Shown: positions 1 through 64,000 of the stretch, in pieces | Position numbering within the stretch: the stretch's first letter is position 1 | How the letters are laid out: each line of letters opens with the position of its first letter | Assembly: GCA_002269645.1 (NCBI GenBank) | Contig: NIVC01000690.1 | Coordinates: forward strand, 62,001-126,000 | Length of the DNA: 64,000 bases | Reading direction: 5' to 3' | DNA from: Macrostomum lignano | Lineage: Eukaryota | Position numbers and translations under genes: made by a program | Notes under the pieces: generated by a model | What the model was told of the DNA's origin: nothing | The model's database searches: none | Seen by the model: the letters and a program-made list of their open reading frames with translations, nothing else

Positions 1-57
1 TGTCTATCTGTCTGTCTGTCTTTGTCTATCTGTCTGTCTGTCTGTCTGTCTGTCTGG

Positions 58-101
<44 letters not shown>

Positions 102-159
102 GTGTCTGTCTGTCTCTGTGTCTGTCTATCTGTCTGTCTTTCTGTCTGCCTGTCTGTCT
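1..159. repeat. (TCTG)n/(TCTA)n microsatellite, runs off the left edge
   Basis: Tetranucleotide repeat read directly from the sequence. Confidence 0.95.
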
Positions 160-617
160 TTAGCCTGGCATTCGCACTCAGCATCAATCAAACGAACCCC
201 CGCCCCACCCAGGCCGACCTGACCCAACGCAATACCAGATCGCAGACGAGATTGTCGAGTCGCTGAGCCTTGATCTCCAAAGTCAGCTCCAACTCCAAGC
301 TCACCTCAAATACAGTGGCGCATGCATTATCCAATAGTCGTGGCCTTTGTGTTGGGAAAATTTTCCCCAGATGTAAGAGACTATGTTAGCTCTCTATTGG
401 CTCAGCGGCTTCATTGGCTGCCGTGTCTTCCCTTATTCTCAGTCTCCCTCTCTCCATTCAACAAGCCTATAAAACTGCCTCCCTGACTGCCTGCTCAGCT
501 CTCTTCGCTGCCAACTATTTTGTTATCGAAATTGAGGCGAGTTTTCCAACAGGAAACGACATTTTACGCTGGTTAATTATTTGTGATTATAAAAATAATA
601 AGCTCTAGTTGAGGCCA

Positions 618-1174
618 ATGTCTCGCTTTGTTGTTCTGTCTCTGGCGGCCCTGCTGCTTGTGTCAACTCTGTTGGTTTCGTCTGCTTCTGCCGCCGCTGC
701 TGCTTCTGGCGGTCCGCCGAGTCGCCCGTCGGCGGCCAGCAGCGCCAGGCAGTCGCAGTCGGCGATCGTTGAAGACGAGAACACCGACGATTCCGCTATC
801 CTACCGTTGGAATATTTCCCGCTAATGGAGCCCCACCATCGCTGCCTGTTTGTCTGCCGCTACTGCTACCAGCATAATGTAAATGCAATTTTCTTCTCTC
901 TTAACACTACTGACTTCAATAAGTAGACAATTAGCAAATTAACATTAAATTTTTTATTGCATTTACAAATTTTTATGACTATGTTTTTATCCTACTATTA
1001 GTAGTTTTTTTCTTAAAAACGAGAAATATTCCGTTTCAGACCGCCGGCCTGCTGCACTGTGCCAACAATTGGTGCCTGGCCCGCGTTAAGAACATGCTGA
1101 AACTGCCGCGTAGCGCCTACCGGGAGTGCCCGGCCATGGGCCTGGTTGACTTGGCCGGTCGAAGCGTCGCTTAA
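618..1174 (+). CDS. Secreted 6-cysteine peptide precursor, eclosion-hormone-like (131 aa, 2 exons: 618-878, 1040-1174)
   Basis: ATG 618 and a hydrophobic signal peptide (MSRFVVLSLAALLLVSTLLVSSASA). Phase-0 intron with GT at 879 (AAT|gtaaat) and AG at 1038-1039 (tttcag|ACC). The spliced C-terminus HRCLFVCRYCYQHNTAGLLHCANNWCLARVKNMLKLPRSAYRECPAM has spacing C-x3-C-x2-C-x10-C-x4-C-x17-C. Stop TAA 1172-1174. The gene model is well supported; the family call less so. Confidence 0.75.
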
Positions 1175-1640
1175 TTAAATGAGAACTTGTGAACCTGCTG
1201 ACCCCGAACTATTCTGCGTTTTTGTAGCGCTGACAATACGGATGAGACCATTTTTAACAAGTGCGCCGCGCGATAGCGGAGAATGCAAACCCAGAATAAG
1301 CACGAGAGGTGATTATATTGTCGAAAGAAAGTTTTTTTCGATACATATCGTTCGGTAAGAATAATATCAAAAAAATATTAATAATCAAGACTAATCACCT
1401 CTGGTGGCTTCTAAACATTCGTAATAACATGATTATTAACATTATTGGTCAATGCGGTTGGCAAAATAATAAAGCAGATTCCGTTTCGTCTGTGATGTTT
1501 GGCAGAATGATTCGTTTTGTTTGAATTATTTCACTTCACAGTACTTAGAATATGGAATGTGTGTAGGAATCCTGACCGAGCTCCGGCTATACATTGCCTG
1601 GGTTTTTCGGTGGGATCTGTCATAATTGACAGCTCTACTG

Positions 1641-2610
<970 letters not shown>

Positions 2611-3211
2611 TTAATGTATCCTAGATAGCTAGGCGTCTATCTGGAAATTCTCAGTCCACTTGCATTGATCAACTGCTCCCACCCGTAGAGCTAGGAGTGG
2701 AATTTTATTAGCAAATTACCTCAAGCTTGTAATCAATGCCAATGCCAATTGATTTCGGTTCACTTTCCTTTCACTTTAGTGCCTGTGTGTGTGCTTAGTT
2801 TCCTTCTCTCCATCTTATATCTGTTGTCTAGTTCCAATGCGTCTGAAATTGAATATTCTAGTAGAGAGCCGGTTCGCTGCTTACTCATTCGCCAGTCTCC
2901 CCGTCTGAAGTCTTGTGAGCTGTTCCCAGCGCACAGCACTATAGAGTGCGCCTCTTAGTCTTTTCGATTCTTGTTCTCCCGCTTGTGAGCTCAGCTGCAT
3001 CTGGGCCGCCCGCGCATCCATCTCCATTTTTTTGAAAACCGAGCTAATGGAATTTTACAGACAAACCCCGCCTTGTTCGAGGCCTAAGTACGTTTCACAT
3101 TTTTTTCTCTGTTTGTCCGCTCCGACGTAAGGAACTGCAAACTTACGGCTAGTCGAGAACTGGAGCAGAAAATTATGACAGTATCTATAGCCTAGCGTTA
3201 TTGTAGTATAG

Positions 3212-3288
3212 GTAATAGGTAATAGTATAGCCAATAAATTTACATTAACTCTGGCTGTCTGTAACTTTGTGTTTTATTTTCTCTGTAG
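3212..3288 (+). other. Candidate 77-nt intron in a non-coding leader or upstream transcript
   Basis: tatag|GTAATAG donor, TTAAC branch-like motif near 3245, pyrimidine tract and tctctgtAG acceptor; the size matches the short introns elsewhere in the window. Confidence 0.4.
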
Positions 3289-3306
3289 GTTTTTGTAGGT
3301 TTTGAA

Positions 3307-5363
3307 CCAGATCTCCAGTTGCTGGGCCAGCCTCCCAGACCCCCAGTTGCTGGGCCAGCCTCCCAGATCCTCAGTTGCTGGGCCAGCCTCCCAGATCCTC
3401 AGTTGCTGGGTCAGCCTCCCAGACCCCCAGTTGCTGGGCCAGCCTCCCAGATCTCCAGTTGCTGGGCCAGCCTCCCAGATCCTCAGTTGCTGGGCCAGCC
3501 TCCCAGATCCCCAGTTGCTGGGCCAGCCTCCCAGATCTCCAGTTGCTGGGTCAGCCTCCCAGACCCCCAGTTGCTGGGCCAGCCTCCCAGATCTCCAGTT
3601 GCTGGGCCAGCCTCCCAGACCCCCAGTTGCTGGGCCAGCCTCCCAGATCCTCAGTTGCTGGGCCAGCCTCCCAGATCCTCAGTTGCTGGGTCAGCCTCCC
3701 AGACCCCCAGTTGCTGGGCCAGCCTCCCAGATCTCCAGTTGCTGGGCCAGCCTCCCAGATCCTCAGTTGCTGGGCCAGCCTCCCAGCTCCTCAGTTGCTG
3801 GGCCAGCCTCCCAGACCCCCAGTTGCTGGGCCAGCCTCCCAGATCTCCAGTTGCTGGGTCAGCCTCCCAGACCCCCAGTTGCTGGGCCAGCCTCCCAGAT
3901 CTCCAGTTGCTGGGCCAGCCTCCCAGATCCTCAGTTGCTGGGTCAGCCTCCCAGACCCCCAGTTGCTGGGCCAGCCTCCCAGATCTCCAGTTGCTGGGCC
4001 AGCCTCCCAGATCCTCAGTTGCTGGGCCAGCCTCCCAGCTCCTCAGTTGCTGGGCCAGCCTCCCAGATCTCCAGTTGCTGGGCCAGCCTCCCAGATCCTC
4101 AGTTGCTGGGCCAGCCTCCCAGATCTCCAGTTGCTGGGCCAGCCTCCCAGATCCTCAGTTGCTGGGCCAGCCTCCCAGATCTCCAGTTGCTGGGCCAGCC
4201 TCCCAGATCCTCAGTTGCTGGGCCAGCCTCCCAGATCTCCAGTTGCTGGGCCAGCCTCCCAGACCCCCAGTTGCTGGGCCAGCCTCCCAGATCTCCAGTT
4301 GCTGGGCCAGCCTCCCAGATCCTCAGTTGCTGGGCCAGCCTCCCAGCTCCTCAGTTGCTGGGCCAGCCTCCCAGACCCCCAGTTGCTGGGCCAGCCTCCC
4401 AGATCCTCAGTTGCTGGGTCAGCCTCCCAGACCCCCAGTTGCTGGGCCAGCCTCCCAGATCTCCAGTTGCTGGGCCAGCCTCCCAGATCCTCAGTTGCTG
4501 GGTCAGCCTCCCAGACCCCAGTTGCTGGGCCAGCCTCCCAGATCTCCAGTTGCTGGGCCAGCCTCCCAGATCCTCAGTTGCTGGGCCAGCCTCCCAGCTC
4601 CTCAGTTGCTGGGCCAGCCTCCCAGATCTCCAGTTGCTTGGCCAGCCTCCCAGATCCTCAGTTGCTGGGCCAGCCTCCCAGATCTCCAGTTGCTGGGCCA
4701 GCCTCCCAGATCCTCAGTTGCTGGGCCAGCCTCCCAGATCTCCAGTTGCTGGGCCAGCCTCCCAGATCTCCAGTTGCTGGGCCAGCCTCCCAGACCCCCA
4801 GTTGCTGGGCCAGCCTCCCAGATCCTCAGTTGCTGGGCCAGCCTCCCAGATCTCCAGTTGCTGGGCCAGCCTCCCAGATCCTCAGTTGCTGGGCCAGCCT
4901 CCCAGATCCTCAGTTGCTGGGCCAGCCTCCCAGATCCTCAGTTGCTGGGCCAGCCTCCCAGATCCTCAGTTGCTGGGCCAGCCTCCCAGATCCTCAGTTG
5001 CTGGGCCAGCCTCCCAGATCTCCAGTTGCTGGGCCAGCCTCCCAGATCCTCAGTTGCTGGGCCAGCCTCCCAGATCCTCAGTTGCTGGGCCAGCCTCCCA
5101 GATCTCCAGTTGCTGGGCCAGCCTCCCAGATCCTCAGTTGCTGGGCCAGCCTCCCAGATCCTCAGTTGCTGGGCCAGCCTCCCAGAGTGTCAGTTGCTGG
5201 GCCAGCCTCCCAGATCCTCAGTTGCTGGGCCAGCCTCCCAGATCCTCAGTTGCTGGGCCAGCCTCCCAGATCTCCAGTTGCTGGGCCAGCCTCCCAGATC
5301 CTCAGTTGCTGGGCCAGCCTCCCAGATCCTCAGTTGCTGGGCCAGCCTCCCAGATCCTCAGTT
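3307..5363. repeat. 28-bp GC-rich minisatellite (CAGTTGCTGGGCCAGCCTCCCAGATCCT), about 73 copies
   Basis: The translation cycles every 28 aa (3 units). Variation is concentrated in the last 5 nt (ATCCT/ATCTC/ACCCC/CTCCT). Confidence 0.97.
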
Positions 5364-5370
5364 TCATCTC

Positions 5371-5376
5371 AATAAA
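5371..5376 (+). promoter_or_regulatory. AATAAA, possible poly(A) signal 75 nt upstream of the TMEM50 ATG
   Basis: Hexamer immediately after the 28-bp array; function inferred only. Confidence 0.25.
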
Positions 5377-5450
5377 AACGTGAATTATTGTCACGCTCAA
5401 TTGATGCCCTAATTTTCACACGAGCACCAGTGACACAAACAGCACAAACA

Positions 5451-5936
5451 ATGTCCGGTTGCCTTGACAACTTTCGCCTGCCAGAATGCGACTGTTCAGC
5501 GGTGCGGCCGTATCGCAATTTAATCTCCAGCATTCTGGGCGGCTGCCTCGTCTCCATCGGCTGGTGGATCATGATCGATGCAGCCGCTGGTTATCCGTCA
5601 CAGTCGGAGATGCATCACGCGGTGCACACGTGCGGAGTCCTGGCTACTGTAGCGGTCTTCATGGTTAACTCTATTAGCAATGGCCAGGTGACTGGCAGTG
5701 ACACCTACACTGATGGCTGCTTTGGGCAGAATGCTGCCAGACTGTGGCTGTTCTTGGGCTTCATCTTGGCTTTCGGATCGCTGATTGCATCAGTTTGGAT
5801 TCTATTTGGCGTGTACGTTGGGCCGCAGAAGTCTCCAATGTGGCCGGGGGTTGCCATCTTCTTGCAGAATGGCTTCATTTTTGCCGGCAATATGATCTTT
5901 AAATTTGGGCGCTCAGAGGAGTTGTGGGACGACTAA
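5451..5936 (+). CDS. TMEM50: Transmembrane protein 50 (UPF0220 family), intronless, 161 aa
   Basis: MSGCLDNFRLPEC start, GWWIMIDAA, FMVNSISNGQV, GCFGQNAARLWLF.GF, PGVAIFLQN..IF and the KFGRSEELW end are all characteristic of TMEM50A/B; four hydrophobic segments. Confidence 0.95.
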   Translation: MSGCLDNFRLPECDCSAVRPYRNLISSILGGCLVSIGWWIMIDAAAGYPSQSEMHHAVHTCGVLATVAVFMVNSISNGQVTGSDTYTDGCFGQNAARLWLFLGFILAFGSLIASVWILFGVYVGPQKSPMWPGVAIFLQNGFIFAGNMIFKFGRSEELWDD

Positions 5937-6215
5937 TTGGATTCAAAGCACGCAACTCTGCACAGCGTTGAAAATTTAGGGTCAAAAACTGTAGACGAAA
6001 ATGGAATTGACATAACTATTTTTCTATATACTCATGATTATTGATATCTGACGCTTCTTGTACCTCTCTTGTAAATTATTTCTGTTTATATGTCGTATAA
6101 TATGTCTCTTTTTGCTGCTTTTAAAACAACGTTTCTTTATAAAATGAGATACCTACTTACCAGCAGAAATTTGATCTTTAATTTTTCTTACTTTTTAAGT
6201 CCTCATCCTAAAAAT

Positions 6216-8013
6216 GGACTCTAATCCACCCTGAGAATCGGCTCTAATCCACCCTGAGAATCGGCTCTAATCCACATTGAGAATCGGCTCTAATCCACCC
6301 TGATAATAGGCTCTAATCACCCTTAGAATCGGCTCTAATCCACCCTGAGAATAGGCTCTAATCCACCCTTAGAATCGGCTGTAATCCACATTAAGAATCG
6401 GCTCTAATCCACCCTGAGAATCGGCTCTAATCCACCCTGAGAATCGGCTCTAATCCACCCTGAGAATCGGCTCTAATCCACCCTGAGAATCGGCTCTAAT
6501 CCACCCTGAGAATCGGCTCTAATCCACCCTGAGAATCGGCTCTAATCTACCCTGAGAATCGACTCTAATCCACCCTGAGAATCGGCTCTAATCTACCCTG
6601 AGAATCGGCTCTAATCCACCCTGAGAATCGGCTCTAATCCACCTGAGAATCGGCTCTAATCCACCCTGAGAATCGGCTCTAATCCACCCTGAGAATCGGC
6701 TCTAATCCACCCTGAGAATCGGCTCTAATCCACCCTGAGAATCGGCTCTAATCCACATTGAGAATCGGCTCTAATCCACCCTGAGAATCGGCTCTAATCC
6801 ACCCTGAGAATCGGCTCTAATCCACCCTGAGAATCGGCTCTAATCCACCCTGAGAATCGGCTCTAATCCACCCTGAGAATCGGCTCTAATCCATTCTGAG
6901 AATCAGCTCTAATCCACCCTTAGAATCGGCTGTAATCCACCCTGAGAATCGACTCTAATCCACCCTGAGAATCGGCTCTAATCTACCCTGAGAATCGACT
7001 CTAATCCACCCTGAGAATCGGCTCTAATCTACCCTGAGAATCGGCTCTAATCCACCCTGAGAATCGGCTCTAATCCACCCTGAGAATCGGCTCTAATCCA
7101 CCCTGAGAATCGGCTCTAATCCACCCTGAGAATCGGCTCTAATCCACCCTGAGAATAGGCTCTAATCCACCCTGAGAATCGGCTCTAATCCACATTGAGA
7201 ATCGGCTCTAATCCACCCTGAGAATCGGCTCTAATCCACCCTGAGAATCGGCTCTAATCCACCCTGAGAATCGGCTCTAATCCACCCTGAGAATCGGCTC
7301 TAATCCACCCTGAGAATCGGCTCTAATCCACCCTGAGAATCGGCTCTAATCCACATTGAGAATCGGCTCTAATCCACCCTGAGAATCGGCTCTAATCCAC
7401 CCTGAGAATCGGCTCTAATCCACATTGAGAATCGGCTCTAATCCACCCTGATAATAGGCTCTAATCCACCCTGAGAATCGGCTCTAATCCATTCTGAGAA
7501 TCAGCTCTAATCCACCCTTAGAATCGGCTGTAATCCACCCTGAGAATCGACTCTAATCCACCCTGAGAATCGGCTCTAATCTACCCTGAGAATCGACTCT
7601 AATCCACCCTGAGAATCGGCTCTAATCTACCCTGAGAATCGGCTCTAATCCACCCTGAGAATCGGCTCTAATCCACCTGAGAATCTGCTCTAATCCACCC
7701 TGAGAATCGGCTCTAATCCACCCTGAGAATCGGCTCTAATCCACCCTGAGAATAGGCTCTAATCCACCCTGAGAATCGGCTCTAATCCACATTGAGAATC
7801 GGCTCTAATCCACCCTGAGAATCGGCTCTAATCCACCCTGAGAATCGGCTCTAATCCACCCTGAGAATCGGCTCTAATCCACCCTGAGAATCGGCTCTAA
7901 TCCACCCTGAGAATCGGCTCTAATCCACATTGAGAATCGGCTCTAATCCACCCTGAGAATCGGCTCTAATCCACCCTGAGAATCGGCTCTAATCCACCCT
8001 GAGAATCGGCTCT
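6216..8013. repeat. 23-bp minisatellite (GGCTCTAATCCACCCTGAGAATC), about 78 copies
   Basis: Tandem array; the same unit in the same orientation occurs at 13215-14910. Confidence 0.97.
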
Positions 8014-8484
8014 GTTGTATTTAAAAAATAGTTTCTTAAATCAAGGGCATTCAATTAAATCATTTCGTGACAGAAAAACTTGTATTCTTCAAAATATTCA
8101 GTTTTCTTGTTAACCTGAATTATAGATTTTTAACTATTAAGCATCAATTTGCTTGCTAAGAATAAAATTGTAGTTTTGTTACCGTTTATCCTGACTTTGC
8201 TTTCCTATTGGCCTAAGAAAGTTAATTCGTTTTGGGCACAAAGTTTGTATATTAAATATTTCTTGTGTAATCACATTGAGTGCTTTACTGTTTATTGTCA
8301 ATAATTTTTGTTGATTTTACAGAATAATCATTCTGTTTCAATAATCTCTGTAGCGGTTTTTTGAAACGTTTTAAATTCTGTCAAGGGTGAGATTCTGAGG
8401 CATCTATTCAGTAAGGGTAAGACTTTCAAAATTGTAACAATTAAACAAACTTAGAATTAAACCAGCAATCTAGTGCCCCCCCTC

Positions 8485-9118
8485 CTCAGCAATTCCCCCC
8501 GTAAGCCTTGACATCGCAGCAATTCCCCCTGAAAACCTTGACATCTCAGCAATTCCCCCAGAAAACCTTGACATCTCAGCAATTCCCCCAGAAAACCTTG
8601 AACTCTCAGCAATTCCCCCCGTAAGCCTTGACATCTCAGCAATTTCCCCCAGAAAGCCTTGACATCTCAGCAATTCCCCCAGAAAACCTTGACATCTCAG
8701 CAATTCCCCCAGAAAACCTTGAACTCTCAGCAATTCCCCCTGAAAACCTTGACATCGCAGCAATTCCCCCTGAAAACCTTGACATCTCAGCAATTCCCCC
8801 TGAAAACCTTGAAATCTCAGAAATTCCCCCTGAAAACCTTGACATCTCAGCAATTCCCCCTGTAAGCCTTGACATCTCAGAAATCCCCCCGTGAGCCTTG
8901 ACATCTCAGCAATTCCCCCCGTAAGCCTTGACATCTCAGCAATTCCCCCCGTAAGCCTTGACATCTCAGCAATTCCCCCCGTAAGCCTTGACATCTCAGA
9001 AATTCCCCCATAAGCCTTGACATCTCAGAAATCCCCCCGTGAGCCTTGACATCTCAGAAATTCCCCCATAAGCCTTGACATCTCAGAAATCCCCCCGTGA
9101 GCCTTGACATCTCAGCAA
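8485..9118. repeat. 30-bp minisatellite (AGCCTTGACATCTCAGCAATTCCCCCCGTA), about 21 copies
   Basis: Tandem array; a related array lies at 32187-32600. Confidence 0.95.
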
Positions 9119-9439
9119 ATTTACGCTGTTAAGGTTATGGAAGCTCGTCTTAAATGGTTATAAAATTTGCCTTTTTACGAGCGTACGCGTGTACTTTTTT
9201 TCAGCAAGTTAAGTTAAACGTTTGAAGTTTTCCTGTTGAACCTAACAATACATTGCAGAAAGCGCCGTAACTTTTTATAGAATTTCTATGCACTGACACT
9301 ACAGACTCCTCTCTCAGCCGGAGTTTGCCGTTTAATTTGTGAAATATATAAAAATTAATCAGTTTTTATCAGTTCACGCATACATGATCAGCTGTGATTG
9401 TTATTGCTTTTAATTGCTTTTAACTGTTAGATCTCTGTG

Positions 9440-10160
9440 CCCGTTATCTCTCTTTATCCCTACCCGTTATCTCCCTCTACCCCTACCCTTTATCTCCCTA
9501 TATCCCTACCCGTTATCTCCCTCTATCCCTACCCTTTATCTCCCTATATCCCTACCCGTTATCTCCCTCTATCCCTACCCTTTATCTCCCTATATCCCTA
9601 CCTGTTATCTCCCTCTATCCCTACCCGTTATCTCCCTCTATCCCCACCCGTTATCTCCCTCTATCCCTACCCGTTATCTCCCTCTATCCCTACCCGTTAT
9701 CTCCCTCTATCCCCACCCGTTATCTCCCTCTATCCCTACCTGTTATCTCCCTCTATCCCTACCCGTTATCTCCCTCTATCCCCACCCGTTATCTCCCTCT
9801 ATCCCTACCTGTTATCTCCCTCTATCCCTACCCGTTATCTCCCTCTATCCCCACCCGTTATCTCCCTCTATCCCTACCTGTTATCTCCCTCTATCCCCAC
9901 CCGTTATCTCCCTCTATCCCCACCCGTTATCTCCCTCTATCCCTACCTGTTATCTCCCTCTATCCCTACCCGTTATCTCCCTAAATCCCTACCCGTTATC
10001 TCCCTCTATCCCTACCCGTTATCTCCCTAAATCCCTACCCGTTATCTCCCTCTATCCCTACCCGTTATCTCCTTCTATCCCTACCCGTTATCTCCCTTTA
10101 TCCCTACCCTTTATCTCCCTCTATACCTACCCGTTGTCTCCCTCTCCCTGCCCGTTATTT
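9440..10160. repeat. 23-bp pyrimidine-rich minisatellite (CCTACCCGTTATCTCCCTCTATC)
   Basis: Tandem array; the translation cycles every 23 aa. Confidence 0.95.
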
Positions 10161-10427
10161 CTCACTCTCATCTCCCCAGCTTCCTTCGATACTTCCTTAA
10201 CGAAACAGTCAGAATTTTCCTTTGATCTTCAGATTTTTTCGATCCGTTTTTTCCGGATCAAATTTCGCTCGTTTAGTTAAATAGTTTTTTTTCTTAACGT
10301 CATTCCACCTGATCTTATAATCTCCTAACCGAATCCTTTTATCGTATCTGATTTCGTTTTTGAGTCTTCTTCTTTGAATCCTCTTCCGGGCAAAAACAGG
10401 CAACAGAGAGAAAAAAGATAAATCGCT

Positions 10428-10457
10428 GTTTCTGCTGTCTTTTCTTCTGTACTGCAG
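10428..10457 (+). promoter_or_regulatory. Strong 3' splice acceptor with no evident upstream coding donor (candidate trans-splice site)
   Basis: gtttctgctgtcttttcttctgtactgcAG| sits directly before an in-frame, ATG-less coding exon. Confidence 0.65.
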
Positions 10458-12314
<1,857 letters not shown>

Positions 12315-12362
12315 CTGAGTTGTAGCGTCTTATTCTCCGTAGCCGTAGACGTAAACCTCTCT

Positions 12363-12990
12363 CCGTAGATCTCTTATCTTACCCCGTAGATCTCTTTATC
12401 TCATCTCGTAGATCTCCTATCTTACCATCTCATCCCGTAGATCTCTTATCTTACCCCGTAGATCTCTTTATCTCATTCCGTAGATCTCTTATCTCACCCC
12501 GTAAATCTCTTTATCTCATCCCGTAGATCTCTTATCTTACCCCGTAGATCTCTTTATCTCATTCCGTAGATCTCTTATCTTACCCCTTAGATCTCTTTAT
12601 CTCATCCCGTAGATCTCTTATCTTACCCCTTAGATCTCTTTATCTCATCCCGTAGATCTCCTATCTTACCCCTTAGATCTCTTTATCTCATCCCGTAGAT
12701 CTCCTATCTTACCCCTTAGATCTCTTTATCTCATTCCGTAGATCTCTTATCTTACCCCGTATATCTCTTATCTTACCCGTAGATCTCTTTATCTCATCCC
12801 GTAGATCTCTTATCTCCACCAGTTGATCTCTTATCTCACCCTGTGGATGTCTATTCTCACCCCCCCCCAAAAAAAATCTTCTATTTTATCTTAGCCCGTA
12901 GATTTTAATCACATCTTACCCACAGATCTCGATCTTATTCCATCTAGTAAATCTCCTATCGCATCTCACCCTTCCCTTAGATCTCCTATC
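12363..12990. repeat. About 21-22-bp minisatellite (CTTATCTTACCCCGTAGATCT), decaying rightwards
   Basis: Alternating 21/22-bp units; begins about 50 nt after the MTRFR stop. Confidence 0.9.
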
Positions 12991-13214
12991 TTTAATGTCG
13001 CTGATCTTCACTTACGTTTTAACCAGTGTCTTTCAATCTGCAATGCTCTGGCACTGCCAATAACTTGTGTAGGGTCTGGTTTTTTAATTTGGTACTAATT
13101 AAAATAAATATACACGACTGACCTAATGACAGATTCAATTGTCAAGGTGTGCCTGTTTTGGCTTGTAAATTCGTGTCTTCGGCATTGAGATTACCTGATT
13201 ATTGATTATCAGTT

Positions 13215-14910
13215 GGCTCTAATCCACCCTGAGAATCGGCTCTAATCCACCTTGAGAATCGGCTCTAATCGACCTTGAGAATCGGCTCTAATCCATCCTG
13301 AGAGTCGGCTCTAATCCACCCTGAGAATCAGCTCTAATCCATCCTGAGAATCGGCTCTAATCCACCCTGGGAATCCACTCTAATCCACCCTGAGAATCGG
13401 CTCTAATCCACCCTGAGAATCGGCTCTAATCCATCCTGAGAATCGGCTCTAATCCACCCTGAGAATCGGCTCTAATCCACATTGAGAATCGGCTCTAATC
13501 CACCCTGAGAATCGGCTCTAATCCACATTGAGAATCGGCTCTAATCCACCTTGAGAATCGGCTCTAATCCACCTTGAGAATCGGCTCTAATCCATCCTGA
13601 GAATCGGCTCTAATCCACCCTGAGAATCGGCTCTAATCCACATTGAGAATCGGCTCTAATCCACCCTGAGAATCGGCTCTAATCCACCCTGAGAATCGGC
13701 TCTAATCCACCCTGAGAATCGGCTCTAATCCACCCTGAGAATCGGCTCTAATCCACCCTGAGAATCGGCTCTAATCCACCCTGAGAATCAGCTCTAATCC
13801 ACATTGAGAATCGGCTCTAATCCTCCCTGAGAATCGGCTCTAATCCACCCTGAGAATCGGCTCTAATCCACCTTGAGAATCAGCTCTAATCCACATTGAG
13901 AATCGGCTCTAATCCACATTGAGAATCAGCTCTAATCCACCCTGAGAATCGGCTCTAATCCACCCTGAGAATCGGCTCTAATCCATTCTGAGAATCGGCT
14001 CTAATCCACCCTGAGAATCGGCTCTAATCCACATTGAGAATCGGCTCTAATCCACCCTGAGAATCGGCTCTAATCCACCCTGAGAATCGGCTCTAATCCA
14101 CCCTGAGAATCAGCTCTAATCCACATTGAGAATCAGCTCTAATCCACCCTGAGAATCGGCTCTAATCCACCCTGAGAATCGGCTCTAATCCACCCTGAGA
14201 ATCAGCTCTAATCCACATTGAGAATCAGCTCTAATTCACATTGAGAATCAGCTCTAATCCACCCTGAGAATCGGCTCTAATCCACCCTGAGAATCAGCTC
14301 TAATCCACCCTGAGAATCGGCTCTAATCCATTCTGAGAATCGGCTCTAATCCTCCCTGAGAATCGGCTCTAATCCACCCTGACAATCGGCTCTAATCCAC
14401 CCTGAGAATCAGCTCTAATCCATTCTGAGAATCAGCTCTAATCCACCCTGACAATCGGCTCTAATCCACCTTGAGAATCGGCTCTAATCCACATTGAGAA
14501 TCGGCTCTAATCCACCCTGAGAATCGGCTCTAATCCACCCTGAGAATCGGCTCTAATCCATTCTGAGAATCGGCTCTAATCCTCCCTGAGAATCGGCTCT
14601 AATCCACCCTGACAATCGGCTCTAATCCACCCTGAGAATCAGCTCTAATCCACCCTGACAATCGGCTCTAATCCACCTTGAGAATCGGCTCTAATCCATC
14701 CTGAGAATCGGCTCTAATCCACCCTCACAATCGGCTCTAATCCACCTTGAGAATCGGCTCTAATCCACCTTGAGAATCGGCTCTAATCCATCCTGAGAAT
14801 CGGCTCTAATCCACCCTGACAATCGGCTCTAATCCACCTTGAGAATCGGCTCTAATCCATTCTGAGAATCAGCTCTAATCCACCCTGAGAATCGGCTCTA
14901 ATCCACCCTC
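13215..14910. repeat. Second array of the 23-bp GGCTCTAATCCACCCTGAGAATC minisatellite, about 74 copies
   Basis: Same unit and orientation as 6216-8013. Confidence 0.97.
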
Positions 14911-15193
14911 ATAATCCAAATGCTGTAATAAAAGAGTTGATAAGCAAGACTTGTTAAAGCAACAGCCTCATCAAGGTATATTAGTGTAGCAGTATAAAGC
15001 AAAACCAAACAAAAAAATCCGAGCAAAAACTTTGGCTCCAGCTCTCTCGTTGTTGCAGAAATACAGAAGAAAAATTAGAAATTTCTTCAGCAGCTATAGG
15101 AATCATATGAAGTGGTTTTTAATAACCGATTAGTTGTAGTTAATCCTTGGCTTATAGCAGTCAAATCGCAATCACTTTGTCGGGCATCCGGCA

Positions 15194-23881
<8,688 letters not shown>

Positions 23882-26414
23882 GACTTCCTGTACCCAAATT
23901 TCGACTGGCAGTAGAAGTTGCTGTAATCAAACAGAAAATTAATAAATGATTTCTTTTAAAAACTTGAGTAAAAGTACAGGCAGCTATTAATTGTTAAAAA
24001 AACATCCACATGCTTCCTTCTATCGGATTATACATGTACTGCCAGTACCAGTACATATTTTTGAATTATTGTGGGATTTAAACCTGTTGCTATCAGCAAC
24101 AACTGCTGGCGCAACAGATAGGTCATTTAGTGTATATTCATATTGCATGCATTCTAGCTTTTGACGAAAGCAGGTGCCCTCAAAATTAAAAAAATATTTG
24201 TACTTACCAAAATTTGCAAAATAAATTAAGAATGGCCTAATATCAAATTGTATGGTGCTTTTAAAGTTAAATTTTCAGAATTTTCTTAAGCGACAAGTAT
24301 CTCAGAAAAAGATTTTTAACTCATAAACTATTTCCTATGAAACAAACAGTAAATTCTCTTTTTTATTGATACTCTACACATAATATGACACAATAGTAAC
24401 AAAAAGAAAAGATTTTTGTTTGACTTCGAACTTATTAGCTACGAGTATACGTACAAATTTGACTGATTAAAGAAGCAGCGATTTATCGTGTACTATATCA
24501 CGTAGTCGTAGACTCACTAGTTTCACACGGAAATTTTTTTAAAGACTGAAAGAGAAACGAGTTTAATATTTAGCCTTTAGTCTAGTTTTTCTAGCTTAAT
24601 AGCCTATGGTTCTTAATACAGCTGATTCAGAATAACCTTAGGCTAGACGCCAAACTACTGTCTAGTCTAGGACTCTAGTAAAGTAGACTAGGCCTAGTAG
24701 ACCAAAATCAGTCTTTGTATTGTTTAGAGAACATATGGTTTATATGGTGTAATTGTGGATATGAATTCTGTGTTAATCCTTAAAATTATTTTTCTATTGA
24801 TTTTTAGACTTTAGTTTAAAACCTTTCAATCTTCTGTCTTAGAATTTACTTTTATTAATTCATAAATTAAATAGTGTTTCCTATCTATTTTCCCTACTAT
24901 ATAATGTATTTCATTTTTTCAAATTTTAATATGTAAGTTTTGCATAGACATTTTAAGTCATTAGCTAGCTAAGTAGATAAGCATATATTTATTGCTAGCT
25001 CTGCAAGTTAAAAGGGACCTAAAGGGTTAAGTAGTATTAGTATATAGCCAAATAGGCTAATATATTTAGCCTATTTTTAGCTATATACTTTAGATAGCCA
25101 TAGTTAGTATAAAACTCTAAAATTAGGGATCAAACCTTGCATACAAGGCCAGGGCATAGCCATGAATTTTCTTCGGGGCCATTTGTTTTTGCTCTTAGTT
25201 TCTAAACTTATGCTTAAAAAGTTGGGAAACACTATAAATTTTCATTTTTGTATATTATAAAATAATAAAATAAAATCTAAAAAATATTGACAGTAAATAT
25301 TTAAGTAAGAATTGTTTTAAGTATTCTATTTGTGCATGTCGGCCTATGCTTTGCTCTGCATATGTGCACTTTATTGTCATTATGTGATTGCCTTTTTTTC
25401 TAATATTTTTACTTTTCTATTGAAGTCTCAAGTCTATATATGGCACCAAGATGCACACCTAAAGGGCAGTTGCCTCCCTTCTTTGGTAGAGACTTAAAAA
25501 ATGAAATGGGGACAAAGTGCACTTTTGCCAAATCTTAGGGCTAGGCCTATCCCCTCTGCCCCCTTGGGTTTTTACCTTCTAGAATCTGCCCTCTCTTAAC
25601 AAATTTTTGGTTGCACCAATGCATGGCACTAGTGTAATCAGTTTACTGAAATATGAAAGTTTAAAAAGTTATAGGTCTCAAATTTTGGAGATTTGTGTCT
25701 AATATTCCAAAAAATATAAAAGCCCATTATAATGCAAATTTAAATTTGTTTTTAATAGTTATAGGGTTTAAAAGTTTATTTATTACTATTTTTGTGATTA
25801 TATTGTATATTTAAGATTTTAATTACATTGCCATATAGCTATATAGGCTTGAGACAGCTATTTACTTCTTATAAATTAATTTATTTGGCTTTTGTAATTC
25901 CTTAGTTTCAATTCCTAATTTAAATTTTTCTACCTTTTTGATTGAATTAGAAAAAAATATGTTCTATTATATTATATCACTTGTTTTTAGCCCCATATAG
26001 AGTTTAATATTGAACCTAAAACTTCTTTCTTGAAAATAAATTTGTTTAAAAAATGTAAGAGCATATACACAATTAACTTAATAGAGTATAAGTAGCTATA
26101 AAAGTTTAAAGAAGAAAGAAGTGCAATTCAGTTAAACATTGTGCACTTTTATAATGCTTGCAAATTGAGTAATAAAAGCTTACATGTAAGTATGCATTAG
26201 ATTCAAAAGTGCTCAGGTTCTAGAACTAGAAATGGATACTATAGACAGAATTAATATCAAATCGAATAGAAGGCATATAATAGTTGGTTGTCGCATTAAA
26301 TAAGATTCTGATATGTGCACGCTATTGACTTATCTAGTGTGCATTGTAATGCTCAAAATTGACTCTCAATATTTCATTATCGGTAACGAGTATCTGGTAT
26401 GCATGCTTAGACGG

Positions 26415-26997
26415 TCAAGCACATCCACCTTCCAATTCATTGTTATTATCCATTGGGTTCTCGGCACCAACTTGGGCAAGCAGTTCCTCTCGTCTGGCAC
26501 ACATTCGCTGAGTAGAAACTGGACCCTGCGTCAGAGAAACGTAGTGACGCAGTGCTTTGAAGGTGACGTCTTCGCTCAGAGCTGTTGGACCCAGCGCCAG
26601 CAACTGACGTAGCCGTTTTTGACCAAGCGCCCGGTTAAGCAGATTAATTAGCGTTCGTTCTGGCCCGCTAGACGTTGGTTCTGCGCAACAGCATTCTTGA
26701 ATCCACGCCAATGGAATAGCCATCTGGTAGCTGGTGTCAGTTGCCAGCAGGACCTTGTCCGGCTCACTTGGATCCTGCTTGGTGTGCTCCAGCCAGTCGC
26801 AGTTCCTGCTACCAGCATTCGAGTGTCGTTGGCTTGACCAGTCAAGTTGATCAGCTTGAATCTGGTTTAGTCGTCGGTTCAACTGCTCCAAGGTTGAATG
26901 AATCGGCGATATTGTGAATGTTAGAATGGCCGATAGTTGAGCAGTGTAGCGCTGGAAAAGTTCTTCAAGCATCGACTTGGTCAACGGTTGTTCCTGT

Positions 26998-27038
<41 letters not shown>

Positions 27039-28035
27039 CAAAAGCTGCTGCCTAGCCAACAATCCGTGATGCTGTTGAGTCTGCTGCGGTGCCGCTGCAG
27101 TTAAAAAGGCACCCAGCGAAACAGCAGCAGTCGGGGGCAGATGATTTGGTGTCGAGATCGTCGGTCTGAGGGTTACACTTGCCTGTTGCTGCTGCTGCTG
27201 CAACTGCTGGCACTGATTTTGCTGTGCTTGCGCCCTTGGAATCAGCGGGCGGGGGAGCACCATCTGCGGTGCGCGGCGCAGCAGCGGGATTGCGATAGTT
27301 GCACCTGTTGTCGCTGCGGCAGTTGTCGTTACAGTATGAAGCGATGGCTGCAGCGAAGTTTGCACAGGCTGTAGTTGAGGCTCTGAATCGTCTTTTTCTA
27401 CTGCTCCGTATTCGGCTTCAGTCTCGGTTGAATCGGCTTCCTCGCCGTCCTCGCCAGGCGGCGTCACCTCGTCGTCCACGTTGCTGGCTTGATCGTCCGC
27501 TTCACCAATAGTTGTCTCATCGCTAGCCGACGGCGTGACAAATGGACCGCCGAGATGTGCGGAAGTGGACGGATCGACGTCGATAGTGGTTGGCGTTGGC
27601 GATTTATCGGCCCGGCGGAGTCGCTTCCTATTACCCAGGCTGTGCTTGTAGAGCTCGGCAATTCGATCGCGATCTTTGATCCAGGTTGCCAGGGTGCTGG
27701 GTGGCAGGCGCATCTCTCGGATTATGGCCGACTTGGCCTCGCCGTTCTCGATCTGTTCTCGATTGGATATGCAAAACCAAATAAAATTTAGCTGGTAATT
27801 TATCATATTACAATATCTCAGTTTTTCATTGTTTCAAACTCACCCTACTAAGCGTGTGCATTTTTGTCTCGACATCGAAATAGACCCGTTTGTTCCTTAC
27901 AATCGCTCCGTTAGTCCGTCGCTGTTGAGCCGCGCTTTTAATTTTGATTCCACCTCCACTGTTTCCGCCGACCTCTTCATCTTTCGCTTCGAGAACTCCG
28001 TCGCCATTAGCAACAACCAACACACTGTTTTGCAT
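26415..28035 (-). CDS. CENP-B/pipsqueak-type HTH DNA-binding protein with acidic linker, polyQ, coiled coil and possible BEN-like C-terminal domain (509 aa; exons 28035-27844, 27752-26415)
   Basis: Splicing a 91-nt phase-0 GT-AG intron joins NKRVYFDVETKMHTLSR|IENGEAKSAIIREMRLPPSTLATWIKDRDRIAE...NRKRLR, which matches the HTH_psq N-terminus of Tigger/Jerky/CENP-B proteins. No DDE transposase domain follows. Confidence 0.8.
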
Positions 28036-29811
28036 GATTCTAGTCTGAAACTCGACTTAACCAATTTCAGCTGTATGCAGTTACAGACAGAAAAACTTGG
28101 TGGAGAGGGCGCGCGCGCTGCTGGTACGCGATGTATCGCCCCGAATAGGTTTCGTCGCTGCAAATCTGCTGGTTTTAGGCCCCGCTCCCCTCTTCCTCTC
28201 TCCCCTGTCTCTCTTCAGCTCGCTTGCTTCGCTAAACTGACTTGAGTCGATGTTCTTCCCCCCTCTGTCCCTCTCTCTGTCCATTGGCTCTGGAGGCCAA
28301 TGCAACGATGGACGGAGAAACTAAGCCTCCCGTTTTCTCTCCCTTTCTCTCCTCTCCCCTCGTAAGTCCGTCTCTCTCTCTCTCTATCCCTCAGCTACTC
28401 AACGTTCGTTCTATGTTTTCTTCCGTCACACTTATGCGCAGCGCTGCGTGGCCTGAACGAGCCTAAAGCAACGAAATAGAAATAGGAGGGGTTACTAGAA
28501 CGGGTATTGCCTGCTAGGGCCGAGATCGGGTTCAGTGCCTGGGAGTGTTTGGGGCGGGGGTGGGTACATCGTCGACTGAGAGAGGAGACTTTCCAAATCA
28601 ATGTGTGCCTCAACTGGCCCTCCCTGAGCCGGTAAAAGTCTCCCCTTTTGGCCCCGATATTTGCCTGTCCTCTCCCCTCTCCTTCTCGCTGTCTCTTTGC
28701 TCCTCGCTCTTCTCGTCTCCCTCCACTCGTCTCTGTTCCCTCTCTCTGTCCATTATTTTCTTCCCCTCATCTTGCCTCCGCGTCCTATAGAGACTGGTCG
28801 GTTGTCCATCCTGTTCTGCGATCCGCGCGCGCCATCAGCTCCGCAACTTAACGAATGAGCATGTTTACAGGGAAGATCTGATCCTCGTAGTTCCCAAAAC
28901 CGTTCTCTCTCTCTTCTCATTCTCTCCGTGTCCTGCTCACCGTCAAATAGAAGCATCGTTTCCTTCTTCAACGAATCAATTTTCTTCCTAGCTACTCACT
29001 TACTCGCTAACGGTTGCCTGTTTATCCGGTTTGCATGATGAACTTACAAGAAATTTACATTGCCTAAAATTTTTCAAAATCCAGTTTCACAACGCCTCAA
29101 CTTCCACGATTTTAGCGCTTCGTGAAATTTCTTTAGTCCAAATAAATCACGAAGTAGCTAAATCAAATTCACTTTGCATAGTGGTTAGCAAAGTTTTCTT
29201 GTGCCCAAAAACACCTGTTAGAAGGTATATTAAGCGTCACGTGTAGCGTAGCGGTATAAATGACATCGATATCAAAACAGTCCAAATTGAATTGGCTAGT
29301 TTCGACTTACACCAAGAAACTGAGTTATGAATTACTATATGTAACAGAGTTCATGGAAAGTGCATTGCTTGTAAAATCTTCTAATGATAACGAGTTAGTT
29401 CGAAAACGTTCTACGAGTGTATGTTAAACTTTCAAGCTGCGTGCGTGCACACAATCTGTGATCTTTGAGCGTCACTAGGTACGTAGCTGAGGCCTTCGTT
29501 GACCCCTAATGGTTTTGTACGGTGGTACCACTTCTAACTTAAGATTTGGACTTTCAATTCATATGAGCCTGTTTCTATTTGGCTTTGTACGAACTTTGAT
29601 ATTCAATTAAAATTTTAAGCGCCGTTGGCATAAATGCTACTTAAAATTCGAAGTTTACCAGTAGTATAGTATGAAAAACTACGAGCGTATATTCAAGTTT
29701 AGCGAGAAGCTTTTGGCAAAAAATGAGTTCGCGTTTAAACTATCAATGAGTTCCTGCGTTGAATGCAGTTTTAAATTGGACAATGCTTTTTAAACCGGAA
29801 TTCTGTAACCG

Positions 29812-30836
29812 GTAATTGATGAGAAACATCATAATCTAGGCACAGAAGCATGAGTAACTGATGAGAAACATGAGAATCTAGGCACAGAAGCATGAGTAAC
29901 TGATGAGAAACATCAGAATCTAGGCACAGAAGCATGAGTAACTGATGAGAAACATCAGAATCTAGGCACAGAAGCATGAGTAAGTGATGAGAAACATCAG
30001 AATCTAGGCACAGAAGCATGAGTAACTGATGAGAAACATGAGAATCTAGGCACAGAAGCATGAGTAACTGATGAGAAACATCAGAATCTAGGCACAGAAG
30101 CATGAGTAACTGATGAGAAACATGAGAATCTAAGTACAGAAGCATAAGTAAGTGATGAGAAACATCAGAATCTAGGCACAGAAGCATGAGTAACTGATGA
30201 GAAACATGAGAATCTAGGCACAGAAGCATGAGTAAGTGATGAGAAACATCAGAATCTAGGCACAGAAGCATGAGTAAGTGATGAGAAACATCAGAATCTA
30301 GGCACAGAAGCATGAGTAAGTGATGAGAAACATCAGAATCTAGGCACAGAAGCATGAGTAACTGATGAGAAACATGAGAATCTAGGCACAGAAGCATGAG
30401 TAAGTGATGAGAAACATCAGAATCTAGGCACAGAAGCATGAGTAACTGATGAGAAACATGAGAATCTAGGCACAGAAGCATGAGTAAGTGATGAGAAACA
30501 TCAGAATCTAGGCACAGAAGCATGAGTAAGTGATGAGAAACATGAGAATCTAAGTACAGAAGCATGAGTAACTGATGAGAAACATGAGAATCTAAGTACA
30601 GAAGCATGAGTAACTGATGAGAAACATGAGAATCTAAGTACAGAAGCATGAGTAACTGATGAGAAACATGAGAATCTAAGTACAGAAGCATGAGTAACTG
30701 ATGAGAAACATGAGAATCTAAGTACAGAAGCATGAGTAACTGATGAGAAACATGAGAATCTAAGTACAGATGCATTGCTAATTGATGAGAAACATCAGAA
30801 TCTAGGCACAGAAGCATGAGTAATTGATGAGAAACT
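29812..30836. repeat. 42-bp minisatellite (GAATCTAGGCACAGAAGCATGAGTAACTGATGAGAAACATCA), about 24 copies
   Basis: Tandem array; source of the 14-aa-period ORF on the minus strand. Confidence 0.95.
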
Positions 30837-31365
30837 AGAGAAACTATAGGCCGAGAAGCGTTAGTAATTTATAAATAATGAGGTACAAACACTGCAGGAG
30901 TCACAGTTTTAGTTTTTTTGCGTTTTTTTTAATTTGCAATTAGCATTAAAATTTAAGTTTCAATTGAATGCCAGGCCGGCTACATATACCTGACTGCATA
31001 AAATAGAACCGTTTGTTAAATGTGGCAGCCAGTGTAATATATAGCAGAATCGTTCCATTTCTCTTCAAATTGCTGAGTAACCCTCCGTCCATGACAAGAA
31101 AGTCAACTACTGGTCTTCGAGTATTAGACTGTGCATCCTAATCTATATAGCATATTATATCTTATCGCACTCTTAAGAAGCGAACTAGTTTGCAAATTTT
31201 TCTTTAAAATAAAACTGCGCCTTGCAAGCAGAGGCCAGATCGAACTTGAAGAAGATTTCATTATACCTTAGAATACGTTCGACCCAAAGAACCCAATATA
31301 GTGCCTTAATTAATAATAATATCAGTATTAGTCTCTATATAAAGTTCTACAGTTAAGAAAGCAGA

Positions 31366-34300
31366 ATGGACAGCAGTTCAGTACAGACATTAGGCGCTGG
31401 TGCAGCAGCCGTGCTGGTTGGCACTCTGTTTTATCGTTGGCTGTCATATCCCAGCAGACAGTTCGGCCCGACGCCTCTGCTAAGTGTGCTTGAGGATCGG
31501 CAACAGTCCAGGTTGCTTTCGGTAAGGTGTTTCGCAATTTGTTGTGTTTGTTCTTCTCAGTTACATTTATAAGCGTTTTATTTTAATTATTGATTTTAGG
31601 ATGCTGTCAGTGTCTTGGGCACGCAGTGACGGGCACACATTCCGTTAAAATCGGAGTTAAGCAGTTTTTAAATAGTTTTTTAACCTATCTTGTTGATAAA
31701 TAAGCGTTTGTGATGCTTTGGGAATCTGATCGCTTGGGGTTGGGAGTGTAATATCTTTGGAATGCAAAGTCTTGGGAATGTAATGTCTTTAAGAATGCGA
31801 TGTCTCGAAAATGTGACGCTTTTGGAATATGGATAATGTCTACGAGTATAATGTCATAAGAATGTGATGTCTTGTTAAAGTGACTTCGTATAGGAATGTA
31901 ATGTCTAAAGCCTGACAACACAAACATTGCATCATAACTGAACCATGTGAGGGTTTTACGACTGGGGTGTTTTGTGAATTTGAAGTTTTTTTAGATTGGG
32001 AATGTTTATGTAATGTTTTGGATGTGATATCTTAAAATGTTGCGCTAATTATTGCTTGAGCAAATTTTCATTATGATTTGGCAAATAGCTGTCGTGGTTT
32101 TCACAGAAGACACAATTATGTTGATGTGGTTCATGGAACGGAATTAAAAAAATTGAATTAACTACATGGAGCTTCTGTCTGATCTCAGCCTTGACATTTC
32201 AGCAATCCCCCCGTAAGCCTAGATATCTCAGCAATCCCTCCGTAAGCCTTGACAGCACAGCAACCCCCCCCCCCCGAAAGTCTTGATATCTCAGCAGTTC
32301 CCCCGTAAGCCTTGACATCTCAGCAACCCCCCCCCCCCGAAAGTCTTGATATCTCAGCAGTCCCCCCCCCTGTAAGCCTTGACATCTCAGCAACCCCCCC
32401 CCCCGAAAGTCTTGATATCTCAGCAGTCCCCCCCCTGTAAGCCTTGACATCTCAGCAACCCCCCCCCCCGAAAGTCTTGATATCTCAGCAGTCCCCCCCC
32501 CCCTGTAAGCCTTGACATCTCAGCAACCCCCCCCCCGAAAGTCTTGATATCTCAGCAGTCCCCCCCCCCTGTAAGCCTTGACATCTCAGGAATCCCCCCG
32601 TATTCTCAGTTGCAAAATTTCGGTCAGAAGCACAGTATCTTATTTCAGACTGCCCCGCCCCGTCACAGAATGCATGCCATGAACAAAACAGTAGCTATCT
32701 TTTGCAATTGCAATGTTCGTAAAACTTAGAAGCACTCAGACAAGTTTTGCTGGGCGTGGGCATGGGCACTTCTTTCTATTTTACGAGTACTTTCCTACGT
32801 TTAGCCATCAGCGCTCGTTGTTTTCAGTGCTGGGAAATCTTTTTTCCAAGTAATTTTTGCAGATCATTTCTCTACAATCGTTTTACTTCTTTCTTTAGCT
32901 TCCGAAACAAATGCGCTTCGTTTTTAAAAGCTTCTAGAAAAGTAGTCGTAGACAAGAAAAAAGAGAGAAGAGAAGCCGTATTTTCTTACTCTCAGGTCAG
33001 GACCAAGCTACCAGGCCGGACTCGCTTCCATTAAACAATTTAGCAGCCACTGGTTTCGAGTCTACGACATTCGTTTCATTTTTTGGCTGTGTTGAGGAGG
33101 CCACGGCGCAAGCGGTTTGGGTGAGGTCTGAGGGTGCAGAGCTTGGGGTGGGTGGGGTGGGGGTTGTGCGTGCCCTGTGGGGGGGGGGTTGTGCGTGCCC
33201 TGTGGGGGGGGGGTTGTGCGTGCGCTGCGGGGGTGAGGCGCTGCGGGGCGCGGCGGAGTCTAAAACTAAAACCAGAACTAAATAAAGGCTGACGTAGACA
33301 AAATCTGGTAAGGGCCAGATTTGGAAAGACTTGGATGTACATCCACGCTTTGCTAGAGTGTACATTGGCTTTATTTATCTGGGATAGAGGGAGAGAGATG
33401 TGAATGAACAGTGTTGTAGAACGATAAATAGCAGCAGCCCTTATTCTACGAACTTGCTTAACATTTTCACCCCCTCTCTAGAGGCTCGCCCTCTATATTA
33501 ATTGTTCAGTAATTTAACAACAGCTTTAATTTTTTTAAAACCAAACGAACAAAAGATTCTTCCACTAAAGTCTATACTAATATACTGATAAATGGGTAAT
33601 CAAAGTTCAACAGGACAATATTCTCCCAGCGGAGATGGAAATAACAATAAGTCTGGAACAATGCGCCAATCCAAGTCTGGCACATTGGTATTTACACGTT
33701 ACGAAACTCAATCTACTCTCTTACCTGTAAGTACTTTAGTATAATATATAATATGCCTTTAATCTAAATGTAAATGAAAGCTCTAGTTAATAATACGCGT
33801 AGGTCAAGTCTGAAAACTGAACTGAAAGAGACCATTTATTCTCGCGAGTCTTGATTCTTATCTCTGCGCTTTAGTTTGAAGTTCGAATTCAAAACGGCCG
33901 AACTAAATATGATTAGACCTTATGCGCACATATATACTATAGGCATAAGTGACGTGCGTGCCTCTAATTTTAGAATGAGCTACAACTACAACTACAACTA
34001 GCTAAAGGTCAAAAGTTACGTTAAAAGTCTTGAAATATTGCCAAGTCACGACTGAGGGACCAGCAGAGCAGATTAGTCATTAAAAAATCCAAATGAACAA
34101 AACATGCATTCTGGTTCTGGCACTGGCACTAGCCATCTATCGTAAATATCTACTTATTATGCTAAAAATAGACCTTATAGCGTAACTAACTTTTATTTAT
34201 AACAAATGCAAATTTTCTAACGCGAAACCAAAACTCGTACTATTTAAGCAACAGCCCAAGAGTGACTTAGTAATAGCGCCATCATGTGACTTTTCTTATG

Positions 34301-37300
34301 CATTCCAGCACACTACAGGTTTCTATTGTATGATGTTTTTATTTATAAATTATAACAGCTTGGGTTGTAGGCAAAATGGGTTTTGAAAAGCATGATATAC
34401 AAATTTGTTGATGTCACATGATATTCTGCAAGGAGTGAGACTCTCTGAGGGGTGAGATTCTAGAGCCTCTTAGGGGTGAGATTCTAGAGCCGCTTGTCTC
34501 TTTTAGGGGTGAGATTCTGGGGCCGCTTGTCTCTTTTAGGGGTGAGATTCTGGGGCCGCTTGTCTCTCTTGGGGTGAGATTCTGGGGTCGCTTGTTTCTG
34601 TTAGGGGTGAGATTCTGGGGCCGCTTGTCTCTCTGAGGGGTGAGATTCTAGAGCCGCTTGTCTCTTTTAGGGGTGAGATTCTAGAGCCGCTTGTCTCTTT
34701 TAGGGGTGAGATTCTAGAGCCGCTTGTCTCTTTTAGGGGTGAGATTCTAGAGCCGCTTGTCTCTTTTAGGGGTGAGATTCTGGGGCCGCTTGTCTCTGTT
34801 AGGGGTGAGATTCTAGAGCCGCTTGTCTCTTTTAGGGGTGAGATTCTGGGGCCGCTTGTCTCTGTTAGGGGTGAGATTCTGGGGCCGCTTGTCTCTGAGG
34901 GGTGAGATTCTAGAGCCGGTTTTTTTAGGGTGAGATTCTAGGGCCGCTTCTCTCTCTAAGTGGTGAGATTCGTAAACTCGTGAGAGTCTATATATTCTGT
35001 TTTTTCATGCCCAACAAACTGTAAAGTCCGCTTTATACTACTCACAAGCTACTCGCACTCACTCACCCACCTGTTCAGGACGGCTCTCGATGCTGGCCAT
35101 TCTCGGACTCGACCGAGATTATCGAGTACTGCTACGAAGAGGCCAAAACTTTGCACGACGGGTTCCTTCGCGGCATCCGCCAGTCGAAAAATGGACCCTG
35201 CTTGGGTACTCGGGTTGGCGAAGGCCCATACGAGTGGCTGACCTACCAGCAGGTGTATGATCAGGCTAGGGAGCTGGGCAGCGCGCTGACAGGTCGGCTG
35301 GGCTTGTCTCGCGGTGAATTTGTTGGAGTCTATTCGCAAAACCGAGCTGAATGGGTGCTGACTGAAGTGGCTTGCAATCAGTTCTCACTGGTGCTCGTGC
35401 CGCTGTATGACACCCTGGGCACTGAGGCGTGCAGTCACATCCTCAGCCAGACCAGCTCGAGTGTTGTTGTTGTCGACTCAGAAGCCAAGGCTAGGAATCT
35501 GTTGCAGTGCAAAGCTGAGGCGCCATCGTTTCGACATGTGGTGCTGATGGGGATTGACTCCCCTAAACCGGAGCTGGTCAAAGAGGCTCAGGAGGCTGGG
35601 GTGGAGCTGCACGCTTGGTCTGAGCTTGTGAGCTGGGGTAGAGAGAATCTCGCCGAGGTGAACCCGCCTGCGCCTGACGATTTGGCTACTCTGTGCTACA
35701 CTAGCGGCACTACTGGTGAGCTTGTCTACCGATATGTATCGCTTAATTCATGTATTCGTGTATTAATCATGCGTTGACTAATCATGATTATCACTCAAAT
35801 TTAAAACTCTCACAAACTCGAAAGTTCACTCAAACTCGAAGCTTCACTCAAACTCGAAGCTTCACTCAAACTCTAAGCTTCACTCAAACTCGAAGCTTCA
35901 CTCAAACTCGAAGCTTCACTCAAACTCAAAGCTTCACTCAAACTCAAAGCTTCACTCAAACTCAAAGCTTCACTCAAACTCGAAGCTTCACTCAAACTCG
36001 AAGCTTCACTCAAACTCAAAGCTTCACTCAAACTCAAAGCTTCACTCAAACTCAAAGCTTCACTCAAACTCGAAGCTTCACTCAAACTCGAAGCTTTACT
36101 CAAACTTAAAGCTTTCACTTAAACTCGAAGCTCCACTCAAACTCGAAGCTTCACTCAAACTCGAAGCTTAACTCAAACTCGAAGCTTCACTCAAACTCGA
36201 AGCTTCACTCAAACTCGAAGCTTCACTCAAACTCGAAGCTTCACTCAAACTCAAAGCTTCACTCAAACTCGAAGCTTCACTCAAACTCGAAGCTTCACTC
36301 AAACTCAAAGCTTCACTCAAACTCAAAGCTTCACTCAAACTCAAAGCTTCACTCAAACTCGAAGCTTCACTCAAACTTAAAGCTCCACTCAAACTCAAAG
36401 CTTCACTCAAACTCAAAGCTTCACTCAAACTCGAAGCTTCACTCAAACTCGAAGCTTTACTCAAACTTAAAGCTTTCACTTAAACTCGAAGCTCCACTCA
36501 AACTCGAAGCTTCACTCAAACTCGAAGCTTAACTCAAACTCGAAGCTTCACTCAAACTCGAAGCTTCACTCAAACTCGAAGCTTTACTCAAACTTAAAGC
36601 TTTCACTTAAACTCGAAGCTTCACTCAAACTCGAAGCTTAACTCAAACTCGAAGCTTCACTCAAACTCAAAGCTCCACTCAAACTCAAAGCTTCACTCAA
36701 ACTCAAAGCTTCACTCAAACTCAAAGCTTCACTCAAACTCAAAGCTCCACTCAAACTCAAAGCTTCACTCAAACTCAAAGCTCCACTCAAACTCAAAGCT
36801 TCACTCAAACTCAAAGCTTCACTCAAACTCAAAGCTTCACTCAAACTCGAAGCTTCACTCAAACTCGAAGCTTCACTCAAACTCAAAGCTTCACTCAAAC
36901 TCAAAGCTTCACTCAAACTCGAAGCTTCACTCAAACTCGAAGCTTTACTCAAACTTAAAGCTTTCACTTAAACTCAAAGCTTCACTCAAACTCGAAGCTT
37001 CACTCAAACTCGAAGCTTTACTCAAACTTAAAGCTTTCACTCAAACTCGAAGCTTCACTCAAACTCGAAGCTTCACTCAAACTCGAAGCTTTCACACAAA
37101 CTCGAAGCTTCACTCAAACTCGAAGCTTTACTCAAACTTAAAGCTTTCACTCAAACTCAAAGCTTCACTCAAACTCAAAGCTTCACTCAAACTCGAAGCT
37201 TCACTCAAACTCGAAGCTTCACTCAAACTCGAAGCTTCACTCAAACTCGAAGCTTTACTCAAACTCGAAGCTTTACTCAAACTCGAAGCTTCACTCAAAC

Positions 37301-40300
37301 TCGAAGCTTAACTCAAACTCGAAGCTTCACTCAAACTCGAAGCTTCACTCAAACTCGAAGCTTCACTCAAACTCGAAGCTTCACTCAAACTCGAAGCTTC
37401 ACTCAAACTCGAAGCTTCACTCAAACTCGAAGCTTCACTCAAACTCGAAGCTTCACTCAAACTCGAAGCTTCACTCAAACTCGAAGCTTCACTCAAACTC
37501 GAAGCTTCACTCAAACTCGAAGCTTCACTCAAACTAGAAGCTTCACTCAAACTCGAAGCTTCACTCAAACTCGAAGCTTCACTCAAACTCGAAGCTTCAC
37601 TCAAACTCGAAGCTTCACTCAAACTCGAAGCTTCACTCAAACTCGAAGCTTCACTCAAACTAGAAGCTTCACTCAAACTCGAAGCTTCACTCAAACTCGA
37701 AGCTTCACTCAAACTCGAAGCTTTACTCAAACTCAATTCTCTCTTAAGTTTCTATGGCGCTATCCTATTTATTTTTGATATTTTTCTATTTATTTTTATC
37801 TTGAAATTTCTATAACTTGCATAAGTAAATAGATGAATTATGACTTCAATTGTGTTCTCCAGGTGTACCCAAGGGTGTGCAGCTCACGCACAAGAATATA
37901 ATGAGCAACATGGCTGGCGTGTACAGTGTGCTGCTGTTAGACCAGAAGAGCAACGCTAATCAGGTGAGGCCTGCTTGCTTTTTACCTGTGATGAGTTTTA
38001 GCCATCAAAACTAATATGGATAATTTGTGATTATAGTAGTTTTAGTGTCTGTAGCTGTGATATTTTAATATATTTGTATCGTGTTCTCACTACTTGGGTT
38101 GGGATACTGATGGAGTCTTATCTCTAGGGGTGAGATACTGATGGAGTCTTATCTCTAGGGGTGAGATACTGATGGAGTCTTATCTCTAGGAGTGAGATAC
38201 TGATTGAGTCTTATCTCTAGGAGTGAGATACTGATAGAGTCTCATCTCTAGGGGTGAGATACTGATGGAGTCTTATCTCTAGGAGTGAGATACTGATTGA
38301 GTCTTATCTCTAGGAGTGAGATACTGATAGAGTCTCATCTCTAGGGGTGAGATACTGATGGAGTCTTATCTCTAGGAGTGAGATACTGATTGAGTTTTAT
38401 CTCTAGGAGTGAGATACTGATGGAGTCTTATCTCTAGGAGTGAGATACTGATTGAGTCTTATCTCTAGGAGTGAGATACTGATAGAGTCTCATATCTAGG
38501 GGTGAGATACTGATGGAGTCTTATCTCTAGGAGTGAGATACTGATAGAGTCTCATATCTAGGGGTGATACTGATGGAGTCTTATCTCTAGGGGTGAGATA
38601 CTGATGGGGTCTTATCTCTAGGAGTGAGATACTGATGGAGTCTTATCTCTAGGAGTGAGATACTGATTGAGTCTTATCTCTAGGAGTGAGATACTGATAG
38701 AGTCTCATATCTAGGGGTGAGATACTGATGGAGTCTTATCTCTAGGGGTGAGATACTGATGGGGTCTTATCTCTAGGGGTGAGATACTGATGGAGTCTTA
38801 TCTCTAGGAGTGAGATACTGATTGAGTTTTATCTCTAGGAGTGAGATACTGATAGAGTCTCATATCTAGGGGTGAGATACTGATGGAGTCTTATCTCTAG
38901 GGGTGAGATATTGATGGGGTCTTATCTCTAGGGGTGAGATACTGATGGGGTCTTATCTCTAAAGGTGAGATACTAATGGAGTCTTATCTCTAGGGGTATA
39001 GAGGAAGAGGAGATTCTAATCTAGTCTAGTTTATCTAAGAGTGAGAGTCTTCAGTGGTCATTTGCGATACGATTTCATATTTAAATTTCATAACACGCCT
39101 AGTTATTACGGCTTCATCTAATATAAGATAATTATCGTATTAAAATAGTTGCAACCCCTCACTACTAACTGCAGCAGGTCCTGCCGCCTCTGACGCCGGA
39201 AGACACCTACCTGTCTTACCTGCCCCTGGCGCACATGTTTGAGCGTTGCGCAATCACCATGTGCTTCCTCAACGGCATGCGTGTCGGGTTCTTCCGCGGC
39301 GACGTTCGCCAGCTGATGGAGGACATGCAGGCTCTGCGGCCAACCCTGTTCTGCACCGTGCCGCGGCTGCTCAACCGCATGTACGACCGGGTGCTCGCTG
39401 GCGTCTCCGGCAGCGTCATCAAGTCCAAGCTGCTGCAGATGGCTGTTGATAGGAAGACTCGAATGCTCGAACGTGGAATCATACGACGGGACACGATGTG
39501 GGATAAATTGGTGTTCTCTAAGGTGCACCAGCTGACTGGAGGCCGGGTCCGAGTGGTGATTACAGGTGAGAGCGGAATTGGTGCTTGATTGATCTGATAT
39601 CGATTTTTATTAGCCCGATATCGATTTTTTCACCGATATCGATTTTTATTTCACCTGTATCGATTTTTCCTAACTGGATATCGATTTTTATTAACCCGAT
39701 ATCTATTTTTAATACCTTACTATCGATTTTTTATTTCGATATCTATTTTTAATACCTTAGTATCGATTTTTTATTTCGATATCGATTTTTAATAACTTAG
39801 TATCGATTTTTTATTTCGATATCTATTTTTAATACCTTAGTATCGATTTTTTATTTCGATATCGATTTTTAATACCTTAGTATCGATTTTTTATTTCGAT
39901 ATCGATTTTTAATACCTTAGTATCGATTTTTTATTTCGATATCGATTTTTAATACCTTAGTATCGATTTTTTATTTCGATATCGATTTTTAATACCTTAG
40001 TATCGATTTTTTATTTCGATATCTATTTTTAATACCTTAGTATCGATTTTTTATTTCGATATCTATTTTTAATACCTTAGTATCGATTTTTTATTTCGAT
40101 ATTGATTTTTAGTACCTTAGTATCGATTTTTTATTTCGATTTCGATTTTTAGTACCTTAGTATCGATTTTTTATTTCGATTTCGATTTTAAAAAAAAAAC
40201 TTGATGTAGATTTCTATTAAACCTTTCTGTATTTTGGTTGGTCCAACATCGATTTGAATAAATCCGATACTAATGTTAACTGAACCAATATCAATATTAA

Positions 40301-41650
40301 TTAATCATATCGTTAATTCCATTAATCCCCGTTCAGGCTCGGCCCCCATCGGCGCCAAGGTGATGCAGTTCATCCGCGCCGCTTTCGGCTGCCCAGTATT
40401 CGAAGGCTACGGCCAGACTGAGGCCACTGCCGCCGTCACGGTCACCCTGCCCGGCGAGACCAGCCTGGGCCACGTGGGCGCCCCGGTTCCCTGCAACCAC
40501 GTCAAGCTGGTCGACGTGCCCGAGATGGGCCTGAAAGCCAGCGACGGTCGTGGCGAAGTTTGCGTCCGCGGAGCCAACGTGTTCAGCGGCTACTTCCGGA
40601 TGGACGACAAAACTGCCGAGGTGCTGGAGCCGGACAACTGGCTGCACACGGGCGACATTGGCGAGTGGACGGAGAACGGCTGCTTGAAAATCGTGGACCG
40701 TAGGAAGCATTTGTTTAAACTGGCTCAGGGCGAATACGTGGCACCTGAGAAGATTGAGCAACTCCTAAGCCGGTCTCAGTATGTGGCACAGATCTTTGTT
40801 GATGGCGACTCACTTGAGGTGATTAGATTCAACTTGAAAAGTTTATAACGATCTAAACTAAAATTTTTGCTCCTACATAATTAGTACACACGAACTTTAG
40901 AATCGTAAAGTACAAGTGTACTCCTACATAATTAGTACACACGAACTTTAGAATCGTAAAGTACAAGTGTAGTCCTACATTATTAGTACACACGAACTTA
41001 AACTCTTAAAGTACAAGTGTACTCCTACATTATTAGTACACACGAACTTTAGAATTGTATAATACAAGTGTACTCCTACATTATTAGTGCACACGAACTT
41101 TAGAATTGTATAATACAAGTGTACTCGTACATTATTAGTACTCGTACACGCGAACTTTAAAATCGTAAAGTACAAGTGTACTCCTTCCTACATTATAAGT
41201 CACGCGAACTTTAAAATCATGCTACTCGTACGTTATTAGGACATGCGCACTAAAAGTGCAAGTGCACTTTATAAAAAGCGTCAAGTACAAGCGCACTAAT
41301 GCATATTGCAGATCTACGTCTTGGGCATAGTGGTCCCTGACCCGGACGTGGTCCTGCCCTGGGCTAAGTCGCACGGCTTGCCTCAGGACCTCGAGGCCCT
41401 GTGCAAGGACCCTAACGGGCCGCTGAAACGAGCGATCCTGGAAGACCTGAACCGGATCGGCCGCGAGAACGGGCTTAAAGGCTTCGAACTGTGCAAGGAC
41501 ATCATGCTGTGCGCTGAGCAGTTCTCAGTTGAGAACGGCCTGCTAACGCCGACGTTCAAGTCGCGGCGGCCGGATCTGCGCGTGAGATTTCGCGACGACT
41601 TCAAGCGAATGTACGATGGACTCAGGGCCTCCAGCAGTGCGGCAGCTTGA
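31366..41650 (+). CDS. ACSL: Long-chain fatty acyl-CoA synthetase (ACSL1/5/6 type), 700 aa; exons 31366-31521, 35079-35715, 37863-37963, 39178-39565 (or 39175), 40337-40818, 41312-41650
   Basis: AMP-binding motif CYTSGTTG|VPKG spans intron 2. Also [25 protein letters not shown]|[45 protein letters not shown] and LLTPTFK. N-terminal TM segment in exon 1. All introns are GT-AG with consistent phases; total 2103 nt. Confidence 0.95.
32187..32600. repeat. About 30-33-bp minisatellite related to 8485-9118 (ACSL intron 1)
   Basis: Shares AGCCTTGACATCTCAGCA plus a C-run; alternates with a GTCTTGATATCTCAGCAG variant. Confidence 0.9.
33592..33726 (+). CDS. ACSL: Alternative first coding exon of ACSL encoding [45 protein letters not shown]
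   Basis: ATG 33592, 45 open codons and a perfect phase-0 donor CCT|GTAAGT at 33727, compatible with exon 2 (35079). Ends QSTLLP, echoing the exon 1a end QSRLLS. Confidence 0.7.
34435..34970. repeat. About 33-bp minisatellite (AGGGGTGAGATTCTAGAGCCGCTTGTCTCTTTT) in ACSL intron 1
   Basis: Tandem array. Confidence 0.92.
35808..37735. repeat. 18-bp minisatellite (GAAGCTTCACTCAAACTC), about 107 copies, ACSL intron 2
   Basis: Tandem array; source of the TQTRSF/EASSLS ORFs. Confidence 0.97.
38100..38998. repeat. 31-bp minisatellite (AGGGGTGAGATACTGATGGAGTCTTATCTCT), ACSL intron 3
   Basis: Tandem array. Confidence 0.95.
39597..40190. repeat. 40-bp AT-rich minisatellite (TATCGATTTTTTATTTCGATATCGATTTTTAATACCTTAG), ACSL intron 4
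   Basis: Tandem array with the internal palindrome TCGATATCGA. Confidence 0.92.
40870..41220. repeat. About 51-bp minisatellite (TCCTACATAATTAGTACACACGAACTTTAGAATCGTAAAGTACAAGTGTAC), ACSL intron 5
   Basis: About 6-7 degenerate copies. Confidence 0.85.
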
Positions 41651-42592
41651 GGTGGTACTTGATTTTGAAGTTTAATAATTAACATAAAGGTATGACTTAT
41701 TAATAGGCCGAAATGAATCAATGTAATTAACTCATTATAATACATCTTGCGCCCCACTACTTTAACTGAGTTTTTTTCTTTTCTAAACTGAGTTCTTTAA
41801 ATTTCTTAAATTTCGTAATTCACAAGCTCAATATACTACTTCTTTAATATTGTCACTGTTATTATTATTACAGAGCATTCCAGTTGTTTTTTGAAGACTT
41901 ATTTCCGTTTGTCTGTATTTTCTCTCTCTCTCTCTCTCTCTGCAAGTGTCAAAGAAGGTCATTCAAGCCCAGCCATTAGTTTTACCAACTTTCTACATTC
42001 TCCAACCAGGCGTCCCAAACTGTGTGCGTGTTTTTTGGTGTTTATTCTCTCCGTTTTTTCTCCTGTTAAAAAGCCAACCAATCGTGTCCGCGTGTTTTGT
42101 TTTAAACACAATTCTCAAAATCTAATTGACTTTTTGGTAATGTAGCTTCTTGAAATTCTCTTATTTATATAGTACTAATAGTAGCTTTTTGAAGTGTAGC
42201 ACTGACAGCGGTCTCATGCATAAATATCGTACGCGAGTGCGGTTTTCATAATGGAAATCATGTTAATTTGTGTGTTGTTTTTTCTTATAACCGACATTTT
42301 GCCTTGACAGAGTGACCATTAGCTACTTTATTATGATTCTTTATTTGTACTTTGTATTGTTATTATTATCATTAATACGCCTAGTAGAGCGAAATAAAGA
42401 TATTATTCGCTGAAAAATATACCTAACAGCCTTACACAAGCCATCATCTATTTGAAAAAATAACTTTTTTTGTGTATTTTTTTCTAATTCTGTATTTTTT
42501 CTTTGCATACTACTTTATAGGCCTGGAAAATAGTAGTTCTGTGCGAATCTACATCGGAATATAGTGTTGGGAGTAATTACTTTTTAGTAAGC

Positions 42593-43722
42593 GTCACTGA
42601 TCCCAGTTTCATTTGCAATGTCACTCTCCATCATTTTCACTCGCCATGTCACTGATCCCAGTTTCATTTGCAATGTCACTCTCCATCATTTTCACTCGCC
42701 ATGTCACTGATCCCCGTTTCATTCACAATGTCACTCTCCATCATTTTCACTCGCCATGTCACTGATCCCAGTTTCATTTGCAATGTCACTCTCCATCATT
42801 TTCACTCGCCATGTCACTGATCCCCGTTTCATTCACAATGTCACTCTCCATCATTTTCACTCGCCATGTCACTGATCCCAGTTTCATTTGCAATGTCACT
42901 CTCCATCATTTTCACTCGCCATGTCACTGATCCCCGTTTCATTCACAATGTCACTCTCCATCATTTTCACTCGCCATGTCACTGATCCCAGTTTCACTTG
43001 CAATGTCACTCTCTATGATTTTCACTCGCCATGACACTGATCCCAGTTTCATTTGCAATGTCACTCTCCATCATTTTCACTCGCCATGACACTGATCCCA
43101 GTTTCACTTGCAATGTCACTCTCCATCATTTTCACTCGACATGTCACTGATCCCAGTTTCATTTGCAATGTCACTCTCCATCATTTTCACTCGCCATGTC
43201 ACTGATCCCAGTTTCATTTGCAATGTCACTCTCCATCATTTTCACTCGCCATGTCACTGATCCCCGTTTCATTCGCAATGTCACTCTCCATGATTTTCAC
43301 TCGCCATGTCACTGATCCCCGTTTCATTCACAATGTCACTCTCCATCATTTTCACTCGCCATGTCACTGATCCCCGTTTCATTTGCAATGTCACTCTCCA
43401 TCATTTTCACTCGCCATGTCACTGATCCCAGTTTAATTTGCAATGTCACTCTCCATCATTTTCACTCGCCATGTCACTGATCCCAGTTTTACTTGCAATG
43501 TCACTCTCCATCATTTTTACTCGCCATGTCACTGATCCCAGTTTAATTTGCAATTTCACTCTCCATCATTTTCACTCGCCATGTCACTGATCCCAGTTTA
43601 ATTTGCAATGTCACTCTCCATCATTTTCACTCGCCATGTCACTGATCCCAGTTTAATTTGCAATGTCACTCTCCATCATTTTCACTCGCCATGTCACTGA
43701 TCCCAGTTTAATTTGCAATGTC
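42593..43722. repeat. 55-bp satellite (CACTGATCCCAGTTTCATTTGCAATGTCACTCTCCATCATTTTCACTCGCCATGT), left arm
   Basis: About 20 copies; ends at ...GCAATGTC where the LINE begins. Confidence 0.95.
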
Positions 43723-45365
43723 TGACTTGACTTACTTGACTTAGCTGCAGGGCTGTCCCGGAGGGGACACAGCGGGAAGGCGCGGGCGCCCATTCCGCTA
43801 GTCCCTGAACGGCCGACGCGTCGCTATGGACGGAGGGTTGGCGCCGCCCAGGGAGGTCCCCCAGTGTCGCCAGCAGCTATGGTGCTCTCTGGAAAGGAGA
43901 GTTCAGCCCTGCGGGTGGCCCGAAGGTAGCGCATGAGCTGATTAAAGTTTTCGGGTTTGCACGCTTCAGTAATAGAAGTGTGTGGCCCGAGGTAAGTGAG
44001 TCTGGCCCGCGTGAAGGCGGGACAGATGCTGACGAAATGCTCAGCGGTTTCGTCACCTGAGTTGCAGAAACTACAGGTGGCGTTGGTGGCGTTGCCCTGC
44101 AGGTACTGGTGCCTGGAGAAGCAGCCGTGACCAGAGAGGGTCATGGTGGCAGCCCGGATGTCTCTGCGCGAGAGGCGCAAGAGGAGCTTCCGGAGCTGGT
44201 GAGAGGGCTGAGGGACAGCGCCTCTGGATTGCCTGCAGTTCGTGCGGTTCGCCCAAGTCGAGCAGTGCTGAGTCCTGATCCACGCTTTGATGCGCGAGTC
44301 GATGACACAGCCAGGAATCGGGACAAGAGGTTCGGGGCCGAGAGAGGAGCCGGAGGCACCAACTTTTGCAAGGGTGTCAGCCAACTCATTTCCTCGGATC
44401 CCCACATGCCCCGGAACCCACTTAAGGGTAATTTTGTTGGCGGAACCCAACACATTGAGGAGTTTGATACAGTCAAGGACTGTAGCAGAGTTGGTGCTGC
44501 AGCCACTGATGGCGTGCAAGGCAGCTTGGCTGTCCGAATGGAAAATGATGTTCTTACCAGTAACGCCAGTGGCGAGAAGCTCTGCAGTGCAGGAGCTGAT
44601 GGCCAGAACTTCATTTTGGAAGACACTGGAGTTGACCCCAGTGTATTGAGCGTGGGTAGCGATGACCCTCCCGTTCAGGAAGATTCCAACACCAAAACCG
44701 GTGTTGGCTGACTGCTTAGAACCGTCGGTGTAGCAATGAAGCTCACCAGGGTTCCAATGGTCATTGATGTTATCGCGCGAGTCGATAGCTACGGAGTAGC
44801 GCTGTCTCAGGTTGAGCGTTGAGGCAATGCCATCGGTGAAGACGCGATTGGCCTGACACTCGTTGAGAAAGTTGAGGCACAGATCGCTATGCGGGACAAG
44901 GTTCCGCTTAGCAGGTGCTCTCATGTAAATGAATTTGACGCCGGCATCAATTAGACGCCGCGTCGTTCTAGCCGCCTCACCCCTGATGAAGAGGTCAAGA
45001 GGCGGAAGATTAAGGAAGGCCCCATGCCAGCAAAGGGCGTGGACCTGGTGGCGTTGCAGATGAGCCTACACGCTCTGCCTTGGATCGTGTTGAGCAGGTC
45101 TGCATGGCTTTTGACCTGGGTAGCGCTAACCCAGACAACAGAGGCGTACGTAATGGCAGGTCTAACTACGGAAGTATAGATCCACCAAAGCCGCTTTGGG
45201 GATAGACCCCAAGAAGTGCCAAGTGCTCGTCGGAGCTGGGCCAGGATGGCTGAGGCACGCTTGGCTTTTGCTTTCACGTGGAAGGACCAGTTGAGCCGGT
45301 GGTCAAGTGTGACCCCGAGACATCTGGTCTGGTGCGCGAAGGCAATATCTCTGCCGTAGAGCTGC
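43723..45365 (-). mobile_element. 5'-truncated non-LTR retrotransposon (I superfamily, LOA/Lian/R1-like) with RT C-terminus, RNase H and CCHC finger
   Basis: LGVTLDHRLNW and WGLSPKRLWWIYTSVVRPAITYASVVW (post-RT region). RNase H with intact D/E/D/D residues (YTDGSK, QNEVLAI, SDSQAAL, GNELADTLAK). CSFC...H....C finger. Stop at 43824, short 3' UTR and an (AAGTC)n-type tail at 43723-43744. One 1-nt frameshift in the run at 45020-45023. Confidence 0.93.
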
Positions 45366-46141
45366 ACTCTCCATCATTTTCACTCGCCATGTCACTGATC
45401 CCAGTTTCACTTGCAATGTCACTCTCCATCATTTTCACTCGCTATGTCACTGATCCCAGTTTCACTTGCAATGTCACTCTCCATCATTTTCACTCGCCAT
45501 GTCACTGATCCCAGTTTCACTTGCAATGTCACTCTCCATCATTTTCACTCGCCATGTCACTGATCCCAGTTTCACTTGCAATTTCACTCTCCATCATTTT
45601 CACTCGCCATGTCACTGATCCTCGTTTCATTTGCAATGTCACTCTCCATCATTTTCACTCGCCATGTCACTGATCCCAGTTTCACTTGCAATGTCACTCT
45701 CCATCATTTTTACTCGCCATGTCACTGATCCCAGTTTCACTTGCAATGTCACTCTCCATCATTTTCACTCGCCATGTCACTGATCCCAGTTTCACTTGCA
45801 ATGTCACTCTCCATCATTTTCACTCGCCATGTCACTGATCCCAGTTTCACTTGCAATGTCACTCTCCATCATTTTCACTCGCCATGTCACTGATCCCAGT
45901 TTCATTTGCAATGTCACTCTCCATCATTTTCACTCGCCATGTCACTGATCCCCGTTTCATTCACAATGTCACTCTCCATCATTTTCACTCGCCATGTCAC
46001 TGGTCCCAGTTTCATTTGCAATGTCACTCTCCATGATTTTCACTCGCCATGACACTGATCCCAGTTTCACTTGCAATGTCACTCTCCATCATTTTCACTC
46101 GACATGTCACTGATCCCAGTTTCATTTGCAATGTCACTCTC
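45366..46141. repeat. 55-bp satellite, right arm
   Basis: Resumes at ACTCTCC, in exact register with the left arm. Confidence 0.95.
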
Positions 46142-46997
46142 ATTTTTGTTCAGAGTTAGAAAGCAAAGTCAAGGTTAAGTTCATCATTTCCGTCTCTCAG
46201 TCACCTCTCACTCTCGCTCTGCTTGCTCAGTGTTGAATTCAAGCTAACGAGTACCCCTAGCTACCATCAGCCATGCATGGTGATGAGGTGTTGAGCATGC
46301 AGTCACATCTCTCAGCAGGGTGCTGCAAGCGCTCCAAAAAACACACACTAATGGAACGGGCGCACAACAATGGATCACGCTGTGAGCAGAGTAAAGCGAG
46401 AAGGCTGGCGCACCTGCTCCGCCAGGGAATTAACGGGGTTCCAAAGCCTTCATCCTCTGCGCAGCTTCCTCTCTGCCTATAGCTGAGCTTCAGTTTTGGT
46501 TGGCTGATTCAGCTATAGCAGCCATAATCACAGAATATATAGTCATTTCATCTTAAGTGTAACCAAGGGGTGGCGGGCTCTGCACTCGCCATGGCAGGAA
46601 GTTAAGACGGAGAGAGGTAGATAGGCCCTATAACTCCGTATTCCTGCATGTATACCTGACCTTAGCGATTCTCCTAAGAAGATGGAGAGAAGAGAGAGAG
46701 ATTGAGATTGAGTGTGCACACTCAGACTCAGAGAAGCTTCCACACTGCACGCCACTCGCTTGTGTGTGTGTGTGTGTGTGTGTGTTTACCGAAAGACCGT
46801 TCCTTCAGAGCTCAGACTGCATATACATGTAAGAGGGTATTACAACAAGACCTCCAATACAGCCAACCAATAAGCGTGCTTAGAAAAAGCAAGGGAGACC
46901 AAAAGTTAGCTATATATATGTACTGAGTTCCTCGGAAAGGCGACCTATTATATACTGAATCAGAGTTCCGTTCCACCTAGACAGAGGCGGACGGACA

Positions 46998-47294
46998 ATG
47001 CATCAGATGACGCAGAGTCAGTCAGATCCGGAGCAGTTGAAACGTGAGCATCTGCAGCTGTTAAAAGAGCTGCGCCAGAGACGGATGCAGCGTTGCAGAC
47101 GCTTAGCTGGTCGGTACAATGCCAGCGATGCTGAGAAATCTAAGTCAGCCAAGCTGGGACAGCATCCGGAGCTTCATCATCATAATTCAACAACAAGCAA
47201 TATACCGGTAGCCCAGATCTTTCAGAAGCAATTATTTATAAGTCCCTGCAGCGACTGCAGCGATCATGACACGGAGGACGAGGACAGCTTCTCG
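46998..47294 (+). CDS. Coding-like exon of an unassigned gene (99 codons; predicted N-terminal helix, acidic end)
   Basis: ATG 46998, GC-rich codon usage, EQLKREHLQLLKELRQRRMQR helix and a good phase-0 donor TCG|GTAAGC at 47295. Downstream exons are uncertain. Confidence 0.5.
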
Positions 47295-47615
47295 GTAAGC
47301 TTTATTCGTTTCCTTATGTTTAGTTGTATATTATATGCATGATTCTTTTGTAGTCGTAAATTGCAAACTGATTTAAACAACTATCAATCAAACTATCAAT
47401 ATTTCTGGGGTATTTTTGCAGAGCGATTGTTAAAAAAAGGAATTATGCAGACATGAGGGAATAAAGAGAGTAGGTAAATAGCAACGAGAGATAGATGTCG
47501 AGAGACTAGAGTAGTAGAGAGAGAGAGCAGTGGAAGATGAAGAGAGAGATGGGCAGAGTGGAGAAAGGGAAAGACAAAGGGGAGAAGGGTGGGAGAGAGA
47601 GAGCAAGAGTGCTGT

Positions 47616-48124
47616 ACTCTCTGTCTCCCTCTCTCTCCCTCTGTCTCTCCCTCTATCTCTCTCTCACTGATCATAATAGCCCTGACGAAGAATTTACAAT
47701 ATTCGAAATATCTTAAACATTTGCGTTACCATGTCAGTGCATTGGGGTTTGAGAACGCTTCCCTATCTCCCCTCTGTCTCCCTCTCTCTCCCTCTCTCTC
47801 CCTCTCTCTCCCTTCTCTCTCTCTCTCCCTCTCTCTCCCTTCTCTCTCCCTTCTCTCTCCCTCTCTCTCCCTTCTCTCTCTCTCCCTCTCTCTCCCTCTC
47901 TCTCCCTTCTCTCTCTCTCTCCCTCTCTCTCCCTTCTCTCTCCCTTCTCTCTCCCTCTCTCTCCCTTCTCTCTCTCTCTCCCTCTCTCTCCCTTCTCTCT
48001 CCCTTCTCTCTCCCTCTCTCTCCCTTCTCTCTCCCTCTCTCTCCCTTCTCTCTCCCTCTCTCTCCCTTCTCTCTCCCTCCCTCTCCCTTCTCTCTCTCTC
48101 GTGCTCTATCTTTCCGTCTGTCTC

Positions 48125-48207
<83 letters not shown>

Positions 48208-48290
48208 ATCTCTCCCTCTCTCTCCCCCTCTCTCTACCTCTATCTATCCATAGAGATATAGGGTAGAGAGGGAGTGGAGGGCAGAGTTGA
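47616..48290. repeat. CT-rich microsatellite / low-complexity tract
   Basis: Read directly from the sequence. Confidence 0.9.
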
Positions 48291-48981
48291 TAAAGACACG
48301 AAAACCGTACTCAATTGAAACCTATACCTGCTCCAGCAGTTTGTAAGCTTCCACACGCCTACTCATTCCCATTACACATTGCCGCTCCAGCAAATGCAGT
48401 AAACTATTCAGTCCCTACAAGTAAAAAACTCCCAGTTGCTTATGAATATGTCTCCTCTTCAATAGCTGGGAATAAAAAAGTGTCTGTCTTCCAGAATAGG
48501 CAGAAATGAGATGACTGACAGACAGACACAAAAGAGCTGCTGCAGTGGAAATGGATTAGGTAGGGCTGCAGAAATTCTTTAATTTCTTGGCGAATGCAAA
48601 GGAATATGGCTTGACTTTGGAATTCGGGAACAATGGAACGGAGATGAAGATGAGGATATAACAGCTGCAGCGAGAGAGATGGAAATTGAGCAGTTTTAAG
48701 TTAGTCATGTGAGCGAAGCATGCCCGTGGTAGAGGGGTGGAAAATCAATGTACATTACTGCATGCACTGTGTGCTCAAATCATCGCTTGCTGGATAAAAT
48801 TTCATATTTTTCAATTGAATTATGAGACAAAAACCAGTTGTGATACCAACAGTTAAGGCTGGCACTGCTGGGTGCGCGGCTGAAAATGATTGATGATCCG
48901 ATGAGGTGTCGGGGAAGCTGGGACTGCTCTTGGGTTGCAGTATGCTGGTTTGAACTGCCTCTATGTTTGTAGGTCAAAGCT

Positions 48982-49108
<127 letters not shown>

Positions 49109-50183
49109 GTGGATAGCACACAGTGGGACGTATTTACTGTCAGTAACTGACGGCAGTCGAACCCTTCGCCAGAGAGGTCAAGCTGCAGCTACAGCGGCAG
49201 TCAGCCAGCCGGCTTCTTGTCACTCAATAGCGCATGTCTTTGAAAAGTAAATTTCTTGGGCAAACACAAGTCTCCAAGTAGTAGTAGTCTCTATTCAGTT
49301 GGCTAAAACTGTTGAACCACTTCAGAACAGGCAAGGTAAACGCAGCTTATTTGAAATGCCAAATGATTTTTTAAAAACAGACTGACGTGTCCAACAGGCA
49401 AGCAAATATGCATCTAGCAAAAAAGTAGTGAATTTCCTCGATACTCTACTTTTAATCGTAGTCTAAGTAGAGTGTAATGCGCATGAGTAATAAACTTTTC
49501 AGCAGTTTTTTATCATTGCTACCCTGAATTGAGATCTGAATTGGCTCTGTCAAGCTTGCAACAGGCACACTGTAACTTCATTATAATCGTTGCATATAGA
49601 GACACTCGAGACTGCAGAACACACTTGGGCGTGTATTTCGTGAGTCGCTCCATCATCGGACTCTATTATTATTATCGCAAAACGGTCTCAAGCAAGGCCC
49701 CTCTTACGCGTTCTGCTCATCTTTTCAATGCAAATTGATGACACAGAATTTCTTAGAAAATTGTTCAACCGTCAAAATGACGCTACGATCGGGGGCCCAC
49801 GCTCCTCGGTCAATTTTTTTATTGTATAAATTTTTCATAAGCTGTCCATCTCAGCAATATGCGCTGCTTTTCATCGCAGAAATTTTCTTCGCATTTCACG
49901 GCGCTGAGCGTATTTACCTTGAGACCCAATCTGTCAACAGAGACTGGAACTGAGAGTGCAATTCTCTTTTGCGTTTGAAACAATTCTTTGGAGGGAATAT
50001 AGCAATTAACTAAGCAAATATGTTGCTACACTGACACTTGAGCCGAATCATATTCATTCCTGGGTGCCGACCTCTGCTGTCGTTAATCAAGATACACTTC
50101 TTACTAGTATTAGTAAACTCTCGATTAATTACTTCGTGATTATTCATATGGCAATGCGGTTACTGAAAATTGCGACCGTTTTC

Positions 50184-51065
<882 letters not shown>

Positions 51066-51340
51066 GTCCGTACACCCTGTTCTCTCTTTTTTCATAAAGA
51101 TTCGAGTTCAACCAACAAACAGCCCATTGAAGTAATTTTGATCTCTAATTTTGGCAGGAACTTAAGTGGGGACTTCAGACTACGACAATAAATAACACAG
51201 TTTCTTCAGGAACCAGCAAACTAAATTCATCAACTAAAGCTAAAATATTCCACAGAAAAATATAGAAAAATAAAGTAACTTGTCAATGTAGTTGTGAGCG
51301 GCAATAGAATTACTTCTAGAGTTGAGATTTCTGGCCCCAG

Positions 51341-51382
51341 AGCGAGCGACAGAGAGACTTAGTAGATGAGTTTGACGCCCAG
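51341..51382 (+). CDS. Candidate 42-nt phase 0-0 exon (SERQRDLVDEFDAQ)
   Basis: tttctggccccAG| acceptor and CAG|GTGAGC donor; open frame compatible with the 47294 donor. Confidence 0.35.
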
Positions 51383-51951
51383 GTGAGCTGGCAACATCAC
51401 AGAGCAGAAGACGAGCAGTATTGTAAAACTTGAGGGGTGCATGCACGAGATGCCACAAATGCAGAGAGCCCTGTGAGTGAACCGCTCGCCAAAAAATGTC
51501 TTTCATAGCCCCTCGACTGCGCGAGATTGCAGGGAGACACCCTTCGGACACTCCAACCCCAGCTTGAGCCGCAGGCGCAGACAGCAGGCCATAGCACATT
51601 GCACACACACACACACACACACACACACTGGGGCTGGTTAACTGCCAATAAATTTTCTGGCTTTCTCCTTTTCTCTCTTTCAGGTCTGACCCTCAACAGC
51701 CCCCGCCCTTAGCCCCCAAAGGTCTCATTCTATTTCTCTAGCGAAACTAGCACTACTCACGCATTGGCTGTCCGAGCTGTCTCGCAGGCCAAACGCAAAC
51801 CGAACCGAAACCCCTATTACAGACAGGATCAGTGGAGCAACTTCTGAGAAAGATAAACTCTCAACTAGAAGCAGACACAGCGGCTTTAGTTGAGTCAACT
51901 CAAGCGGCCACGAAAGGAGTCACTACTAGCGCTGCCTGCGGTAAAAAAGTC

Positions 51952-53705
51952 ATGATGCGATCCAGACGAACTTCTGCTGGCGGCGACAACCACAGGAATG
52001 GATATGTAAGTGAAGTCCGCGCTATCGTTCTAAGATTGGTTTAACTGCTTCCTTAATTCTCAAAATACCTGGATCATAAATTCGGAACTTCTAATAGTAA
52101 TATGATTAAAGTAATGGGCAGATGTGCAACCGATAGCTCATCCGCAGCTATTGCGCGGCGCATCTGAAGGCTGCGTACGGCTGTTCAGTCCAAGGACTGG
52201 GGGGTCGCCACACACAGCCTCAATTACCCCAGCTAATGCTGGCACCCATTTTACAGCTGGGTGAACTGAAGCAATGCAGAGTTAAGTGTCTTGCTTAAGC
52301 GAATCTTCTGAAATTTCAATAGATTGGTGATTTTTGATGCGTTTTTAGTTAAGAAAAACAACAACTTGTAGTAGACTTATTTCTGTAATCAAATTGAAAA
52401 ACAACATACATATTAAAACAAACAAACCCGTCACAATCCATCTCGACACAGTCCGGCACACCTGACTTTGAGAACGGCGTCATTGTCAAGCAGCGCAAAG
52501 AGCTGCAGCTGCTGGTCTCGGAGCTGCGAGAACGCGACACGGAGCTCAACGAGTTGGTCAACTCGCACCAGAAGCAGCTCAGCAACTGGGAGGCGGACAG
52601 AAAGAGGCTCATTGTACTGGAAGAGAAGCTCCGACAGAAGGACCAAGAGTTGCAGGAGAAGAACGGCCAGGTGAGCATAGATTAACGCGCAGCTCTTAAC
52701 CATAAAAAACGAGTTTTATTGAACTCTAAAAACATTCGTACATTGCAGCTGAAGTCTGCCATGTCCCGCCTGGAAGAGTCAGTCAAGCAGTCGGAAGAGC
52801 GAGCCCTGCAGGTGCAGGAGCTGCAGAAGCAGCAGGACCGCCTGCAGGACGAGAGCGCCGGCCTGCGTGGCACCTGCGAAGAGCTGGAGGACACAAACTA
52901 CCAGCTGGACCGGAGGCTGCGCGAGACCAGCGCTCAACTCGTCCAGGTGGAGACCCGAGCTGGTCAGCTTGAGCAGGACGTGCACACGGCTGCTCAGAAC
53001 CTGCACCAGCTGCTCCACCGACTCAAAGCCAGCGACGCGTCTCGGAAAGAGCTCCAATCCCAGCAGGAAGAGCAGCGTCAGGAAAATGAGCAACTGCGAG
53101 CTGAGATTCGAAAGCTGGCCGGCGAGAGCCGCGACCTGCTTCGCGTCAACGAGAAACTCCAGCAGCAGACCGAGCAGCTGCAGAAGGACTGCCAGCTCGC
53201 CGCTGAAAGGGAACGACGCAAGGACGAGCTGGTGCAGAGCCAGCGACTCAAGCAGGAGCGGACAGACGCCGAGCTGCAGCAGCTGCGCGGATGTACGAAC
53301 GAATGCAGATGGACTTGGCCGCGCTGACCACCAATCTGGACACGAATCGGGACGGTGCAGCCGGCGGCGGGACTGACGGAGGCGCGCTGCTGGAGGCCGA
53401 CCTGGCCAGGTGGACCGGCGGCAGCTCCCGCGGCGGCGCGAACGGCAACGCGCCTGCAGCAGTCAACGGCAGGCAGCAGCGACCTCCGCCGGCGTCGCTG
53501 CCGCTGTCCAGCAAGCCGCCACTGCGACGCGGCCCGCCGTCGACTGCGGCGTCCGTGGCCTCGTCGACGTTTTCACAGCCTCCCGCATCGTCGCAGCATT
53601 ATCAGCAGCATCATCATCATCAGCATCAGCAGCAACAGCAGCAGCAGCATCAGCCGCCGCCGCCGCCGCCCTATCACGTGGGCAGCGGCCGATTTCTAGG
53701 AAACA

Positions 53706-53737
<32 letters not shown>

Positions 53738-54066
53738 AGCGGCGGCAGATCCGGCGGCTCCCTGCCCGACTTGAGCCCCGGCGCCAACGAGGACTCCGAC
53801 AGGTGGGCCGCCGCCTCCAAACGACTCGGCGGACGCGAATCCTCATCTGGGAGGCTGGTGAGTCAGGCTGGGATTCTTGAGTTTGGCTTCTTATTGAACT
53901 CAAGTGTCTTAGTATTGGGTCACGATTTACCTAATCGCTCGCTTCATTCGCACTGCAGCACAGCGGTCACTATGGCAACGGAAACCTACCGTACTATTCA
54001 TCCTCGCTGGACAAATCAGTGCTCTACTCAAAAGACCTGCGCGACTACGCGTCAGATTTGGCATGA
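51952..54066 (+). CDS. CCDC62: Coiled-coil domain-containing protein 62-like (about 496 aa if repaired); exons 51952-52005, 52452-52670, 52749-53857 (1-nt frameshift at 53289-53290), 53959-54066
   Basis: KQRKELQLLVSELRERDTELNELVNSHQKQLSNWEADR and ERERRKDELV....KQERTDAELQQLR.MYERMQMDL match the N- and C-terminal ends of the vertebrate CCDC62 coiled coil as I recall them. GT-AG phase-0 introns. The start codon is uncertain (the frame is open back to 51823). Confidence 0.8.
52245..52299 (+). mobile_element. CORE-SINE-like fragment in a CCDC62 intron
   Basis: CCCATTTTACAGCTGGGTGAACTGAAGCAATGCAGAGTTAAGTGTCTTGCTTAAG aligns without gaps to the MIR CORE consensus as recalled (CCCATTTTACAGATGAGGAAACTGAGGC...GTTAAGTGACTTGCCCAAG). 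The GC-rich body may extend back to about 52130. Confidence 0.55.
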
Positions 54067-54626
54067 AGCGCACTGCTAATCCCACTGCCGACTGTTCACT
54101 TCAAATCCAATTGGATCAGAATATTTATACAAAACAGTGACAGTTTTGGCGTCAGTTTGAACTATCCGAGGACCCAATTGCATTGACCAAGCGGCTGCGT
54201 CTCTGTGATGATTCGGCTATCTATTTTATACATATTATAACAAAATCTAGCAGTTTTTATATTCCTGTTTATATTCTCTTCAATAGCAAACGCTTGTGAT
54301 TTTGTGTTAAGCATCTGTGCTCTTTTGTTTAAATGCGCTTCACTATACACGGGCCTACGTGTTTAACCTTTTTTGCCCGCACCTAATCAGCATGATGTTA
54401 TTTATATTGTACGCCCTCCACCCCAAGAGCGGGGCTTAGCGAAGCTTAATAAACGCTGCCATCAAGTAAGAAACCAGATCGAATGCAATGTGAACTTTAA
54501 ACACTTGGATGGAGGCACCGCACGAGGGATGAAAGTTGATAAAAAAAGGACTAGGGTTTACTTGGTCGTATTATGTCGGTCTGAGAATGACCCTCTGAGG
54601 CTGCCAGTATCAGTCTAACATATTCG

Positions 54627-55160
54627 ATCGATAATTTTGGTCTCTCTCTTCACCCACCCCAAAAGATCGATAATTTGGTATTTCACCTCCCCTACCCCAA
54701 AAAGATCGATAATTCTGGTCTCTCTCTTCACCCACCCCAAAAAAATCGATAATTCTGGTCTCTCTCTTCACCCACCCCAAAAAGATCGATAATTCTGGTC
54801 TCTCTCTTCACCCACCCCAAAAAAATCGATAATTCTGGTCTCTCTCTTCACCCACCCCAAAAAGATCGATAATTCTGGTCTCTCTCTTCACCCACCCCAA
54901 AAAGATCGATAATTCTGGTCTCTCTCTTCACCCACCCCAAAAAGATCGATAATTCTGGTCTCTCTCCACACCAACCCCAAAAAGATCGATAATTCTGGTC
55001 TCTCTCCACACCAACCCCAAAAAGATCGATAATTCTGGTCTCTCTCCACACCCACCCCAAAAAGTTAGATAATTCTGGTCTCTCCTCCCCTACCCCAAAA
55101 AGATCGATAATTTTATTTTCTCTCCTCAACCACCCAAAGAGATCGATAATTCTGGTCTCT
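54627..55160. repeat. 40-bp minisatellite (AAAGATCGATAATTCTGGTCTCTCTCTTCACCCACCCCAA)
   Basis: Tandem array. Confidence 0.92.
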
Positions 55161-55506
55161 CCGGACCGTTAAGATATTCCACAACTTTACCAGAAGGTCG
55201 GATTTATCCCAAAAGGGCCAGTCTATTAGCCCGTGGGTGATACTTCATCTCCTGATGCAGGTGAAACACTAACATTACACCAGGTGTCAATTATGATGAT
55301 GTCAAGATTTATCGAAGCAGTAAACATCGATGAAGCTACAGCCTCGACTTATGCTCGCTAATAATCCAAAATTGTAGAAAAAGCCAGTCAAGACAGAGTC
55401 ACTAAGCCACAGAAATCGCAGATCGCCAGAAATCAAATGCCAGCAGACAAGGCCTCACAAACTGCTGAAATTTTTGTTGCGATTCAAAACCGATGACATT
55501 TATTTC

Positions 55507-55825
<319 letters not shown>

Positions 55826-56714
55826 GACTCTGTCTCTTTAATTGCATAAGCTTGATTCTAAGGATAAGTTGGAAGCTTATCAGTAAACAAGGGTCGCGAT
55901 TAGGGGCAATTTTTATAAACTAGACTAGTTCGCTACGATATAATATGAAAATTCGACTCAGAAGTTCATTGAAAAGCATTTACGAGTACATGAGTGGAAC
56001 TGCGGGACACGAAAGAGTCGTGAGAGCACATCAAGTAAGTTTCAGATCGAGTTGAAGAGGAAAACATGACAGGCCCGCCCACTCAATGGGAGTGCACTAA
56101 CGCGCTCTCATTTCTCCATTGACTATTTTTAGCCATCCAAATCTTTCACATTGACTCCCAGTAAAGCATTAAATATAGAAATCCGGGTTGTATCTAATTA
56201 GGAAAATATCTCAGTTGAGTACGAAGTCAAAAAATTGTTAAAGCTTTGAAATTTATAAAAATATATATTTTTTAAAATTCTTGTATTGTAGAAATTTTCT
56301 AGACATTCCTATAGTCTCACGTAGGATTCCACACCAACGAATACTTCAGTATTTATCGCCATGAGGAGGAATCCTGAGGGAGTTAGTCTCTAAGGCACCG
56401 CCTACGATATCTTTTTAATCAAATGCTTAACTTCTCCGGCTGGCTAAATCAGACTAATTATGCACGTTTGAGTTCGTGTTTTTTTCATAGTATTTGTAGT
56501 AGTAGGGAATTACAACGCAATAATTTTATAGTGAAAAAATATTTTTCACGTATTTTTTATTATCAATTTTTTTGCTTGGGTGAGAAATCGTGCGCTTTAT
56601 AAGGAAAGTCGTTCTCTTGACTTTGAAGACATTTTTGGCACGATTAACCATATTATTCGCCAGTGACATGAATGAAATGAATTACATTGTCGCTAGTAAA
56701 TAAATATTTTCGCC

Positions 56715-57385
56715 ATTTGCATGAACCTTGGCGCCATTTGCATGAACCTTGGCGCTATTTACATGAATCTTGGCCCTAATTACATGAATCTTGGCCCTAA
56801 TTAAATGAATCTTGGCGCTATTTACATGAATCTTGACGCTATTTACATGAATCTTGGCGCTATTTACATGAATCTTGACGCTATTTACATGAATCTTGGC
56901 CCTAATTACATGAATCTTGGTGCTATTTACATGAATCTTGGCCCTAATTACATGAATCTTGGCCCTAATTACATGAATCTTGGTGCTAATTACATAAATC
57001 TTGGCGCTATTTACATGAATCTTGGCGCTATTTACATGAATCTTGGCCCTAATTACATGAATCTTGGTGCTATTTACATGAATCTTGGCCCTAATTACAT
57101 GAATCTTGGCCCTAATTACATGAATCTTGGTGCTAATTACATAAATCTTGGCGCTATTTACATGAATCTTGGCGCTATTTACATGAATCTTGGCGCTAAT
57201 TACATGAATCTTGGCGCTATTTACATAAATCTTGGCGCTATTTACATAAATCTTGGCGCTAATTACATAAATCTTGGCGCTATTTACATAAATCTTGGCG
57301 CTATTTACATGAACCTCGACGCATGCAATTAATATGAATCTTGTAGCTATTGTATTTACATGAATCTTGGTGCTAATTACATGAA
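56715..57385. repeat. 21-bp minisatellite (ATTTACATGAATCTTGGCGCT)
   Basis: Tandem array; source of the 7-aa-period ORFs. Confidence 0.93.
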
Positions 57386-57869
57386 TCTTAGTTACATAAT
57401 TAGTGGCGCCATTGAAACAGAAAAAGCTAGAAACAAGCAATTTAGGCGACTTGCAGTTAACAAATATATATTTATCTAAGCTAAAAATCGGGGCACAGAA
57501 ACTTTATAAATAACAAGCGTCAGCAGCTGTTTTTGTCTAGAAGCCATAGCACTGAGGCCGCTTATTATATTTCAGGTCTTGTTTTTTATTTTGAGGTGAG
57601 AACTTAGACTTAGCTGAGCGACAGAGCCGACAGGTGAAATTCTCAAGAATTTTGATTGGGTAATTAAAATGGCTAATAGTAGCTCGTAGGAAATGATTTT
57701 TACTCGCTCATATTTAGGTCACTTTTACCTGTACAAGCCCAAAAATTCACATTTTTCAAAAGCCGAATTCATTTTCTTCACAAACTCGAAAGTTTTAGGT
57801 AGTAAGATACCTAGCGGCTGTTTTCACTGTACCATTTTTAGTTCGAAACTTAACGTCATCGATAAGGGA

Positions 57870-58322
57870 GACGAGAGAGAGAGAGAGGGGGGAGAGAGGG
57901 AGAGAGGGAGAGGGAAAGAGCGAGAGACAGAGATTGGAGAAGGGAGAGGGGAGAGGGGAGAGGGAGAGGGGAGAGGGGAGAGGGGAGAGGGGAGAGGGAG
58001 AGGGGAGAGGGGAGAGAGGGGAGATGGGAGAGAGGGAGAGATGGGAGAAGGGAGAGGGGAGAGGTGAGAGGTGAGAGGTGAGAGGTGAGAGGTGAGAGGT
58101 GAGAGGGGAGAGGGGAGAGAGAGAGATGGGAGAAGGGAGAGGTGAGAGGGGAGAGGGGAGAGGGGAGAGGTGAGACGGGAGAGGTGAGAGGGGAGAGGTG
58201 AGAGGGGAGAGGGTAGAGGGGAGAGGGAGAGGGGAGAGGGGAGAGGGGAGAGGGGAGAGGGGAGAGGGGAGAGGGGAGAGGGAGAGAGGGAGGGAGAGAG
58301 GAAGAGAGAGAGAGAGGGGGAA
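57870..58322. repeat. GA-rich low-complexity tract
   Basis: Read directly from the sequence. Confidence 0.9.
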
Positions 58323-58911
58323 GGTGAAATACAGAGACAGAGGAAGATTGGCATCCCATTCAAGGCAAAATCATCATCACTAACATCAATACCATTGAGC
58401 ATCATACGTGAGGGGAGGTCTCGTTAAAAACACATTAGCAGGAGCCTTAGACGTCGCTCAAAACATTTTAATCTTTCAGATGAATTTAGCTTTGAGCTTT
58501 TTTATACGGCCGCAGAGCTTCGGCGTCAAAATCAAAACCGTTAGTCGCTTTGATCTGCAAACACGCTCGTTGGGGCGTCAATATTTTTTGGCATTGAAAA
58601 GTCATTAAAGGCCAGCGTGTGTAGGGGAGCAGATTGCATTGCTTTTTAGCTAGCGAGAATCGGCTACTATAGCAAGAGAATTCAACTAATGAGCTATCAA
58701 ACAAAAGGAAATAATTATTAGAAAAATTTCTGCATTCTCTTTATCCTGCCGGAAGCTATTTTGTTATGGTTTTTGATGGCCAAAACATAAACTCGCTTTT
58801 TATAGACATCAGGGATGGATTGAATGAATATTTAAAATCTGTTTTTATTCATTATTTCATTACATTAGTCATCGGGTTAAAAAATGGTAAATTTGCATGA
58901 GAACATGGTTG

Positions 58912-60290
58912 CGTGTCTGTGGCACATGGGGTGTCTCTGGCAATGGGGTGTCTCTGGCAATGGGGTGTCTGTGGAAATGGGGTGTCTGTGGCAATGGGGT
59001 GTCTGTGGCAATGGGGTGTCTGTGGAAATGGGGTGTCTGTGGAAATGGGGTGTCTGTGGCACATGGGGTGTCTGTGGCAATGGGGTGTCTGTGGAAATGG
59101 GGTGTCTGTGGCAATGGGGTGTCTGTGGAAATGGGGTGTCTGTGGCAATGGGGTGTCTGTGGCACATGGGGTGTCTGTGGCAATGGGGTGTCTGTGGCAA
59201 TGGGGTGTCTGTGGCAATGGGGTGTCTGTGGCAATGGGGTGTCTGTGGCAATGGGGTGTCTGTGGCACATGGGGTGTCTGTGGCAATGGGGTGTCTGTGG
59301 AAATGGGGTGTCTGTGGCAATGGGGTGTCTGTGGTACATGGGGTGTCTGTGGTACATGGGGTATCTGTGGCAATGGGGCGTCAGTGGAAATGGGGTGTCT
59401 GTGGCACATGGGGTTGTCTGTGGTACATGGGGTGTCTGTGGTACATGGGGTATCTGTGGCAATGGGGCGTCAGTGGAAATGGGGTGTCTGTGGCACATGG
59501 GGTTGTCTGTGGTACATGGGGTGTCTGTGGTACATGGGGTATCTGTGGCAATGGGGCGTCAGTGGAAATGGGGTGTCTGTGGCACATGGGGTGTCTGTGG
59601 TACATGGGGTGTCTGTGGTACATGGGGTGTCTGTGGCAATGGGGTGTCTGTGGCAATGGGGTGTCTGTGGCAATGGGGCGTCTGTGGAAATGGGGTGTCT
59701 GTGGCAATGGGGTGTCTGTGGTACATGGGGTGTCTGTGGCAATGGGGTGTCTGTGGCAATGGGGTGTCTGTGGCAATGGGGTGTCTGTGGCACATGGGGT
59801 GTCTGTGGTACATGGGGTGTCTGTGGTACATGGGGTATCTGTGGCAATGGGGCGACAGTGGAAATTGGGTGTCTGTGGCACATGGGGTGTCTGTGGTACA
59901 TGGGGTGTCTGTGGTACATGGGGTGTCTGTGGCAATGGGGTGTCTGTGGCAATGGGGTGTCTGTGGCAATGGGGCGTCAGTGGCACATGGGGTGTCTGTG
60001 GCACATGGGGTGTCTGTGGTACATGGGGTGTCTGTGGTACATGGGGTGTCTGTGGCAATGGGGTGTCTGTGGCAATGGGGTGTCTGTGGCAATGGGGTGT
60101 CTGTGGCAATGGGGCGTCAGTGGCACATGGGGTATCTGTGGCAATGGGGTGTCTGTGGCAATGGAGTGTCTGTGGCAATGGAGTGTCTGTGGCAATGGGG
60201 TGTCTGTGGCAATGGGGTGTCTGTGGCAATGGGGTGTCTGTGGCAATGGGGTGTCTGTGGCAGATGGGGTGTCTGTGGCAGATGGGGTGT
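58912..60290. repeat. 17/18-bp G-rich minisatellite (GGGGTGTCTGTGGCAAT / GGGGTGTCTGTGGYACAT)
   Basis: Tandem array of interleaved variants with a G4 run in each unit. Confidence 0.95.
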
Positions 60291-60494
60291 CCAGAACAAA
60301 ATCCAGAAATCCAGAGAGTCAAATTAATTCAGAATCTCGCTAAGAGTTAATTCGAAACTCTGATTCACGAGTTTGACATTCGTTTCGTGAGGTCTCTCTA
60401 ATTATCCTCGTGCATGCTGCGTCAAAGGGAATTCCGTTTATTGAGCTCGGGATTAGTGAAAATTTGAAGATGCTTCTTTCAGTAATCTCTGTCC

Positions 60495-60545
<51 letters not shown>

Positions 60546-60566
60546 AATCTATCTATCTATCAATCT
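60495..60566. repeat. (TCTA)n microsatellite
   Basis: Read directly from the sequence. Confidence 0.9.
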
Positions 60567-61077
60567 AAGTTAACGATGAGATTGGGTAGCCATGCGGCTG
60601 TTTACAAGCATTTAATCTTTTTCCGTTCCTGACAACTCAAATTATTATTTTCCGTGCTCACGCACTGTAGCAGAGTCAGTAAAGTCAAGCGCCTATTAAA
60701 GGATTAGTCAGAGAAATAAGATCATGAGGGGACGCGGGTTGCGGGCGGTGAAGATTCAAACATTCGAGCTTCCGTGACAGCTCGATTTATTAAATTCCAG
60801 TTTCAGAAATGATTTCTTAAAGCCAGGCCAGATTAGTGAAATTTGAGCCGCATTGACAGGCAGTTGGATTCTTCGGTTTTGAAGACACCAATAGGACAAA
60901 TCCAAGCTGGATCGCTTCTGATTGGTCAGCCCAGAGCTGCAGCCAATCGCAGATGGCCAGACAAGTTATTTCGGGGGGGGATTTTTTAGATTTCAATCCA
61001 GGGGGGATAAAAATGGAAAAAAACCGGCGCAGATTAAACTACTGCCCTTGAGAGCCAGAACCTGAGTCTGGCCAACA

Positions 61078-62481
61078 ATGAATCCGGACTCCAATGCAAC
61101 AGACGGTAACGTCACTGATGGCAGGCCTGGCACTTTTGCATCGGTCCTGAGTCCGCTGCACATCCAGGTGATCTTGGGCTTGTGCTACGCCTCCATGGCC
61201 CTGCTAATTGCCTGCCTGTGGCTGTTGAGTCGCCGACCATTTGTCAGGTACCGGCTGAGCTGCCTGTTGTTGGTTCGCTGGAACTGCGCGGCAGACTTGG
61301 CCTGCCTGCTCAACAAGACCTGCTTTGCGTTGTTGGACCGGCCGGAAATGCTGGAAAATGCCGGGCAGCACGTGGCCGCCTGGGTGTGCAAGCTGTACCA
61401 CTTCAGCGACAATGCGACCTTGACCCTGCAGGTGTGGGCGCTCACCCTGTTCGCTATGGAACGGGCGGCGATGTGCCTTCGACTGAAATTTGCGCTGAAA
61501 CATTTCAACGCTTTCCGCCTGAAAATTGGCGTCACCGTAGCCGGGATTGTTGGTGTCGCTGCGCATCTCAACTACCTGTGGATGTTTAGCATTGTTGGCG
61601 GCATCGACGGCCGGAGCAATCGCGGAGGCGGACGCGAAGACGCCACCGACAGCTCCGGAGATTTGTCGGGTGAGTCGCGGGCCGAACTGATCTGCAGCAT
61701 CCTGCCCGAGTTCCACTCCGTGTACAGCGTTGCCGTGATGCTTGAAGTCTTCGTCAATATTTATGGTCCAATTCTGATCTGCGCTGCTTCCATAGCGGCC
61801 GTACTGGTTAGTTGGCTCTGCGGCAGAGCGGAGCAGCTCAGTCCGAATGGTGGCAGCTTGCCCGGATCCGCTCGCGAGTGCCAGCACCAGCAGCACCAGC
61901 AGCACCAGCAGCACCAGCAGCACCAGCAGCACCAGCAGCACCAGCAGCACCAGCAGCACCAGCAGCACCAGCAGCACCAGCAGCACCAGCAGCACCAGCA
62001 GCAGTTCAGGCGCGGCCGGGCCAGCAACAGTCTAAACGGAGCGACGCCCGATGGTCGACCGACTGAGCTGGCAACGTTTCAAAGCGCCGAGTTGGTGAAC
62101 ATCAGCGCCAGAGTCTTGTTTCTAGCCTTGGCCTTGATCTGCTATCCGCCACTGGCAGTGACCGGCCTGTTCAAAGCCCACACCGTCCACAGCCGTTCCG
62201 AGCTGTCTCAGAGTCTCTACCCGATTCTCTACTACATTCTGCAGCCGATCAAAAACATTCTGAGCGCTCTGTTTCACTTTGCATTCGTTGCCTACTTGCT
62301 GGTGGCGCACAGGAACTCAGCTTGTCGACGCATTCTGGGGCGCAAGTACGCCGCAGTGCGCCTTCAGGCATCGGGCGACCAGTTGGAGCTTCAAGAACGC
62401 AACGAAGGAGAAAGCGGCCATGAGCTGTCCGAACAGCAGCAGGCGGCTGTTCCAATGAAACGACTTGAAAATTGTACCTAA
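61078..62481 (+). CDS. Intronless rhodopsin-like (class A) GPCR, orphan, probably peptide-receptor type, 467 aa
   Basis: N-glycosylation sequons NAT and NVT in the N-terminus; seven hydrophobic segments; AADL in TM2; WVCKLY at ECL1/TM3; AMERAA as the DRY equivalent; ECL2 Cys (LICSI); YGP in TM5; CYPP in TM6; (HQQ)13 in ICL3. Confidence 0.85.
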   Translation: MNPDSNATDGNVTDGRPGTFASVLSPLHIQVILGLCYASMALLIACLWLLSRRPFVRYRLSCLLLVRWNCAADLACLLNKTCFALLDRPEMLENAGQHVAAWVCKLYHFSDNATLTLQVWALTLFAMERAAMCLRLKFALKHFNAFRLKIGVTVAGIVGVAAHLNYLWMFSIVGGIDGRSNRGGGREDATDSSGDLSGESRAELICSILPEFHSVYSVAVMLEVFVNIYGPILICAASIAAVLVSWLCGRAEQLSPNGGSLPGSARECQHQQHQQHQQHQQHQQHQQHQQHQQHQQHQQHQQHQQHQQQFRRGRASNSLNGATPDGRPTELATFQSAELVNISARVLFLALALICYPPLAVTGLFKAHTVHSRSELSQSLYPILYYILQPIKNILSALFHFAFVAYLLVAHRNSACRRILGRKYAAVRLQASGDQLELQERNEGESGHELSEQQQAAVPMKRLENCT

Positions 62482-62569
62482 AATATTGTAGCATTGTCAC
62501 ACTGTTGTTAAATCGATTGTGTTGTAGTGTATTTTCTTTTGTACAACTTTTGTTGCATGCCAGAACATT

Positions 62570-63017
62570 GGGGAGAGAAGGGAGAGAGGGGAGAAGGGGA
62601 GGGAAGGGAGAGGGGGGAGAGGGGAAGAGAAGAAGGGAGAGATGAGAGAGAGAGAGAGGAGAGAGAGAAGGGAGAGAAGGGAGAGAAGGGAGAGGAGAGA
62701 GAGGAGAGAGAAGGGAGGAAGGGAGAGAAGGGAGAGGGGAAAGAAGGGAGAGGGGAAGAGAAGAAGGGAAAGATAAGAGAGAGAGAGAGAGAGAGGGGAG
62801 AGAGAAGGGAGGAAGGGAGAGGGGAGAGAAGGGAGAGGGGAAGAGAAGAAGGGAAAGATAAGAGAGAGAGAGAGAGAGGAGAGAGAAGGGAGGAAGGGAG
62901 AGGGGAGAGAAGGGAGAGGGGAAGAGAAGAAGGGAAAGATGAGAGAGAGAGGAGAGAGAAGGGAGGAAGGGAGAGAAGGGAGAGGAGAGAGAAGGGAGAG
63001 GGGAAGAGAAGGGAAAG

Positions 63018-63101
<84 letters not shown>

Positions 63102-63130
63102 GAGAGAGAAGGAAGGGAGAGGAGAGAGAG
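62570..63130. repeat. GA-rich low-complexity / (GA)n tract
   Basis: Read directly from the sequence. Confidence 0.9.
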
Positions 63131-63699
63131 AGAATAAAAGCCTGCAACCGCAGACCTCTAAAAAGATTTATACAAGCGTCGTATTATTGATATTATTCAA
63201 ATTGATAATTTTGCCACATTTTTCGATGTTATGCAAAATATTTATCCACATAATACTTTAGCCAATAGGGTATGTATTTTTTGTGTAGACGCGTAAAGTA
63301 AAGGTTAAACCGTCCCTCGGTGTTTGACTGATTTGCAGTGGGCGAACAAATCACTTTGCTACACAGCAGCTGCTGTTTTCAATGTCTGAATTGATTGATT
63401 GGGTGTTAGTATTTTATACCGATTGACACGATGGCAATGCAAAGCTCTGACAAACACATATTTATTGGATTTGTCTGCGCAGTTTGAGTCAAACGCATTA
63501 TGACTGCAGTCAGGAGAGGGAAGAAACAAATATACTCGTAGGAAATTTTACTCCAATAGGTTTTGCGTTATTCTAAAATAGTTTTGTACAATTTTCTTTA
63601 ACATTGAGTAGGTAATTCATCACGCTACAAGATTAAGGAGTCATTGAGTGAGACTGTGCATGCAGAAGTGCAGGTAAGTTGTTGAGATGAAGAAAACGT

Positions 63700-64000
63700 A
63701 GGGGAGAGAAAAGGGAGAGGAAGGGAGAGAGGAAGGGAGAGGAAAGGAGAGGAAAGGAGAGGAAAGGAGAGGAAAGGAGAGAGGAAGGGAGAGGAAGGGA
63801 GAGAGGAAGGGAGAGGAAGGGAGAGAAAGGGAGAGGAAGGGAGAGGAAGGGAGAGAAAGGGAGATGAAGGGAGAGGAATGGAGAGAAAGGGAGAGAAAGG
63901 GAGATGAAGGGAGAGGAATGGAGAGGAAGGGAGAGGAAGGGAGATGAAGGGAGAGAAATGGAGAGAAATGGAGAGAAAGGGAGAGAAAGGGAGATGAAGG
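63700..64000. repeat. About 10-bp GA-rich repeat (GGGAGAGGAA), runs off the right edge
   Basis: Read directly from the sequence. Confidence 0.9.

Follow-up and report, generated by a model that had tools for sequence, protein, structure and literature searches.

In Macrostomum lignano, a gene for a long-chain acyl-CoA synthetase has within its first intron a candidate coding exon, here termed exon 1b, which we consider, on balance and by a slight degree, likely to be an alternative first exon. Its use in place of the annotated first exon (exon 1a) would give rise to an isoform which has no transmembrane (TM) segment and which instead probably is N-myristoylated. That exon 1b looks like a genuine translation-start exon, one indeed built for splicing to exon 2, is supported by the sequence itself, i.e., by its sole in-phase donor, its QS-x-x-L register, its upstream stop, and its being intact in three paralogues. 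Present in the DNA itself are the open reading frame (ORF), its phase, its donor, its family motif, its fit to the N-myristoyltransferase (NMT) motif, and its preservation among paralogues. From these we infer the transcription, splicing, translation, lipidation, and localisation of a 1b isoform.

The gene and its annotated models

The stretch of DNA analysed, here ‘the window’, is 64,000 nt in length and consists of positions 62,001–126,000 (forward strand) of M. lignano contig NIVC01000690.1 of assembly GCA_002269645.1. Within it are six exons of Mlig000255.g2, the annotated protein of which, PAA78429.1, begins with exon 1a (Table 1). Judged by its sequence, this gene is a long-chain acyl-CoA synthetase of the ACSL1/5/6 clade. 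That is, its product displays 47–53% identity, over 91–96% of length, with named long-chain-fatty-acid–CoA ligases 1, 5, and 6 of molluscs, annelids, nemerteans, brachiopods, and vertebrates (lowest E-value 1e-222). The adenylate-forming motif TSGTTGVPKG is readable over the exon 2/3 junction, and PF00501 (AMP-binding) is recorded for the cluster holding the window's own ACSL protein. We found no paper when searching the literature for Mlig017940 and Mlig000255 as gene identifiers.

Exon 1a ends with RQQSRLLS, followed by a phase-0 gtaagg donor, and exon 2 begins, likewise in phase 0, as ttcag/GAC GGC TCT CGA TGC TGG (DGSRCW). The junction of the two is AACAGTCCAGGTTGCTTTCG/GACGGCTCTCGATGCTGGCC, also written AACAGTCCAGGTTGCTTTCG/GACGGCTCTCG... 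As exon 1b too ends in phase 0, the reading frame into exon 2 is kept whichever first exon is used, resulting in full-length products of 700/701 aa with exon 1a and, as predicted, of 693/694 aa with exon 1b. A prior, sequence-only reading of this DNA had described exon 1b as hidden, and hidden it is: none of the NCBI or UniProt proteins from the three copies of the gene uses it, it is missing, for each of these copies, from the Mlig_3_7 as well as the UniProt models, and the 637-aa UniProt models omit any first exon.

Table 1. Exons and candidate signals, in window positions
Feature	Positions	Strand	Description
Exon 1a, coding part	31366–31521	+	52 codons, MDSSS...RQQSRLLS; used by PAA78429.1
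Candidate upstream exon (non-coding) of a 1b transcript	32996–33120	+	Acceptor-like ...ctctcag before, donor GTGAGG after
Acceptor-like site TTGTTCAG	33502–33509	+	82 nt 5' of the 1b ATG; may serve in cis-splicing or for spliced-leader trans-splicing
In-frame TAA	33589–33591	+	Directly 5' of the exon 1b ATG
Candidate exon 1b, coding part	33592–33726	+	45 codons; MGNQSST start, S/G/N/T-rich hydrophilic linker, TQSTLLP tail
Exon 1b donor GTAAGT	33727–33732	+	Phase 0; sole GTRAGT of intron 1; kept in L001 and L002
Exon 2	35079–35715	+	DGSRCW...TSGTTG; common to both isoforms
Exon 3	37863–37963	+	
Exon 4	39175–39565	+	NAGNAG acceptor at 39175/39178
Exon 5	40337–40818	+	
Exon 6	41312–41650	+	TGA stop included

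An open reading frame ending at a donor

As had been claimed, ATG GGT AAT CAA AGT TCA (MGNQSS) at 33592 opens a frame within intron 1 that runs for 45 codons, to 33726, and immediately following is GTAAGT, a phase-0 donor that is compatible with exon 2. Splicing there would result in a predicted exon 1b–exon 2 junction (33726/35079) of CTCAATCTACTCTCTTACCT/GACGGCTCTCGATGCTGGCC. The donor agrees with the donor motif of the species, which is GT[G/A]AG (PMC8629364). Across the 3557 nt (~3.6 kb) of intron 1, GTRAGT occurs only this once, and when the intron was shuffled 2000 times with dinucleotides preserved, just 3.15% of the shuffles gave an ATG-initiated ORF of at least 45 codons reaching an in-frame GTRAGT. 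The exon 1b start codon has A at −3 and G at +4, with no ATG in the preceding 188 nt, and the in-frame TAA just upstream means that this frame is not enterable from any upstream exon.

ORFs of 40–95 aa are nevertheless frequent in intron 1, and from that perspective exon 1b may be viewed instead as an unused pseudo-exon, i.e., as an ORF that arose in the intron by chance or as what is left of an old, decaying first exon that has kept its QS..L tail, neither transcribed nor spliced. We think this unlikely, though with an appreciable chance. At odds with it is the coincidence that it would demand: the ORF along with its sole donor (0.03), multiplied by the register of the tail motif described next (0.0014), comes to ~4e-5, with the NMT motif (0.009) being extra.

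The tail motif at the exon 2 junction

Relative to the junction with exon 2, the exon 1b tail has Q at −6, S at −5, L at −2, and P at −1. Across 117 non-Macrostomum ACSL1/5/6 homologues, the same Q is found in 117/117 and the same S in 111/117, with V, I, or L at −2 in 113/117 and P at −1 in 31/117. Scored with a PSSM, ETQSTLLP surpasses 99.86% of stop-free intron 8-mers (p ~0.0014). The sequence-only reading had drawn a parallel between the ends of exons 1a and 1b. Both tails are as it described them, but the cause of the parallel is the family motif rather than a resemblance of 1a to 1b. Exon 1b as a duplicate of exon 1a was considered separately and rejected, since the DNA comparison gave no hit below E = 0.1 and the protein local score fell under the shuffle mean.

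For the annotated protein, AF2 (mean pLDDT 84) models a helix at residues 5–27 and disorder over residues 28–46, with the fold beginning just past Q47–S48 (strand 49–50). As the ACSL fold starts, per this model, right after Q47–S48, any working first exon would have to provide the QS tail. Exon 1a contributes a hydrophobic anchor as well as QSRLLS, which corresponds to the family's QS[VI]x[VIL] fold start, whereas from exon 1b comes only the QSTLLP part of that arrangement. Other spiralians have ACSLs with short, TM-less N-termini giving just the QS motif (Owenia P0125, Lineus isoform X2 P0135, P0220).

Intronic nested genes exist, and exon 1b might be the first exon of a small one, spliced to somewhere other than ACSL exon 2, though nothing specific points in that direction. 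We hold this to be very improbable indeed, as the motif of the 1b tail is one that belongs specifically to this junction in ACSLs and as positions 33727–35078 consist of a 33-nt minisatellite and otherwise of unique, AT-rich sequence, no other ORF there being notable.

Membrane segment versus myristoylation motif

Exon 1a does encode the hydrophobic N-terminal helix that had been attributed to it, with a Kyte–Doolittle 19-residue maximum of 1.38 at residues 4–22. The corresponding maximum for exon 1b is −0.29, i.e., exon 1b is without a hydrophobic segment. Its MGNQSST start, in agreement with what had been proposed, fits the NMT consensus G-{EDRKHPFYW}-x(2)-[STAGCN]-{P}, with Ser at position 6, a fit that is seen by chance with 0.86% of the ATGs of the window. 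What follows the motif is a hydrophilic stretch, and exon 1b as a whole has no Cys for palmitoylation and four basic versus two acidic residues, for a net charge of ~+2.

Should exon 1b serve as an alternative first exon, then 33726 would be spliced to 35079, with the resulting 693/694-aa enzyme having the same catalytic body as the annotated isoform. It would have, over residues 1–45, a hydrophilic, probably disordered linker instead of the exon 1a TM helix. Once the initiator Met is cleaved off, co-translational N-myristoylation would take place at Gly2, and the isoform, as held by one lipid, would bind membranes peripherally and reversibly rather than as the integral protein that is the 1a enzyme. 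That different anchoring may then result in a different site of acyl-CoA production. It might be speculated that such an enzyme furnishes its own anchor, that is, myristoyl-CoA. On a further reading, mutually exclusive first exons would yield both an integral TM ACSL and an N-myristoylated, peripheral one, with membrane recruitment of the latter needing myristoyl-CoA, which enzymes of this class produce, giving rise to a feedback between activation and enzyme location. This more elaborate scheme we regard as distinctly doubtful.

From a different perspective, exon 1b could be real and translated, but with Gly2 left unmyristoylated, the isoform soluble or otherwise targeted, and MGNQSS incidental. 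The start-codon context itself favours G at +4, TM-less isoforms lacking MG exist in other spiralians, and a second membrane signal is absent given the lack of Cys and the few basic residues noted above. Every consensus position nonetheless is matched, Ser6 included, with a hydrophilic linker coming next, and the motif is identical in all three gene copies, versus a probability by chance of ~1%. An unmodified Gly2 strikes us as improbable.

The 5' end of the 1b transcript

A transcript beginning with exon 1b would start inside intron 1, whether from its own promoter, with a non-coding exon near 32996–33120, or by means of spliced-leader trans-splicing at 33509/33510. The non-coding exon had been put forward in the sequence-only reading, and its splice-like edges are as described there, i.e., ...ttcttactctcag before and GTGAGG after; beyond those edges, what is found is a conserved, ATG-free block. 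More precisely, this candidate sits within a 424-nt stretch that lacks ATG, and positions 32966–33065 display 100/100 identity to the most diverged paralogue versus a background of 94–96%. Rfam and tRNA scans of intron 1, aimed at that conserved block, found nothing.

The acceptor-like site that ends at 33509 has a pyrimidine fraction of 0.70 and a hexamer, GTTCAG, that is identical to that of the exon 2 acceptor, with no ATG between it and the ATG at 33592. The trans-splice motif of M. lignano is [T/C]TNCAG (PMC8629364). A spliced-leader junction at 33510 is predicted to be ...TTATTGCATG/TAATTTAACAACAGC, while joining of the upstream exon to 33510 is predicted to result in CCACGGCGCAAGCGGTTTGG/TAATTTAACAACAGCTTTAA. 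Spliced-leader trans-splicing, which is common in M. lignano, and the upstream exon are equally good as sources of the 1b 5' end.

Having an acceptor-like site this close to the 1b ATG is also what might be expected of a regulatory poison cassette, that is, of an exon extending from an acceptor near 33482/33510 to 33726 that is included between exons 1a and 2, thereby introducing stops and leading to mRNA decay or re-initiation. Exon 1a spliced to 33510 does run into an immediate TAA. We rate such a cassette as quite improbable, since it leaves unexplained a good-context ATG, a frame that is open to the donor, an in-register family motif, and the NMT motif.

Paralogues and composition

The exon 1b ORF, its ATG, and its donor are intact and free of indels in three paralogous copies, yet their flanks carry indels, which argues against a pseudo-exon. 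Exon 1b identity is 135/135 in L001 and 131/135 in L002, and the first 16 and last 10 codons are unchanged among the copies, with the NMT motif kept in all three. Other aspects of the same comparison instead favour a pseudo-exon. Identity to the diverged paralogue is 97% over exon 1b versus 94–96% for the intron background, i.e., exon 1b is without a clear conservation peak, although an overall divergence of ~5% is too small for this comparison to be decisive. The substitutions of exon 1b relative to that paralogue are 1 synonymous and 3 nonsynonymous, versus 22:5 for exons 2–6 (Fisher p = 0.043). Composition too is intron-like, with GC of 0.41 and GC3 of 0.29, near to those of the surrounding intron, and all 45-codon windows of the annotated CDS lie above exon 1b in GC3 (minimum 0.49, mean 0.73). 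From this very low GC3 it may also be that exon 1b is a recent, de novo exonisation of intron sequence in the Macrostomum lineage.

Database searches

The exon 1b N-terminus is absent from 5.8 billion 90%-identity protein clusters and from 1.84 billion 50%-identity cluster representatives, as would be the case as well for a pseudo-exon. Searching the latter by phmmer, using exon 1b plus 20 aa, yielded no homologue, only four low-complexity matches to giant repetitive proteins. A word-indexed protein search, using exon 1b plus the exon 2 start, returned no candidate but was uninformative, as it missed even the species' own protein. Looking up the 50-aa read-through ORF of exon 1b found no record, and the exon 2 start had no match among metagenome or metatranscriptome contigs. 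Conservation of exon 1b outside of M. lignano was not found in protein searches; in a related species, a transcript with 79% aa identity has a start that is of the 1a type. An MG start is seen in 0/120 of the nearest homologues, which speaks against the 1b reading.

Significance and comparison with known systems

The location of an ACSL determines which pathway receives its acyl-CoA, and in mammals N-terminal variants of ACSL4 and ACSL6 determine that location. An ACSL1/5/6-type isoform with a lipid anchor, which we did not find described in animals, would, if true, add reversible, NMT-dependent targeting. As M. lignano is a transgenic-capable regeneration model, the exon 1b prediction should be cheap to test. 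If exon 1b turns out instead to be unexpressed, then it would serve as a caution that a highly convincing intronic exon can be a relic.

The predicted arrangement is like that of mammalian ACSL6 long/short and ACSL4 variant 1/2, which are N-terminal isoforms of a single gene each, generated via alternative start exons or transcription start sites, and in which, as predicted also for M. lignano, the catalytic body is unchanged but targeting is altered. ACSL4 isoenzymes with versus without a hydrophobic N-terminus reportedly localise differently (Kuech et al.). Those mammalian variants have no lipid-modification signal, unlike the M. lignano TM-less isoform, with its predicted NMT motif.

Our search of the literature for N-myristoylated ACSL isoforms found none in animals and only one observation on acyl-CoA ligases, from Leishmania. 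In Leishmania donovani, that is, a myristate analogue was found by chemical proteomics on the N-terminal Gly of fatty acyl-CoA ligases (PMC4372256). An acyl-CoA ligase with a lipidated N-terminus thus has a precedent, though unlike with M. lignano this is a kinetoplastid rather than a metazoan and there is no alternative, TM-bearing isoform. KChIP variants possess N-termini that are cytoplasmic, N-myristoylated, S-palmitoylated, or transmembrane, and localise differently (PMC3973911). As predicted for the M. lignano ACSL, alternative N-terminal exons ahead of a common core there determine whether membrane attachment is through a TM segment or through N-myristoylation. The KChIPs differ in being EF-hand channel subunits of an unrelated family, with these classes spread over several paralogous genes. 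CYB5R3 is an unrelated enzyme, and its alternative form is soluble rather than TM-anchored. It resembles the predicted ACSL, however, in being an enzyme of lipid metabolism for which alternative first exons or promoters give rise to an N-myristoylated membrane form as well as to a non-lipidated form.

The ACSL gene and its product

The ACSL gene consists of six coding exons on the + strand, with the locus of its annotated protein, PAA78429.1 (BOX15_Mlig000255g2), matching the window at 100% identity over 4801 bases and with the assembled protein, upon full-length search, returning Macrostomum lignano proteins at 99% identity. The gene encodes an AMP-binding enzyme (PF00501, TSGTTGVPKG) that shares 47-53% identity over >90% of its length with proteins of molluscs, annelids, nemerteans, brachiopods and vertebrates that bear the name long-chain-fatty-acid--CoA ligase 1, 5 or 6. 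At exon 4 there is a NAGNAG tandem acceptor (gcagCAG), with the annotation using the upstream site (...NANQQVLPP) and the downstream site giving one Gln fewer. Located 13 nt 5' of the ATG of exon 1a, the annotated first exon, is CTACAG, a perfect match to the spliced-leader (SL) acceptor motif [T/C]TNCAG; the annotated isoform, going by sequence, may itself be trans-spliced or may instead possess an upstream leader exon.

Features of the ACSL gene and its surroundings (window coordinates)
Feature	Position	Strand	Description
CTACAG	31347-31352		match to SL acceptor motif
Exon 1a	31366-31521	+	coding exon
Conserved block	32966-33065		within intron 1
G-rich segment	33143-33240		after conserved block
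Exon 1b	33592-33726	+	candidate first exon, ATG to last codon
Exon 2	35079-35715	+	coding exon
Exon 3	37863-37963	+	coding exon
NAGNAG acceptor	39175-39178		at exon 4
Exon 4	39175/39178-39565	+	coding exon, two alternative starts
Exon 5	40337-40818	+	coding exon
Exon 6	41312-41650	+	coding exon
Minisatellite arrays	29812-30846, 32207-32599, 34470-34971, 35813-37734, 38096-38997, 39697-40189, 40870-41218, 42593-43722, 45365-46141
Retrotransposon fragment	43824-45367	-	RNase H domain

An open frame ending at a splice donor

Within intron 1 is a candidate, unannotated first exon, exon 1b. As a sequence-only reading of this DNA had claimed, and as is confirmed here, it is an ORF of 45 codons running from an ATG to a GTAAGT. 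Exon 1a ends in phase 0 (...RQQSRLLS/gtaagg), and exon 2, the first exon common to both putative isoforms, begins in phase 0 (ttcag/DGSRCW). As 1b and exon 2 both are phase 0, a 33726-35079 join keeps the frame open throughout, and the resulting protein has 693 or 694 aa according to which exon 4 acceptor is used. The codon immediately 5' of the 1b ATG is TAA, which closes the frame to upstream entry, and exon 1b thus is a start exon, if coding.

Length alone is uninformative, as intron 1 has many ORFs of 40-95 codons. The single GTRAGT of that intron (3557 nt) is the in-phase donor of the 1b ORF, and an ATG ORF of at least 45 codons reaching an in-frame GTRAGT is seen in 3.15% of 2000 dinucleotide-preserving shuffles of intron 1. 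In the other four introns, no ATG ORF reaches an in-frame GTRAGT, even with the threshold lowered to 20 codons, and the entire + strand of the window has one further such ORF of at least 45 codons.

The tail preceding the junction

In an N-terminal alignment of 117 non-Macrostomum homologues, considered over the eight residues ahead of the exon 1/2 junction position, residue -6 is Q in all 117, residue -5 is S in 111, residue -2 is V, I or L in 113, and residue -1 is P in 31. The Q, S, L and P of the 1b tail, T-Q-S-T-L-L-P, fall exactly on these family positions. Scored with a PSSM of those columns, this tail exceeds 99.86% of the stop-free 8-mers that the gene's introns yield on translation, and an equal fraction across the whole window in six frames. 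The sequence-only reading had described the ends of 1a and 1b as parallel. The tails do match, but beyond them no DNA or protein similarity of 1a to 1b above that of shuffles was found, and the likeness thus reflects an ACSL family motif. Recent duplication as its source is rejected, with similarity confined to the tail.

The annotated protein, as modeled with AlphaFold2 (35-sequence alignment, mean pLDDT 84, pTM 0.75), has a helix at residues 5-27, i.e., the TM anchor, then unstructured residues 28-46, and then a first strand at 49-50, right after Q47-S48, with pLDDT climbing from ~45 to 70 to 89. As modeled, the last six first-exon residues are part of the folded body, and every functional first exon would thus have to provide this tail, as exon 1b does.

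Evidence against a coding exon 1b

That 1b is, or recently was, a genuine coding first exon is considered probable, with composition the strongest counter-evidence. That is, GC3 is 0.29 in 1b versus at least 0.49 in all 45-codon windows of annotated CDS (mean 0.73), and flanking intron has a GC of 0.35-0.37. Given this low GC3, 1b is either young or little used, or instead non-coding.

The gene is present three times in the assembly, as the copy in the window, L001 (Mlig017940g2) and L002 (Mlig017940g3). None of the database models of these copies uses 1b. Three NCBI models begin with 1a, and three 637-aa UniProt models begin at DGSRCW, with the first exon missing. The UniProt models of the copies are A0A1I8HSE0, A0A1I8HV47, A0A1I8HL95 and A0A1I8I4L2; those of 637 aa also skip part of exon 3, and one of 575 aa begins in the wrong frame of exon 2. 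The N-termini of these older models are annotation artefacts. An exhaustive phmmer search using 1b plus 20 residues, against 1.84 billion cluster representatives, yielded low-complexity matches only. A Logan transcript from a related species (79% aa identity) has a 1a-type start (...QRQSQVLP/DGSRCW), and an MG start is seen in 0 of the 120 nearest homologues. Short TM-less N-termini giving just the QS motif are found in Owenia, Lineus (isoform X2) and one Logan transcript.

Between window and L001, exon 1b is identical at 135/135 positions. Versus L002 there are four substitutions and zero indels, with ATG and GTAAGT kept: one is synonymous (GGA to GGT) and three are nonsynonymous (Q26R, L32S, T35P), the latter all in the middle linker, with the first 16 and last 10 codons unchanged. 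As unique intron sequence already is 94-96% identical between window and L002, the 97% of exon 1b is no significant peak and this paralogue test is weak. Synonymous to nonsynonymous changes number 1:3 in 1b versus 22:5 in exons 2-6 (Fisher p = 0.043), and that 1:3 ratio fits a poorly constrained disordered linker and non-coding DNA equally well.

In L002 there is also a 3.5-kb insertion at the point equivalent to window 33401, lying 190 bp 5' of the 1b ATG. It is flanked by repeated GAATGAAC and contains (12628-15561, - strand) a seemingly intact transposase of P-element/THAP9 type, 977 aa long, in which THAP, Tnp_P_element, TNP-like RNase H and GBD domains are present.

The 5' end of a putative 1b transcript

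There are hints in the sequence that a 1b transcript could start from its own promoter, via a cis-spliced leader exon, or by SL trans-splicing. A non-coding exon had been proposed at 32996-33120, and its acceptor-like left edge and GTGAGG donor are present, though its use as an exon is hinted at only. The best-conserved 100-nt block of intron 1, identical to L002 at 100/100 positions, has no Rfam or tRNA match and sits within a 424-nt ATG-free stretch; the 188 nt ahead of the 1b ATG also are ATG-free (P about 0.05). After this block comes a G-rich (GGGGTGGGTGGGG...) segment, with a 26-nt unit varying in copy number among paralogues. The block may serve a putative 1b transcript as promoter or leader exon, or may be unrelated to it.

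An acceptor-like TTGTTCAG is found at 33509/33510, its GTTCAG hexamer identical to that of the exon 2 acceptor. SL trans-splicing affects ~30% of M. lignano genes, at [T/C]TNCAG acceptors, with the SL ending in ATG (PMC8629364), and trans-splicing at 33510 would place that ATG directly ahead of TAA. Cassette use of the 1b segment after exon 1a would give an immediate stop, which is the basis of a rival explanation, i.e., of a 'poison exon' between exons 1a and 2. This is quite improbable, as it accounts neither for the ATG context nor for the open frame nor for either of the two motifs.

Predicted anchoring of the 1b isoform

Taking 1b instead as a first exon, its product differs from that of 1a, which has a hydrophobic 19-mer (Kyte-Doolittle 1.38, residues 4-22). 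No such 19-mer is present in 1b (maximum -0.29, mean -1.08), which is S/G/N/T/Q-rich, with four basic and two acidic residues and no Cys. MGNQSST fits the consensus for N-myristoyltransferase substrates, G-{EDRKHPFYW}-x(2)-[STAGCN]-{P}; its position 6 is Ser, and a hydrophilic linker follows. Motifs of this type follow 11 of the window's 1279 ATGs (0.86%). With this motif and no hydrophobic segment, the predicted enzyme is TM-less, weakly positive in charge and anchored by one myristoyl group. It would be a peripheral membrane binder, probably a reversible one. The sequence-only interpretation, of two isoforms anchored by TM helix versus myristoyl, is partly supported, with the ORF, donor, tail motif and consensus for it and GC3 and the lack of a database protein against it. 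The balance tips slightly toward the joint statement that 1b is expressed, TM-less and N-myristoylated.

The 1b isoform, if true, would be a variation on a known theme rather than a new kind of system. Re-targeting of an unchanged ACSL body by N-terminal variants is established for mouse Acsl6, and likewise, as cited by the same source, for ACSL4. Cytochrome b5 reductase has myristoylated and non-lipidated forms. With KChIPs, alternative N-terminal exons switch between TM segment and N-myristoylation (PMC3973911). N-terminal glycine modification has been detected on two fatty acyl-CoA ligases of Leishmania donovani (PMC4372256). An N-myristoylated ACSL isoform in animals was not found in the literature searched.

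Minisatellites and a retrotransposon fragment

Every ACSL intron, along with both flanks, has a minisatellite array of its own, with units of 18-63 nt, up to 106 copies, and copy numbers varying among the three paralogues. These arrays give rise to long spurious ORFs on both strands. The retrotransposon fragment possesses a 366-aa ORF with an RNase H domain and a 138-aa ORF that has no Pfam match, and it sits inside a 55-nt minisatellite downstream of the gene, splitting that array in two.
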